64,000 nucleotides of DNA, taken from contig CAVOJZ010000002.1 in NCBI GenBank assembly GCA_963696395.1, positions 559,317 through 623,316 on the forward strand, read 5' to 3'. The stretch is from an uncultured bacterium (GTDB lineage Bacteria; Patescibacteriota; Minisyncoccia; UBA6257; 2-01-FULL-56-20). Both the position numbers and the translations under genes were made by a program. The stretch's first letter is position 1; each line of letters starts with the position of its first letter. The notes beneath the pieces were generated by a model. The model saw nothing but the letters and a program-made list of their open reading frames with translations. It ran no database searches and had not been told where the DNA came from. Of the stretch, positions 1 to 64,000 are shown piece after piece.

Positions 1-1
1 G

Positions 2-358
2 GTGTGGTTCAGGAATTTCCTGTTCGGTTTTTTTATCGTTGTCGCGGAAGTTCTTCTCATCGTGTGGGGGAACCGCGCACCGCGCACCATTGAATTCCTG
101 GTGAGTGATGAAGGTGTAGCAATCGATGTGCACAAGACGTATGGCATCAAAGAGTTTGAAAGCTGGAGCACGGAGTCGCTCAATGACGACTGGAGCGAAC
201 TATTCTTTAACTTTCGGTCGCGCGTGAGGCCGCCGATCAAATTGCTTGTGCCGGCGGACAGGCTCGCGGATCTGCGCACGAACCTGAAGGCGATTCTGAA
301 AGAGGTTGAGCATCAGGCGTCGCTTTTGGATTCCATTGAAAAATTCCTCAGATTTTAG
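2..358 (+). CDS. hypothetical protein (5' partial, runs off window start)
   Basis: Open frame from window edge, 118 codons, hydrophobic N-terminal segment; no recognisable motif. Confidence 0.3.
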   Translation: MWFRNFLFGFFIVVAEVLLIVWGNRAPRTIEFLVSDEGVAIDVHKTYGIKEFESWSTESLNDDWSELFFNFRSRVRPPIKLLVPADRLADLRTNLKAILKEVEHQASLLDSIEKFLRF

Positions 359-377
359 TACCATCAAGTGGCTCGAC

Positions 378-449
378 GCCCTCGTCGTTCAACGGATAGG
401 ACGCAAGATTGCGGATCTTGTAATCGAGGTTCGATTCCTCGCGGGGGCA
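378..449 (+). tRNA. tRNA-Arg, anticodon read as GCG, no encoded CCA
   Basis: Cloverleaf folded by hand: acceptor gccctcg/cgggggc, D-stem gttc/ggac, anticodon stem caaga/tcttg with loop ttGCGga, T-arm cgagg-ttcgatt-cctcg, 72 nt. Confidence 0.65.
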
Positions 450-455
450 CAGACA

Positions 456-558
456 GCAAAAGAATTCTTTGTGAGGGTACGCGTCGCGGTCTGCTGACCG
501 CGCGCTCCATCTCGCCGCCTTCGCGGCTCCGATAGCCCCTCACAAAGAATTCTCTTGC
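456..558. repeat. Family A hairpin element copy A1: 22-bp outer stem enclosing conserved core
   Basis: gcaaaagaattctttgtgaggg pairs with ccctcacaaagaattctcttgc; core ...gcgcggtc-tgct-gaccgcgc...ctcgccgccttcgcggctccgatagc shared with copies at 38040, 39328, 39596. Confidence 0.7.
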
Positions 559-586
559 TGTAGGTGTGGTTTGCTACTATATAGAT

Positions 587-1915
587 ATGAATAAAAAACG
601 AATGCATGAACGGCGCGGGTCGGTGGAGATTATGGTGGTTGTGTTGATCGTCGTAATTATTGCAGCAGCGGCATGGCTTTATCTTGGGCGGAGCAGCAAT
701 CCTTCTTTGGGCGGGCCTCAGGCACAGAACCAACCGGCTGGGCAATCTGCTCTATCTTCCACAATCCCAGCGTCGCAAGGCCAGAATCAGGCATCAAATC
801 CAAACGATCCAACTTCCCAATATACTTTGTTTCGTCCCGCGGGATCTGCGGCGCAGTTGCTTGGTACCTTAGGGAGCCAGTTCAAGGTGCAATTCGTCGC
901 GTTTACAACCATTAAAACGCCCGGTGGCTCTTCATGGCAGTATCCTTTTTTCAATCAATATTTTTATAACGAACAAACAAATTCGGGGTGGACGTATAGC
1001 CTGACTGCGGCAGACGGGAGCGGCTATCTAAAGGCAATATCGCTGAGCATGGATCAATATGGATCGTTTCCGGCGTTAACGATGACGTATCCGGTTATCG
1101 ATCCTGACACGGGGGCGATCGATCATCTTACCGCACAACGGTTATTGCCGACGGAAAATGGAACGATAACATTTTCTCCTGTCGGGAGCGTCCATCCAAC
1201 GGGACGGGTTGTCTTTGTGGTGCCCACGGAAACGACCACCACTACACTGCTCTATCCCGGCGGTACGTTGACGATCGATCTTCAGGATCAAACCATTACT
1301 GCCGTCGTAACGGCTCCAACCGGAGCACCGACCGTTCAAACAAGTCCGATCATGGTTACCGCCGCGCCGCTCTCCTGGTATTCGCAGAATATTCAGACCT
1401 ACACCGATTCTAGCGGTTCGTTTTCCGTTGAATACCCCGGGAGCCTAACCCCTGACGATTCGGTGAACGGGAATTCCGGCAGTTATCTGGACAGCGAGCT
1501 CGTGGACATCTCGAATCCTGACGCGCCGGGATTTATCATCTCACCTCAGGTAAATGGTTCAATCTATGGAATTGATGTGCAATACTCTTCGCCGGTGGAT
1601 CTTTCGGTGTGCGAAAACCCCGGGAATGAAAATACGAATGGAGCAGTGCCGCCGATAACCATCAATAATGTGAATTGGTATAAGGCGACCGTGCTTAGTA
1701 ATGATGGCCTGCCGGCGGGCGGCCAGCAGGGAATCGACGACATCTATCAAACTTCTCAGGGTGGAAAGTGCTGGGCGTTTGATTTCACGTGGGACGCTTC
1801 GAGTGCATCAGCGCCAAGTTACGACGCCGTAAGCATTTTTGAAGAATCATTACTTGGGACATTCCACGTTCTCGATGCAAGCGCACTTCCTGACACGGGA
1901 AATAACGCCGACTAA
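587..1915 (+). CDS. hypothetical secreted/membrane-anchored protein (Thr/Ser-rich)
   Basis: Long ORF; N-terminal TM helix MVVVLIVVIIAAAAWLY; start taken at ATG 587, the upstream ATG at 566 is ~10 nt after the 3' end of the A1 hairpin. Confidence 0.55.
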   Translation: MNKKRMHERRGSVEIMVVVLIVVIIAAAAWLYLGRSSNPSLGGPQAQNQPAGQSALSSTIPASQGQNQASNPNDPTSQYTLFRPAGSAAQLLGTLGSQFKVQFVAFTTIKTPGGSSWQYPFFNQYFYNEQTNSGWTYSLTAADGSGYLKAISLSMDQYGSFPALTMTYPVIDPDTGAIDHLTAQRLLPTENGTITFSPVGSVHPTGRVVFVVPTETTTTTLLYPGGTLTIDLQDQTITAVVTAPTGAPTVQTSPIMVTAAPLSWYSQNIQTYTDSSGSFSVEYPGSLTPDDSVNGNSGSYLDSELVDISNPDAPGFIISPQVNGSIYGIDVQYSSPVDLSVCENPGNENTNGAVPPITINNVNWYKATVLSNDGLPAGGQQGIDDIYQTSQGGKCWAFDFTWDASSASAPSYDAVSIFEESLLGTFHVLDASALPDTGNNAD

Positions 1916-1945
1916 GATTGCAGAAAAGTCTTTCTTTCCGCCGCT

Positions 1946-2986
1946 TTAATCCAGGCCGCTGTTCGCGTAGGACGCAACGGTGTCCCACGTGGTATGCGAT
2001 ATTGCCGAGATGGTTTGCGTAAGGCTCGCAAGGTTGGTGCCTTTGGTCATCACGCAGAGAATGTACGGATGATTCGGATAATAAACGATACCGCAATCCG
2101 AGAGCGTGATTTCGGGTGTTATTGGATTGCTGCCGTCCACACTCTCACCGAATTTGTGCGCTATCACGGTGCCGCTCGGAAGTCCCGCGACGAGGCCCTG
2201 GCTGTATCTGGCTTGCGCCATGATTCCCAAAGCCTTCTCGGAATATTCGCGGCTCAAATAGGTTGCATTGAATAATGCTTTCAGGATTGTGGAATATTGC
2301 TTTGCCGAAATGGTATAGGTGGAATAATCCTGTGTCACATCAAGATACGAGAATCCCAGATCAGTTGATATTTCGCTCAGGCTGCTCGCGGAAATGTTAT
2401 CGATCAGAGCATTCTTTGCGCCGTTGTCGGAATTCTCAATCATCGCTTCGATGAGTTGTTCCACGGTATAGGTTCCTCCAACTTGAAGATCCGAGGGCGT
2501 CTCAAACGGTATGCCGTTGAGTTGATCCGCCGTGGATGAGGAATAGAGCAACGTCTGTTGCAGGATCGACGGATCAGCCTCAGCCTCTTTATAGTAGGCG
2601 ATCATGAGCACCACCTTCATCATGCTGCCGGGAGCAAAGCCGGTGTTCTCGTTTATGCCGCTCCAACGTCCAAGGGAAAGATCGCGGAAATAAAAACCGT
2701 AGGCATCCGGCGGCGAGCTGGTCTCGGAGGAGACCACGGCGCTCACGGCTGATTGCAGGGGACTGTATTCGTCGATTTCCTGTATCGTGTTCGGAAGGTC
2801 GTATCCGAGAAGCGGATTGATGAAGTGGTAACTATTGTCGGTCTGCCGCATCGGTTTGATTTGCAAAGCGATGGCGGCAAGTTGGGAATTGAGACTGCTG
2901 TACCAAAAAATGGAAGCGACGGCGGCTCCGCCAACGAAGGCGCCGCAGTATTTCGCGGCGGTTTTCCATTGAACATTTAGCTTCAT
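1946..2986 (-). CDS. serine hydrolase of beta-lactamase / D-Ala-D-Ala carboxypeptidase type
   Basis: SxxK (SMMK), SDN (ENSDNG) and KxG-like (KFG) motifs in order; N-terminal TM/signal. Confidence 0.6.
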   Translation of the reverse strand: MKLNVQWKTAAKYCGAFVGGAAVASIFWYSSLNSQLAAIALQIKPMRQTDNSYHFINPLLGYDLPNTIQEIDEYSPLQSAVSAVVSSETSSPPDAYGFYFRDLSLGRWSGINENTGFAPGSMMKVVLMIAYYKEAEADPSILQQTLLYSSSTADQLNGIPFETPSDLQVGGTYTVEQLIEAMIENSDNGAKNALIDNISASSLSEISTDLGFSYLDVTQDYSTYTISAKQYSTILKALFNATYLSREYSEKALGIMAQARYSQGLVAGLPSGTVIAHKFGESVDGSNPITPEITLSDCGIVYYPNHPYILCVMTKGTNLASLTQTISAISHTTWDTVASYANSGLD

Positions 2987-3045
2987 TACCGATTATTATA
3001 GAATAGATTGATATTTTCGGAAAACCGTATACAATAATTCCGTAA

Positions 3046-3117
3046 GCGGGTATCGTATAGCGGCTATTATGTAACCTTGCCAAGGTTAAGATACGGGTTC
3101 GACTCCCGTTACCCGCT
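3046..3117 (+). tRNA. tRNA-Gly (GCC), no encoded CCA
   Basis: Acceptor gcgggta/tacccgc, anticodon stem taacc/ggtta loop ttGCCaa, T-arm acggg-ttcgact-cccgt. Confidence 0.75.
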
Positions 3118-3120
3118 CAG

Positions 3121-3912
3121 ATGATTATTGAAGTCAAAAATCTTACAAAGCGATTCGGGAGTTTTGTCGCCGTGGACGACGTCTCATTCGGCGTTGAACG
3201 GGGGGAAATTTTCGCGTGCCTTGGGCCGAATGGCGCAGGAAAAAGCACGACCATAAAGATGTTGATCACGCTTCTTGCGCCGACATCCGGCAATGCGGTG
3301 ATCAACGGGCACGACATCGTGCACCACGCCGCCGAGGTGCGGAACTCAATCGGCTATGTCCCGCAGGCGATCTCGGTTGACGGCACGCTCACGGCATATG
3401 AAAACCTTGTGCTCTTCGCCCGCCTCTACGACATCCCACGCACCGAACGCGCCGGACGCATCAAGGAAGCGCTCGCATTTTTGAAACTTGAAGACCACGC
3501 AAATGCCCTCGTCAGGACTTTTTCCGGCGGCATGATCCGCAAAATGGAAATCGGCCAGGCGATGTTGCATCGTCCTGCGGTGCTCTTTCTCGACGAACCG
3601 ACGACCGGCCTTGATCCCATTGCCCAGCAGAGCGTCTGGGGTCACCTTTCGGATTTGCGCGAAACCGGAACAACTATATTTTTTTCAACGCACAACATGG
3701 AAGAGGCGGATGGCGTGAGCGATCGCGTTGCCATCATGAACCAGGGGAAAATTGCTATCATCGGATCGGTGCCGGAACTGAAAGCAAAAACAAACAAGCA
3801 GAACGCGACGCTCGAGGATGCGTTTATCTTCTTTACCGGCAACACTATGAAGGAAACAGGAAACTTCCGTGAAATACGGAAGATGCGGCAAAACGAACGA
3901 AGACTTGGATAA
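3121..3912 (+). CDS. ABC transporter ATP-binding protein
   Basis: Walker A GPNGAGKST, signature LSGGM, Walker B LFLDEPTTGLD. Confidence 0.9.
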   Translation: MIIEVKNLTKRFGSFVAVDDVSFGVERGEIFACLGPNGAGKSTTIKMLITLLAPTSGNAVINGHDIVHHAAEVRNSIGYVPQAISVDGTLTAYENLVLFARLYDIPRTERAGRIKEALAFLKLEDHANALVRTFSGGMIRKMEIGQAMLHRPAVLFLDEPTTGLDPIAQQSVWGHLSDLRETGTTIFFSTHNMEEADGVSDRVAIMNQGKIAIIGSVPELKAKTNKQNATLEDAFIFFTGNTMKETGNFREIRKMRQNERRLG

Positions 3913-3917
3913 CGAAT

Positions 3918-4694
3918 ATGATCAACTATCTTTATGAAACGATAAAAAAATCGTATGTCATGGCCGAGATGGAGGCCCGCAAACTGATCCATGACCCGAC
4001 CGAGCTTATCTCGCGCGCCGTTCAGCCGATTTTGTGGCTCGGCATTTTCGGTGAAGCGTTGAGTAAGGTCCGTGCGATACCAACGGGAGGGCTCACGTAT
4101 CTTCAATTTATCACGCCGGGAATTCTCACGCAGTCGGTGACCTTCGTCGCCATTTTCTACGGCCTCTATATCATCATGGACCGCGACACCGGCATATTGC
4201 AGAAATTGCTCGTAACGCCGACGCCGCGCCTCGCGCTCGTGTGGGGAAAAATGATTTCCGCCGGTTTGCGCGGGTTGAGCCAGGCGCTCATCGTATTTAT
4301 TTTTGCGCTCATCCTCGGCGTGCAACTGCAGATTTCGCTGTGGTCCATTATTGGCGTGATCATCATCGTGATGTTGGGTGCCGCGGTTTTCACGGGCATT
4401 TCCATGATCATTGCCTCGATCGTAAAAACGAGGGAGCGGTTTATGGGCATCGGGCAAGTGATCACGCTCCCGCTTTTCTTCGCCTCGAACGCAATTTATC
4501 CGGTTTCGATTATGCCGGGATGGTTGCAGGTTGTCGCGAATATTAATCCATTGAGCTATATGGTTGACGGCTTGCGGGCTCTCATGCTGACCGGCAGCGG
4601 CGCAGGCGTCGGCTTCGACATCGGCGTTCTCGCGATTGTTGCGCTCCTCATCTCCTTCCTCAGCGCATGGATGTATCCGAAAGTGGTGATATAA
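3918..4694 (+). CDS. ABC-2 type transporter permease
   Basis: Six hydrophobic segments, 4-nt gap after ATPase gene, typical ABC-2 permease size. Confidence 0.8.
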   Translation: MINYLYETIKKSYVMAEMEARKLIHDPTELISRAVQPILWLGIFGEALSKVRAIPTGGLTYLQFITPGILTQSVTFVAIFYGLYIIMDRDTGILQKLLVTPTPRLALVWGKMISAGLRGLSQALIVFIFALILGVQLQISLWSIIGVIIIVMLGAAVFTGISMIIASIVKTRERFMGIGQVITLPLFFASNAIYPVSIMPGWLQVVANINPLSYMVDGLRALMLTGSGAGVGFDIGVLAIVALLISFLSAWMYPKVVI

Positions 4695-4701
4695 TGGCTC
4701 C

Positions 4702-5418
4702 ATGAATCCATCAACAAAGAAGACGCTGATCTATGTTCTCATTGTTCTTGTGGCCGCAATCGTCATCGGCGTAATCGCGTGGTCTTCCCGCCCTGCAGAG
4801 ACTCCCGCGAGTGTTTCGACAACTGGAACGCCTTCCGGAGTGACGACAACAACAACGACGTCCACGGCACCTTCAGCAACGGCATCCTCCTCGATCAGCG
4901 CACAGGCATCTTCCACGGGCGGCCTCACGGTTAAGGTGAGTCCGATTGTTCCCTCTGCCACGTCAACCTCGTGGGAATCGTATACGGCCAAAACCGTCAA
5001 GGTTGCTTTTAGCGTTCCGCCAGGCTGGGCACCGGGTCCAAATATCCCGATCTCGATTGATAATTTTAATCATCAATATCAAGGCGATTCGATTATTCCG
5101 CCGGGCGGCGCCGAGATCGATATCGTGAGCACTAACTATTCGGGTTTGCTTGCCGACCTTATCAAAACAGAGACCATGAGCGGAACCGTAAACGCAACAA
5201 GCACGGTTTCCGTCGAAGGAGTTTCGTGCGCAAAGGTTATGTATAGCTCAAGCTATGCGAGCGGCTATCCTTCAAGCAATGTTGCCGTATACTGTCAGGA
5301 TGCGGCAAATGGCTTGCTTTACAAATTCTATCTTTCATATCCCTCCGGTGATTCGAAAGGGACGCAGGACCTTGCGGTGTTCGGACAGTTTTTAGGTAAG
5401 GTCCAGTTCACTCAATGA
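4702..5418 (+). CDS. hypothetical membrane-anchored Ser/Thr-rich protein
   Basis: N-terminal TM then low-complexity T/S tract; no catalytic motif. Confidence 0.5.
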   Translation: MNPSTKKTLIYVLIVLVAAIVIGVIAWSSRPAETPASVSTTGTPSGVTTTTTTSTAPSATASSSISAQASSTGGLTVKVSPIVPSATSTSWESYTAKTVKVAFSVPPGWAPGPNIPISIDNFNHQYQGDSIIPPGGAEIDIVSTNYSGLLADLIKTETMSGTVNATSTVSVEGVSCAKVMYSSSYASGYPSSNVAVYCQDAANGLLYKFYLSYPSGDSKGTQDLAVFGQFLGKVQFTQ

Positions 5419-5900
5419 TCTCTATTATTGCTGCCATCGGTAAAAATCGGGAGCTGGGCTTTAAAGATAAATTGCTGTGGCGACTCCCGGACGATTTGAA
5501 GCGATTTAAAAAGATCACAACCGGGCATGCTATCGTGATGGGGCGGAAGACCTATGAAACGATCGGCAGGCCTTTGCCTGACCGAAAAAATATTGTGATC
5601 ACGAGGAACGATGCATATCTTGCGCCCGGATGTATTGTGGTTTCGTCGCTCGATGAAGCCATAGAAGCCGCAGGCGGGGATTCTGAAGTTTTCGTGATGG
5701 GCGGCGGCGAGATCTACGCCCTCGCGCTCGCAAGCGCCGACCGGATGTATCTCACCTTCGTGGATGCCGCGACGCCTGCAGACACGTTTTTCCCGGAATT
5801 TAATGCAGCGGATTGGAAGCTGGTATCGGAGGAGCCTCACGCCGCCGACGATAGGCACGCATACCCCTTTGTTTTCCGGATTTACGACCGAAAACGGTAG
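5415..5900 (+). CDS. folA: dihydrofolate reductase
   Basis: MISIIAAIGKNRELG...LLWRLPDDLKRFKKITTGHAIVMGRKTYETIG is the canonical DHFR N-terminal signature. Confidence 0.9.
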   Translation: MISIIAAIGKNRELGFKDKLLWRLPDDLKRFKKITTGHAIVMGRKTYETIGRPLPDRKNIVITRNDAYLAPGCIVVSSLDEAIEAAGGDSEVFVMGGGEIYALALASADRMYLTFVDAATPADTFFPEFNAADWKLVSEEPHAADDRHAYPFVFRIYDRKR

Positions 5901-5951
5901 GCGTTGCGGGAAAGAATTGTAAAACTCACACCGGTGCGATAGACTTTTCCT

Positions 5952-6839
5952 ATGAAACCACTTGCAGAACGAACGCCGGATCCGCAATATCAGAATTTGC
6001 TGCGCAAAATTTTTGAAGAGGGTACCGAGGTTCTGCCGATCCACGGAGAGAAAGCACGTATGCTTGTGGGCCAGCAATTGCGTTACAAAATGGAGAACGG
6101 TTTTCCCGTGATCACCGAGCGCGATCTTTCCGGTTCGTTTTTAAAAGGCGCACTTGCTGAGCACATTGCGTTTTTGCATGGCGCCCGGACACAGGCGCAG
6201 CTCGAAGCTTTTGGTTGCAAATGGTGGAGCAAGTGGGTCACAAAGGAGAAATGTGATATCTTCGGATTGCCGGAAGGAGATCTCGGAGACGGATCATACG
6301 GTGCCGCATGGGCGAGCTTTCCCACGAAAGAAGGTGAGCCGTTCAACCAGATCAAGCATCTCGTCCAGCAAATAAAGGAGCGGCCTTATCTTCGCACGCA
6401 TTTCCTTTCGCCATGGATTCCGCAATACACGCTTCAGCATGAGGGTCTCACGCGGAAGGTGGTTGTTGCGCCATGCCATGGATGGATCCACGTGCTGTGT
6501 TTCCCTGAAACGAAGGAGCTCGTCATCCACCACTTCCAGCGGAGCGCTGATTTTCCCGTTGGCGTACCATTCAACATCATCCAATATGCGGCGTTCGGGC
6601 TGATGCTTGGACAGGAGATCGGTTACTCGCTTCGCGAGGTTGTCTACACTTTTTCAGACGTTCATATTTACGAAAGCCAGTACGAGAAGGTAAAAGAACT
6701 TTTGATGCGTGAGCCCCGGCGTCTTGGCACCGTCACGCTCGACCCTTCCATAAAAAGCATTTTTGATTTCCGACCGGAACATTTTACACTCACGGATTAC
6801 GAGCCGCATCCGAAAATGCTGATTCCGACACCGGTATAG
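5952..6839 (+). CDS. thyA: thymidylate synthase (ThyA type)
   Basis: Catalytic PCHGW motif, FPVG..PFNI region, length 295 aa. Confidence 0.9.
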   Translation: MKPLAERTPDPQYQNLLRKIFEEGTEVLPIHGEKARMLVGQQLRYKMENGFPVITERDLSGSFLKGALAEHIAFLHGARTQAQLEAFGCKWWSKWVTKEKCDIFGLPEGDLGDGSYGAAWASFPTKEGEPFNQIKHLVQQIKERPYLRTHFLSPWIPQYTLQHEGLTRKVVVAPCHGWIHVLCFPETKELVIHHFQRSADFPVGVPFNIIQYAAFGLMLGQEIGYSLREVVYTFSDVHIYESQYEKVKELLMREPRRLGTVTLDPSIKSIFDFRPEHFTLTDYEPHPKMLIPTPV

Positions 6840-6850
6840 CCATTATTGCC

Positions 6851-7306
6851 ATGAGTGATTTTGTGAACCACGAAAATACGGCCGCCCGTCCCGACGGCAC
6901 GAAGGGCGTCTATGGGAAGGTTATCGAAAAGATAAAAAAAGACGGCGTGTGCCCATTTTGCCCCGAAAACCTTGCGGTCTATCACCCCAACCCCATCCTG
7001 AAGGATGGTTTATACTGGCTCCTTACGAAAAATGCGTACCCCTATGAAGGCGCAAAATATCACATGCTCATCATCCATAAAAAACACATCACAAGCATGC
7101 GCGACGTTTCGCCGGAGGCCTGGGATGAATTGAAGGCGCTTGTTGATGGATTTGTTGCGGAAGAGAAGATTCCCGGGGGGTCGTTCCTGATGCGGTTTGG
7201 GAAAACCGCCTACACCGGCGCGAGCGTGAGTCATCTTCACGCCAACTTTGTTTCACCGGATGGCGAGGACAAGGATCGCAAGCCGATTGTTGCGCGGATT
7301 GGATAG
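6851..7306 (+). CDS. HIT-like superfamily protein (HxHxN variant of histidine triad)
   Basis: C-terminal SVSHLHANFV resembles the HIT triad with the third His replaced by Asn; CPFC upstream. Confidence 0.5.
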   Translation: MSDFVNHENTAARPDGTKGVYGKVIEKIKKDGVCPFCPENLAVYHPNPILKDGLYWLLTKNAYPYEGAKYHMLIIHKKHITSMRDVSPEAWDELKALVDGFVAEEKIPGGSFLMRFGKTAYTGASVSHLHANFVSPDGEDKDRKPIVARIG

Positions 7307-7308
7307 CC

Positions 7309-8154
7309 CTATTTCACCATTACAATTCTCACTCCGAACATTTTTAGAACATCTTCTGCGTCGAGCATGGAATATCCCTTTGCGTAATAAACTTCTTTGA
7401 TCCCGGCGACGGCGACTGACTTTGCACATGTTGGGCAGGGAAATGTGCTTACAAAGAGCGATGCTCCTTCGAGCGGGATTCCTTTCTTGGCAGCAAGCGC
7501 AATGAGTTGGGCTTCAGCGTGAATGAATTTGCCGAGATCTTTATATTGTGCGTCGCCCGCATCAAAGTTGCTGCGTGGGTCACCGAAAATGTTTGGCGTC
7601 TGGTCTGCGGGTAGAGGATTATTGTGCGCCAGAAGCACCGCGCGTTTATCGCGAATCAGGATTGCGCCAACCTGTCGCCACCAATCGGGACTTTTTTTTG
7701 CTTCTGCCAGTGCGTCCGCCATCACGGCCCTGTCGAATGCTTCCTCCGATATTATTCGGTCGGGCGCAACCTCGAATTCGGTAGTGGAAATCTGCCGGTT
7801 CCAGCGAAGGAAGACCGGAACAAACTCTATGTGTATCCCGCCAAGATGATTTTCGGCGAACACGCGGTTTGCTTCATCGTCCGGCGCATAGAGAGCGACC
7901 GCCGAGAGACCGCTTTTAAACTCGTCAAGATTTTTTTTATCTAAAATTACTACTTTTTGAAAAATCCCGAGACCCTCAATAAGAAGTTTTACTTCCTCCG
8001 GCGTAAGCGCACGAATATCGCGCTCGAGGCGGGGTGCTTCCTTAGTGAAGTCACTTCCGAGAATATAAAGAGAGCCGCCCAAAGCATACTTTTTAAAAAA
8101 ATCGATGTAGCCTCGGTGCAATGCGGGGATATAGGAGATGATGGCGTTTTCCAT
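7309..8154 (-). CDS. dCMP/cytidine-deaminase-domain protein with ~140-aa N-terminal extension
   Basis: Zinc-deaminase motifs HAEAQLI and PCPTCAKS in C-terminal half; N-terminal half has no recognisable motif. Confidence 0.7.
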   Translation of the reverse strand: MENAIISYIPALHRGYIDFFKKYALGGSLYILGSDFTKEAPRLERDIRALTPEEVKLLIEGLGIFQKVVILDKKNLDEFKSGLSAVALYAPDDEANRVFAENHLGGIHIEFVPVFLRWNRQISTTEFEVAPDRIISEEAFDRAVMADALAEAKKSPDWWRQVGAILIRDKRAVLLAHNNPLPADQTPNIFGDPRSNFDAGDAQYKDLGKFIHAEAQLIALAAKKGIPLEGASLFVSTFPCPTCAKSVAVAGIKEVYYAKGYSMLDAEDVLKMFGVRIVMVK

Positions 8155-8158
8155 AATG

Positions 8159-8788
8159 TTATCCCTGCCTGATTTTGTTCAGAAAATCTTCGGTCAATTT
8201 TTCGACTTCCCGCGCCAATTTTTCGGCACCTTCCATGGTGAGGTCGCGGATGCGAGCCGTTGTGCTGGTCGGTGCCTGCGGAGGAAGAATGATGATTTTC
8301 TTGCAGTAGGCATCATAGGTTCCCTTCGCCAGATCTCTTTTGAAGTCCTCAGTGCTGGTTGATGTTACGAGAACGTCTGGCTGGATAAGCCGGATGAGTT
8401 CTCCGATGTCCTGCCCTGCTTCGCGGATTGTCACGATGTCAACATGGCGGAGGTGGATGAGCATTTGTACCCGCTCCCGCTGTGGAACGATCGGGCGGTT
8501 TGGCCCCTTCCGAATTTTAGTGAGCTCGTCCGAGTCGACGCCCACGATTAGGACGTCTCCATAGGTTTTTGCCGCCTCAAGATAGAGTGCGTGTCCTTCA
8601 TGGATAAGATCATAGACGCCCTGTGTCAATACGATTTTTGCGCCTTGGTTCTTGAGTTCTTTTACTATGACATCAAGTTTTTTATGGTCGGGGATATACC
8701 GATCATTAAAATTCGCTTTGTTCTCCAGGATCTTCTTTGTTGAACCGGTCGCCGTTGTAGCCATATTAATAGAAGAAGTATAGACCAA
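8159..8788 (-). CDS. cytidylyltransferase-like nucleotidyltransferase (HxGH class)
   Basis: GVYDLIHEGH motif typical of the HIGH nucleotidyltransferases (TagD / RfaE domain II / FAD synthase-like). Confidence 0.6.
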   Translation of the reverse strand: MVYTSSINMATTATGSTKKILENKANFNDRYIPDHKKLDVIVKELKNQGAKIVLTQGVYDLIHEGHALYLEAAKTYGDVLIVGVDSDELTKIRKGPNRPIVPQRERVQMLIHLRHVDIVTIREAGQDIGELIRLIQPDVLVTSTSTEDFKRDLAKGTYDAYCKKIIILPPQAPTSTTARIRDLTMEGAEKLAREVEKLTEDFLNKIRQG

Positions 8789-8920
8789 AACCGCTTTTGA
8801 CGAAAAGACCCGAGACGCCTATGATAAACGTATATGAAGATGCCCTAGTTCGTAGGGCATTTTTAATGAAAAGACCGGAAAAAGCCGCAAGTAACTTATC
8901 CACAACCTTTAACGTTTTAC

Positions 8921-9466
8921 ATGGTAGATGGCGAAGAAAAGTTAATAAAAGACGCCATCCGGGGCAGCTCCTCGGCTTTTGGGGTTCTCTACGACCACTA
9001 TCAGCCGATGATCTACCGGTTTGTGCTGGTTAAGGTGGCCGGGCGCGCAGAAGCGGAAGATATCACCCATCAGACGTTCCTTTCGGCCTGGCAGAATGTC
9101 CGAACCTACAAACATCGGGGCCATCCCTTCTCAAGCTGGTTGTACCAGATTGCAAGGAACCAGGTCATTGACCACTATCGCGCAAAAAAGGGCGATGTGA
9201 GTATTGACGCAGTGGACCCCGAATATTTCGTAGCGCAGGCATCCATCACGATGGATCTTGCCGGGAAGCTTGAGATGGAAAAAGTTCGGCAGGCAGTCCA
9301 GAAACTGAAGCCGGATTATCAGGATGTGATCATCATGCGCTTCATCGAAGATATTTCGCTCAAGGAAACCGCCTTGGCAATGGGCAAGAGCGAAGGAGCC
9401 GTAAAATTGATTCAGCATCGAGCCATCAAAGAACTTCAAAAGTTATTAGACGCAACACAGCGATGA
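8921..9466 (+). CDS. ECF (sigma-24 type) RNA polymerase sigma factor
   Basis: Region 2 (FLSAWQNVRTY, WLYQIARNQVIDHYR) and region 4 HTH (LKETALAMGKSEGAVKLIQHRAIKEL). Confidence 0.85.
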   Translation: MVDGEEKLIKDAIRGSSSAFGVLYDHYQPMIYRFVLVKVAGRAEAEDITHQTFLSAWQNVRTYKHRGHPFSSWLYQIARNQVIDHYRAKKGDVSIDAVDPEYFVAQASITMDLAGKLEMEKVRQAVQKLKPDYQDVIIMRFIEDISLKETALAMGKSEGAVKLIQHRAIKELQKLLDATQR

Positions 9467-9969
9467 ACTTGTTTGAAACTTTGCAAGAATTTAAAAAGAT
9501 CGGGCCGGACGCTTCGTTTACGGAGAAATCCAAACGGGCTATTTTGGCTACCCGGCAAAATGTGCCGCACATGAGTCCGTTTCGCGGCGTTTTGCAATTT
9601 ATCGAAACCGGCGCCGCCGTTGTTCTTGCCGGATTTTTCATACTTTTAATCACGGGGGCATTTTCAAATTCACCATACATTGCTCCGGTGCAGTTTTCGG
9701 TCATTGATCCCGCCGGACTTCACGCCGAAGCGCAGGCGATCGACGTACAGATCCAGCTTGCTCACGTGAGCTACGTGGAAGGCTCTACTTCGTCCATTCC
9801 AGCCGCGGCGCCGTTTGCGACGCCTTCGCTCCGGACCGCACTTACAACGTCAATGGCCGCGACCTCGACAGCGTCGACATCGGCAACCGCAGTAAGTGCG
9901 TCGGCAAGCACGACGGCGACATCAACCCCGATCACCGTTGACCAGGCGCTCAATCAGCTCGAAAAATAG
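9463..9969 (+). CDS. putative anti-sigma factor (membrane protein)
   Basis: Translationally coupled to the ECF sigma gene, single TM, Ala/Thr/Ser-rich C-terminus. Confidence 0.5.
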   Translation: MNLFETLQEFKKIGPDASFTEKSKRAILATRQNVPHMSPFRGVLQFIETGAAVVLAGFFILLITGAFSNSPYIAPVQFSVIDPAGLHAEAQAIDVQIQLAHVSYVEGSTSSIPAAAPFATPSLRTALTTSMAATSTASTSATAVSASASTTATSTPITVDQALNQLEK

Positions 9970-9973
9970 CAGA

Positions 9974-10750
9974 ATGAAAAAAAATTTTTCTACGTCAGCT
10001 CTCTTTATCGCCGCGTTCGCGGCATTCTTTTCGATAGCATTGCATGTCACGCCGGTTCGTGCGGCAACCGCGGATGATTGTGCGCCATCGGCCACCGACC
10101 TTAAGCAAATCTCCATTATCCAAAATGATCCGACGCTCAGCTATTCCGATGAGTTAAAGACAGAGCTTGCCGCCAGGAAAAAACTCCTGGGAACGACCAT
10201 ATCGTGCGCTATCGGTGAGGCCACAGATTTAAAGACCTCGCTTGATGCGGTCTCGGCCACGAGCGACACCACAAATTTGCAGTCACAGCTCGACGGCAAA
10301 TTAAACGACGCCATAAATTTTTATAACATCGAACTTACAAAACTGGGCGGGGTCGGCATCTCGGGAAGTCAGGCGATCGCGCGGGAAGTCCTTTCCTACC
10401 GAACCGGATCGTATGAACCGCTCGCGGACGAGATTGATAATTTTATGTTATGGACCAATAACCAAAGCCTTTTCACAACCGCACAGGCACGCATGGGCGA
10501 CACAAACCGAGCTGTTTCATTTCTCCTGAGCGCCACGCCGAATAATGATCTCCAGTCGGCATTTGCTGCCGCGCAGTCGTCATTCAATAACGCCGAAAGT
10601 GAAAATCAGGCTGCAAAGTCCGCTCTTATGCAGCTTCTTCCAGCCGGCCAGTCGCTCTCGCTTATTCAGCAATCGCTCTCATCGCTTTCCGACACGTATC
10701 AGCAGTTCTTTACGGTAAGCAATTTGATTAAGACCTTGCTGCCGCAATAG
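9974..10750 (+). CDS. hypothetical secreted protein
   Basis: Signal peptide MKKNFSTSALFIAAFAAFFSIALHVTPVRA; start trimmed from 9896 to internal ATG 9974, which follows the anti-sigma stop. Confidence 0.55.
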   Translation: MKKNFSTSALFIAAFAAFFSIALHVTPVRAATADDCAPSATDLKQISIIQNDPTLSYSDELKTELAARKKLLGTTISCAIGEATDLKTSLDAVSATSDTTNLQSQLDGKLNDAINFYNIELTKLGGVGISGSQAIAREVLSYRTGSYEPLADEIDNFMLWTNNQSLFTTAQARMGDTNRAVSFLLSATPNNDLQSAFAAAQSSFNNAESENQAAKSALMQLLPAGQSLSLIQQSLSSLSDTYQQFFTVSNLIKTLLPQ

Positions 10751-11357
10751 GCACGAGAGAATGTACGCCGCTTTCTAAGAGCACGCGGGATGCTTCGCGG
10801 AAGGTGGATCCGGTTGTGACGACATCGTCCACCAGAATTATTTTTTCCGGAGGTTTTCGCCGGACGGCAAAAACTCCAATAATGTTTTGTTTTCGCTCCG
10901 CCGCATTCTCGGTTTCGGATTGCGGCTTTTTGTTGTGAACCCGCACTAAAATATCGTCCCGGACATCAGCCCCGAAGATTTTTCCAAATTGTTTTGCGAT
11001 CAAGAGTGATTGGTTGAATCCGCGTTCACGTTCCCGTTTTTTCGAGAGCGGAATGGGGATGATTATTGCGTCGCGGAGTGAAGGAAAAATCCTGGCGTAT
11101 TGCAGAGCGTAATCGGCGATGATGTCACCGAGGGGGATGGCCGCGGGCTGCATGAAGTTGAATTTGAGCTCGCGGATGAGTTTCTGAACGACCGGGTCGC
11201 TATAATTTGATGCCGCATGAAATTCGGCGCCCGTCGTCGCCGGATTCCTTGTGATAGAGTCGAAACACGTCGCACAACACCACGCATCCCTTGTTTTTGC
11301 TTTGCAGGCAAGGCATATATGAGGAAACAAAAAGTCGGCAAAAAATGAGAAATTCAT
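10728..11357 (-). CDS. comFC: ComF family competence protein (phosphoribosyltransferase domain)
   Basis: N-terminal Cys4 zinc finger (CLACKAK...CCATC) and PRTase motif ILVDDVVTTGSTF. Confidence 0.8.
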   Translation of the reverse strand: MNFSFFADFLFPHICLACKAKTRDAWCCATCFDSITRNPATTGAEFHAASNYSDPVVQKLIRELKFNFMQPAAIPLGDIIADYALQYARIFPSLRDAIIIPIPLSKKRERERGFNQSLLIAKQFGKIFGADVRDDILVRVHNKKPQSETENAAERKQNIIGVFAVRRKPPEKIILVDDVVTTGSTFREASRVLLESGVHSLVPIAAARS

Positions 11358-11389
11358 GCTATTATGATAGGTGAAGCGACATTAAAACG

Positions 11390-12469
11390 ATGTTAAATAT
11401 CTTTAAAAATGCCCTTTCGCCGACGTATCTCACGGTGGATATCGGTACCACGTCCATCAAAGCGGTTGAGATAAACGGCGGCGGCAAATCTCCCAGAATC
11501 GTAAACTACGGACTTCTCGAGTCGAGCGGCTATCTTGCGCGTGCGAACCAGGCGCTTCAGACGAGCAGCCTCAAAATTTTTGAAGAGGATGTCGTCGCAC
11601 TCCTGAAAACGCTTCTCAGGGAAATGGGAATTTCATCGAAGGAGGCATATGCATCGCTCCCGCTTTTTTCGGTCTTCACCGCCGTTCTTGATTTCCCTCC
11701 GATGGATGAAAAAGAAATTGCGCGTGCGATCGTCTATCAGGCAAGACAATATGTTCCGTTGCCGCTCGAAGAGGTTGCTCTCGACTGGTTGAAGGTCGGC
11801 GAATATCAGGATGAAAAAGGATTTTCGCACCAGAAAATTTTGCTGATCTCCGTGCCGCGGGAACAGATCAAGCGGTACCAGAGAATTTTTTCTGCAGCCG
11901 GGCTCACGCTCCGCGCACTGGAAATCGAAAGCTTGAGCATTGTTCGCCTTTTGGCAGGAGATCCGACGCCGACTACAATTATCGATATCGGCAGCCGCTC
12001 GACGAATATTATTTTTATGGAGCAGGGGAATCTCACGTGGAATTCCCAGAGCGACTTCGCCTCTTTTTCGCTTACACAGGCGCTTGCCTCGAGCCTGCAC
12101 ATCAATCCGGTGCGCGCCGAAGACTTAAAGAAGGAGAAAGGCATTGTCGGCACCGGCCCGAGCTATGAGTTATCCACAATAATGCTGCCTTTTTTGGATG
12201 TTATCATTAATGAAGTAAAGAAGGCTCAATTTGTTTATAGTGAACAAGTCGGTTCCGCCAAAAAAGCGGAACGCATTGTGCTTTCCGGAGGCGGCGCAAA
12301 CCTTACGGGGATCGATAAATATTTTGAGCGGGAATTTGGCATCCCAGTCGTAAAGATTGCTCCGTTTTCGAAGTTCGATTATCCGGACAATCTCTCGCCA
12401 TTCATCCCTGAGCTCGGGCCCATCATGGGCGTCGCGCTTGGTCTTGGGATGAAGCAGTTCGCTAAATAA
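11390..12469 (+). CDS. pilM: type IV pilus assembly ATPase-like protein PilM
   Basis: Actin-like fold signature (TVDIGTTSIKAVE) and position at head of pilMNO block. Confidence 0.8.
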   Translation: MLNIFKNALSPTYLTVDIGTTSIKAVEINGGGKSPRIVNYGLLESSGYLARANQALQTSSLKIFEEDVVALLKTLLREMGISSKEAYASLPLFSVFTAVLDFPPMDEKEIARAIVYQARQYVPLPLEEVALDWLKVGEYQDEKGFSHQKILLISVPREQIKRYQRIFSAAGLTLRALEIESLSIVRLLAGDPTPTTIIDIGSRSTNIIFMEQGNLTWNSQSDFASFSLTQALASSLHINPVRAEDLKKEKGIVGTGPSYELSTIMLPFLDVIINEVKKAQFVYSEQVGSAKKAERIVLSGGGANLTGIDKYFEREFGIPVVKIAPFSKFDYPDNLSPFIPELGPIMGVALGLGMKQFAK

Positions 12470-12474
12470 TTGTT

Positions 12475-13038
12475 ATGCCACTTCCGGAAAAAGTCATCGA
12501 ACAACTCGGCAAAGATACAGAAAAAACTCCGGGATGGTCAACGGGGCTCATTTCGTTTTCCGCCGCCATTCTATTTATCACGCTCTTTCTCTGGGCTGGT
12601 TTACAATATGGTTACAAGCCCTACTTCGACGCCCAGACCCAAAAGATTCAAGACCAGATCAACCAGGTGAACCAGTCCATTTCTCCCACGGATCAAACGA
12701 ATCTTATTAATTTTTATTCCCAACTTGCGAATCTACGACAACTGCTCGCCGAGCACACTATGCCGGTAAACATTCTTTCGTGGATCGAAGCGAACACGGA
12801 ACAGAATGTTTATTTTTCATCATTCTCATTTTCAGGTGATGGATCGATGACTCTTTCCGCTAATGCAGAAACCGAAGCGGATGCAAATCAGCAGATAGCG
12901 ATCTTTGAAAATTCACCCGAGGTGAAAAAATTCTCGGTATCGGGTGTCTCTGCGTTGACCGGTAGCGGGTCTTGGCAGTTCACTATCACCATGTCGGTCG
13001 ATCCAACGTTAGTTGCAAGTTCAACATTGCAAAGTTAA
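12475..13038 (+). CDS. pilN: type IV pilus assembly protein PilN-like
   Basis: Single N-terminal TM, gene order after pilM. Confidence 0.6.
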   Translation: MPLPEKVIEQLGKDTEKTPGWSTGLISFSAAILFITLFLWAGLQYGYKPYFDAQTQKIQDQINQVNQSISPTDQTNLINFYSQLANLRQLLAEHTMPVNILSWIEANTEQNVYFSSFSFSGDGSMTLSANAETEADANQQIAIFENSPEVKKFSVSGVSALTGSGSWQFTITMSVDPTLVASSTLQS

Positions 13039-13667
13039 TGAAACAAAACACCAAACGGCTTTATAGCATGATCATCGCGCTTGTCTTTATAGTGGTGGCA
13101 CTCGTTTGTTATTTTGATTTCTTGGTTCCGGCTTACACGGCTTTGCAGGTGGCCGAAGGCAATAAAATCAGCGAACAAAATCTCCTTGCGAACGAAACCC
13201 AGATTGTAAGCCAGTTTCAGGGATTGCTCGCGTCGTACCAAAGCGACGCAAGCGGAGAGCAGGCGGTGAATGCTGCTTTGCCTGTCGGTCCGCATCTTGC
13301 GGATGCAATCGCGCAACTGTACGGCATTGCGAACGCAAATAATATGACCATTGTGAGCATGTCCATCGGTTCGCAGCTCACTCCGCCGCCTGCAGCAGCA
13401 AATGGCGTGAGCGGAGCTGCGGCGAGCGGGCAAATTATCAACCCAATCGGAACCGTCACGTTCGACCTCGGCATTCTTGGCAGCTATGAGAATTTTAAAA
13501 ATTTTCTCGCCGAGCTCGCAACCAATATGCGGCTCTTTGATGTAAAGAAATTTTCATTCCAGGCAAGCGGTGCGACGAACTCAAAAACAACTTCAGCGGA
13601 CTTTTTTGACTTTGATGTTTCAGCCCAAACGTATTATCAGTCGCAGTCGCAAGCACAATCACAATAA
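13038..13667 (+). CDS. pilO: type IV pilus assembly protein PilO-like
   Basis: Start at ATG overlapping pilN stop (taATG); N-terminal TM; gene order. Confidence 0.55.
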   Translation: MKQNTKRLYSMIIALVFIVVALVCYFDFLVPAYTALQVAEGNKISEQNLLANETQIVSQFQGLLASYQSDASGEQAVNAALPVGPHLADAIAQLYGIANANNMTIVSMSIGSQLTPPPAAANGVSGAAASGQIINPIGTVTFDLGILGSYENFKNFLAELATNMRLFDVKKFSFQASGATNSKTTSADFFDFDVSAQTYYQSQSQAQSQ

Positions 13668-13669
13668 TC

Positions 13670-13972
13670 ATGGCTATTATTATTGAAGAAGAAAGAAAGA
13701 AGTCGAACCTCACCGGTCTCATCGGCTGGCTGATCATTTTCGTTATAATCATTGTCGCCATCTACTATGTTTTCTTTGCGGCACCTCAACTTGTCATCAT
13801 CACACCGACCGATACGATAAGTACGATAGCTCCGATCGCACAGGCTTCGCTCAATGCAAACCAAATCCTTCAAAGTCCCGCTTTTAAAGCGCTCAATCCG
13901 GCTTCGGTCATTACCGTTTCGACATCTACCGGCTTATCGGGGGGGAGACCGAATCCGTTTATCGCACCATAA
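13670..13972 (+). CDS. small membrane protein, pilus-locus associated
   Basis: 100 aa, one TM, between pilO and pilB. Confidence 0.4.
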   Translation: MAIIIEEERKKSNLTGLIGWLIIFVIIIVAIYYVFFAAPQLVIITPTDTISTIAPIAQASLNANQILQSPAFKALNPASVITVSTSTGLSGGRPNPFIAP

Positions 13973-14002
13973 GGCATCGTCATTCTGTGGTAAAATAGGT
14001 TC

Positions 14003-15721
14003 ATGACCGGTGAAGAGCTTTTGCAGCAAGCGCAAGCCCGTAATTTATTTCCGGCAGCGGTCGCCAACCGGGTGCGTCGCGACGCGCTTATTAGCGGTGA
14101 ATCCATCGAATCGATCATCTGGCGCGAGCGGATTGTTCCCGACGAGTCGATAGCCCAACTGAAGAGCGAAATCTTGAAGGTGCCCTATAAAAAATTTGAC
14201 GCCGCTGAGGTTGATGTGAAGCTTTTTCAGATGCTTCCGGAGGATACCGCGCGCACCTACGAAGCAGTTCCCATTTCCCTCGCCGATAACCTCTTTATTG
14301 TCGGAATGCTTCATCCGGATGATCCGAAGGCTCAGGATGCGCTCAAGTTTATCGCCCGCAAGAATCGCCAGAACCTTGGGATTTATCTTATTTCCTACGG
14401 AGATTTCGAAGGCGTCATGCGGCGCTATTCTCCGTATCGCACCGAAATTTCAAAAGCAATCCAATCACTGAACGTAAAAGAGGGAAGTTCGCAAAAAATG
14501 ACGGAGATCGAAAGCGGCGCGGGCGCCGAAGATGCGCCGATCATAAAAATTGTTGCGGACACGTTTCGCGAGGCAGTATCGAGCAAAGCATCGGACATTC
14601 ACATCGAACCCCAGGAACATGGTCTGCGCATCAGGTTCCGCATCGATGGTGACCTTCAGCAGGCTGCAATGATGCCCGCCGAGCTCGCCCAGCCGATCAC
14701 GTCGCGCGTTAAAGTCATTTCAAACTTGAAAATTGACGAAACGCGCGTTCCGCAAGATGGACGTTTCCGTTCAAAAATTTTCGATCGTGAGATTGACTTC
14801 CGCGTCGCAACATTCCCGACTCCGCTCGGCGAAAAAGTTGCAATCCGCGTGCTCGATCCGCAGACCGGTCTTAAAAGTTTTGACGACCTTGATCTTCTTG
14901 ATGCAACACGCGCTACGATCAAAGCCGGCCTTGAACGGCCTTTCGGCATGATTTTGGTGACCGGGCCGACCGGATCCGGAAAAACGACAACGCTCTATTC
15001 GTTTCTGCGGATGTTGAACAATGACAGCGTGAACATCGTCTCGCTTGAAGATCCGGTTGAATATTTCGTTTCCGGCGTGAACCAATCGCAGGTGCATCCG
15101 GAAATCGGCTATGATTTTTCGTCAGGCTTACGCCAGATTCTCCGCCAGGACCCGGACGTCATTATGGTCGGCGAAATCCGCGACGGTGAAACGGCGGGCC
15201 TCGCCGTGCAGGCGGCACTCACGGGACACATAGTCCTTTCTACGCTCCACACCAACAATAGCGCCGGCGTCATTCCCCGTCTTATTGATATGAAAGTAGA
15301 GGCATTTCTGATTCCGGTATCCGTGAATCTCATGATGGCACAGCGCCTCGTTGGGGTTTTATGCCCGGATTGCAAAGCGCCGGAGATTGCTCCGCTTCAG
15401 GTACAAAAGATCATTAAAGACGCCTTAAGCGGCATGCCCGTCGAGATTGTCTCAAAATATCCGGAACCGTATCAGATCTATCATGCGGAGGGCTGCGCGA
15501 CGTGTAAAGGGAAAGGGATTGTCGGCCGCACCGGCATTTATGAAGTGCTCCGCATGACTCCGGGGCTCGAACAAATCATTGTTGAGGGCTCTACCACGCA
15601 AAAGATTATGAAGGAGGCGAAACAGCAGGGGATGGTAACGTTGCGTCAGGATGGAATTGTAAAAGCGCTCCGAGGAGTTGTCTCGATTGAAGAGATTATC
15701 CGGGAAACAGAAGAATACTAG
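14003..15721 (+). CDS. pilB: type IV pilus assembly ATPase PilB (GspE family)
   Basis: Walker A GPTGSGKTTT, Asp box, His box, C-terminal CxxC...CxxC zinc motif. Confidence 0.9.
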   Translation: MTGEELLQQAQARNLFPAAVANRVRRDALISGESIESIIWRERIVPDESIAQLKSEILKVPYKKFDAAEVDVKLFQMLPEDTARTYEAVPISLADNLFIVGMLHPDDPKAQDALKFIARKNRQNLGIYLISYGDFEGVMRRYSPYRTEISKAIQSLNVKEGSSQKMTEIESGAGAEDAPIIKIVADTFREAVSSKASDIHIEPQEHGLRIRFRIDGDLQQAAMMPAELAQPITSRVKVISNLKIDETRVPQDGRFRSKIFDREIDFRVATFPTPLGEKVAIRVLDPQTGLKSFDDLDLLDATRATIKAGLERPFGMILVTGPTGSGKTTTLYSFLRMLNNDSVNIVSLEDPVEYFVSGVNQSQVHPEIGYDFSSGLRQILRQDPDVIMVGEIRDGETAGLAVQAALTGHIVLSTLHTNNSAGVIPRLIDMKVEAFLIPVSVNLMMAQRLVGVLCPDCKAPEIAPLQVQKIIKDALSGMPVEIVSKYPEPYQIYHAEGCATCKGKGIVGRTGIYEVLRMTPGLEQIIVEGSTTQKIMKEAKQQGMVTLRQDGIVKALRGVVSIEEIIRETEEY

Positions 15722-15780
15722 CCCCGATCGGGCGACGGAGCACTTCTTTTGGGTGTGTTACAATAAAAACAATAACCACC

Positions 15781-16854
15781 ATGGAAGACTATAAACAAAA
15801 GCTGAACGACTTGCTTACGATGTGCGCAAAACAAAATGCTTCCGACCTGCATATTGCAGTCGGACGCAGACCGACGTTGCGCATTGACGGTGTTCTCGTG
15901 CCCCTTCAGAAGGAGCCGATTATGACGCCGGAGACCGCAGAAGGGATTATTGGAGAGCTCATAACGCCAGAGCAGAAGGCAAAATTACTCACCCAGCGCC
16001 AGGTTGACCTTGCCTATAGCTTTGAAGACAAGGCGCGTTTCCGCGTGAACGTGTATTTTCAGCGCGGCTATCTTGCGGCGGCACTTCGCCTTGTTGCGAA
16101 TCGGATTAAAACAATCGAGGAATTAAATCTCCCGCCGCTCCTCCATGATTTTGCAAAACTTTCCCAGGGCTTCATTCTTGTTGTGGGTCCCGCGGGTCAT
16201 GGCAAGTCATCAACGCTCGCCGCGCTCATTGACGAAATCAATCATTCGCGATCGGACCATATTATCACCATCGAAGATCCGGTTGAATATCTTTTTACAC
16301 AAGACCGTTGCATCGTCTCCCAACGTGAAGTCGGCAGTGACGCAACCAGTTTCCATGCGGCGCTTCGCACCGTGCTTCGCCAGGATCCGGATGTGATCAT
16401 GATCGGGGAAATGCGTGACGCAGTTTCAATCGGCACGGCGATGACCGCCGCGGAAACCGGCCACTTGGTACTCTCCACGCTCCACACAAATTCTGCGGCG
16501 CAAACCATAGACCGCATTATTGATTCTTTCCCGGCCGAACAGCAGGGCCAGGTGACTTCGCAGCTTGCCGCCACGCTTGTGGCAATCGTTTCGGAACGTC
16601 TTCTCCCGCGCATTTCAGGCGGAAGAATTCCGAGCATGGAGATTATGATTGTGAATCCGGCCATCCGAAACCTCATCCGCGAACGCAAAACTTATCAGAT
16701 CGATCTCGTGATCGAAACAAGCCTGCAGGAGGGCATGGTCACTTTGAACCGCTCGCTCGTGAATCTTGTTAAAAACAAAGAGATCACGCTCGACAACGCG
16801 GAACTTTACTCGTTGAATCCTGCGGAACTCCGCATTTTGCTTGAGCGGACATAG
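15781..16854 (+). CDS. pilT: twitching-motility retraction ATPase PilT
   Basis: Walker A GPAGHGKSST, PilT-size 357 aa, ITIEDPVEY motif. Confidence 0.9.
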   Translation: MEDYKQKLNDLLTMCAKQNASDLHIAVGRRPTLRIDGVLVPLQKEPIMTPETAEGIIGELITPEQKAKLLTQRQVDLAYSFEDKARFRVNVYFQRGYLAAALRLVANRIKTIEELNLPPLLHDFAKLSQGFILVVGPAGHGKSSTLAALIDEINHSRSDHIITIEDPVEYLFTQDRCIVSQREVGSDATSFHAALRTVLRQDPDVIMIGEMRDAVSIGTAMTAAETGHLVLSTLHTNSAAQTIDRIIDSFPAEQQGQVTSQLAATLVAIVSERLLPRISGGRIPSMEIMIVNPAIRNLIRERKTYQIDLVIETSLQEGMVTLNRSLVNLVKNKEITLDNAELYSLNPAELRILLERT

Positions 16855-16859
16855 ACTTT

Positions 16860-18071
16860 ATGAAGTTTAAATATCAGGCCAAAAACAAAGAAGGGGAATT
16901 ACAGGTTGGCTATGTTGAGGCAAGTGACCGCGACAATGCGGCAACCATCCTTGCCGGCCACGACCTCTTCATTTTGAGTCTGGAAGCCGGCGAAACGCCG
17001 AGTATTTTCGATTCTCTTGCGGATTATTTTGCAAAGCCGGGCCGGAAAGATGTTGTGGTTTTTGCGCGCCAGCTTGCCACCCTTCTTGAGGCGCGCTTAC
17101 CGCTCAATAGCGCGCTCAAAATTTTGCAGCAGCAGACAACGAACGCAAAACTCAAGAATTCCGTGCGGGAGGTGACGGAAGATATTGATGCCGGACTTTC
17201 GTTTTCGCAGGCGATGGAACGGCAGGGGAAAATTTTTCCAAGCTACTACGTTGAAATGATCCGGGCTTCCGAGGTGACAGGAAATTTGAACGAAGTCGCC
17301 GGATTTCTTGCGGACTACACCGAAAAAGAAGGAGATCTAGCATCGAAAGCAACGTCCGCGCTCATCTATCCTGCCATCGTCATCGCGGTCTTTCTGGTCG
17401 TCGCTTTTATCTTGCTCACGTTTGTTTTCCCGCAACTTGGCGCAGTCTTCGCCCAAAATCACGTTGCGCTTCCCTGGTATACCCAAGCTTTGCTGAATAT
17501 CGGTAACTTTACGCAGAAGTGGTGGCCGGCAATTATCATTGCTGTTGTCGTGCTAGGCCTTCTTGCTATTGATTATGCCGGAACCGACGAGGGAGAAGCT
17601 GTCTTGGATGATCTGAAGATCCGGTTGCCGATCGTAAAAAAAGTATATCTACCAGTCATTGTAGCTCGATTTGGCAATGCAGCGTCGCTCCTTGTGCACG
17701 GAGGCATCCCGATCGCGCAAGCGCTTGAGGTTATCAGTCACATGGTTGGCAACTCGCTTTATCGTGCCGCAATTCATGACATCGCGGAGAAGGTGCGGCA
17801 GGGAGAATTGCTTTCAGCCGGCATCGCGGCGTATCCGGAATTTTTCCCCGAACTTGTCTCGCAGATGGTTTCCGTCGGAGAAACGACCGGCAAACTGGAA
17901 GAGATGTTTTCCCGGCTATCGGGAATTTATACCCGTGAAGCAGATGAAATGACCGGCAATCTCGTGGAGCTCATTCAGCCGATTCTTATCATGGGTATGG
18001 GTATTATGGTGGGCCTTCTTTTTGCGTCTGTCTTGATTCCGATATATCGGTTAACGGCAAGTTTTAGCTGA
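16860..18071 (+). CDS. pilC: type IV pilus inner-membrane platform protein PilC (GspF family)
   Basis: Two repeated GspF domains, 403 aa, multiple TM. Confidence 0.85.
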   Translation: MKFKYQAKNKEGELQVGYVEASDRDNAATILAGHDLFILSLEAGETPSIFDSLADYFAKPGRKDVVVFARQLATLLEARLPLNSALKILQQQTTNAKLKNSVREVTEDIDAGLSFSQAMERQGKIFPSYYVEMIRASEVTGNLNEVAGFLADYTEKEGDLASKATSALIYPAIVIAVFLVVAFILLTFVFPQLGAVFAQNHVALPWYTQALLNIGNFTQKWWPAIIIAVVVLGLLAIDYAGTDEGEAVLDDLKIRLPIVKKVYLPVIVARFGNAASLLVHGGIPIAQALEVISHMVGNSLYRAAIHDIAEKVRQGELLSAGIAAYPEFFPELVSQMVSVGETTGKLEEMFSRLSGIYTREADEMTGNLVELIQPILIMGMGIMVGLLFASVLIPIYRLTASFS

Positions 18072-18163
18072 TTCCACGGACTTTCCACATCCCATCAATC
18101 CCGCATTTGGTACACTGAATAGTAGAAAAAGGTCGAGCAAGATTCATCATTAAATCTAAATAA

Positions 18164-18640
18164 ATGAATATGAATTCAAGAAAAGGCTTTACCCTTATCG
18201 AAATTCTGATCGTTGTTGCGATCATCGCCATTTTGGCATCTGTTGTTTTAGTTGGTCTTGGCCCGACACAATCAGCGGGTCGGGACGCTCGTCGAGTTGC
18301 GGACTTGCATGAATCGCAAAATGGTCTGGAGCTCTATTACAACCAGAATGGCAAGTATCCTGATGCCAAGAGTCAGTCGTGGGTGAATATTGGTACAACA
18401 CTCGAAGCAGCCAATATAGGCATCAATTCGTGGCCCAACGATCCATCAAGTGGCAAGAACTACTTCTATGGTACGACGGCGACTGATAATGGATATATCG
18501 TAGGAGCTAATATGGAAAATAGTACCGGCGGCGAATGGAACAACTATGTTGCTCCAAGCAATTTTGGTACTATCGCAAACTGGACGGTTACTCCATCGGC
18601 TTGTACTCTAGCGAAGTTAGAATATTGTCAGACGCTTTAA
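18164..18640 (+). CDS. pilA: type IV major pilin (prepilin, class III signal)
   Basis: Leader MNMNSRKG followed by FTLIEILIVVAIIAILA (G|FTLIE cleavage/methylation site). Confidence 0.85.
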   Translation: MNMNSRKGFTLIEILIVVAIIAILASVVLVGLGPTQSAGRDARRVADLHESQNGLELYYNQNGKYPDAKSQSWVNIGTTLEAANIGINSWPNDPSSGKNYFYGTTATDNGYIVGANMENSTGGEWNNYVAPSNFGTIANWTVTPSACTLAKLEYCQTL

Positions 18641-18665
18641 CTTTTCTATCTCGAGAGTATACTCA

Positions 18666-18696
18666 AGCCCCGCCCTGCGGGGCTTTGGGTTTTTAG
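18666..18696 (+). terminator. rho-independent terminator after major pilin gene
   Basis: GC hairpin agccccgccctgcggggct followed by ttgggttttt. Confidence 0.7.
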
Positions 18697-18720
18697 CGAG
18701 GCATAAGGTAAAATCAATGC

Positions 18721-19572
18721 ATGCTTTATGCGCTCCTCTTTATCTTTGGATTGCTCATCGGGAGTTTTATTAATGTTATCGCTTTGCGATATGACGGCGA
18801 CCATATGGTTGCGGATCCGAAAGTGATCGGCGGCCGATCGCACTGCCCGCACTGTATGAAAACATTGCAATGGTACGAGCTGATCCCCGTTGTGAGTTTT
18901 ATTATCCAGGGCCGTCGGTGCCGGAATTGTAAAGCAACAATCGGGTGGCAGTATCCCGTCGTCGAAGTTATTTCAGGATGTATTTTTGCCTTCGTGCCGA
19001 TGCACGTCCTCACGCTCACGGGGCCGGGGCAGGCATTCACGATCTTTTCAATCTTTTGGACCATTGTTTTCGAAGTGCTTTTACTCGTTGCCTACATTGA
19101 TATCCGCCTCGGCATTATCCCGGACGAGCTCAATGTCGTGCTCGGCGTTCTCGGAATCTTTTTGGCAATTTTCCTGGCCGGATATTACGGCCTTGGGAAT
19201 CATTCCTTATTTGGTCCTTTCGGGGGCTGGTTCGGCCTTCAGGGGAATATTTGGACGAATCATATTTTTGCGGCTTTCATCGGGGCGGCTTTCTTCGGTC
19301 TGCTCATTCTTATCACGCGCGGGAAGGGGATGGGAATGGGCGATGTGAAGCTTGCGATTCCGCTCGGTATCGTTTTCGGGTGGCCGGACATTCTATTCAT
19401 TATCGTTTCAGCATTTATTCTCGGCGCTCTCGCCGGCGTCATCTTCATCATTCGCGGAGAGAAAACCATGAAAGGCTCCTTGCCATTCGCGCCGTTCCTT
19501 GTGGCCGGAGCCGTGATTGTTTTCTTTGGTGCAGTACAAATTACTCGAGCGTATCTCGGTCTTTTAATGTGA
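18721..19572 (+). CDS. pilD: prepilin peptidase (A24 family)
   Basis: N-terminal CxxC...CxxC zinc region (CPHC...CRNC), multiple TM, catalytic-Asp context GMGDVKL. Confidence 0.85.
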   Translation: MLYALLFIFGLLIGSFINVIALRYDGDHMVADPKVIGGRSHCPHCMKTLQWYELIPVVSFIIQGRRCRNCKATIGWQYPVVEVISGCIFAFVPMHVLTLTGPGQAFTIFSIFWTIVFEVLLLVAYIDIRLGIIPDELNVVLGVLGIFLAIFLAGYYGLGNHSLFGPFGGWFGLQGNIWTNHIFAAFIGAAFFGLLILITRGKGMGMGDVKLAIPLGIVFGWPDILFIIVSAFILGALAGVIFIIRGEKTMKGSLPFAPFLVAGAVIVFFGAVQITRAYLGLLM

Positions 19573-19584
19573 TAGAATAAGAGC

Positions 19585-20178
19585 GTGAGAAAAGGATTTA
19601 CCCTTGTGGAAATATTGGTTGTGATAGCAATTTCAGTTGTTCTCGCTACCGTCGCCATAGTTTATGGTGAGCAGGGCAACAACCAAATATCGCTTTCCGT
19701 TGAGGCGGCGAAAGTGAGCCAGCTTACGCTTCAGGCAAAGCAGCTCGCCATAGCAACGTATAATTCAAATCCCAGCACTCCTGCCTGCGGTTACGGAATG
19801 TATTTCAACATGCCGAGCTCAACGTACTCGCTTTTCATTTATAGCCCGACAAATTTGATTAAGAATGGTTTTTGTCCTTCGCTTGCCACCGCAGTGTCGT
19901 CAACGTTCGATCCGGTAAATGACATGAGCCAATATTCCCAGCAATCATGGCAGGTGCCGCTTGCGCAGGGGGTTATGATGGTGAGTTCGACAGACCCAAA
20001 TGGCAACATCAGCGCCATCGCGGTGATATTTTTTCCACCCAACCCGCAAACGCTTATTACGAATATTAATGACAACGGCGTATATAGTGATAAAACGGCG
20101 TACGTAGATCTTTCAACCACTGACGGCAGCGCGTCGAGAACCATCATGATCACCCCTGGCGGACAAGTGTCATTTTAA
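19585..20178 (+). CDS. minor pilin / pseudopilin
   Basis: Prepilin N-terminus MRKG|FTLVEILVVIAIS. Confidence 0.75.
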   Translation: MRKGFTLVEILVVIAISVVLATVAIVYGEQGNNQISLSVEAAKVSQLTLQAKQLAIATYNSNPSTPACGYGMYFNMPSSTYSLFIYSPTNLIKNGFCPSLATAVSSTFDPVNDMSQYSQQSWQVPLAQGVMMVSSTDPNGNISAIAVIFFPPNPQTLITNINDNGVYSDKTAYVDLSTTDGSASRTIMITPGGQVSF

Positions 20179-20187
20179 CGTGCGAAT

Positions 20188-20703
20188 ATGATAATGCCTC
20201 CATCGAAACGTTCCGGTCAGTCACTTCTTGAAATGATAATTGCGCTTGCGATGCTCACCGTCGCCTTTCTTGGCATCGGGTCACTTCTTTCAAGATCATT
20301 CTTTTTGAATCGCGTCGCAACCAATGAAACGATCGGATCCTATCTTGCTGCTGAAGGTATCGAAGTGACAAAAAATATTATAGACAACGAAGTATATGGC
20401 GGACAAAACGGATGGGGGACGTGTTGCTTTCAGGGGCACACCTATTCAGTTACGTTCGGTGATACAGGCCCGACTCTTTCACCCGAAAATGGGAATACAC
20501 TTAAATTTGACCCAAATATGAATGACCCTACTGCAGGTTATCAATACAAAGTTGGAAACGCGACGCCCTTTACACGGAAGATTGTTATCACCGTTTCAAA
20601 CAAATCTGAAATCGATGTCCAGTCTATTGTCACATGGAGCACGGGACCAATCACCAGCGAAACCATTGTAGATGAAGATCATTTCTATGACTGGCATCCA
20701 TAA
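20188..20703 (+). CDS. minor pilin / pseudopilin
   Basis: Prepilin-like N-terminus ...SGQ|SLLEMIIALAML. Confidence 0.65.
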   Translation: MIMPPSKRSGQSLLEMIIALAMLTVAFLGIGSLLSRSFFLNRVATNETIGSYLAAEGIEVTKNIIDNEVYGGQNGWGTCCFQGHTYSVTFGDTGPTLSPENGNTLKFDPNMNDPTAGYQYKVGNATPFTRKIVITVSNKSEIDVQSIVTWSTGPITSETIVDEDHFYDWHP

Positions 20704-21358
20704 CGAATCATCACGGGCGGGATTTACACTTGTTGAAACTATGATTTCAATAGGAATTTTTATGATTCTTGTTACCATCGCAGTTGGCGGTTTTGTGCAG
20801 GCGATCCATACACAAGGCGAGGTTTCCAAATTAATCTCGGCACAGAGTAATGTGAGTCTTGGCATTGAGGAGATGGCCCGCGAAATCCGCACCGGATATC
20901 TTTTTTGCCACGACCCCGGTTCTAATAATCCGACTTCGAGTTGTGAGACAGTACGAAAGACGTGTTCAATCACTGACTCCGGTTTCTCGGATCCGGGCGG
21001 TCCGGGCGCGCTCGGGAATGGTGATTTGCCTGTTTGGACGTGTCCGACGTTGCAATTCTATAATGCGAATTCAGAACTTGTGAACTATTCTCTCTCTAGC
21101 GATGGAGCACTTGTTCGGAGCGATGTCGCGGAGAACAGCGGCCAAGCTCTGCCACTGACCTCCGGTGACGTTGTCGTGAAGACCCTGCAGTTCCGCCTTT
21201 TCGGCATGCTAGAGGGCGATGGCTGGACGCCCAGAATTACGGTTTTGTTGAGCATTGCTCCCAGTTCCACTGATCCGGCTATAGCTAACACGGTGCTCAA
21301 TTTCGAGACGACTATCAGTGCCCGGCAGATAGACTGCACGCCAAGCGGTCAGTGTTAA
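20672..21358 (+). CDS. minor pilin / pseudopilin (start may be ATG at 20687)
   Basis: Prepilin N-terminus ...SRAG|FTLVETMISIGIFMILV. Confidence 0.7.
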   Translation: MKIISMTGIHNESSRAGFTLVETMISIGIFMILVTIAVGGFVQAIHTQGEVSKLISAQSNVSLGIEEMAREIRTGYLFCHDPGSNNPTSSCETVRKTCSITDSGFSDPGGPGALGNGDLPVWTCPTLQFYNANSELVNYSLSSDGALVRSDVAENSGQALPLTSGDVVVKTLQFRLFGMLEGDGWTPRITVLLSIAPSSTDPAIANTVLNFETTISARQIDCTPSGQC

Positions 21359-21402
21359 ACAGGTTATTCACATCCGCCTTCCCTTCTTATCTGCTATGAT
21401 GA

Positions 21403-21861
21403 TTGCATATGCAGGATAACCGGCAGGGAAATCTTTGGGTATGGGTTGGCGTCGCAGTGGTTGTGATCGTCATCATTCTTGCGTTCATCTGGAAACCGAC
21501 CGGAAAGAGCCCCACGCCTCCCGGCACCCCGGTCTTTGCCCCGACCGGCCAGACCGTTGCCGGCTTTCCCCAGAATCTCATCCTCGATAGTGCCGCACAG
21601 ATTGCGAGCAGCTATTTGGTGAACTACTCATCGTCAACAAACCAGTACACGGCTTCCTGGAATTCATCAACTTCAATGGCGAGTGAATTTTCCGCCTACC
21701 AGCAATACCTTTCCACGAACGGCTGGACGGTGACGCCGAATCCGGCACGGCAGCAGAATGTCCGGGCTCTCGGAGCTTCAAACAGCAGCGCTATCCTTCT
21801 TGTGAATATCGTCGCCAAAGGAACGGGGTCGCAGGTGACGGTGACCTATGATACGAGGTGA
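21403..21861 (+). CDS. hypothetical membrane-anchored protein
   Basis: N-terminal TM (LWVWVGVAVVVIVIILAFIW), no motif. Confidence 0.5.
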   Translation: MHMQDNRQGNLWVWVGVAVVVIVIILAFIWKPTGKSPTPPGTPVFAPTGQTVAGFPQNLILDSAAQIASSYLVNYSSSTNQYTASWNSSTSMASEFSAYQQYLSTNGWTVTPNPARQQNVRALGASNSSAILLVNIVAKGTGSQVTVTYDTR

Positions 21862-24004
21862 TATGAAAATTAATAAAATCATATTCAGTACGGCAATCGC
21901 AACTGTTGTGCTCACGGTAGCCAGCTTTGCCTCGGTTACTCATTCTGCACATGCCGACGATGACGGCATCATCGATATAACCGTGTCTCCCACGCAAGGA
22001 GTAACCAGTACTATCACTGTGAATGGCAGCGGACAGGGAGGGACCATCGTCCAGGATTGTGGGCCGCGCATCGACAGCAAAGACTCGCCGAAGCCCATTC
22101 TAGCAATGTATTATTATTTCGATGGCAATTCTGCTAGCTCAACATTTCTTAATTATCCTTCGGAGTGGAACCAAACTTATCAAGGACAAATCTCTTGTGA
22201 TGGAAACCCGCCATATCGCGCGGACGAATACAGCATCGGTTTCGATGCGGATGTTTCAAGTTTGAGTCCAGGGACGCATACGATAACCGTGGCCGGTTCC
22301 GGTCATCCACCCATAGATTCCGGGGAAGGAACGTTTGTCATCAACGGTAGTGGCAGCGGCGGCAACACCACCGGCACCATCAATGTTTCCTCCATTAACG
22401 CCGTCACGAACGGCAGCGTTCAGGCAAGCTGGGACTTTACTGGACAGCCGTTCCAGGGACAGTTTGTTGATCCCTGCTCGGAAGGCGTTTGCAACAACAC
22501 GAGCTCAGCGACATATTCGAACGCCAACTTCGGCATCTACGAGCTGAATCCATCATCGATACCGGATCACTATGCCTTGCAATCGGTCAGGAAATCAACG
22601 GTTGCGCAAACCAGCTATCCAGACATTGCCTTCATCAACCGCTTCATCAATACGGCGCAGGCGGTTGAGATCTGCGGCTTCGCCAATGGCGGCAGCGAAC
22701 AATGCGACAACGGCAGCTCTCCTTCGCTTACGCTCGCAACCTCCGCCGGCTATCCTGTGAATCCAGACATCAGCTTCACGCTCGAGTGGACGCCTTTGGG
22801 AACGATTGATCCGGGACAACCGCCGGTGCTCAGCCCGTCGAACACGACCGGCGATATTTCTCTCGCCGACTCAAATGGAGCTCCCGGCTCACAGGTGACC
22901 GACCTCTCGGCTGGTCCTGTCACATATGGGAATGGAGCATCGAACTGGCTCACCATCGGCGACCTTTCTGGCATCACCCTCACTTACGGGGGACAGACTC
23001 AGTCGGTCGGCGTCACGGCTGATCAGAATCAAGCACGGAATTGTCCATCGGTTTGCACCGCAACCTTCACCATTAGCGGTTGGACCCCTTCCGCTTCCGC
23101 AACCGGCACGCAGGTTACAAGCGGCGATATCGTCGTCACCTACAATTCATCCGGCAACGGGAATGGCAATTACACAGTCTCCATCAATCCGTCGTCTTCA
23201 ACGCTTCTCACCGGTGGAGTCCAGCAGTTCACGGCAAGTACCACCGACCCGGCGGGCGTGACGTGGACGAATTCTGGTTTGGGGACCCTCTCCAATCCCA
23301 CAGCTTTGTCCGTCACATATACCGCTCCACCCAACCCAGGGAGCGATGCGGTCACGGCGACCAACAATACGGGCGGTCAAACGGCAACTGCGCCGATCAC
23401 GATCAATCAGCCGCAATCGAAGCCAACGGTCAACTTGAGCGTGAGCCCTTCAGCCATTAATTCAGGCGAACAGGCAACGCTTTCCTGGACAACTACAAAT
23501 GCCGATTCCTGCACCGCATCGTCCTCTCCGCAAGATCAAGGCTGGCTTCCGGGAACACCTGAGGCGACAGCCAACAATGGCACCTCAACCGCAACCGTAA
23601 GCCCGACGGGACCCGCCTTCGAAAACTATTCACTCACGTGCAGAAACCCCAAAGGCCATACCGTTGCAACTACCGTGCTCAATGTGATGACCTGCAGTCT
23701 GATTCCAAATCCATCGAGTGTTATCGTCCCGGGGACGTCTACTCTTAATTTTGACTGCGAAGCGATTCCAAATACCTACTCCTGTTTGCTCTTCGACCAG
23801 AACAACGTCCAGTATGGCACATATCAACCCCAGGGCGGGACAGTGAAAGGATTTTACACCGTCGCCCCGACAGCAAACACCACCTACACGATTGACTGCA
23901 CCGACAATGGCGGCGGCAACGGACCCCAGGCGAGCGCCACAACTCAGGTGAGCGTGACGAACCCCGGGCAGGGGGAGTGCCCTCCACAGGGATGTACACC
24001 TTAG
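21848..24004 (+). CDS. large secreted protein with Ig-like repeat domains
   Basis: Signal peptide, 718 aa, repeated ~90-aa T/S/G/N-rich modules with paired Cys. Confidence 0.7.
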   Translation: MIRGDMKINKIIFSTAIATVVLTVASFASVTHSAHADDDGIIDITVSPTQGVTSTITVNGSGQGGTIVQDCGPRIDSKDSPKPILAMYYYFDGNSASSTFLNYPSEWNQTYQGQISCDGNPPYRADEYSIGFDADVSSLSPGTHTITVAGSGHPPIDSGEGTFVINGSGSGGNTTGTINVSSINAVTNGSVQASWDFTGQPFQGQFVDPCSEGVCNNTSSATYSNANFGIYELNPSSIPDHYALQSVRKSTVAQTSYPDIAFINRFINTAQAVEICGFANGGSEQCDNGSSPSLTLATSAGYPVNPDISFTLEWTPLGTIDPGQPPVLSPSNTTGDISLADSNGAPGSQVTDLSAGPVTYGNGASNWLTIGDLSGITLTYGGQTQSVGVTADQNQARNCPSVCTATFTISGWTPSASATGTQVTSGDIVVTYNSSGNGNGNYTVSINPSSSTLLTGGVQQFTASTTDPAGVTWTNSGLGTLSNPTALSVTYTAPPNPGSDAVTATNNTGGQTATAPITINQPQSKPTVNLSVSPSAINSGEQATLSWTTTNADSCTASSSPQDQGWLPGTPEATANNGTSTATVSPTGPAFENYSLTCRNPKGHTVATTVLNVMTCSLIPNPSSVIVPGTSTLNFDCEAIPNTYSCLLFDQNNVQYGTYQPQGGTVKGFYTVAPTANTTYTIDCTDNGGGNGPQASATTQVSVTNPGQGECPPQGCTP

Positions 24005-24074
24005 CTTATCTTTGAGGTTCGGAAAATATAAAAAAAGAACCCCTGACACGATATAGATTGTGTCAGGGGCTTTG

Positions 24075-26057
24075 CTAATTGTTGTCTTCGATGTCGAGCG
24101 CGTTCGTTCGATCACCGAAATAGATCGTTTTGCCATTCGGAGAAACTCCTCGCCCGAGTGGCAACTTGGTTGAGCTCACGTTGAGCGTCGTTTTTGTTCC
24201 GGTCGTCGTGAGGACATCAACTCCCGTGGGGACCGCTTGCGCGGAAGAGGCAAACGTGATTTCAAACGTGTTCGCCGCCTCATTCGCAATGACCCCGTTC
24301 GGGAAGCCGTCCAGCGATACCGGTTGGCCGATGAGTTGCATCGAGCCAATATTGAAGAGGAATGCCTGTTTGCCGAGCGGGTCCAACAAGACGCCAACTC
24401 CGGAGCTCAATAACTTTATCTGAGCGAGCGTGCTTCCGGATCCGGACTGGGTAAGCCCGGGAACGCTCAGTGGTTTTCCTAACGATGTTAAGTCAGGAAT
24501 GCTGAGGCCCTGCAGCGTGTTCGTGCCGCAATTTAGGATGACGGCGTAGAGCGCGCTTCCGCTCTGGACCGCGTCAAGCGAGCACGGATCATTGAGGCTC
24601 GTGTAGGAGAAGTAATTATCGAATAGCGGATCGGTTAGAATGTTTGCGCCGACCAGCGTATTGACCGTCGGTTGGAGAGCCATGAAATAGCCCCCAGCCG
24701 CGGCAATCTCCCACCCGCTTTGTCCGTTCATATTGCCACCGCCAACACCGTTTCCGTTTAGGTCGGTGACAGAAATGCCTTCCTGCCCCCGTTCCACAAA
24801 GCCCAGATCGCCCGACGTTTGATCAAGCGCCATGACCTTTGCGATTCCCTTGCCGGCGCCGGCTTGCCAACTCGACAGAAGATTTCCGCTGGCATCAAAG
24901 TGATAAGCAATTCGTCCGCCCTGAGGTCCGTAGACAACAAGGAGGATCACGTCACCATTCTTCCCGTAAACCGCCATGGTGTTTTGATTGCCCATCATGG
25001 CGCCTGTGTAAGGATCGGAAATTGTTTGCTGGCTCTGTGTGCACGCTTGGAAAACGAACGTGCCAGGGTTGTATGTGTTTTGGTCAAAGTCCATCCCCCC
25101 GAATATTTCGGTTGGACTTTCGTATTCCCAGCCCATCAACGCCGGAAGTGGCGTGACAGACACGTTGTTCGTGCACCCCGAACTGAAGTTTGTCCCATTC
25201 AGGGTCGGGTTTATTGAGCCCTCGCAATAATAATCGTCGTTGCATCCAAAGATGAGCGGCGAAATAGACGTGATGGTTGATTGCTGGGACGCCGCCGTCA
25301 CGGTGATCTGAACCGACTTGGTTCCGCTGTTGCCTCCGGAGCCAGTGCATGGCCCAAGAGTATACGTTGCGGTGCCAACGGTCTGCGGTGTCACAGTTGT
25401 CCCGCTTGAGTTTGCCGCGACAGATCCGGACCAATCCGTTTCTGCCGGACTCGCCGAAGCTGTGCACGGATCGCTACCGCTCGTGTTTTGTGTGCCCCAC
25501 GAAAGCTGTAACGATGTTCCCACAACGACGGTTGATACCGACGCTGCGAACGACGTGATGCTTGCGGGTTGCGGGGCCGCCGTCACGGTGATCTGAACCG
25601 ACTTGGTTCCGCTGTTGCCTCCGGAGCCAGTGCATGGCCCAAGAGTATACGTTGCGGTGCCAACGGTCTGCGGTGTCACAGTTGTCCCGCTTGAGTTTGC
25701 CGCGACAGATCCGGACCAATCCGTTTCTGCCGGACTCGCCGAAGCTGTGCACGGATCGCTACCGCTCGTGTTTTGTGTGCCCCACGAAAGCTGTAACGAT
25801 GTTCCCACAACGACGGTTGATACCGACGCTGCGAACGACGTGATGCTTGCGGGTTGCGGGGCGACATCGCCTCCTCCATTACCACCTCCGCAGGAACTGA
25901 GAATCAACGAGGCTCCCAAAATTCCCGCCACCAGAAGAACAAAAAACGACTTGTTTTTGCTCATATCCTCTCTCCTATTTCGTAAATTGTGAATCGTGGC
26001 AGGATTTTGAACCAGCCAACTGGCTACACTATACTGCTTATCCCGCTGTTTTGTCAA
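24075..26057 (-). CDS. large secreted protein with tandemly duplicated Ig-like domain
   Basis: Signal peptide; 95-aa module APQPASITSFAAS...SVQITVTA present twice identically. Confidence 0.75.
   Translation of the reverse strand: MTKQRDKQYSVASWLVQNPATIHNLRNRREDMSKNKSFFVLLVAGILGASLILSSCGGGNGGGDVAPQPASITSFAASVSTVVVGTSLQLSWGTQNTSGSDPCTASASPAETDWSGSVAANSSGTTVTPQTVGTATYTLGPCTGSGGNSGTKSVQITVTAAPQPASITSFAASVSTVVVGTSLQLSWGTQNTSGSDPCTASASPAETDWSGSVAANSSGTTVTPQTVGTATYTLGPCTGSGGNSGTKSVQITVTAASQQSTITSISPLIFGCNDDYYCEGSINPTLNGTNFSSGCTNNVSVTPLPALMGWEYESPTEIFGGMDFDQNTYNPGTFVFQACTQSQQTISDPYTGAMMGNQNTMAVYGKNGDVILLVVYGPQGGRIAYHFDASGNLLSSWQAGAGKGIAKVMALDQTSGDLGFVERGQEGISVTDLNGNGVGGGNMNGQSGWEIAAAGGYFMALQPTVNTLVGANILTDPLFDNYFSYTSLNDPCSLDAVQSGSALYAVILNCGTNTLQGLSIPDLTSLGKPLSVPGLTQSGSGSTLAQIKLLSSGVGVLLDPLGKQAFLFNIGSMQLIGQPVSLDGFPNGVIANEAANTFEITFASSAQAVPTGVDVLTTTGTKTTLNVSSTKLPLGRGVSPNGKTIYFGDRTNALDIEDNN
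25291..25860. repeat. perfect 285-bp tandem duplication (2 copies) inside CDS 24075..26057
   Basis: Six-frame track shows pairs of ORFs offset by exactly 285 nt with identical translations; nucleotide lines 25291-25575 and 25576-25860 identical. Confidence 0.85.
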
Positions 26058-26067
26058 GGAAAATCAA

Positions 26068-26096
26068 AACAAAAACATTGACAATATATAAAAAAC
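26068..26096 (+). promoter_or_regulatory. sigma70-like promoter (TTGACA-17-TATAGT) upstream of 26181 gene
   Basis: TTGACA at 26068-26073, 17-nt AT-rich spacer, TATAGT at 26091-26096, ~85 nt upstream of ATG. Confidence 0.4.
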
Positions 26097-26180
26097 CAAT
26101 TATAGTGCGGCCAGTTAGCACGGCGGGAAAAACAGCACTTCCGTGCAACAATTTAAGAGTTTTAGGAGGAGAGGAGCAGT

Positions 26181-28250
26181 ATGAAAAAAGCGACGGTAAT
26201 TGTGGCGATGGCGTTCGCTCTCGTGGCCATGCTCGTGAGTATGGCATGCGGCGGCGGAAACGGAAGCAATAACGGAGGCGGCGGCCAACAGATCGTGGTT
26301 AGCGTCAACCCGAATACGGCGTCTGTTCAGGAAAATCAGCAGGTGTCATTTACGGCAACCGTTGAGAACGATTCGTCGAGCAAGGGCGTGACGTGGTCGT
26401 TGTCGGGTGGCGGTTGCACCGGCAGTGCCTGTGGCACGCTCTCGAGCGCGACCTCACAAAGCGGTGTGTCTGTGACCTACACGGCACCCCCGAGCGTTCC
26501 GAATCCAGCGACGGTAACCCTCACGGCAACGAGCATCACCGACCCAACAAAGGCGGCGACCGCTACGATCACCGTGACGGCGGGAACGAAACCGTCGGTC
26601 ACATTAACCGTTGACGGCAAAACGTCTGAAACGGTCAATGCAAACCAGATGCTTTCATTTGCATGGAGCTCGGCGAATGCCACAAGCGTGGTTCAATCGG
26701 CGAATCCTGCGCAAAGCAATTGGTCCGGAACGGTCACTCCAAATGTAAACGGGTCGGTACAATTCCCGCTTGCGACAGGACCGGTAACGTTTACTCTGAC
26801 CGCATCCGATGGTGCTGGCAACAGCGCATCGGCTTCCGTCACGGTGACCGTCGGTGATGTAGCGCCGGTTCTCAATGGATTCAACCCGTATGGCTTTTTC
26901 TGTATGTGGGGCGAAACCTGCGAGTTCGGCATGAATCAACTTGTGTCGGGAGGCAATTTCGCGCCGGGGCAACCGATTTATTGCACCGGATATCCGCAGG
27001 ATTGGGGGCAAACGTTGCCGCCAAATGTGGAGGCGACATATTTCAACTTCCTGGTTTCGGTTGGTGGCGAGTACTATCGTCCTCGTTTCATCAACTGCCA
27101 GGTCGCAACCGCCGATAACGTTCTGCTCTCGAACACCATGGCTTTTGGTTTTTACGGAGACATGCCGATCGCCGACAATGAAACGTCTGCGACGCCGCAC
27201 ATCTTTGTTCTTGATCAAGGCGATGGCGTTGTGGATGAATTCGACAATACGGGGGCGCTCACCAACCAGTGCAGCGTCACACCGAACTCTGCCAGGATGC
27301 GAATTGATCTTGACGCCAACGGCAATGCCAAATTTATTGTACTCGGCAGCGCAAATGGCGTTTCATGGACCGATTCAAGTTGTGGCAGCAGCGGGCAAGC
27401 GGCGAATATAACAGCACCCGTATCGGACGTTGCCGTGAAAAACGACGTGAGCTGTGGCGCTATTCCCTCGCAAGGGGATGTTGCCTGTGGCCCTGTCGCT
27501 GTCGGCAGCCAAAATTGGAAGACAACTTCCGCCGGAACAACACCGTATTCGCTCGCAATGAGCACGGCGTATGGCGGGAACGAACTGTTTTCTCTCGATA
27601 TTCAAGGGCGGGGACAGATCGTGCTCTTCAACGATTCGATCGCCGGTGACGGAACGTCAACGTCGGTCGGGTCACTCACACTTCCTGAGTTCATGCCGGT
27701 AAGCCAACTGCAGGGGAATGCGCTTAGGGGACGCTATGCGGCTCGCAGGCTTGCCCCAGGCAAATTGGCTGAGGTTAATCCGGCGGGGGAAAAAGTATCA
27801 GGCGAAAGCGCTTCTCTCGGCAATTACAATGCCGTCGCGCTGGATTCAACCAATCTGGTTGCGGTGATAGGTCCGGGAGTTGATGGCGTACACATGTTGG
27901 TCTCCGTCATTGTGGTTAATGGTGGAGCGATGAACGAAGCGGTGGTCGGCGGCGTGGTGCTGCCTGCTGAATCCTTCCGGATTGCAGCGGATAACGTCCA
28001 TAGCGGGTTCTTGATCTACTACGCCACCTACGATGCGAGTGGTTCCGATATTCTCGGCACGAGCCATATCGCATTCCTCAATGGGAGCGGCGTTCTTACA
28101 CCGCTCACGAGCGCATCCAGTACTGCCATTATGGCAGGCGGCGGAGGAGTGCTTCCGGATGGCAGTTTGTATATCACCGGATGGATTCCGTCTGACGATG
28201 TAGCTGGCGTGCAGGCTGTAACAGGCTTGCCGTATGCCCTCCAACAGTAG
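26181..28250 (+). CDS. large surface lipoprotein with Ig-like (BIG-type) domains
   Basis: Lipoprotein signal (…LVSMAC|GGGNG), repeated VSVTYTAPP / TVTLTAT modules. Confidence 0.7.
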   Translation: MKKATVIVAMAFALVAMLVSMACGGGNGSNNGGGGQQIVVSVNPNTASVQENQQVSFTATVENDSSSKGVTWSLSGGGCTGSACGTLSSATSQSGVSVTYTAPPSVPNPATVTLTATSITDPTKAATATITVTAGTKPSVTLTVDGKTSETVNANQMLSFAWSSANATSVVQSANPAQSNWSGTVTPNVNGSVQFPLATGPVTFTLTASDGAGNSASASVTVTVGDVAPVLNGFNPYGFFCMWGETCEFGMNQLVSGGNFAPGQPIYCTGYPQDWGQTLPPNVEATYFNFLVSVGGEYYRPRFINCQVATADNVLLSNTMAFGFYGDMPIADNETSATPHIFVLDQGDGVVDEFDNTGALTNQCSVTPNSARMRIDLDANGNAKFIVLGSANGVSWTDSSCGSSGQAANITAPVSDVAVKNDVSCGAIPSQGDVACGPVAVGSQNWKTTSAGTTPYSLAMSTAYGGNELFSLDIQGRGQIVLFNDSIAGDGTSTSVGSLTLPEFMPVSQLQGNALRGRYAARRLAPGKLAEVNPAGEKVSGESASLGNYNAVALDSTNLVAVIGPGVDGVHMLVSVIVVNGGAMNEAVVGGVVLPAESFRIAADNVHSGFLIYYATYDASGSDILGTSHIAFLNGSGVLTPLTSASSTAIMAGGGGVLPDGSLYITGWIPSDDVAGVQAVTGLPYALQQ

Positions 28251-28267
28251 TTCTTTGCAAGTACTTT

Positions 28268-28306
28268 GCCCTGACCGGCATTTATTAACCGGTCGGGGCT
28301 TTTCTT

Positions 28307-28311
<5 letters not shown>
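28268..28311 (+). terminator. rho-independent terminator
   Basis: Hairpin ccctgaccgg...ccggtcgggg followed by cttttctttt. Confidence 0.55.
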
Positions 28312-30851
<2,540 letters not shown>

Positions 30852-30892
30852 GCTTGCGGGCATTTAATGATTTTTTTAGGTAATTTTAATCT

Positions 30893-31603
30893 ATGCTTTG
30901 TTTTAATGTTGGCATCGCCATGCCTATCTATAGAACAAAGAATGAAGATTTTTTTAAGACATGGTCGTCCGATATGGCCTACCTGCTCGGATTTTTTGCC
31001 GCGGATGGGAACATGGTTTGCAACGGAAGAGGCGGTTATTATATTTCATTTGAAATTACCGATCTCGACCTACTTGAATCCATAAAAAGCGTTCTCGGCT
31101 CTCAAAATAAAATTTCTGTGCGAAATAGAAAGTCATCTTGGAAAACAATTTACAGATTACAAATCGGAAGCAAAAATATGTACCGTGATCTGTGTTTGCT
31201 TGGATTTACGCCGCACAAAAGTCTAACGATCGCGTGGCCTGATATCCCAACGATATATTTGCACGATTTCATAAGAGGGTATTTTGATGGGGATGGTTGT
31301 GTGCATTTAGGCAGATATTGGAGGAAGGACAGATGTATGTGGAAGTTGCAGTTTAGCGTCAGATTCACCTCTGGAAGCAGAAAATTTCTTGAAAGTCTGT
31401 GGAGCGCTATTGAGCCGGTTGTTCTCGGTGGCCATATTTCTCGAAAGAAGAGGGGTTATGAGCTTGTATTCGGGCAACATGATAGTATTGCTTTGTTCAA
31501 TTTTTTGTATAATAATGACACGGAGTTATTCCTGAAGCGCAAACATGAAAAATTTAAATATGCGTTTCAGGAATTAGGATTGGATAATGCGGTGGTAGCT
31601 TAG
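30893..31603 (+). CDS. free-standing two-motif LAGLIDADG homing endonuclease-like protein
   Basis: Two dodecapeptide motifs LLGFFAADGNM and IRGYFDGDGCV about 100 aa apart; last 15 nt overlap tRNA-Asp 5' end. Confidence 0.65.
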   Translation: MLCFNVGIAMPIYRTKNEDFFKTWSSDMAYLLGFFAADGNMVCNGRGGYYISFEITDLDLLESIKSVLGSQNKISVRNRKSSWKTIYRLQIGSKNMYRDLCLLGFTPHKSLTIAWPDIPTIYLHDFIRGYFDGDGCVHLGRYWRKDRCMWKLQFSVRFTSGSRKFLESLWSAIEPVVLGGHISRKKRGYELVFGQHDSIALFNFLYNNDTELFLKRKHEKFKYAFQELGLDNAVVA

Positions 31604-31663
31604 CTGGTCTAAAGCGATGCCCTGTCACGGCATAGATCGTGGGTTCAAATCCCATCCACCGCG
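31589..31663 (+). tRNA. tRNA-Asp (GUC), no encoded CCA
   Basis: Acceptor gcggtgg/ccaccgc, anticodon stem atgcc/ggcat loop ctGTCac, T-arm gtggg-ttcaaat-cccat. Confidence 0.75.
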
Positions 31664-31686
31664 CAGCGATTTGCTATACTGAATCT

Positions 31687-32535
31687 ATGCCAGAAATGAA
31701 AATGAATTCCGTCGGGTCTTTGTGGCAGTCGGCCTGGAAGCTTTACACGGATCGGTTTGCGATTATCACGCAAATCATTATTATTCCGGTTGTCGTTTTA
31801 GGCTTGGGAAACATTTTGAAAGCAATCGGTGGGTTGTCATTTTCGATTGCTGGGTCAATCCTGCTTGCGGCTGGAGTCCTGCTTTCCATTGTCGCGAACG
31901 CTGCCATCATTCATCTCTTCGAACACTCGTCGGGGCTTGAGGAATCCTATGTTGCCGCCGGACGATTATTTTGGCGGCTTATTTGGCTGGGGATTCTTAT
32001 TATCTTTGCCCTCTTTGGAGGGTTTGCCATGTTGGTCGTTCCTGGCGTCTTGCTCATGGTCGGTTTTGTTTTCGCAAATTATGCGCTGATACTTGAAGGC
32101 AAGCATGGCTTTGAGGCACTGACGACGAGCCGTGAATATGTAAAAGGATATTGGTGGTCGGTCTTTGGCCGGCTACTCTTGTTACTGCTCGGTTTTGTCG
32201 TCGCTTATATCGTTATCGGTCTGCCGTTCGCTTCGATCGGAGGGAAAATCGGCGGTGCGCTCGCGTCAACGATCATTACGCTTTTCATCGCGCCGTTTTC
32301 GATAGCGTATTACTACACGATGTATCGCAATCTTGTATCGCTCAAACCGCAAGTTCACGATGGGACGGTAAAAAGCAGCAAGACGTTTATCATTGTCGCG
32401 CAGGCGGTCGCGGCATTTATTGTTCTTATTGCCGTTCTCGGCATTATTTTTGCGGTGATTCTGGGGCGGGGGACGGATCGGGCATCGGGGAGCGTCAATT
32501 ATTATGGAGGTTACGGCACCCAGCAGGCGCCGTGA
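31687..32535 (+). CDS. hypothetical polytopic membrane protein
   Basis: 6+ hydrophobic helices; start trimmed from 31639 to ATG 31687 to clear tRNA-Asp. Confidence 0.55.
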   Translation: MPEMKMNSVGSLWQSAWKLYTDRFAIITQIIIIPVVVLGLGNILKAIGGLSFSIAGSILLAAGVLLSIVANAAIIHLFEHSSGLEESYVAAGRLFWRLIWLGILIIFALFGGFAMLVVPGVLLMVGFVFANYALILEGKHGFEALTTSREYVKGYWWSVFGRLLLLLLGFVVAYIVIGLPFASIGGKIGGALASTIITLFIAPFSIAYYYTMYRNLVSLKPQVHDGTVKSSKTFIIVAQAVAAFIVLIAVLGIIFAVILGRGTDRASGSVNYYGGYGTQQAP

Positions 32536-32607
32536 TCCACAGTTGTGAATTTCTCGGCTATTGTGCGGAAGCATCATGCGGTATAATAAACGTAATAGCT
32601 TAACAAC

Positions 32608-33498
32608 ATGGTTCAGGATCAGCTCGTTGATTATATAAATTCACAGACAAAACTTGGGACCTCGCGGGAGGCCATAAGAACGACGCTTCAAGGTGTCGGC
32701 TGGCAGACGGCGGATATTGATGACAGCTTCAAAAAGATTGAAGGAAGTGCAACGTCCTCTGCGGTAGTCGCGAAGCCTGCCGCCGTCCAGCCGTTTTCTT
32801 CGCCGGCAATGTCCGGAGTGAAGCCGGCGGCAAGTGTCGGGCCGCAAGTGATTCGCATGAGCGATCTCGTTTCGTCATCGAGCGGACCAATGGAAAAAGT
32901 CTCACCTGCTGCGGCGAGTTCAAAAGATACAAAAATGTCACCTGCCAAGATTGAGTCAATATCAACAGGGGGAAGCGTGTCTTCCTCGAAGAAGCCGTTG
33001 ATCGTTTACGGAATTCTCGGCATTATCATTCTGGGGCTCGGTGGATTCTCGGCGTATCTCTATATGCAAAACGGCACGTTGAGTTCGCAAGTCGGAACGG
33101 TGAGTAGCCAGAGTGCAAATGTTCAATCGCAGGTTGCGGCACTTTCGAGCCAGGTGTCTGCGCTTACGGCATCGAGCACCGCGCTCACGAGCCAGGTGAC
33201 CGCACTCACAGCGGCAAACCAGGAACTTTCAACCGAGCTTTCGTTTTATGCCGCGCCTTTGGGTGTGAGCCCCACGACAACGCCGATCACCGTGTCCGGT
33301 TCACTGGGTGTGAACGCCGCAAAAAATTATTTTGTGATGGCGTCGGATGGAGGGAGGGTCTTTATTTCAAATTCAAAAGAAGCCAAAGTTGCAGCAGCTC
33401 TCCAGCCGTTCGTTGGAAGCTCAACTCAAGTTTCGGGGACGATTGTTCCCGGAACGGACTCCATGTCAGCTACTTCGCTTAACGGGACTGCGCTTTAA
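32608..33498 (+). CDS. hypothetical membrane protein with coiled-coil segment
   Basis: Central TM; heptad-like repeat QVAALSSQVSALTASSTALTSQVTALTAANQEL. Confidence 0.5.
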   Translation: MVQDQLVDYINSQTKLGTSREAIRTTLQGVGWQTADIDDSFKKIEGSATSSAVVAKPAAVQPFSSPAMSGVKPAASVGPQVIRMSDLVSSSSGPMEKVSPAAASSKDTKMSPAKIESISTGGSVSSSKKPLIVYGILGIIILGLGGFSAYLYMQNGTLSSQVGTVSSQSANVQSQVAALSSQVSALTASSTALTSQVTALTAANQELSTELSFYAAPLGVSPTTTPITVSGSLGVNAAKNYFVMASDGGRVFISNSKEAKVAAALQPFVGSSTQVSGTIVPGTDSMSATSLNGTAL

Positions 33499-34058
33499 TC
33501 CAACACTCCGAGATTTCGCAATGCCGTATGGTATATTTCGAGCGCCCGTTCGGCGAGATCGCGTTTTAATTTAAAATCTGCCTCATGAGCGATCTGATTT
33601 CGCAATTTGTGGGCTTGCCACAGGTCTTCGAGGTTCGGGATCTGGTTGTTGCGCGCCCGTTTCAGGCGGTCGCCAAGTTGGATGCCGGGAACTCCCGCTG
33701 CGCGGAGCGCTTCGTTTAATATCTTATCGGCTTCCAGAATCGCAACCTTCATATCGTTTTCGCTTCCTTTATAAAAATGGGTTTCAATGCGTATCCACGT
33801 TTTTTGCGCCAAATCGCGCGACATATCGCTCTTTAGAACGATGTCGCGGAAGCGTTCAATGCGGGCGCTGAAATAACTGGTCTTTACGCCGATGTAGATG
33901 ATGAGAGCAATAAGAAGGGACGTGACGAGAACGCTCAAAATTTCAAGCCATGTGAGATTTGCGAAATAGATCGAAAGAGCGTTTTGGCCGGCTGCCTGTA
34001 TCTGCGCAATCGTTTGCGACGCCACTGTCTGCAATGTGCTGGTTGTTGAAGTGGGCAT
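33495..34058 (-). CDS. membrane-anchored protein with HEPN/Abi-like RNxxAH motif
   Basis: N-terminal TM then soluble domain ending ...WQAHKLRNQIAHEADF (R-x4-H). Confidence 0.45.
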   Translation of the reverse strand: MPTSTTSTLQTVASQTIAQIQAAGQNALSIYFANLTWLEILSVLVTSLLIALIIYIGVKTSYFSARIERFRDIVLKSDMSRDLAQKTWIRIETHFYKGSENDMKVAILEADKILNEALRAAGVPGIQLGDRLKRARNNQIPNLEDLWQAHKLRNQIAHEADFKLKRDLAERALEIYHTALRNLGVLD

Positions 34059-35518
34059 TATAGTTGTTCGTAATAGTGGCCGAGGCCGAGAATGTCAGCT
34101 TCGCGCCATTTTTTTCCGATGAGCTGGAATCCGACAGGCAGCTCGTGAGCCGCAAGCGCGCCCGAAGCTTTTGTCGGGATCGAGACGGCCGGGAATCCGC
34201 CGAGTTTTGGCGGGATTGAAAAAACATCGGCAAGATACATTGCAAGGGGATCGTCGGCTTTCTCGCCGATTTTGAATGCCCGCATCGGGGCGACCGGCGC
34301 AAGCATCACGTCAACGTCTTTGAACGCCGCGTCAAAATCCTGTTTGATGAGCGTCCGGACTTTTTGTGCCTTTTCATAATAGGCGTCGTAATATCCTGAC
34401 GAAAGGACAAATGTTCCGAGAATGATTCTTCGCTTTGCCTCAGCACCGAAGCCGGCGCCACGGGTTTCAAAATAGAGATCGGTAAGATTGGCAACTTTTG
34501 TTTCGGGCCGCGCGTAGCGGATGCCGTCAAAGCGGGCCAGGTTCGAACTGACTTCTGCGGGAACAATAATGTAGTAGACGGAAACCGCATATTTCGTGTG
34601 TGGCAGGGATATTTTTTTGAATTTCAATCCCATGCTCTTCAGTTTTTCAATCGCCGTATCGATTTCCTGTTTCACCTCCGGCTCAAGGCCGTCAATAAAA
34701 TATTCTTCAGGAAGGCCGACAGTCAAAGCTTTCATGTTTGCGAAGTCAGGTTCAAGAAGCTCGCGCTCGTTATATTCGATCGGCGCACTCGTGGCATCCA
34801 AGGGGTCTTTTCCTCTGATTGCATTAAAAAGAATTGCGGCATCCTCGCATGTTTTTGCAATGGGACCGACCTGGTCCAGGCTCGATGCCATGGCAATAAT
34901 ACCTGAGCGCGAAACGGCACCGTAGGTCGGGCTCATGCCGACAACTCCGCAAAAACTCGCCGGCAGGCGGATGGAACCACCCGTGTCTGTGCCCAGCGCT
35001 CCGATCGCCATGTGGGATGCAACGGCGGCGACAGAGCCGCCCGAAGACCCGCCCGCAACACGAGTCGTGTCGTGCGGATTTTTGGTGACGCCGAACGCCG
35101 AGTTTTCGGTGGAGGCGCCCATGGCAAATTCGTCGAGATTGGTTTTTCCCAGAAACACTGCACGTTCAGTCTTCAATTTATTGATGACGCCCGCGTCATA
35201 GCTCGCAATGTAATCCTTGAGGATTTTCGACGCGGCGGTCGCCGGAAGATCCTTAATGAGTATGCAGTCTTTGATTGCAAGGGGAGCGCCAGCGAGTGCG
35301 CCGATTTCTTCGTCTTTTGCAATCGCGATATCAACTTTTTCCGCCTGTGCTACGGCAGACTCTTCAGCTGTGCTGAGGAAGGCATTGATTTCTGGATTTT
35401 CTCTTTTGATGTGGGCGAACGACTCCTGAGTTATTTCAAGCGCCGAAAATTTCTTATCGATCAATCCCTCGTGGAATTTTTTTATGGTGAGATTGCGAAA
35501 GAGATCCATGTTATTCAA
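34058..35518 (-). CDS. gatA: Asp-tRNA(Asn)/Glu-tRNA(Gln) amidotransferase subunit A
   Basis: Amidase signature GGSSGGSVAAVA, Ser-cisSer-Lys context, 486 aa. Confidence 0.9.
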   Translation of the reverse strand: MNNMDLFRNLTIKKFHEGLIDKKFSALEITQESFAHIKRENPEINAFLSTAEESAVAQAEKVDIAIAKDEEIGALAGAPLAIKDCILIKDLPATAASKILKDYIASYDAGVINKLKTERAVFLGKTNLDEFAMGASTENSAFGVTKNPHDTTRVAGGSSGGSVAAVASHMAIGALGTDTGGSIRLPASFCGVVGMSPTYGAVSRSGIIAMASSLDQVGPIAKTCEDAAILFNAIRGKDPLDATSAPIEYNERELLEPDFANMKALTVGLPEEYFIDGLEPEVKQEIDTAIEKLKSMGLKFKKISLPHTKYAVSVYYIIVPAEVSSNLARFDGIRYARPETKVANLTDLYFETRGAGFGAEAKRRIILGTFVLSSGYYDAYYEKAQKVRTLIKQDFDAAFKDVDVMLAPVAPMRAFKIGEKADDPLAMYLADVFSIPPKLGGFPAVSIPTKASGALAAHELPVGFQLIGKKWREADILGLGHYYEQL

Positions 35519-35840
35519 AAACCGGGGGCACTTTCAGGTAACCCTTTTCTTTTTCCGGGAATGCTTCGACGCCGGCGCCCTTGTTGGTGTTTTCCCGCTC
35601 TTCATCTTTGCGAAAGACGTTTTTAAGGTCCGTTCCTCCAGTCATCGGTACGACGTTAGTCGTATCGAGCGCCTTCAATTCGTTAAAATGTTCTAAAATA
35701 TTGCCGAGGTCTTTTATTAATTTTTCCTCCTCTTTCGGGTCGAGATGTATGCGCGCAAGCTTCGCGAGATGCTCAAGCTCATGCTTTGTAATGGCGGATG
35801 ACATTACAGTGATTGTAGCGTTTTTGACGGTGTAATTCAA
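35511..35840 (-). CDS. gatC: Asp/Glu-tRNA amidotransferase subunit C
   Basis: ~100 aa, LAKLARIHLDPKEEEKL...VVPM motif, overlaps gatA start. Confidence 0.8.
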   Translation of the reverse strand: MNYTVKNATITVMSSAITKHELEHLAKLARIHLDPKEEEKLIKDLGNILEHFNELKALDTTNVVPMTGGTDLKNVFRKDEERENTNKGAGVEAFPEKEKGYLKVPPVFE

Positions 35841-35879
35841 TTTCCCGCGACGCCGACCGTGGGGTCGTGTCGTGGAGTT

Positions 35880-37277
35880 CTATAGCCCACGGACGGCCAA
35901 GGCGAACTGGTCGCCTCGATCGTATTCGTTCTTGAAAATGCCGAAGCTGGTCGCGCCCGGGGAGAGGAGAATGATGTCGCCTGGTTGTGCGGCTGCGAGC
36001 GCCGCCGCGAACGCATCTTTCATATTCAAGACGATCGTTGCGTTATAATCGGGCGGCAGAACCTTCAATAATTTATCGGTTGCTTTGCCCTTAAAGAGGA
36101 TGAGGTGTTTTACGGTTTTCGGGATGTAGTCGGCGAGCGCTTCGAAGGGGAGTTCTTTGTCGCTGCCGCCGGCGATGAGAGCGATCGGTTTATTTTGAGG
36201 GACGAGCGCCGCTAACGCCGCGATGGTTGCTTCGGGCGTTGTTGAATTCGAATCGTTATAGAAGGCGATGCCTTTTTTCTCTCCCAGATATTCCAAGCGC
36301 CCGGGAAGACCATTAAATTTTTCTAAAACAGTTTTTGCTATTTCATCCGGGATTCCAAGCGCCCGCGCTACGGCAACTGCATAGGCTGCGTTGGTGCGAT
36401 TATGTTTGCCGACGAGCGCAATGTTCCAGGTTTTGGGTATTGTTGCATCGGTTATGCATGTTCCTTTGAGACTGCCGAACTGAGCCTCGACACTCTTTTT
36501 TATTTCTGATGTTGTGATAAATATGTCGCCCTTTTTCTGAAAGCGGGCGATGGCTGCTTTGTCACGAAAGTAACGTTCCATATCTCCCTTGTAGTAGTTC
36601 ATGTGGTCGGGCATAAAGTTCGTCCAGACCGCAATGTGCGGGCTTATTGACGCTTCTTCGAATCCCTGGAGCTGCCACGAGTCGAGTTCTAGGATCACGA
36701 GGTCTCCCGGCGCAACGCCTCGAAGGAGATTGAGCGTTGCAACGTCGCGTTCATTTCCGCCAAGACCCGGGTTTTTTCCGGCGGCTTTCGCAATTTCATA
36801 AATAAGATGCGTTGTGGTTGATTTGCCACGCGTGCCCGTAATTCCCACCACCGTCGCTCCGGAAAGTTTTGCAAAAAGCGAGGCGTCCATCGCAACCGGA
36901 ATGCCAAGTTCCCGTGCGTGAGCAAGGTAGGGCGAATCAAGCGGCGCATTCGGTGCGCGAATGATAAGGTCGCGCCCTTCAAAGTCCTCCATGGTGTGCC
37001 CTCCGAGATGATAGGTTATAGTTGGAAATCTTTCGAGCCTGGCGAGTGAGGGTGCGAGTTCATCTTTTGTTTTCAAATCGGTCACGATGAGCTCGGCTCC
37101 CGCTTCCGCAAAAAATTCCGCGTCGCCGACGCCTCGCCCGAGCAGGCCGAGCCCCATCAGCGTTATTTTTTTCCCTGCAAACTGTGCTTTTATGTCGGAC
37201 GATTCCATTGCTTTGATAATTGCACTAATTGCGAGCTTTGACAATTCATTAAAAAAATCGCTATAATTCTTTGACAT
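35880..37277 (-). CDS. murD: Mur ligase family protein, MurD-like
   Basis: ATP-binding P-loop GITGTRGKSTTT, Mur ligase middle/C-terminal pattern, 465 aa. Confidence 0.7.
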   Translation of the reverse strand: MSKNYSDFFNELSKLAISAIIKAMESSDIKAQFAGKKITLMGLGLLGRGVGDAEFFAEAGAELIVTDLKTKDELAPSLARLERFPTITYHLGGHTMEDFEGRDLIIRAPNAPLDSPYLAHARELGIPVAMDASLFAKLSGATVVGITGTRGKSTTTHLIYEIAKAAGKNPGLGGNERDVATLNLLRGVAPGDLVILELDSWQLQGFEEASISPHIAVWTNFMPDHMNYYKGDMERYFRDKAAIARFQKKGDIFITTSEIKKSVEAQFGSLKGTCITDATIPKTWNIALVGKHNRTNAAYAVAVARALGIPDEIAKTVLEKFNGLPGRLEYLGEKKGIAFYNDSNSTTPEATIAALAALVPQNKPIALIAGGSDKELPFEALADYIPKTVKHLILFKGKATDKLLKVLPPDYNATIVLNMKDAFAAALAAAQPGDIILLSPGATSFGIFKNEYDRGDQFALAVRGL

Positions 37278-37283
37278 TCATCG

Positions 37284-37406
37284 CGGGAGGGTTGGGAAAG
37301 GTTTTCCGGGGAGCCCCATAAGCTCCCGAAGCAGGTCCGAGTCCTGCCCCCGCAACACGCAAGGTTTGAGTATCGAGTAAGACCGGGAGGCTTTTGTCGC
37401 ACACCC
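37284..37406. repeat. Family B-related element, short variant X
   Basis: Shares gtccgag(t)cctgcccccgcaacacgcaagg...agcaagacc...ttttgtcgcacaccc with 38260-38349 and the first part with 39571-39595. Confidence 0.6.
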
Positions 37407-37455
37407 GAGAGGTTTCGCTTTGGTAGCATCGATTTGAATAAGCTAAGATTAAAGG

Positions 37456-37830
37456 ATGCAACATCCTCAAAAGCCTACGAAAGACGAGCAAATTCTCTCG
37501 CTCATTTCGCATCAAGCGCGAGAGCTGGTTGAAAAATACACTTCACCCGAACAGTTGAACGTAGGTTCTTATAAAGAAATATTCAACGTTTCGAAAAGTG
37601 ACATTGCAATGTATCTTAAAAAGCATTTTGCGCTAACGGATTTAGTCCCAAGCCCTGAATCTAAGAAAGATGGTTTCTATGCAATCTCCATCGAAGGAGG
37701 GTTCCGTATCTATGAGCAATATGACGGCATTCGCGCGAATGAGAAAACGACATCGAATTCCGATGGTGTTTGGGATGCATTTGCAGAATACATTATTAGA
37801 ACGAGTGGAACCGGACTGTCCTTTAAGTAG
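37456..37830 (+). CDS. hypothetical protein
   Basis: 124-aa ORF inside repeat island; no motif. Confidence 0.4.
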   Translation: MQHPQKPTKDEQILSLISHQARELVEKYTSPEQLNVGSYKEIFNVSKSDIAMYLKKHFALTDLVPSPESKKDGFYAISIEGGFRIYEQYDGIRANEKTTSNSDGVWDAFAEYIIRTSGTGLSFK

Positions 37831-38013
37831 AATCTATCAATACGATATTCCGGTCTCAAAAGCAGCTTTTCAAAAACATCGCAACGGCTTGCCCAAAAGA
37901 GGTTCGCCCTTTGGAACGAAGTAAAGGCAAGTTTCAGGAAAACAAACTGACCGAGACGCCTCAAGTGAGACAGGGAGAGGATTTTCGAGAAGACCTTGTA
38001 AGGGCCTCTTAAT

Positions 38014-38349
38014 AAAAGTCCCAGACCGAGTGCGGCAACAGCTTTCGTTTTTCTCTCTGGGAGGGTCGCGTCGTTTTCTGCTGAAAACGCGCTACCTCTC
38101 GCCGCCTTCGCGGTTCCGAGATACCCTCTCGGAGAGAAAAACGAAAGCTACTGGACAAGACTCGGACGGGGAGGGGGTCGGGGAACCGGGAGGTTCCCCG
38201 CGTAGGAAGGCGCTGGAAACCGAGAGGTTTCCAGGGAGCGAAGCGCGTTGCGCGCGGAGCGACGTCCGAGCTTCCTGCCCCCGCAACACGCAAGGCCAAG
38301 TTCAGAGCAAGACCAAGTAGGCCTCAAGGCATGATTTTGTCGCACACCC
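38014..38349. repeat. Composite repeat copy Y: 5' arm + inserted A2 + family B structured element + tail
   Basis: aaaagtcccagaccgagtgcggcaaca / A2 / gactcggacggggagggggtcggggaaccgggaggttcccc...ggaaaccgagaggtttcc...gtccgagcttcctgcccccgcaacacgcaagg; near-identical to 39298-39595. Confidence 0.7.
38040..38150. repeat. Family A hairpin element copy A2
   Basis: Outer stem gctttcgtttttctctctgggaggg / ccctctcggagagaaaaacgaaagc; core tcgcgtcgttttctgctgaaaacgcgctacctctcgccgccttcgcggttccgagatac. Confidence 0.7.
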
Positions 38350-38699
38350 AGGACTAGATGATCTTGCTATCACATGCAAAGAGGACATGAAAGACAAAGT
38401 GTTGGCTGTCATCAAGCAGTATTCCCCGATTTATATTCCCCAGGTTCAGCCGATCCATAAGTCGTGGCTGTAGCACTTTCGTTTATCTCTGACCTTCGAA
38501 TGCATCCAATGATCAAGCGCAACCGCAATTCAGAAAAGAGGATACAACAGACGGAAGAAGTTATAGTTCGTATAGATGAAGGAGGAAATGCCTATTGCAT
38601 AGAACTAATCTTTGATCACAGGGGATTGATGTCAAAATTAAAAGCCATGGAAACTACAGATACTACTTTGGAAGAAGCGCAAGGATAGAACTCACCCCC

Positions 38700-39224
38700 A
38701 TGCACGCAAAAATGATTTTTATTATTGTAATTATCGCCATTGTCATTGCCCTCATCGCCGGATTCTTGTGGTATCGAAGTGGGATTCACCAGGCGGAAGA
38801 CGACTTTTTGTATGCTAACAAATCCTCTGGAACGCTTAAGTCGTCTTTCAATTGCAGCACCATCCCCGAGATAACTTTCGAGTATCCTCTTTTCAAAGGC
38901 CTTGATAAACCATACCTTATCTATTCGGATAATGAGTGTTTGATAACGTTGAATCGAATTCCGAATGACAGGCCTAATGGAGCAGTCATAACTGTCACGA
39001 AACTGCCAACGGAAGCAACGCCAAGTCCAACGTCACAGCTGATCCCAAAAAATAATTACGGCGTTCAATATCAAGAACTATCTGGCGTTGATGGCTATCT
39101 TTTTTACACCAGCTTGCAAGGATATTATTATCGGGTTGCATTTTCGAATTATTCCAATGTCTCAATTGACCATGATTTGTTTTGGAATACTATTCTTGAT
39201 AGTTTTCGGGAGGTAAAATCGTGA
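38700..39224 (+). CDS. hypothetical membrane-anchored/secreted protein
   Basis: N-terminal TM MIFIIVIIAIVIALIAGFLWY, 174 aa, between the two composite repeat copies. Confidence 0.5.
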   Translation: MHAKMIFIIVIIAIVIALIAGFLWYRSGIHQAEDDFLYANKSSGTLKSSFNCSTIPEITFEYPLFKGLDKPYLIYSDNECLITLNRIPNDRPNGAVITVTKLPTEATPSPTSQLIPKNNYGVQYQELSGVDGYLFYTSLQGYYYRVAFSNYSNVSIDHDLFWNTILDSFREVKS

Positions 39225-39297
39225 TTCGTATCAAGACCGAGACGCTTCGAAAGTAAGCGGAAGGGGATCCCCAAGAATGCTTGTGGGGTTTGCACCC

Positions 39298-39595
39298 AAA
39301 AAGTCCAAGACCGAGTGCGGCAACACTGGCAGTAAGCAGTCCAAAAGAATTTTGAGTACGCGTCCGCGCGTACTCGCGCGGCGCTCCATCTCGGCCGCCT
39401 TCGCGGCCTCCGATAGCCCCAAAATTCTTTTGGACTGCTTACTGCCCAATTGTTATGAGATCGCAAGACTCGGACGGGGAGGGGGTCGGGGAACCGGGAG
39501 GTTCCCCGCGTAGGAAGGCGCTGGAAACCGAGAGGTTTCCAGAGAGCGAAGCGCGTTGCGCGCTGAGCGACGTCCGAGCTTCCTGCCCCCGCAAC
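39298..39595. repeat. Composite repeat copy Z: 5' arm + inserted A3 + family B element (tail truncated by A4)
   Basis: Same order as copy Y; B sequence 39467-39595 differs from 38159-38287 at only a few positions. Confidence 0.7.
39328..39446. repeat. Family A hairpin element copy A3 (26-bp perfect outer stem)
   Basis: ggcagtaagcagtccaaaagaatttt ... aaaattcttttggactgcttactgcc; core tacgcgtccgcgcgtactcgcgcggcgctccatctcggccgccttcgcggcctccgatagc. Confidence 0.75.
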
Positions 39596-39700
39596 CACTT
39601 TTGCTTTTTCTCTTTCTGAGGGTCGCGTCGTTTTCTGCTGAAAACGCGCTACCTCTCGCCGCCTTCGCGGCTCCGAGATACCCTCAGAAAGAGCAAAAGC
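39596..39700. repeat. Family A hairpin element copy A4
   Basis: Outer stem cttttgctttttctctttctgaggg / ccctcagaaagagcaaaagc; core nearly identical to A2. Confidence 0.7.
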
Positions 39701-39789
39701 CTCCGATCAATCGCAGTGTTTCTTGCCCTTTTGATAAGCGGCTTTTAGTTGAAAATACGGACAGGGTGCGATATATTGTGAATGCAATT

Positions 39790-39862
39790 GCCGACGTAGC
39801 TCAGGGGTTAGAGCGGGCGTTTCATAAGCGCTAGGTCGGAGGTTCGACTCCTCCCGTCGGCA
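39790..39862 (+). tRNA. tRNA-Met (CAU; elongator or Ile-lysidine type), no encoded CCA
   Basis: Acceptor gccgacg/cgtcggc (G1-C72, so not initiator), anticodon loop ttCATaa, T-arm ggagg-ttcgact-cctcc. Confidence 0.75.
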
Positions 39863-39887
39863 CATCCGGTAATGCTATAATCATGGA

Positions 39888-40418
39888 ATGACCATCGGCC
39901 TTTATACATCGCGGCATTATTTCGACCTTAAAATCGGGGCAATAAAAGAGGCGACCAAAAAGCTTTCCATAGACGCGGATATTGTACTCGGCGATTCGTT
40001 TCGTCCGTCGCTTGTCTCGCAGACGTTCGGTTTCGAGGATATGTTCAAACGGGCGCAGGAATGTGCGGATGAAGCGCTGAAGCGACAGAATACCGACATT
40101 GGCATCGGAATCGAAAACTCAATCAGTTTTTTCAACAATGCGAACGAGTGGTATTACGTGATCGGGATTTCCATCAAAACAAAGGACGGCAAGCATGCAG
40201 ATAGTTTCACTTCCGGGATACGGGTGCCGGGTTGGATGATGGAGCAAATCCAAAAAGACAACCTCAAGATGGATTCGTTAACCCAGAGCCTCGCAAAAGA
40301 AGACGATCCCGTGATGTATTTTTCCGGAGGAACCATCACGCGAAAAGACCTTATGGTACCGGCGCTGCTTTTGGCATTTGCTAACCTGAATCTGGACAAG
40401 CGGCCGACGTCGGCTTAG
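39888..40418 (+). CDS. YjjX-like inosine/xanthosine triphosphatase (non-canonical NTPase)
   Basis: Resembles YjjX/DUF84: DIGIGIENSI...and C-terminal VMYFSGGTITRKDLMVPALLLAF. Confidence 0.5.
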   Translation: MTIGLYTSRHYFDLKIGAIKEATKKLSIDADIVLGDSFRPSLVSQTFGFEDMFKRAQECADEALKRQNTDIGIGIENSISFFNNANEWYYVIGISIKTKDGKHADSFTSGIRVPGWMMEQIQKDNLKMDSLTQSLAKEDDPVMYFSGGTITRKDLMVPALLLAFANLNLDKRPTSA

Positions 40419-41035
40419 AAATCTTTCATCCGGTCTTTCAGCTCAATCGTGGAGATTTTTTGATGCTCAGCATACGCCGGGTGCCACTTGGCCATGAAGT
40501 CTTTGATAGCTGCGGAATCGCCGTCTTTAATCCTTCCGAGCCATTCCTTTGCCATATCAAATTTTCTTTTTTCTTCCATCAATAATTGGCTGATCTCTTC
40601 TGCGACGAGAGGATGTTCCGCCTGAAAAAAATCAACGATATAGCCGTCGCCTAATATTTTTTTGAAGACATATTTTGCGCGTTCGGCCTGGTAATCAGAA
40701 ATGATAACGGCAATATTTTTCCAACCCAAAGGTTCGAGGTAGAGCGTTTTTGAAAAATAGGCGTTGCCGAGCAGGTCCTTTGATTTTTCCTCAAGTAAAA
40801 TATTTTTTGCATCCACGCTCGCCTCGAGCGCGTAGTCCTTCATGGCTTGCGCTTCCGTTTTTGCGGCGGGCAATTGCGTTGCGGGCCCTCTGCCACCGCC
40901 CGACATCACCATCTTTTCGGCTATGCCCTGCCGATATACGCGAATGCCCTCGCGGACGCGTTCAATCGAGATCGTGGTCAGGGTGGCGTCCCGATGGATG
41001 CCGCCGTCAATGACGAGAATGGCATCTTTATTCAT
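40415..41035 (-). CDS. DUF218 / YdcF-like protein
   Basis: AILVIDGG...MSGGGRG pattern typical of DUF218 (SanA/YdcF/ElyC). Confidence 0.5.
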   Translation of the reverse strand: MNKDAILVIDGGIHRDATLTTISIERVREGIRVYRQGIAEKMVMSGGGRGPATQLPAAKTEAQAMKDYALEASVDAKNILLEEKSKDLLGNAYFSKTLYLEPLGWKNIAVIISDYQAERAKYVFKKILGDGYIVDFFQAEHPLVAEEISQLLMEEKRKFDMAKEWLGRIKDGDSAAIKDFMAKWHPAYAEHQKISTIELKDRMKDF

Positions 41036-41054
41036 GATTTAAGTATAGCAATAC

Positions 41055-41474
41055 CTAAAGACGTTCAAGTGCGTCCATCAGCAACCGGTTAATCGCATCC
41101 CGGGACTGCATGTTGGTTGTTTCTTTTAGCTTGCTCTCCCACTCGGCGATTTGTGCGGTCACCGTTTGTGAGTTCTCTTTGCCGAGCCTCGAAAGCAGGA
41201 GCCAATCGCGGCCGTTCAACTCCAAGGTTTCCGCAAGTTTTGCTTTTGTTCCATTGGAAAGTCCCGCAAGCAACTCCGCCAGATTTGAATCGCCGTTTTT
41301 GTGCAACTCGCCCATCATGGCGTTGTAGGATTTATCGAATTTTTCTCCGCCTTGCGATTCGTTGGGTCGGTTGTCGCCGGTTTGCGATTCCGGGAGTTCG
41401 GTCCAGCCCGGCGGTTTTTCGAACTTGCTCATATATATGAGACTATCACCGCTCACAGCCGGATTCAATCGCAA
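41055..41474 (-). CDS. hypothetical protein
   Basis: 139-aa ORF, charged, no motif. Confidence 0.4.
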   Translation of the reverse strand: MRLNPAVSGDSLIYMSKFEKPPGWTELPESQTGDNRPNESQGGEKFDKSYNAMMGELHKNGDSNLAELLAGLSNGTKAKLAETLELNGRDWLLLSRLGKENSQTVTAQIAEWESKLKETTNMQSRDAINRLLMDALERL

Positions 41475-41486
41475 TAAAAAAGGCCG

Positions 41487-42440
41487 CTATTTGATAGCGG
41501 CCCGCGTAATTCGTTTGGAACGCCTGGTTTTCGATGCATTCCTTCTGTTACGCTCGGAGATCAGCATGTAACGATGAAGGTTGGGCCTGCCGGCGAGGTA
41601 GTCCGCAAAGTCGCGGATTGCGGCACCGTACGCAAGGCATTTGTTGTACCGATACAGGGCAGTTGTCTGGCTGGCATCACTTTCTCCCCAGTGCATCGCG
41701 TGGAGATAATTTCCAATACTGCAGATCGTATCGTTATCGGCGGAGAGATCTGGGGGTGAGGAGCTTATCGCGCCGTCAACACACGATGACCCGTCATAGT
41801 GCATGGCTAAGTTCTCGTACGATGAAGGTTCGAATTGAGGTTTGCCGCGCGCGCCGGTCCAGGAACCTTTTTCCACGAGAGGGTCTACGCCAATTCGTTC
41901 GAAGGTTCTGAGGAAGATAACCAGCTCTTCTTCGGCCCAGCCTGGGCGTTGGAAATCCGGACGGTAGACGGCGATCGTGTACAGGCTTGCTGCGATCGGA
42001 AAGGTTCCTTTGGTGCCGTCTCCGAACTGCGTTTCAGCGTCGAGAATCCCGACAATAATTTCTTTCGGGACCCCGAATTGAAGCTCTGCCTGTTTAAGAA
42101 TTGTCTCGTTCTCTTCCGCAAAAAGTGATCCGCGGAATTTTGCCCAGACGCTAAGAACGTAATCAAAATTGTTCCTGGGGCTCGGTTTCGGTTTTAGTTG
42201 CTGAGGAATCGGCGGCTTGGGCGGTGGAATGTGGTTGAAGCGCCGAACAAGTCTTGGTTCAAACGTGAAGCGGGGGTCGGTCACGATGGCTTCGCCGTAG
42301 CCAGGCAGCGCTTTTCGAATATGTTGAATGATCTTTATCTGCCTCTCTTTTATGACTTCCTTGGGCAATCGAGGTGTTGCCGCAAAAGAGAATTGGCTAG
42401 CGAGAGTTATAAAGAACAATAAAAAGAAGATTCTTTTCAC
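41487..42440 (-). CDS. secreted lytic transglycosylase-like protein (start trimmed to GTG with RBS)
   Basis: AAGGAGG RBS 6 nt upstream of GTG 42440; signal peptide KRIFFLLFFITLASQFSFA; ILDAETQFG glutamate motif. The long ORF to 42998 runs antisense through pheS and is rejected. Confidence 0.5.
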   Translation of the reverse strand: MKRIFFLLFFITLASQFSFAATPRLPKEVIKERQIKIIQHIRKALPGYGEAIVTDPRFTFEPRLVRRFNHIPPPKPPIPQQLKPKPSPRNNFDYVLSVWAKFRGSLFAEENETILKQAELQFGVPKEIIVGILDAETQFGDGTKGTFPIAASLYTIAVYRPDFQRPGWAEEELVIFLRTFERIGVDPLVEKGSWTGARGKPQFEPSSYENLAMHYDGSSCVDGAISSSPPDLSADNDTICSIGNYLHAMHWGESDASQTTALYRYNKCLAYGAAIRDFADYLAGRPNLHRYMLISERNRRNASKTRRSKRITRAAIK

Positions 42441-42470
42441 GACAACCTCCTTGTAGAATGGATTTTCAAA

Positions 42471-43679
42471 TTGCTCTTCCATGATTTTAGCACTACAATA
42501 TCCCATATGGAACCTATGTATTCTGCACCGCACTTGAAGCGCCGCGAACTGGTTGCTCCGCTCGACGAAGAGAAGAGCAAGTTGAAGCAGCTTGACCTTC
42601 GAACCGATGCCGAGGCGCTTCGCATGAAGCGTTTTCTCGCTATGCCCGACCTTTCCCGGACGTCCGACAGCCCGATTCATGAGCTCGCAGGGCGTATTCT
42701 TGCCTTGCCGGAATTCGCGGGTTTTGACGTGATGCAAACGCCCGAGGTTGTCCCGGCGCGCGAAAGCTTCGACCTTTTTAACTTCCCGCCGGATCATCCG
42801 GCCCGGAGCAAATCCGATACCTATTACGTGAACGACACGCACATTCTCCGTACGCACACCACGATCATGTGGTATTACTATTTGATGTTGCCGGAGGTGA
42901 AGGCCGCGATCGCGCGCGGCGAATCTCTGGGGTTGCTTTCGTTCGGCAAGGTTTATCGCAAAGACGAAATCGATCGGAAACACATGAACGTGTTTCATCA
43001 GATGGACGGTTTATTCCTCTGTCGCAAATCGGAAAAAAATATCGGCGTTCCCGAATTGCAGAATATTTTAATTGCCATCGCGCAAACGATTTTCGGCAAG
43101 GATGTGAAGTACCGCATCAATCCGGACGCATTCCCGTACACCAACCCGAGCCTCGAAATGGAAGTTGACCTCAATGGCAACTGGGTCGAGGTTCTGGGTT
43201 CCGGCGTTGTGATGCCGAGCGTGCTCGATAACCTCGGCGTTGACTCAAAAGCATGGAACGGGTGGGCATTCGGATTCGGACTTGAACGCCTTGCTATTTT
43301 AAGCATGGAACTTCCGGACATCCGGCTTTTGTGGTCCGAGGATCCTCGGGTGAAGCGCCAGCTCAAACTCGGGCAGACATATAAAGGGGTGAGTAAGTAT
43401 CCTCCGATCACGCGCGACATTTCGTTTGTCGTGCCAAAAAGCTTCGTGCCGAACAACTATTTCGACCTCATCCGCGATGTCGGCGGTGACATCGTGGAAG
43501 AAGTGACGCTTCTCGATAAATATGAAAACGATGCAAAGTTCGGCGCGGATAAGATGAGCTACACCTACCGGATTGTTTATCGCTCAAACGAACGGACACT
43601 TACGACCGAAGAAATTGATCCCTTGCAGGATAAGGTGATCCGGGAAACAAAGGATCAGTTCGGTGCAGTCGTGCGGTAG
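42471..43679 (+). CDS. pheS: phenylalanine--tRNA ligase alpha-like catalytic subunit fused to C-terminal FDX-ACB-like domain
   Basis: Class II motifs: FPPDHPARS (motif 2 region), LRTHTT, GFGLERLAIL (motif 3); extra ~90 aa C-terminal KYPPITRDISFVVP... resembling PheT B3/4-B8 anticodon-binding fold; true start may be ATG 42507. Confidence 0.7.
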   Translation: MLFHDFSTTISHMEPMYSAPHLKRRELVAPLDEEKSKLKQLDLRTDAEALRMKRFLAMPDLSRTSDSPIHELAGRILALPEFAGFDVMQTPEVVPARESFDLFNFPPDHPARSKSDTYYVNDTHILRTHTTIMWYYYLMLPEVKAAIARGESLGLLSFGKVYRKDEIDRKHMNVFHQMDGLFLCRKSEKNIGVPELQNILIAIAQTIFGKDVKYRINPDAFPYTNPSLEMEVDLNGNWVEVLGSGVVMPSVLDNLGVDSKAWNGWAFGFGLERLAILSMELPDIRLLWSEDPRVKRQLKLGQTYKGVSKYPPITRDISFVVPKSFVPNNYFDLIRDVGGDIVEEVTLLDKYENDAKFGADKMSYTYRIVYRSNERTLTTEEIDPLQDKVIRETKDQFGAVVR

Positions 43680-43685
43680 GGTGCA

Positions 43686-45164
43686 TTGGGTTATAGTTAT
43701 TACATAATGCCAACATTTTCCGTGCCCGAGGAGGTTGCTGAAATTGCCGCCACGCTTGCGAAGGCTGGCTTTGAAGCGTATCTCGTCGGAGGTTGCGTGC
43801 GCGATATGCTTATCGGGCGCGAGCCGAAAGACTGGGATATTGCAACGAGCGCCAATCCGGCACAAGTCCAGAAAATTTTCCCAGAGAATGTTTATGAAAA
43901 TGATTTCGGTACGGTTGGCGTAAAAACCGAATCGGAAGATCCGAAATTGAAAGTGATCGAGGTCACAACGTACCGCATAGAGGGAAAATACACCGACAAG
44001 CGCCATCCGGACGACATAAAGTTTGCAAAGACGATAGAAGAGGATTTGTCCCGCAGGGATTTCACGGTCAACGCGATTGCGATGGGGCTTGGCGGTGATG
44101 TTGTGGATCCTTTTGAAGGGCAGAAAGATCTTAAGAAAAAAATAATCAGAACGGTTGGAACGGCCGATGATCGCTTTCACGAGGACGCCCTTCGCCTGAT
44201 GCGCGCCGTCCGATTTGCCGTTGAACTGGATTTTGATATCGAGCTTGTCACGCGCCGCTCGATTGAAAAATATTCCCGCGAGCTTGAAGTGATCGCAAAG
44301 GAACGGATCCGGGATGAGCTCGTAAAGATCATCATGACACCGCGCGCGGCAAAGGGGATTATCCTTCTTGAAGAACTCGGACTGCTCAAAAATATCCTGC
44401 CGGAACTTCAGGAGGGCGTCGGCGTCGGACAGAATCTGCATCACATTTATACGGTGTTCGAACACAATGTCCGCGCACTTGACTACTCCGCCCGGGAGGA
44501 TTATTCGCTTGCGGTTCGCATGGCGTCGCTTTTGCACGACATCGGCAAGCCGCGCGCAAAAGCGGGTGACGGAGCGCACTCAACGTTTTACAGCCATGAA
44601 TATATCGGCGCAAAGCTTGCCGCTAAAGCGCTCGACCGGTTGCGGTTTCCCCGTGAGTTCATCGAAGACGTTGTCCATCTCGTTAAAAACCATATGTTCT
44701 ATTACAACGTGGGGGATGTCTCCGCGCATGGCGTCCGGCGGTTTCTCGCCCGTGTCGGTCCCGAGACGGTGCCGGATCTATTGAAAGTCCGCGAGGCCGA
44801 TCGCATCGGCTCGGGAGTCAAAAAAGCCGTGCCCTACAAGCTTCGCCACTTGCTTTTCATGATCGAGAAAGTGAAGAACGATCCCATCTCGCCCAAAATG
44901 CTGAAGGTTAACGGCGATGACGTTATGAACGTTCTGAAGCTTCCCGAAGGCATGCGGGTGGGTTGGATCATTATCTCTCTATTAGAGGAGGTGCTTGAAG
45001 ACCCCGAAAAAAATACGAGGGAATATCTTGAGAAGAGGATGAGGGAGTTGGATGAGTTAAGCGATAAAGCATTAAAAAAAATGGCGGACAAAGCCCGCGA
45101 AACGAAAGATGAATTTGCCGACGAGGCTGAAGCGGATATCAAGAAAAAATTTCACGTTTCATAA
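43686..45164 (+). CDS. cca: CCA-adding tRNA nucleotidyltransferase (class II, with HD domain)
   Basis: GGCVRDMLIGREPKDWDIATSA polymerase beta head, RRDFTVNA, HD motif LLHDIGKP. Confidence 0.8.
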   Translation: MGYSYYIMPTFSVPEEVAEIAATLAKAGFEAYLVGGCVRDMLIGREPKDWDIATSANPAQVQKIFPENVYENDFGTVGVKTESEDPKLKVIEVTTYRIEGKYTDKRHPDDIKFAKTIEEDLSRRDFTVNAIAMGLGGDVVDPFEGQKDLKKKIIRTVGTADDRFHEDALRLMRAVRFAVELDFDIELVTRRSIEKYSRELEVIAKERIRDELVKIIMTPRAAKGIILLEELGLLKNILPELQEGVGVGQNLHHIYTVFEHNVRALDYSAREDYSLAVRMASLLHDIGKPRAKAGDGAHSTFYSHEYIGAKLAAKALDRLRFPREFIEDVVHLVKNHMFYYNVGDVSAHGVRRFLARVGPETVPDLLKVREADRIGSGVKKAVPYKLRHLLFMIEKVKNDPISPKMLKVNGDDVMNVLKLPEGMRVGWIIISLLEEVLEDPEKNTREYLEKRMRELDELSDKALKKMADKARETKDEFADEAEADIKKKFHVS

Positions 45165-45177
45165 CCTTTCTGCGAAT

Positions 45178-45609
45178 ATGAACATTAAAATTAAGCGGTT
45201 CGATAAAAATCTTCCGTTGCCGCGATATCAAACCGAGGGCGCCGCGGCGTTCGACCTCACCGCTCGGGTGGAAGTGATTATTGAACCGAAATCGATCGGT
45301 TATGTGCCGGTGAACGTCGCCGTCGAAACTCCGCACGATCATTTCCTGCTGGTCGCCGCCCGGAGCGGTACTCATAAAAAAGGCCTCATCATTGCAAACG
45401 GCATCGGAATCATCGACCCCGACTTTCGCGGTAACGAAGACGAGATTAAAGTTGTCTATTATAACTTTACCGATAAGGCGGTTTCTATTGAAAAAGGGGA
45501 ACGTATCGCCCAAGCGATATTTGTTAAGTTTTTACGCCCGGAATGGGAGGAGGCGGATATCCTTGACGGCAAAACACGCGGTGGGTTTGGAAGTACGGGA
45601 CATAAATAG
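45178..45609 (+). CDS. dut: dUTP diphosphatase
   Basis: Motifs GAAAFDL, ARSG, IDPDFRGN, RGGFGSTG; start trimmed from 45109 to ATG 45178. Confidence 0.85.
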   Translation: MNIKIKRFDKNLPLPRYQTEGAAAFDLTARVEVIIEPKSIGYVPVNVAVETPHDHFLLVAARSGTHKKGLIIANGIGIIDPDFRGNEDEIKVVYYNFTDKAVSIEKGERIAQAIFVKFLRPEWEEADILDGKTRGGFGSTGHK

Positions 45610-45628
45610 CGTACAATTAAAGATAAGC

Positions 45629-48418
45629 ATGAAATTACATCACCTCCTTGTTGGTTTCGGAGCTGTAATCTTTCTTTTGATCGCCCCTCACGCCGCCTTT
45701 GCCTGCACAAACCCCGGCCAGATCCCGAGCGGTTTCACCACCCCCTGCCCGGTATTTGATGCCGAGCCTACGAGTGTCCAATCATCGGGAAGCGTCACGA
45801 TTACCGTGACGCCGAATGTTGCGAACCAATATATCAGCCAGAACTTCTTCCTCTTCAACGGCAGCACCTGGGTGAGCTCAACCCTCGTCGGGAACTTCAA
45901 GAATGGATTCTCAACCAGCACCGCCACTTATACGATTACAAGCAGCCAGCTTTCAAAGCTTCCTTCGGGCAATATCTACCTTGCCGAATGGGACTGGACT
46001 TTCAATGCAAGCGAGAAGTGCTATACCGGACCTGCCACGAGCACCTGTAATCAAGGCTACTGGCGTCTGCAGGAGTTTACCTTGTCCGGAGGGCAGCAGG
46101 AAGGCGCCGGCGACAACATATATTGTGCTCCGGGCGACGTCCCGCAATTTGGTCCGGGCACGAGCGATGGTCCGGCATCGTATCCATCGCGATGCATTAA
46201 TACGGAAATGCCGAACATAAGTTCCTACAAGGTGGTGACGGTGTGTCCGCCGAGTGCAGGAAGCTGCACCTTCCCGACGATTACTGCTGCAGTTACGACT
46301 TCCACGTTGCAGTGCGGAGAAATCATCGAAGTGAAAGCCCGCGACGCAAACGGGAATCAGCTTATCTATGACAAAGACACCGGCGAGAAAATGCCGATTC
46401 CGATAACGAAGGTCTGCAGTGCCTCAGCGGGATGGATTATTATGGCCTCGGACATGTTCCAAAATTCGAATTTTCCGGCGGAAGGAACGAGAATCAGTCC
46501 GGGATGGATGGGTATTTCTTCCCTTATTGCCCGTCCGGCATATAACGAGCCGCAAACCGCAGGCGTTTACATTCCTAAGATAATGACGGAAGGGGCGAAC
46601 ACGCCCGCTATGGTTTTGAGCGGAGGAGCCTACTGGCGTTTTATCGGTCTTGAGTTCACGGGCGCTGCTGGGGTTGTGCAAGACGGTTCGATTATCGGTC
46701 CGGATCCAAATCTTGCTGACGTGGTTGCCGGTAATCACATTGTTCTCGATCGGGTTGTGGTTCATGGCGGCAACAATCCACAAGGGGAAAATGCGAAGGA
46801 TTCCGATGGCGGCATCCAGTTTGACCAAACAAATTATATGGCCCTCGTCGACAGTTACGTTTACGACTTTGTCTGTGCGCAAGCTTGCACGGATTCAAAG
46901 GCGGTCCATTTGGGAGGCAACGATCCGCTCGTGCAGGAAGGACCATTCAAGGTTGTCGATAACTATCTTGAGGCGACGGGCGAAAATATCTTAGCAGGCG
47001 GCGGAGGAACGGGTTCGGGATGCTGCACTGGCGCGAGCAACATTGAAATTCGACGCAACCATCTCTATAAGCCGGCAACAATATGGCAAGAAAGTTGGCC
47101 GGATGCGAACGGATCGACCACGTGCATTGCGGGCAACGGATGCGATAACAATCCAAACTACTTCGGGACGAAGGTTATTGTTAAAAATTTGGACGAATTT
47201 AAGAATGACCGACAAATCCTATTTGAGGGTAATATTTTTGAAAACAACTGGGGCGGGCAATCCGATCAGGATGGCGGGGCGATATCGTTGGATCCGGTAA
47301 GTCAGAATAGATCTCCGCAGGGATGCGCAAATTACGACGGCAATGGGCATCTCACAGCCGCAAATTGTCCAAACGGGAAAGGCGCGATTACGTTCACTCC
47401 CGACGTAGTTGACCAGTATTGTGCTACGCCGTACGAATGTCACGTATCTCTCGGTGTCGAGCCGAGCCGATCAACGTATGTGTATGCGCTGCAATATAAT
47501 TCGCCGACTTCGATAACTGTTTCGCCGGGACTTAATCCGGATCAAAACGGAGTCGACCAGCCGTTTACTCAGCAAATGATTAGCCAATGTCGACCGGGTG
47601 CGGACCCATTAGCGGAAGATTCAGACCTTATCCTTCGGGACAACATCGTGAGGCATGCTGCACACGCATTCTCAATGACGAGCTACTCGTCTCAGTGCGG
47701 GGATCTTGCGCAGGGCATTGCGCGTGTTTCCATTCATGACAATCAAGTCGATGATATAAACGGATGGCAATGGAATTTAAAGAAAGGCGCCTGTTGTTCA
47801 TGGGCGGTCGGCGTTCGCATCGGGAATTCCAATACCTCTCAGAGTCTTGCTACAAAGAATATCTCGATTTCGCATAACACCTTGATTTCGAGCCAGGAAT
47901 TTAATGCCGGCACGGAAGGATCCGTCAATATATCGAATACCTGCGGCGGCGATTGTCCCATACAGATCCAAGGTGTATCAATACGTGATAATATCGGTAT
48001 CGATGGTCTGGATGACGGAGGAGGTTCAAAAGATTACTGTGACAACAACAAATTTAACGACAACTCAACCGATCTTTTTAATTGCATCGTAGGAACCTCG
48101 CCGTCGCCGTCGCTTGGCTGGTGTATCACTGGCAATGTGCTTACGAACGCCGTCATTGCAAACGACCCTGATTATCCACCTCCTGGCAAACCGAACACGC
48201 CTTGGCCAACGCAAAGCCCAGCGTGTCCAAGTGGAGTTTCAACCGCCAACTACAACCCAGCAGATTTTCTGAGCGTTGGCTTCATAAATTTTAACAATGG
48301 AATCGGAGGGAACTATCAATTGCAATCGGGATCGCCCTATATTGGCAAAGCCTCCGATGGAGGAAATCCCGGTGCGAACATTGCAGCGGTAGATGCCGCC
48401 ACCGCTGGCGTACAGTAG
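45629..48418 (+). CDS. large secreted right-handed beta-helix (pectin-lyase-fold) protein
   Basis: Signal peptide MKLHHLLVGFGAVIFLLIAPHAAFA; repeated NxxG/beta-helix rungs; start trimmed from 45392 (overlapped dut) to ATG 45629. Confidence 0.65.
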   Translation: MKLHHLLVGFGAVIFLLIAPHAAFACTNPGQIPSGFTTPCPVFDAEPTSVQSSGSVTITVTPNVANQYISQNFFLFNGSTWVSSTLVGNFKNGFSTSTATYTITSSQLSKLPSGNIYLAEWDWTFNASEKCYTGPATSTCNQGYWRLQEFTLSGGQQEGAGDNIYCAPGDVPQFGPGTSDGPASYPSRCINTEMPNISSYKVVTVCPPSAGSCTFPTITAAVTTSTLQCGEIIEVKARDANGNQLIYDKDTGEKMPIPITKVCSASAGWIIMASDMFQNSNFPAEGTRISPGWMGISSLIARPAYNEPQTAGVYIPKIMTEGANTPAMVLSGGAYWRFIGLEFTGAAGVVQDGSIIGPDPNLADVVAGNHIVLDRVVVHGGNNPQGENAKDSDGGIQFDQTNYMALVDSYVYDFVCAQACTDSKAVHLGGNDPLVQEGPFKVVDNYLEATGENILAGGGGTGSGCCTGASNIEIRRNHLYKPATIWQESWPDANGSTTCIAGNGCDNNPNYFGTKVIVKNLDEFKNDRQILFEGNIFENNWGGQSDQDGGAISLDPVSQNRSPQGCANYDGNGHLTAANCPNGKGAITFTPDVVDQYCATPYECHVSLGVEPSRSTYVYALQYNSPTSITVSPGLNPDQNGVDQPFTQQMISQCRPGADPLAEDSDLILRDNIVRHAAHAFSMTSYSSQCGDLAQGIARVSIHDNQVDDINGWQWNLKKGACCSWAVGVRIGNSNTSQSLATKNISISHNTLISSQEFNAGTEGSVNISNTCGGDCPIQIQGVSIRDNIGIDGLDDGGGSKDYCDNNKFNDNSTDLFNCIVGTSPSPSLGWCITGNVLTNAVIANDPDYPPPGKPNTPWPTQSPACPSGVSTANYNPADFLSVGFINFNNGIGGNYQLQSGSPYIGKASDGGNPGANIAAVDAATAGVQ

Positions 48419-48437
48419 GTATATTTCTGTCTGAAAG

Positions 48438-48508
48438 TCGGGCTGCTGGGAATCGAACCCAGTCTTTACGCACCCGAAGCGCACGTACTACCGGTATACT
48501 ACAGCCCG
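48438..48508 (-). tRNA. tRNA-Pro (CGG), no encoded CCA
   Basis: Reverse complement folds: acceptor cgggctg/cagcccg, anticodon loop ttCGGgt, T-arm ctggg-ttcgatt-cccag. Confidence 0.7.
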
Positions 48509-49559
48509 AAGTTGAGGAGGAGATGCGCAAGCAAGCTTGCGTATCTCCGACGAAACGAGGGATGAAAAGCTTCTTAGCTTTACAGCCCGAAGTTACCAAG
48601 GTATTTAAACCTTTTTTGGGGAAAAACTCAACTGCCCGGGAAGCTATTGACACTATTTTTCAGGTGAGTATACTTACTCCTAAGATACGAATGTTCAAGA
48701 ACGTAAATCTTTCACCAACCACCGGCTAGCCCCGCAATTTTAGATTGTGAAGCAGCCGCCGTGCGCGGCTGATTTTATTCTTGGGTATGTCGTGTCGAAC
48801 GTTTTTTACCAATATTCGTTCGACTACTTGAGCGAACTTCCGAATTGTAGAGTCGGAAGATTCATATGAAGCTCCGCGCCATCTTATGTCCGACTGTGCC
48901 TACAAGCACGGGCGGGCAGAGGCCTACGTAACGCATTTCTAGGCCTCCAATTTCTCTTGGCAGGCGGAGCATGTTCTTAAATAGAACAAAAAAGTCAGCA
49001 TTGGGATGGTTGGCACATAAGGGCGAATGGTGGATGCCTAGACTAGAAAAGGCGATGAAGGACGTGGCGTAGCAACGATATGCCTCGGGGAGGTGCGTAG
49101 CAACCTGTGATCCGGGGATTTCCGAATGGGGAAACCTAGTTGAGTAAACCTCAATTGCGTGGAGCAATCCACGAGCGTACCCGGCGAAGTAAAACATTTC
49201 AGTAGCCGGAGGAAAAAAGAACAAGCAGTTTATTCCCTGAGTATCGGCGAGAGAAAAGGGAAGAGCCCAGACTAAGGTTGTGATTTATCACAGCCTTGGA
49301 GTTATAAGTGTTGAACGCTCTCCTTCGCGAATAATAAAGGGCGCAGTAATGTGCTCTCTATTATTTGCGAGCGGAGGTGGAGGAGTTAAAAAATCATTGG
49401 TTAGCCGAAATCAGCTGGAAAGCTGATACCAGAGAGGGTGATAGTCCCCTAGGCGAAAACTTTTGGTCTCCTTAGTTTATCTACTTGAGTACTTCGAAGT
49501 AAAACAGTTTCGAAGGAATTAGCCAGTACTATCTGGCAAGGCTAAATACTTTTCTAGAT

Positions 49560-49596
<37 letters not shown>

Positions 49597-51020
49597 CAGG
49601 CCGGTGAGGCCGTTGAAATAGAACCTGAAACCATTTGTCTACAAGGAATTGAAGCACGAACGGCTGGGGAGCAATCCTCGGACGAGTGCGACAATGTGCC
49701 TATTGAAGAATGATCCAACGACTTATTTTTGTGTCGCTTGTCTAAACGCGCATAGCGTGTAGGCGCAGCGAAAGCGAGTCTTAATAGGGCGAAATTAAGG
49801 CGGCACAGTATAGACCCGAAGCGTGATGAGCTTACCTTGGCCAGGGTGAACTCTCGAGAAATCGAGAGGGAGGCCCGAACCGGTTGATTGTTCAAAATCT
49901 TCGGATGAGCTGAGGTAAGGAGTGAAAAGCTAATCGAATTACGTAATAGCTGGTTCTCTCCGAAATAGTTTTAGGACTAGCGGCGAATGTTCCCCGTGGG
50001 GGTAGAGCACTGGATGATCTGTAATGGTCGAAAGACCGCCAGATCAATCAAACTCCGAATACCGCGGGTTAAAAGTTCGCTAGTTAGACTGTGGGGGCTA
50101 AGCTCCATGGTCGCGAGGGGAAGAGCCCAGATCGTCATCTAAGGTCCCGAAGTCCATGCTCAGTGTGAAAGGTAGTCATCACCCATAGACAGATAGGAGG
50201 TTGGCTTAGAGGTAGCCATCCTTTAAAGAGTGTGTAACAACTCACTATTCGACGGGTGGTGGCGCCGAAAATGTACCGGGGCTCAAGCATGGCACCGAAG
50301 ATACGAATTTACATGTCCCTCGGGACGTGTATCTGGTAGGAGAGCATTCCGGCCTGCAGTGAAGGTCAACCCGCGAGGGTGACTGGAGCGGCCGGAAGAG
50401 AAAATGTTGGAATGAGTAACCACAATCCCAATGAGAAATTGGAACCCCGAAAATCTGAGGTTTCCGTGGCACTGGCAATCAACCACGGGTTAGGCGGTCC
50501 TAAGGCAATCCCGAAAGGGGCAGTCGATGGAAAGCTGGTTAATATTCCAGCCCTCCTATGTGTTTATCCTGCGCGTGCAAGGGAAATAATCATGTATGTC
50601 TTATTGGTTTGGTATCGCTGCGGACAAGTTCAAGCGGTCCGCGGCGGAAGGTGAGGAATTTACCTCATCGACACATGAGAAGAGCCCTTCGAGAAAAGCG
50701 CGTTTGTTATGACACGTGGGATCCGTACCGTAAACCGACACTGGTGGATAGGGCGAGTAGCCCAAGGGGAACGAGTGATTTGCCTCTAAGGAACTAGGCA
50801 AAAAAGCGGCCGTAAGTTCGCAATAAGGCCTGCCCTCCGCAAGGAGGGCCGCAGCTAAAGTATCTCTGGCGACTGTTTACCAAAAACACAGCTCCCTGCT
50901 AACTCGCAAGAGGATGTATAGGGGGTGACGCCTGACCGATGCGAGAAGGTCAAGGTTGGGGGTGGCGTAGCAATACGTTGCTCACTGACTCAAGCCCTCG
51001 TCAATGTCAGCGATAACTAT

Positions 51021-51766
51021 GAAATACGATTGTAGTTATAAAATTTGGCTATATGCTGGAATACCTGAGTATCCGACATTACCGTTGGTGCAAAAATAAA
51101 TTAAAAAATCATTAAAACTGATTTTGGAATTTACTTTTTGTTTGCTACGGTGAAAATATGATCGGTGCAGACAATCAGCAGGAAAGGCTTTGGTCGCAAA
51201 AATGGCTTAACGATATTCCAGAAAATATCGGTTGGTATCTTTCGGGCTTCGTAGACGGAGAAGGGAGCTTTAACGCTTCGCTTCGGAAGGGAAATGGGCA
51301 TCGCCTCGGATGGCAGGTGCAGTTAACTTTTAATGTAGCCCAGCGAGATATTACTGATTTGGAATTATTGAAGCGTCATTTTGCATGTGGACGATTACAA
51401 AATCGAAAGGACGGAGTTCGTTATTTCGTCGTTTGTGATTATCGTTCCATTATCAATCGGGTTATACCATTCTTTGAGAAATTTCCTTTCTATTCTGTTT
51501 CAAAACAGAAAAACTTCTTTCTTTTCAAACAAATCGCACTTCTGATGGGCCAGGGCAAACACCTTGATCCAGAAGGATTCCGCGAGATTGTTTCTATAAG
51601 AGAAAGATTAAACGAAGGGAAAGGACGAAGAAGAAAATATAACGAGAGCGATATGATTAAAGAATCCTCAGAGACTACACGCCAAACTTCGCGTATCGCG
51701 AAGATGATATAGTCCGAACTGCATGGCGACATGCAGAGTTGCTCTCTCACGAGCAGAATAACAGAT
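51021..51766 (+). mobile_element. group I intron 1a in 23S at the E. coli 1917-equivalent site, carrying a LAGLIDADG ORF
   Basis: 5' exon ends ...gataactaT; P7 R element cagagactacacg (about 51678) and S aagatgatatagtcc (about 51703); ends in G before exon aatcgttctaaggt. Confidence 0.6.
51158..51712 (+). CDS. single-motif LAGLIDADG homing endonuclease (intron-encoded)
   Basis: YLSGFVDGEGSF dodecapeptide near N-terminus, 184 aa, inside 23S intron. Confidence 0.75.
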   Translation: MIGADNQQERLWSQKWLNDIPENIGWYLSGFVDGEGSFNASLRKGNGHRLGWQVQLTFNVAQRDITDLELLKRHFACGRLQNRKDGVRYFVVCDYRSIINRVIPFFEKFPFYSVSKQKNFFLFKQIALLMGQGKHLDPEGFREIVSIRERLNEGKGRRRKYNESDMIKESSETTRQTSRIAKMI

Positions 51767-51780
51767 GAATCGTTCTAAGG

Positions 51781-52018
51781 TGGAATTGAAACTGCCTTAG
51801 TAAAACCTAACTATATGCTGGAACACCCGCGCATATCAGAGTACCGCAAGGTAACAATCTCTGATCGAAGCGGACAATCAGCAGGAAACTTCTTCGGAAG
51901 GATCCTCAGAGACTACACGTTAGGATCGCCGGGTGGCGATAAGATATAGTCCGAACTGCATAGCGATATGCAGAGCCAAGCAGAAATGTTTTGGCCAACA
52001 TAGGTTGTAACATGTTTG
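51781..52018 (+). mobile_element. group I intron 1b (ORF-less, ~238 nt) in 23S at the E. coli 1931-equivalent site
   Basis: Q caatcagcagg (about 51872), R cagagactacacg (about 51908), S aagatatagtcc (about 51938); joined exons give aactat-aatcgttctaaggt-agcgcaattcc, matching E. coli aactataacggtcctaaggtagcgaaattcc. Confidence 0.55.
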
Positions 52019-52716
52019 AGCGCAATTCCTTTTCGGGTAAGTTCCGAAGCGCACGAAAGGCGTAACGACCGGAGAACTGTCTCAGAGGCAAGCTCGGTGA
52101 AAATGCGATTCCCGTGAAGACGCGGGATACCTGCAGCGGGACGAAAAGACCCCGGAAGCTTTACTGCAGCTTGGTATTGATTTTAGAGTTCTACTACGTA
52201 GCGTAGTGGTGAGGATTTGAAGCACAGCTCTCGGGTTGTGTGGATCCGACAATGAAACAGCCATTTTTAGAACTTTAACGTCTAACCGGTTGGGGACCTT
52301 ACAAGGAAACCCAACTGAGACAGTGCTTGGTAGGCAGTTTAAATGGGGCGTTTTCCTCCAAAAGAGTAACGGAGGAGTTTATTAAGGTCAGCTTAGCCCG
52401 GATGGAAATCGGGCAGGACGTGCAAACGCAAAAGCTGGCTTGACTGCGAGACCTACAAGTCGAGCAGGTGCGAAAGCAGAAGTTAGTGACCCGACGGCTA
52501 TGTTCATGTAATTTATTATATGAATTCTTAATAGGAAGGCCGGAGACACCGGATAAAAGCTACTCCGGGGATAACAGGCTAGTATTGTCCGAGCGTCCCT
52601 AGCGACGACAATGCTCGGCACCTCGATGTCGGCTCGCCACAGCGCGGGGGTGGAGAAGCTCCCAAGCGTTTGGCTGTTCGCCAATTAAAGTGGCACGTGA
52701 GCTGGGTTCAGACCGT

Positions 52717-53425
52717 TGAATACAAGAACCCTTAACGACGAATCGAACACGGCGGCTATCTCGAGTAATCGAGATTGAAAAAATCGACTCATATCGGTGA
52801 AACCCTAGCGTTCATGACCTGTGAGCGTATCTAAATGTTTATTAAAAATAAATTAAAAACTATTTTGTATGAACAGGCGATCATAGGATAATACCGAGGG
52901 AAGTCGCATATGGAATTTTCGTCAACGCAAAAAGCATATCTTGCAGGTTTTCTTGATGGTGATGGCAGCATCTATGTACGATTGAAACCAAATAGCGATT
53001 ATCGTTATGGGTTTCAGGTCGCACCGTGTGTTGCATTTTTTCAATCATCAAAAGACCGCAAGAGCTTTGAAGAGATCTGCAATCTCATTGGTAACGGATA
53101 TCTGCGGGAAAGAAACGATGGCATGTTGGAGTATGTTATGCAGAAACAACAGGCGATCTACTCTTTTCTTTTGGACATACGGCCATTTCTTATTCTTAAG
53201 AAACGGCAAGCCGATTTGATGCTCGTGATTTTGGAAAAGAAAATGCTCGTAAAATCTAAAGAAGATTTTATAGCGTTGATGGAGTTAATCGATCAATTCC
53301 GAGAATTAAATTATTCGAAGAAACGAAAGATTCATATGTTGACCCTCTAGAGACTACACGTCGATCTCCTCGAAAGAGGATGGTGGTATAGTCCGGCACT
53401 CCTGGTAACAGGAGAATACAGTATG
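52717..53425 (+). mobile_element. group I intron 2 in 23S at the E. coli 2593-equivalent site (I-CreI site), carrying an I-CreI-like ORF
   Basis: Exon junction ttcagaccgT | ... G | cgtgagacaggtcgg reconstitutes ...accgtcgtgagacag (E. coli gaacgtcgtgagacag); P7 R/S elements agagactacacg / tatagtcc at about 53350/53390. Confidence 0.7.
52910..53350 (+). CDS. I-CreI-family LAGLIDADG homing endonuclease (intron-encoded)
   Basis: YLAGFLDGDGSIY motif; overall similarity to I-CreI (FLxxxxPFLxLKxxQAxLxLxIxE; DQxxxLNxSKxRK) at the homologous rDNA site. Confidence 0.8.
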   Translation: MEFSSTQKAYLAGFLDGDGSIYVRLKPNSDYRYGFQVAPCVAFFQSSKDRKSFEEICNLIGNGYLRERNDGMLEYVMQKQQAIYSFLLDIRPFLILKKRQADLMLVILEKKMLVKSKEDFIALMELIDQFRELNYSKKRKIHMLTL

Positions 53426-53913
53426 CGTGAGACAGGTCGGTCTCTATCTGCTGCAGGCGTTTATTACTTGAGGGGAGTTGGCCTTAGTAAGAAATTGCTA
53501 CTTTCTGGAGTAATCCAGATTGCCAACTCGGCTAATAACGGTGAAACCCTAATTCTTGCTTCATCGCGATTAATATTTCATTAAAAATTTATTAATCGTA
53601 GATTGAAATGCAGTCCTCTTTCCCTATCATTGAAATATGATACAAGAGCAGGGCAATACCGTGGGAAGTCGATCTAATAATTTTAGGTTTGACCCCGTAA
53701 CGACTTGTGTCCTCGGCTTTGCGCCGAGTGACCGGATAGCGGTCTTTGAATCGCTATAACATGCCGACGCCCGACTTCGCACACGCGAAAGGGCGAAGAT
53801 ATAGTCTGAGCACGTAGTAATACGTGAGTGCTTGACGAGAGGACTGGGCTGAACATACCTCTGGTCTATCGGCTTTGCCACCAGGTGAATTGCCGAGTAG
53901 CTATGTATGGAAG

Positions 53914-53947
<34 letters not shown>

Positions 53948-54136
53948 ACCCCAAGATTAGGTATGCGTGGTTTCGTCGAAGACTACGACGTTGATAGGCG
54001 TTAGGTGTAAGGCCAGCAATGGTTTAAGCCAAGACGTACTAATAACCCCGCCAACCATCCCAATGCTGACTTTCACGCGACCTCGTGCCGCGTGTGCATG
54101 AATTTATTTCTACATCAAAAAGCTAAACGGCTTTTT

Positions 54137-54257
54137 GATGTCGGTGTTTTATCCTTGTGTGTCCCACCTCTTCCCATTCCGAACAGAGAAGTGAAAGCAC
54201 AAGCATCCGATGATACTCATCGCTTCGGCTTTGGGGAAAGTAGGATATGCCGACATC
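54137..54257 (+). rRNA. rrf: 5S rRNA
   Basis: gtcccacctcttcccattccgaacagagaagtgaaag matches the 5S loop B/C consensus; ends gatgtcgg/ccgacatc pair; an extended flanking helix 54125-54268 is followed by a T-run. Confidence 0.8.
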
Positions 54258-54367
54258 AAAGTGCCGTTTTTTTATTGCCCATCCCGCGTCCCGCGCATTC
54301 GCGCGCGTTGATTTTTTTATAGGCCTGCGGTAGAGTCCGGATAGTGCCAAGTGCACGAGGAGGATAG

Positions 54368-54649
54368 ATGATCTTTCGCGGATCTTTTACGGAATATCCC
54401 AAGCAAGCGGGAGACCCACACTCCACACTGATCGAGGAGTTACCATTGAGCGATGATCTGGGCTATGACCATGCTGTCACGCTGGCTCAGGCTCACATGC
54501 AGGCATTCGTCGCGGACTATCCAAAAAAGCATGACGGTTCGCCATGCACCTACGATCGTTTGGATCGCAACTTCAATTCGCGTCGCGATCCAAAAGAAGC
54601 GGAGGCGGTTGGCTGGGTCACTATTTGGTCCGATCCACGAGCAGCCTAA
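54368..54649 (+). CDS. hypothetical small protein
   Basis: 93-aa ORF after rRNA cluster; no motif. Confidence 0.3.
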   Translation: MIFRGSFTEYPKQAGDPHSTLIEELPLSDDLGYDHAVTLAQAHMQAFVADYPKKHDGSPCTYDRLDRNFNSRRDPKEAEAVGWVTIWSDPRAA

Positions 54650-54710
54650 TCGTTTTTCCTAATTCTCGGCCGCGTCCCCACGACGCGGCCTTTTGTTTTA
54701 TACTTAATGC

Positions 54711-55433
54711 ATGTCTACGCGCCTCGCGAAACAACTCATCTATGGGACGCTCTATGGCTTGATCTGGCTCGCCGTTATCGCCGGGATTTATTATCTTTTT
54801 ATTAAGCCCGCAATCACGCCGCCGGCGTGCACGGGCCCCGCATGCGGTTCGGAAACCGCGCGCCCGCTTGCGACGTCTACCGTTTCCACATTCCTTGCAG
54901 GGTCCGGCAGTGCGACCTACCTCGCGAAAGTTACGGATGTGAATTCCGATTTCGGCGCTACCGCATTCGACTATGCCTTTGATTTCTATAATGTGTCAGG
55001 GACAATCATCGAAACCATTCCCGGTTCTTCCTATATTTATCCAAGCCAGGTGAAATATCTTATCGCGCCGAACATGCGACCGGTCGGAGCGGCTCAACTT
55101 TCGCTTGACCTGAGCAACGTGCAATGGGCGGCAAGTTCCTCGATGGGACAGGTGCCGCAATTTACCTTTACGAATGTCGTTACAAATTCTGGGGCTAATA
55201 CTATTTCCGTAAACGGCCAGATGACGAACAACGACATTTCTTCGTTCGGCACCGTCCTTGTGGTTGCGGTCTTTAAGGACGCAGACGGCAACCCAATCGG
55301 AGCTTCACAGACGGAAATTGATAATGTCGCGGCCGGCGCCACGCAGAGTTTCTCCGTGATCTATCCGGCGATCCCCGGGATCAATCCGGCGGATAACGAG
55401 CTCGAAGCTTACGGGATAAGAACGGGATTGTAG
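54711..55433 (+). CDS. hypothetical membrane-anchored protein
   Basis: N-terminal TM LIYGTLYGLIWLAVIAGIYYLFI; 240 aa. Confidence 0.5.
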   Translation: MSTRLAKQLIYGTLYGLIWLAVIAGIYYLFIKPAITPPACTGPACGSETARPLATSTVSTFLAGSGSATYLAKVTDVNSDFGATAFDYAFDFYNVSGTIIETIPGSSYIYPSQVKYLIAPNMRPVGAAQLSLDLSNVQWAASSSMGQVPQFTFTNVVTNSGANTISVNGQMTNNDISSFGTVLVVAVFKDADGNPIGASQTEIDNVAAGATQSFSVIYPAIPGINPADNELEAYGIRTGL

Positions 55434-55434
55434 C

Positions 55435-56481
55435 ATGCTTTCTTTTTTTCTACCCGTAGGAATTCTCGTGGTCGCAGGACTCATCGTCCTCTCCGCTCTT
55501 TCGGTGCATTTTTTTGTTTTGCAATTGATCTGGGTCGCAATCGGCATCGGCGTGATCATATTTTTTACATTCGTTGATGCTAGGGCTATTTTTAACTCCC
55601 GTTGGATTGTCTGGATGTTGTACGGCGGGTCACTTGCGTTGCTCATCGCCGCATATCTTTTTGGTCCGGTTATTCGCAACACGAAGAGCTGGCTTGTTCT
55701 CGGGCCGGTCAGTATTCAACCCGTTGAGTTTCTGAAAATCGCACTCATTTTTCTTTTCGCAAATTATTTTGCCCGAAGGCATTTGGCTGTTGCGCGATGG
55801 GAGAACATTTTTACGTCCTTCATTTTTTTTATCATTCCCGCCGCAATCGCCGTGCGGTTGCCTGACCTTGGTTCGGCGGTGATATTTTTTGCAATCTGGT
55901 TCGGATTTCTCCTTCTTTCCGGATTGCCGTGGCGCCGCATCGCCGCTGCGGTGATTGTGTTTGCACTCGCCGGCGCATTTGTTTGGACGTATGTATTTAA
56001 GGATTATCACCGCGCCCGCATCGTGGGATTCCTCGACCCAAATGCAAATGCGCTCGGCATCAATTACAGTGTTACGCAATCCAAAATTGCGATCGGTTCG
56101 GCGGGGCTATGGGGAAAGGGATATGGGCAGGGATCCGAGACGCAATTAGGATTCCTTTCCGAGCCAACCGAGGACTTTATATTTGCGGCTCTTATTGAGG
56201 AGTGGGGGATTGTCGGCGGCATTGTCGTCGTCGCGGCATTCCTCGCCCTCATATTCCAGATTCTCCGCGTGGGCGCACTCGCCGATGAAAATTTTGAAAA
56301 GTTTATCTGCCTTGGCGCCGCGGTCATGTTTGGCATGCAGTTTTTCCTGAATACGGGTTCGGCTACCGGAGTTTTGCCGGTTGTCGGCGTCACTTTTCCA
56401 TTTCTGAGCTACGGCGGGTCCAGTATGCTTGCCAATATGTCGCTTCTTGCGATAATTAATTCCATCCGAAAACGATCATGA
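55435..56481 (+). CDS. SEDS-family peptidoglycan glycosyltransferase (FtsW/RodA)
   Basis: 10 TM; conserved SEP(T)EDFIFAAL motif; 348 aa. Confidence 0.85.
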   Translation: MLSFFLPVGILVVAGLIVLSALSVHFFVLQLIWVAIGIGVIIFFTFVDARAIFNSRWIVWMLYGGSLALLIAAYLFGPVIRNTKSWLVLGPVSIQPVEFLKIALIFLFANYFARRHLAVARWENIFTSFIFFIIPAAIAVRLPDLGSAVIFFAIWFGFLLLSGLPWRRIAAAVIVFALAGAFVWTYVFKDYHRARIVGFLDPNANALGINYSVTQSKIAIGSAGLWGKGYGQGSETQLGFLSEPTEDFIFAALIEEWGIVGGIVVVAAFLALIFQILRVGALADENFEKFICLGAAVMFGMQFFLNTGSATGVLPVVGVTFPFLSYGGSSMLANMSLLAIINSIRKRS

Positions 56482-57449
56482 ACCTTTTCTTTAACCGCAG
56501 GAATCTTCTCGGCGCCATGGTGCTTTTCTTGGTTTTTATTCTCGCTGCAATTTTTGTTTACGGTCTTTCGCCTGCAAGCGCAAGTGGCGTTCCTGCGGTT
56601 TTTGAAATCAAAGCAGGGGACGGGTTTCGTGGCACGGTCCGGAATCTGTATGCCGCGCACATCATCCGCTCACCGTTCGCAACCGAACTATATCTCCTGA
56701 TAAGCGGCCGGGCGTTGGAGCTTAAACCCGGGCTTTATAAATTGAGCGCCGCCGATTGGTCGCCCGCAATTACGAAAATTGTTACCGGAGGAAGTTCGGA
56801 ACAGGTGGTAGTTACCATTCCCGAAGGGTCAAACACCTATCAGATCGATGCCATCCTGAGCGATGCGCTCGTGATTCATTCCGGCGATCTGATCAATTTT
56901 GGCGCCGGCAAATCATTTGAAGGCATGTTGTTCCCCGATACGTACAGTTTCTTTACCGATGCGAACGCATCGAGCGTAGTAGATGAATTCCTGGCAAATT
57001 TTAACGCAAAGGCAGAACCACTTCTCGCGGGTGATCCGAAAAATGCAGAACAGAATTTAATCCTTGCCTCAATCGTGGAAAAAGAAGTGCCGAGTTCAAC
57101 GGATCAGGAAATGGTTGCTGGTATCATGCTGAAGCGGCTGGCTGCCGGAATGCCGCTCGATATCGATGCGACCGTCTGCTACGCAAAATTCATCGCGAAC
57201 CCCGACGCGACCTGTAATCCGCTTACCGCCGCCGATTTTAAGATAAATTCGCCCTATAATACCTATCTCAATAAAGGACTGCCTCCGGGGCCGATAGGAA
57301 ATCCGGGAGTGCAGGCGATCGAAGCCGCGCTTCACCCGAAGAGTTCGCCCTATTGGTATTACCTTTCAGATCCAAAAACCGGGGCAACCATATACGCCGT
57401 AACGCTTGCCCAGCAGGTGGCAAATCAGAAGAAATATCTAGGAGAGTAA
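56478..57449 (+). CDS. mltG: endolytic murein transglycosylase MltG (YceG family)
   Basis: N-terminal TM, LASIVEKE motif, YceG-like size; overlaps ftsW/rodA stop. Confidence 0.75.
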   Translation: MNLFFNRRNLLGAMVLFLVFILAAIFVYGLSPASASGVPAVFEIKAGDGFRGTVRNLYAAHIIRSPFATELYLLISGRALELKPGLYKLSAADWSPAITKIVTGGSSEQVVVTIPEGSNTYQIDAILSDALVIHSGDLINFGAGKSFEGMLFPDTYSFFTDANASSVVDEFLANFNAKAEPLLAGDPKNAEQNLILASIVEKEVPSSTDQEMVAGIMLKRLAAGMPLDIDATVCYAKFIANPDATCNPLTAADFKINSPYNTYLNKGLPPGPIGNPGVQAIEAALHPKSSPYWYYLSDPKTGATIYAVTLAQQVANQKKYLGE

Positions 57450-57455
57450 TGTAAA

Positions 57456-60400
57456 ATGATAGGTACGAGCTTTATGGTTGACCGTAATTCATATAAAAGG
57501 CCCTTCTTTATATTACTAGCCATCGGATTGGCTGTGTTTTTGACGCAGGCGGCGGCGGTGCGTGCTGCGACTAACCACGACGGATACTGCAATGCGGCGG
57601 GAGGGCCAAGTTCCTGCATGTTTAACAATACGGCTACGAATGATTTGAAATTGGTTCTTGGAACTTGCGTTAACTCGGGATGCACGGCTCCTGTTTCGAT
57701 ACCTGGCGGATGGACAGCGATCGCCAGCGGCACTAACGCGACGGACGGTTCCTGGGCTCTCGGTTGCAATGTTTCGGCAAATGCTTCGGATACCAGTTCC
57801 GGTAGTTGGACCGTGCCCGGTAACTCAGTCTATCTCGAAGGCGAATCATTTGCAGGAACCACAGTCGGAACAACGGCAAATTGCAATACGACTGGCGTCG
57901 GGGGAATTGCCGAGGCGGGAAATAACAGCAGTACGTATATTTTCCCTGGTGTCGCATTGAAACGGACCGATGGCAGTTCTTGGATTTCGGCGCTCACTTT
58001 CGACAACACTACTGCGGCAGCGTGCACACCGACGGGTCTCACGGCGTATAGCGCCACGGGCAATGGGACTATCCAAGACACTCCGGGTGGAGTTTCTTCT
58101 TGGGCAACGACAACGTGTACCACGTTCACCGGATACTGGAATACCGTCGATGCCGAGATTTTAGGGTTTTCGAGCTCGTCAACTCCGGTTATAAATTTCT
58201 TTACTGCTTCGTCTGCGATGGTTCTCACGGGCGGAACGTCTACATTATCGTGGAACGTAATCAATGCTTCATCGGTCACGATCACGCCGGGAGGATACAC
58301 CACGAGCACGCTTGTTGGTTCCACTTCCACGCCCGCTTTATCGACAACCACGATATTTACTTTGTCTGCGGCAAATGCAAATGGAACGACAACTGCCACG
58401 ACTAGTGTGTCGATAGACATAACGGCACCGAGCACCCCGACATCGGTTGTCGCCACGCCAACGAGTATTTCAAATCTCACGTTGACGTGGGCATCCTCGA
58501 CGGATGTTGGAGGTCCTGGTATCGGAGGGTACAATGTTTTTCGCTGCCAGGGATCGTGCACGCCGGCGGTTCGTATCGGTACCACGTCGAACGCAACCTA
58601 TAACGATTCGGGTCTCGCCTCGTCAACTATGTATACCTATGCTGTGCAAGCATATGACACGCTCGGACTCGTTTCCGCAACCTCATCACCGGTAAGTGTT
58701 ACCATGCCGACATCAACACCTGTTATCCAGGCAGCCACGTGCAATCAATCGGATGTGAATGCCGTCATTAACGGTCCGACACACACGGCGGCCGACGGCG
58801 ATGTTATCCAAATTCCTGCCGGTTCATGCACGTGGACAAGCGGTATCACGGTGCCGAGCGGAATCGGTATTTCTATCATCGGGACGGGGACGCCGAATAG
58901 CGGATCGAGTACGACAGGCGCCGCAGCCTCCTGCGCTTCCACGAGTATTACGGTGTCGAACGGCATCACCGCTTTTCGAATGACGCCTTCCTATGGAAAC
59001 TCAGCAGCGAGGATTTCCTGCATGACCATTAACTCCGGATCCGGCTCAGGTATCGCTGCCTCGGTACTTGGGACATGCAGTTCGAGTGGTTGTCCAAGTA
59101 TGCGCATGGACAACGTCACCTTTTCTAATTGGGCGGGGCATGTCGAAGTTGGTATCTCCTATGGAATAAACGCGATAGGCGACGTGTTTGGAGTTTTTGA
59201 TCATGACACGATAAACGGAAGCACGGGAAATTATTTACAGCTCGTCGAACAGTCCAACGCCAGTTATTTAGGTGTCGGTTATTATGGCGACAATTCCTGG
59301 GCGCAACCGGAGGCGTATGGCTCGGCTAATTTTCTTTATTTTGAAAATAACATTTTTAATGACTCCGGAATTTCAGATAATGAAGGTAGTGCGGGAGGTT
59401 TGCAGAATCAAGGCGGTGGTCGCGAGATCGGGCGATTCAACCAATTCAATATCACTGACACTTACAACTCCACGCTTGGGTGGCATGGCACTGAATCATC
59501 CGGTCGCCCCCGGAGTGGAAGGGCGTACGAGTTTTATGGCAACACCGCAAATTGCAATAGTTCTTCAACGGGGTGTCCTCCATTTATCGGCGTGAGAGGC
59601 GGAACGGGACTTGTTTGGGGAAATACGTTTAGCGCGAGTACGGGCAGTAGTTATAACGATGTCGTGCAGATGAATACTAATAGGTCGTTCGGCAATCCGG
59701 GCAATATTTGGGGAGCGTGCGATGGGTCTGCTCCGTTTGATACGGACGACGGCGTGACCTACTGGTCGGGAACGATCGCAAGTTATAGCACGAGTTCAAA
59801 CTCGGCAACAATAACCGTGTCCGGCTCTAACCCCGGCTGGAGCACCAATCAGTGGGTGCCGGCGGGCGCTCCTTATTCCGTGCATGACATTACACAAGGT
59901 TCGGGATCCGAGCTTATCGGCAATGGCTCGACTACATTGACCATCACTCAATTGGGAGGACCGGCTCAGTATAGTCCGACGAGCGGTGATTCAATCCAGA
60001 TCCTCCGTGCCACGGCGTGCATTGATCAAGGGGGTGGGCGAGGCGCCGGTTTTCTTTATAGCGGAGATACTCCGCAGTCCACGCCTGCCAATGAGGCCGT
60101 GGAGCCAACGTATCTCTGGATGAACAGTACGAATCCCAATCCGAATAGCGGAATGGCCTATTCGAATTCCGCTCGGGTGATTCAGGATCGCGACTATTAT
60201 ACCGAGAATTATAATCAAACCGCACAGTCCAACGCGACATCGCCTTTCAATGGTACTACCGCTATCGGCGTAGGACATGGTACGCTCGCTAATCGTCCGA
60301 CAACCTGCACGCCAAATCTGCTTGGTGGCGGCGCTCCTGGGGTTGCTTATTTTGCAACTGACGCCGACAGCGGCAATGGCGCCCTTTACACGTGCGACGC

Positions 60401-62429
60401 CACCAATACCTGGTCTCTCTATTATCAACCCGCTCCATATCCATATGCTTTAACTGCTCAAGGCCTTCCGAATGATCCAACGCTCATTGCGACCACATCA
60501 CCTGCGAACGGGGGATCGATTGTTCAATTTCCGCAAGGAAATAACTTCATCGCCGGCACTCCGGTGACGCTCACCGCTAACGCCTCGTCCGGTTACTCGT
60601 TTGTCGGTTGGACTGGAAGCGTGTCGACCACCACGAATCCTCTCACCGTCACCGTGAACAGCAACATGACGCTGACGGCAAATTTCAGTTCAGCAGCTTC
60701 TCCGCCCACCATCTCCTCCTTCTCTGCATCTCCCTCCGAAGTCCTCTCTGCCGGAACCAGCACTCTTTCCTGGAATGTCTCGAATGCCTCGTCGGTTGCC
60801 ATCACCCCCGGTAGTTTTTCGACCTCCACCCTCATCGGCTCCGTCACCGTGAACCCCACCTCGACCACGACCTACACCCTCACGGCAACGAATGGCAATG
60901 GTACGTCAACCGCAACCACGTCGGTTACGATTGATACCACGCCTCCATCAACCCCGACCTCTGTTGTTGCGACCGCCACCGGCTCTTCCACGATCACCCT
61001 CACCTGGGCCACGAGCACGGATGCGGGAGGTCCGGGTCTCTCGGGATACAACATCTTCCGCTGTCAGGGATCCTGCACCCCGAGTAACCGCATTTCGACC
61101 TCTTCCTCTCCCTTCTACCACGACACGTCTCTTACCTCAGGCACCCCATATACGTATTCCGTCTCCGCCTTCGATACCCTCGGATTGATATCGGCCACCT
61201 CATCCAATATCTCGACCACCACCTGGTCCGTCCCCGGAGTCCCCGGCTCCGTTTCCGCCTCCGCCGGCAATGCCCAGGCAACCGTCTCCTTCTCGGCTCC
61301 CACCTCAACCGGGGGAACGAGCATCCTCTACTACCGGGCCACCAGTAATCCGGGTAATACCTCCGCCACCTCAAGCGCAAGCCCGATTGTGGTTGCGAAT
61401 CTCACGAACGGACAAAGCTACACCTTTACCGTCACCGCAACGAATGCCGTCGGGACGAGTGCCTCCTCCTCGGTCTCGGGGAGCGTGACCCCCACGGGTG
61501 CCGCCCCCTCGATTGGATCCTTCTCTGCCGCCCCCCAGTATACAGAGCCAAGCGTCACCTCAACCCTCTCCTGGAGTGTGAGTAACGCCTCTTCCGTCTC
61601 CATCTCCCCGGGAGGATTCAGCACAAGCACCCTCATCGGCTCATTCTCTGTCGCTCCCACCTCCACCACGACCTACACCCTCACGGCAGAATCCAATGGC
61701 AATGGCACCTCAACCGCCCAGACCACCGTCACCGTGCAAAGCATCCCTCCGAGTATCCCCACGAATCTCTCGGCAGATCCCGTATCCACCTCAGAAATTG
61801 ATCTTTCGTGGACGGCAAGCACAAGCACGATCCCCATATCCGGCTATGGCATCTTTCAAGACAGCGTGCAGATCGCAACGACCAGTGCTACCAGTTACCA
61901 GAATACCGGGCTCAATCAGGACAGCCTCTACGCATATACCGTGGATGCCTTTGACGCCGCAGGGAATGTCTCCGGACAGAGTTCATCCACCTCTGCCACT
62001 ACCCAATCACAGCAATCCGGCGGTGGCGGCGGCGGCGGAGGTGGAGGCGGCGGCTACTATATCCCTCCCGCATCAACCTCAACCACAACCGGCACGGGGA
62101 CCGGAACCAGCGGCAACTCCGCACTTCTCCAAACCCTCCTTACCGAACTCCTCTCCCTCGTGAAGCAGCTGAATACCCAGCTTGTCGCAACCTTTACGAG
62201 AAATCTCACCGTGGGGTCACGGGGGACGGATGTCCAAAACCTCCAGGTCTTCCTGAATGACAACGGCTACCCGATATCCGAGACGGGAGCAGGATCTCTC
62301 GGACACGAATCAACCTACTTTGGCGCCAAGACGGCACAGGCCCTGGCCAAGTGGCAGAAGGCAAACGGGATCAAGGGGACCGGATTCTTCGGACCGGCAA
62401 CGAGGGCATTTATGGAGGGGAAGTGGTAG
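57456..62429 (+). CDS. giant (1657 aa) surface protein: signal peptide, beta-helix-like region, repeated Ig/FN3 modules, 12-Gly linker, C-terminal peptidoglycan-binding domain
   Basis: FN3 signatures (TWASSTD..GYNVFRC; LSWTASTST..SGYGIFQ); internal ~170-aa repeats; GGGGGGGGGGGG at 62019-62054; C-terminal TRNLTVGSRGTDVQNLQVFLNDNGY...AKTAQALAKWQKANGI (PG_binding_1-like). Confidence 0.8.
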   Translation: MIGTSFMVDRNSYKRPFFILLAIGLAVFLTQAAAVRAATNHDGYCNAAGGPSSCMFNNTATNDLKLVLGTCVNSGCTAPVSIPGGWTAIASGTNATDGSWALGCNVSANASDTSSGSWTVPGNSVYLEGESFAGTTVGTTANCNTTGVGGIAEAGNNSSTYIFPGVALKRTDGSSWISALTFDNTTAAACTPTGLTAYSATGNGTIQDTPGGVSSWATTTCTTFTGYWNTVDAEILGFSSSSTPVINFFTASSAMVLTGGTSTLSWNVINASSVTITPGGYTTSTLVGSTSTPALSTTTIFTLSAANANGTTTATTSVSIDITAPSTPTSVVATPTSISNLTLTWASSTDVGGPGIGGYNVFRCQGSCTPAVRIGTTSNATYNDSGLASSTMYTYAVQAYDTLGLVSATSSPVSVTMPTSTPVIQAATCNQSDVNAVINGPTHTAADGDVIQIPAGSCTWTSGITVPSGIGISIIGTGTPNSGSSTTGAAASCASTSITVSNGITAFRMTPSYGNSAARISCMTINSGSGSGIAASVLGTCSSSGCPSMRMDNVTFSNWAGHVEVGISYGINAIGDVFGVFDHDTINGSTGNYLQLVEQSNASYLGVGYYGDNSWAQPEAYGSANFLYFENNIFNDSGISDNEGSAGGLQNQGGGREIGRFNQFNITDTYNSTLGWHGTESSGRPRSGRAYEFYGNTANCNSSSTGCPPFIGVRGGTGLVWGNTFSASTGSSYNDVVQMNTNRSFGNPGNIWGACDGSAPFDTDDGVTYWSGTIASYSTSSNSATITVSGSNPGWSTNQWVPAGAPYSVHDITQGSGSELIGNGSTTLTITQLGGPAQYSPTSGDSIQILRATACIDQGGGRGAGFLYSGDTPQSTPANEAVEPTYLWMNSTNPNPNSGMAYSNSARVIQDRDYYTENYNQTAQSNATSPFNGTTAIGVGHGTLANRPTTCTPNLLGGGAPGVAYFATDADSGNGALYTCDATNTWSLYYQPAPYPYALTAQGLPNDPTLIATTSPANGGSIVQFPQGNNFIAGTPVTLTANASSGYSFVGWTGSVSTTTNPLTVTVNSNMTLTANFSSAASPPTISSFSASPSEVLSAGTSTLSWNVSNASSVAITPGSFSTSTLIGSVTVNPTSTTTYTLTATNGNGTSTATTSVTIDTTPPSTPTSVVATATGSSTITLTWATSTDAGGPGLSGYNIFRCQGSCTPSNRISTSSSPFYHDTSLTSGTPYTYSVSAFDTLGLISATSSNISTTTWSVPGVPGSVSASAGNAQATVSFSAPTSTGGTSILYYRATSNPGNTSATSSASPIVVANLTNGQSYTFTVTATNAVGTSASSSVSGSVTPTGAAPSIGSFSAAPQYTEPSVTSTLSWSVSNASSVSISPGGFSTSTLIGSFSVAPTSTTTYTLTAESNGNGTSTAQTTVTVQSIPPSIPTNLSADPVSTSEIDLSWTASTSTIPISGYGIFQDSVQIATTSATSYQNTGLNQDSLYAYTVDAFDAAGNVSGQSSSTSATTQSQQSGGGGGGGGGGGGYYIPPASTSTTTGTGTGTSGNSALLQTLLTELLSLVKQLNTQLVATFTRNLTVGSRGTDVQNLQVFLNDNGYPISETGAGSLGHESTYFGAKTAQALAKWQKANGIKGTGFFGPATRAFMEGKW

Positions 62430-62442
62430 GAATTGAATTTTC

Positions 62443-64000
62443 ATGGAGAGAAGAAAAATATTTTTAACTGCGACCATTGGAATAGTGGCGGGCGTGGTTT
62501 TAATTTTTCGAATCGAGCCAGTGTACGCCGCTACCATCAATGCCTCTGACTGCACACCGGCAGCGATCCAAACTGCAATAGATTCTGCGAGTAATGGAGA
62601 TACGGTACAGGTTCCATCAGGTTCATGCACGTGGACGAGTGGTATTTCCATAAATAAACCCATTTACCTTATCGGTGCCGGTATCGGAAGTACGACCATC
62701 ACTGATAATACGGTAAGAAATTACACAGTTGTCCCCATCGACGTTAATTTCTCAAGCAATGGAACGGATTATGCGAGAATCAGCGGTTTTACTTTCTTGG
62801 ATGCGGCCGTCAATGGCGGTACCGGCGCGGACGACGGTTTTAACGGACTCATCACCGTCGAAGCCCTTGGAGGTTCAGGGACGCCGAGCGTACGCATCGA
62901 CCACATTTTTTTTAACGGTACGCAAAGGCGCTGCATCGTTTCATCGAACGACCGTGGCTTAATTGATCACGTAACGTTCAATTCGTGCTCAAATATGTTT
63001 GCAGCACCTGACCTTTCGTCGGCAAATGAATGGAAGCAGAATATTCCCATGGGTTCGTCGGACGCGTGGTTCATCGAGGATTCGACCTATAATTATTCAA
63101 GCGGCAATCCCGACTTAAACGATCAATGGAGCGGTTCACGGCTTGTCATCCGCCATGACACTTTCATTTCGTCGGGATCGTTCAATAGTGCCTTCTTGCA
63201 AAATCACGGATTCGACTCGGTGGACAGAAGCGGCATGTGGCGCGAGGTTTATGACAATACGTTTACGAACAATGGTACGAGTTCGGTTGGTTTGAGTCAG
63301 TTGCGAGGCGGAACTGGGGTTTTTTATGATAACGTCGCGAGTGGCAGTTTTTATATCGGCCTCGGACTTACGAATTACCGATCTTGCTCAGACTATAATT
63401 TATTTCCCGGGTATTGCAGTGGTGGAACGTACAACGGACTCGCGTGCAATGCTGGCGCCGGATGTGCCGCCGGGGGCGGTACATGCTATGCCGAGTTGTG
63501 CGATGGAACAAATCCTGCTGACGGTGACACGGTAGGCGGGCACGGCTATGCCTGCATCGACCAAATTGGAAGGACGGGCAATCAAGCTCTATCCCCGGTT
63601 TATGAATGGAATAATACATTGAATGGTAATGACCTAAATTTCACCGTTTACACCTGGGACAGCAATTGTTCCAACCAGACGTATCACATTCAGTCGGGAA
63701 GGGATTACTACAATGACACGCAAATGCCCGGATACGTTGCGTATACATATCCTCATCCATTGCAGGGCTCTGTTGACACCCAGCCTCCCACCGTCCCCAC
63801 AAACCTTGCCGTCACCGGAACCACAACCTCAACGATCAGCTTATCCTGGTCTCCCTCCACCGATAATGTAGGGGTTGCCGGCTACAAGATATATAGAGGA
63901 GGCACCCAGGTCGGTACGAGCACCCTTACAACCTATACCGACACCGGTCTTTCAGCCTCAACCACCTACAGCTATACCGTGAGTGCCTATGATGCCGCCG
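62443..64000 (+). CDS. large surface protein, paralog of the 57456 gene (3' partial, runs off window)
   Basis: Signal peptide MERRKIFLTATIGIVAGVVLIFRIEPVYA; DCTPAAIQTAIDSASNGDTVQVPSGSCTWTSGI mirrors module at ~aa 420 of upstream gene; FN3 at end; frame checked by hand to stay open to 64000. Confidence 0.7.
   Translation, partial: MERRKIFLTATIGIVAGVVLIFRIEPVYAATINASDCTPAAIQTAIDSASNGDTVQVPSGSCTWTSGISINKPIYLIGAGIGSTTITDNTVRNYTVVPIDVNFSSNGTDYARISGFTFLDAAVNGGTGADDGFNGLITVEALGGSGTPSVRIDHIFFNGTQRRCIVSSNDRGLIDHVTFNSCSNMFAAPDLSSANEWKQNIPMGSSDAWFIEDSTYNYSSGNPDLNDQWSGSRLVIRHDTFISSGSFNSAFLQNHGFDSVDRSGMWREVYDNTFTNNGTSSVGLSQLRGGTGVFYDNVASGSFYIGLGLTNYRSCSDYNLFPGYCSGGTYNGLACNAGAGCAAGGGTCYAELCDGTNPADGDTVGGHGYACIDQIGRTGNQALSPVYEWNNTLNGNDLNFTVYTWDSNCSNQTYHIQSGRDYYNDTQMPGYVAYTYPHPLQGSVDTQPPTVPTNLAVTGTTTSTISLSWSPSTDNVGVAGYKIYRGGTQVGTSTLTTYTDTGLSASTTYSYTVSAYDAA

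Follow-up and report, generated by a model that had tools for sequence, protein, structure and literature searches.

The window, i.e., the whole stretch of 64 kb of DNA that was analysed, contains a 23S rRNA gene on the plus strand (49007 to about 54060) and, downstream of it, a 5S gene (54139-54256). When the 23S gene is aligned by BLASTN with rrlH of E. coli, collinear blocks are obtained, of which two match window positions 52019-52716 to E. coli positions 1932-2593 and window positions 53426-53492 to E. coli positions 2594-2660. The alignment is interrupted precisely at U2593/C2594, equivalent to window positions 52716 and 53426, and the insertion that separates the two blocks is 709 nt long (52717..53425, plus strand). 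The 5' exon ends in ...GGGTTCAGACCGT (up to position 52716) and the 3' exon begins with CGTGAGACAGGTCGG (from position 53426); in a longer reading, with slashes at the junctions, the region is GCTGGGTTCAGACCGT / TGAATACAAG ... ACAGTATG / CGTGAGACAGGTCGG. Both the BLASTN blocks and the exon sequences therefore place the insertion between the equivalents of U2593 and C2594, i.e., at the site L2593. The base preceding it is the U of the CCGU with which the 5' exon ends (52713..52716, plus strand; last base equivalent to U2593), and this tetranucleotide forms the exon strand of helix P1. The last base of the insertion is the terminal intron G, or omega-G (53425, plus strand), after which the 3' exon starts with CGUG (53426..53429, plus strand; first base equivalent to C2594), the exon strand of helix P10. 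An earlier sequence-only reading had proposed a group I intron at 52717-53425, at the equivalent of E. coli position 2593, that begins after U and ends in G; its coordinates are exact, both terminal bases are found, and its assignment to group I is supported by P1-P10 pairing and by covariation in 53 ORF-deleted introns. Altogether, four group I introns interrupt the same 23S gene, sites 1917, 1931, 2593, and 2657 all being occupied.

Within the insertion, in what is loop L6 of the intron, an ORF of 441 nt (52910..53350, plus strand) codes for a homing endonuclease of the I-CreI/I-MsoI family that is 146 aa long and has a single LAGLIDADG motif, YLAGFLDGDGSIY. Pfam recognises one LAGLIDADG_1 domain in this protein, with a score of 43.5 bits at a cutoff of 23.1. 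Homology to I-CreI and I-MsoI extends over the full length, residues 9-141 matching I-CreI (solved chain 1bp7, E 3.9e-24) and residues 5-135 matching I-MsoI (E about 1e-19), and I-CvuI is matched as well (E 6.5e-16); identity to I-CreI, counted on the alignment, is about 36%. This agrees with what had been read from the sequence, namely one LAGLIDADG motif in a 146-aa ORF that tracks I-CreI along its length, and the pairwise alignment with I-CreI, suggested there as a check, displays both of the stretches that had been pointed out, PFLxLKxxQAxL and DQxxxLNxSKxRK. Residues D18, Q45, and K97 of the ORF align with D20, Q47, and K98 of I-CreI (I-CreI numbering), which have catalytic roles. Across 27 aligned members of the family, these three residues are invariant or nearly so, as is the C-terminal LNYSKKRK, and the corresponding C-terminal loop of I-CreI has been reported to be essential for DNA binding (PMC1904291). 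I-CreI R51 is aligned with D49 of the ORF, with R50 adjacent. In comparison with the closest relative, whose protein is 81% identical, dN/dS is 0.06, at a dS near saturation. The endonuclease gene seems to be functional and subject to purifying selection.

Gene and ribozyme overlap in sequence. The final codons of the ORF encode the 3' strand of P6, the UAG stop codon lies within J6/7, and P7 starts with the G of this codon. At the other end of the ORF, GAGGGAAG, which belongs to the conserved P4'/P6 stretch, is situated 6-13 nt upstream of the ATG; it is Shine-Dalgarno-like and looks like a putative ribosome-binding site for the endonuclease ORF.

Related loci were collected by a protein search of one genome per species, which contributed 6, and by a metagenome scan based on the family alignment, which contributed 80, giving 86 in all. 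The rRNA site is common to 6/6 genome loci and to essentially all 80 metagenome loci, the related insertions being flanked by GCTGGGTTCARACCGT and CGTGAGACAGGTYGGTC, i.e., by the rRNA site of the window. Among the 73 related introns for which both exon junctions were found, the ORF is intact in 68 and not in the other 5. More than 1200 homologous proteins were found, with identities of 61% or more to the protein of the window among the 120 closest. Since an ORF within an insertion recurs at the same rRNA position in the related loci, the arrangement is not due to chance.

The insertion was searched with the Rfam group I intron model RF00028, as the sequence-only reading had advised, and the outcome did not meet that expectation: the intact intron scores 20.6 bits, below the gathering score of 50 bits (E 0.056 in 5.5 kb and 0.0075 in 741 nt). 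The score is low because the 441-nt ORF in L6 splits the core into a 5' and a 3' half. In the Rfam alignment the 3' half (J6/7, P7, P3', P8, P7', and P9) lies on the consensus with high posterior probability, and the model's 5' half is pushed into the ORF, the true 5' half being located 440 nt upstream. With the core divided in this way, the sub-threshold score was dropped as evidence against a group I intron, and the fold was therefore examined comparatively. ORF interiors were removed from 53 diverse introns, the remaining sequences were aligned with MAFFT, the hand-drawn structure of the window intron was projected onto this alignment, and pairs were counted with our own script. As controls, the 3' partner of each helix was slid by 1-2 columns, and columns were shuffled 500 times. 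Across all helices, slid controls give 0-69% canonical pairs. Over all 54 pairs, 94.1% of the cells are canonical versus 82.7 +/- 0.4% in the shuffles, with 0/500 shuffles reaching 94.1%, and double changes occur in 31/54 pairs, where the shuffles average 21 and never exceed 26, although these shuffle results are not probabilities, because the 53 aligned sequences are related. Minimum-energy folding of the ORF-deleted intron recovered only P2, P8, and P9, and this folding was not used.

The fold begins with an internal guide sequence (52748..52755, plus strand), in which CACG, pairing with the 3' exon in P10, is directly followed by GCGG, pairing with the 5' exon in P1. P1 (52713-16/52752-55; CCGU/GCGG) is canonical in 100% of the cells, with 2 double-change cells, and U52716 takes part in a U.G wobble that lies at the 5' splice site; P10 (52748-51/53426-29; CACG/CGUG) is canonical in 82%, with 16 double-change cells. 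Exons and guides covary across the relatives: in P1, ACCGU occurs with GCGG, AACGU with GCGUU, and AUCGU with GCGA, and in P10, CGUG occurs with CACG, CGUA with UACG, and CGC with GCG. The P2 hairpin, AUCUCGA-guaa-UCGAGAU (52758..52775, plus strand; strands 52758-64/52769-75), is canonical in 82% versus 26-42% in slid controls and holds 130 double-change cells. P3, formed by AUCGAC (52783-88) and GUCGAU (53360-65) on the plus strand, holds 67 double-change cells and is canonical in 96%, slid controls giving 3-31%.

In the P4-P5 domain (52794..52897, plus strand), P4 consists of UCGGUG (52794-99) and UACCGA (52892-97) and is canonical in 100%, with 14 double-change cells, and P5 consists of CCUA (52804-07) and UAGG (52884-87) and is canonical in 95%, with 2 such cells; both lie on the plus strand, as do the helices that follow. 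The 5' strand of P6, GGG[AA]GUC (52898-905), pairs with GACCCU, which lies within the terminal part of the ORF (53341-46), with 100% canonical cells, 25 of them double changes. P7, formed by G[A]GACUA (53350-56) and UAGUCC (53389-94), is 100% canonical and invariant in the 53 introns, with 0 double-change cells; its 5' strand has a bulged A beside a G-C pair, a pattern that corresponds, at the level of sequence, to that of a guanosine-binding site. The P8 hairpin, UCCUC-gaaa-GAGGA (53367..53380; strands 53367-71/53376-80), is canonical in 90%, and the P9 hairpin, CUCCUG-guaa-CAGGAG (53399..53414; strands 53399-404/53409-14), in 96%, each with 63 double-change cells. The R/S-like elements of P7 mentioned in the sequence-only reading are AGAGACUA at 53349-53356 and GGUAUAGUCC at 53385-53394; Rfam places them with high posterior probability on the J6/7-P7 and J8/7-P7' consensus, its P7 consensus AGACUA/UAUAGUC being aligned with P7 of the window. 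The insertion thus displays the features of a group I intron, i.e., the U.G pair of P1 with a guide sequence, the omega-G with P10, a P3-P9 core with a P3/P7 pseudoknot, and the R/S elements of P7.

The window intron has two local peculiarities. Only 3 nt (CAC) connect P7 with P3', and the hairpins P7.1/P7.2, which lie between these elements in subgroup IA-type L2593 introns, are absent. The span from P7 to P7' is 29 nt in the window intron and 29-37 nt in 10/63 introns (window included), as compared to 63-104 nt in the 53/63 relatives that possess the hairpins (two with about 500 nt). The window intron is a homologue of the P7.1/P7.2-bearing L2593 introns, of which it represents a deletion variant, and the ten compact introns show that natural introns can do without this peripheral domain. 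The second peculiarity is an AT-rich hairpin in the P5 region (52838..52876, plus strand) that contains ATTAAAAATAAATTAA at 52841-52856. Because of this hairpin, the P5 region is about twice as long as usual, with 91 nt between the P4 strands versus about 36-55 nt in most relatives. Either the absence of P7.1/P7.2 or the AT-rich P5 insertion could affect folding. Among the 86 related L2593 loci, the AT-rich motif occurs only in L002, the closest relative. An AT-rich hairpin with ATTAAAAATNNATTAA is present in three introns of the one 23S gene, L1917, L2593, and L2656, and was found nowhere else in the 64 kb window. One might speculate that it is a lineage-specific module that has moved between co-resident introns, either as a very small mobile insertion or as part of a gene-conversion tract, or that it offers a shared docking site for a cofactor of splicing or of the endonuclease, and that, in combination with the loss of P7.1/P7.2, it marks a remodelled, possibly protein-assisted L2593 ribozyme; we consider this idea rather improbable. 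A promoter for the endonuclease gene within the AT-rich element was also considered, and was rejected since no sigma-70-like promoter was called in 52650-53480, where no intrinsic terminator was called either.

As to the host, the closest named relatives of LigA, the product of a neighbouring gene that, like the endonuclease, is recorded on a contig of 913,682 bp, belong to Candidatus Paceibacterota and Minisyncoccia, and because of these relatives the host, as judged from its sequence, is a Parcubacteria-type CPR bacterium, in support of the CPR-type rRNA that had been assumed in the sequence-only reading. Saccharibacteria, the label of the closest locus, were dropped as host in view of these LigA neighbours. 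A host from this group would be unusual, because almost no introns have been found in Saccharibacteria (PMC11270868).

We assign a probability of about 0.93 to the interpretation that a mobile group I intron, 52717..53425, occupies the site following the U2593 equivalent in the 23S rRNA gene of a CPR bacterium of the Parcubacteria type. It builds on the position of the insertion, the homology of the protein, the conservation of the aligned catalytic residues, the purifying selection on the gene and the covariation of the fold, and from these we infer splicing, dimerisation, and cleavage. The RNA would fold into a group I core with P1-P10 and the P3/P7 pseudoknot, in which the guide, CACG followed by GCGG, would bring the two exons together, the 3' exon through P10 and the 5' exon through P1. 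The 5' splice site would be attacked by an external guanosine held by P7, G53425 would then replace this guanosine, and the exons would be ligated, i.e., splicing would proceed by two transesterifications. The ligated junction would read ...GACCGU joined to CGUGAGAC (GACCGU-CGUGAG), and splicing would restore helix 93, which is located at the peptidyl-transferase centre. The encoded protein, probably a homodimer by homology, would cut intron-less 23S genes at the pseudo-palindromic site TCAGACCGT^CGTGAGACAGGTCGG, and repair from an intron-bearing copy would spread the intron, which is homing. For I-ShaI, a CPR enzyme from site 1931, it has been reported that it cuts its own insertion site and forms homodimers (PMC11270868).

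For the protein, a different interpretation can be given. The ribozyme might be intact and the endonuclease inactive or mainly a splicing maturase, so that homing would not take place and the intron would be inherited vertically only. No maturase activity is known for proteins of the I-CreI family, which counts against such a role. The 5/73 related introns without an intact ORF, the different residue at the position of I-CreI R51, and the loss of P7.1/P7.2 in the window copy, whose splicing might thereby be protein-assisted, are in line with a loss of homing, as is the cycle of gain, degeneration, and loss, with fragmented endonuclease genes, described for these sites (PMC11270868). In contrast, an ORF of full length, at a dN/dS of 0.06, in which the C-terminal loop that binds DNA is conserved together with the equivalents of I-CreI D20, Q47, and K98, argues for an active endonuclease, and we regard the loss of homing as unlikely.

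Two further explanations concern the insertion itself. It might not be spliced at all, being retained as an expansion segment or excised by RNase III as an intervening sequence without ligation, which would leave the 23S rRNA fragmented. Intervening sequences do exist in bacterial 23S rRNA, and many short insertions other than introns are known from rRNA genes of CPR bacteria (PMC11270868), but in the insertion of the window all group I hallmarks are combined with covariation, and the guide pairs with both exons. Moreover, helix 93 is interrupted at the peptidyl-transferase centre, where retention of 709 nt or a nick would hardly be tolerated, and CPR insertions of this type are reported to be removed from, and to be missing in, transcripts (PMC11270868, citing Brown et al.), so that an unspliced insertion seems very improbable. 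Still less probable, to the point of being negligible, is an assembly artefact, i.e., a chimera in which a fragment with an intron, derived from a different organism, was joined to the rRNA gene. Although rRNA operons are difficult targets for metagenome assembly, the same arrangement is found in 86 independent loci, including some whose contigs measure 500-900 kb, the flanking exons continue into a complete 23S gene, the CPR-type exon ACCGU fits the guide sequence of the window intron itself, and an identical protein is recorded on a contig of 913,682 bp.

The insertion point is the same as that of the Cr.LSU intron, which encodes I-CreI in the chloroplast 23S gene of Chlamydomonas reinhardtii, and as that of I-MsoI and I-CvuI. 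With I-CreI, the protein of the window shares homology over its full length, the aligned catalytic residues, and the SK-RK loop at the C-terminus. It differs in belonging to a bacterium and not to a chloroplast, in its length (146 aa vs 163 aa), and in the changes Q26>R, S32>D, and Q44>A, at positions that contact DNA in the I-CreI structure. The predicted target, TCAGACCGTCGTGAGACAGGTCGG, agrees with the natural I-CreI site, TCAAAACGTCGTGAGACAGTTTGG (PMC1904291), at 20/24 positions. The four differences from the I-CreI site, A>G, A>C, T>G, and T>C, belong to both sides of compensatory changes in helix 93 of the rRNA (GACC/GGUC vs AAAC/GUUU). L2593 enzymes of CPR bacteria are natural relatives of I-CreI and would recognise a target that deviates from the I-CreI site in four bases, and the more than 1200 relatives constitute a ready panel of natural variants for studies on meganuclease specificity.

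Bacterial L2593 introns are not new, contrary to what the sequence-only reading implied when it set the bacterial CPR-type rRNA against an arrangement known mostly from chloroplasts and archaea. In three cyanobacteria, namely Synechococcus sp. C9, S. lividus C1, and Thermosynechococcus elongatus, Haugen et al. (2007) reported L2593 introns that are about 745 nt long and carry single-motif LAGLIDADG genes; Synechococcus sp. C9 possesses introns at L1917, L1931, and L2593 together (PMC1995217). The window intron resembles them in its location in a bacterial 23S gene, in its single-motif LAGLIDADG gene, and in a short P2, and the trio of sites occupied in Synechococcus sp. C9 is occupied in the window as well. 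A P7.1/P7.2 extension of about 65 nt, combined with a short P5, is seen in the cyanobacterial introns (PMC1995217) and in most CPR relatives, whereas the window intron lacks P7.1/P7.2 and has an enlarged P5 region.

The closest parallel is found within the CPR bacteria themselves. Of the 348 CPR 23S genes analysed by Tsurumaki et al. (2024, J Bacteriol; PMC11270868), 82% contain insertions. The single-domain LAGLIDADG_1 proteins of CPR bacteria are encoded predominantly in insertions at 23S positions 1917, 1931, 1952, 2593, 2604, and 2657, with group-I-like flanks, and 2593 is listed there as a frequent site, so that the occurrence in a CPR-type rRNA cannot be regarded as novel. In that study the enzyme characterised was I-ShaI, from site 1931 and not from the 2593 family, and covariation of the 2593 introns helix by helix was not reported (PMC11270868). 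The window intron agrees with CPR site 2593 (among 23IS12-14; PMC11270868) in host group, rRNA position, single-domain Pfam family, and flanks, and its co-occurrence with insertions at 1917, 1931, and 2657 is also a feature of CPR systems (PMC11270868). For practical purposes, a 23S gene split by four group I introns has to be spliced in silico before it is used for rRNA phylogeny or ribosome modelling, and the appropriate annotation for the 146-aa ORF is that of a homing endonuclease; beyond correct annotation, the finding matters little. As the arrangement has already been catalogued as common in CPR bacteria, the intron of the window is an ordinary one and a further member of a described, already known class, the CPR 2593 class (PMC11270868), from which it does not differ in kind and within which its copy is compact, lacking P7.1/P7.2 and carrying an AT-rich insertion in P5.

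Besides the L2593 intron, the 23S gene is interrupted by a group I intron of 747 nt (window positions 51021-51767), which follows the nucleotide corresponding to E. coli U1917 (site L1917). It carries a single-motif LAGLIDADG ORF of 184 amino acyl residues (51158-51712; Pfam 70.3 bits), for which the top relatives of solved structure are I-SmaMI/I-OnuI-type enzymes (E ~1e-37), I-CreI not being the best match. RF00028, the group I intron model of Rfam, matches the 3' portion of this intron (51583-51736) with 36.1 bits. Between it and the next group I intron, at L1931, lies a mini-exon of only 14 nt, AATCGTTCTAAGGT (51768-51781), which corresponds to E. coli 1918-1931, the 3' strand of helix 69. 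This second intron consists of 237 nt (51782-52018), lacks an ORF, and its region is matched by RF00028 with 67.8 bits (51750-51973).

Comparison with the bacterial consensus, based on the Rfam alignment and on the sequence itself, identifies short non-intron insertions in the window 23S gene as well, one of about 80 nt at 49330-49430, near model position 312, and an AT-rich stretch at 52505-52535, near 52510. Both probably belong to the short rRNA insertions that are widespread in CPR bacteria. The 23S gene starts at 49007 and is preceded by a tRNA-Pro gene on the opposite strand (48437-48508) and by an ORF of 1008 amino acids, and no 16S gene is encountered directly upstream of it in the window. 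From this gene arrangement, the rRNA operon appears to be unlinked.

Among the 86 related L2593 loci from genomes and metagenomes, a Yanofskybacteria genome (L007) harbors a second group I-like intron (~1200-1350), which ends 9 nt upstream of its L2593 intron. As the mini-exon between both introns, TCAAACCGT, corresponds to E. coli 2585-2593, the upstream intron is placed at about L2584. In two other loci, L049 and L054, the L2593 introns contain an additional insertion of ~450 nt between P7 and P7', giving P7-P7' spans of 502-534 nt. The nearest relative of the window intron and its endonuclease, with 81% identity, is L002 (CAZADL010000028.1), from a genome labelled as Candidatus Saccharibacteria. 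rRNA introns are reported to be nearly absent from Saccharibacteria (PMC11270868). Either L002 is one of few exceptions, or its bin carries the wrong label.

With at most one mismatch allowed, the 64-kb window contains three copies of the AT-rich motif ATTAAAAATNNATTAA (0.04 expected), at 51100-51115, 52841-52856, and 53580-53595, each copy residing within a different 23S intron. An exact 16-mer is common to the first and third introns, whereas 0.08 would be expected. Within the 86 related loci, ATTAAAAATNNATTAA is present only in L002, the closest relative.

A fourth group I intron, of 346 nt and again without an ORF (53489-53834), follows the nucleotide corresponding to E. coli U2656 and interrupts the sarcin-ricin loop. 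The upstream exon ends in TTAGT, the intron in G, and the downstream exon begins with ACGAGAGG; RF00028 matches this intron with 37.6 bits (E 4.6e-7). Its location is that of the '2657' site listed for CPR bacteria, which was stated to be unreported for other bacteria (PMC11270868).
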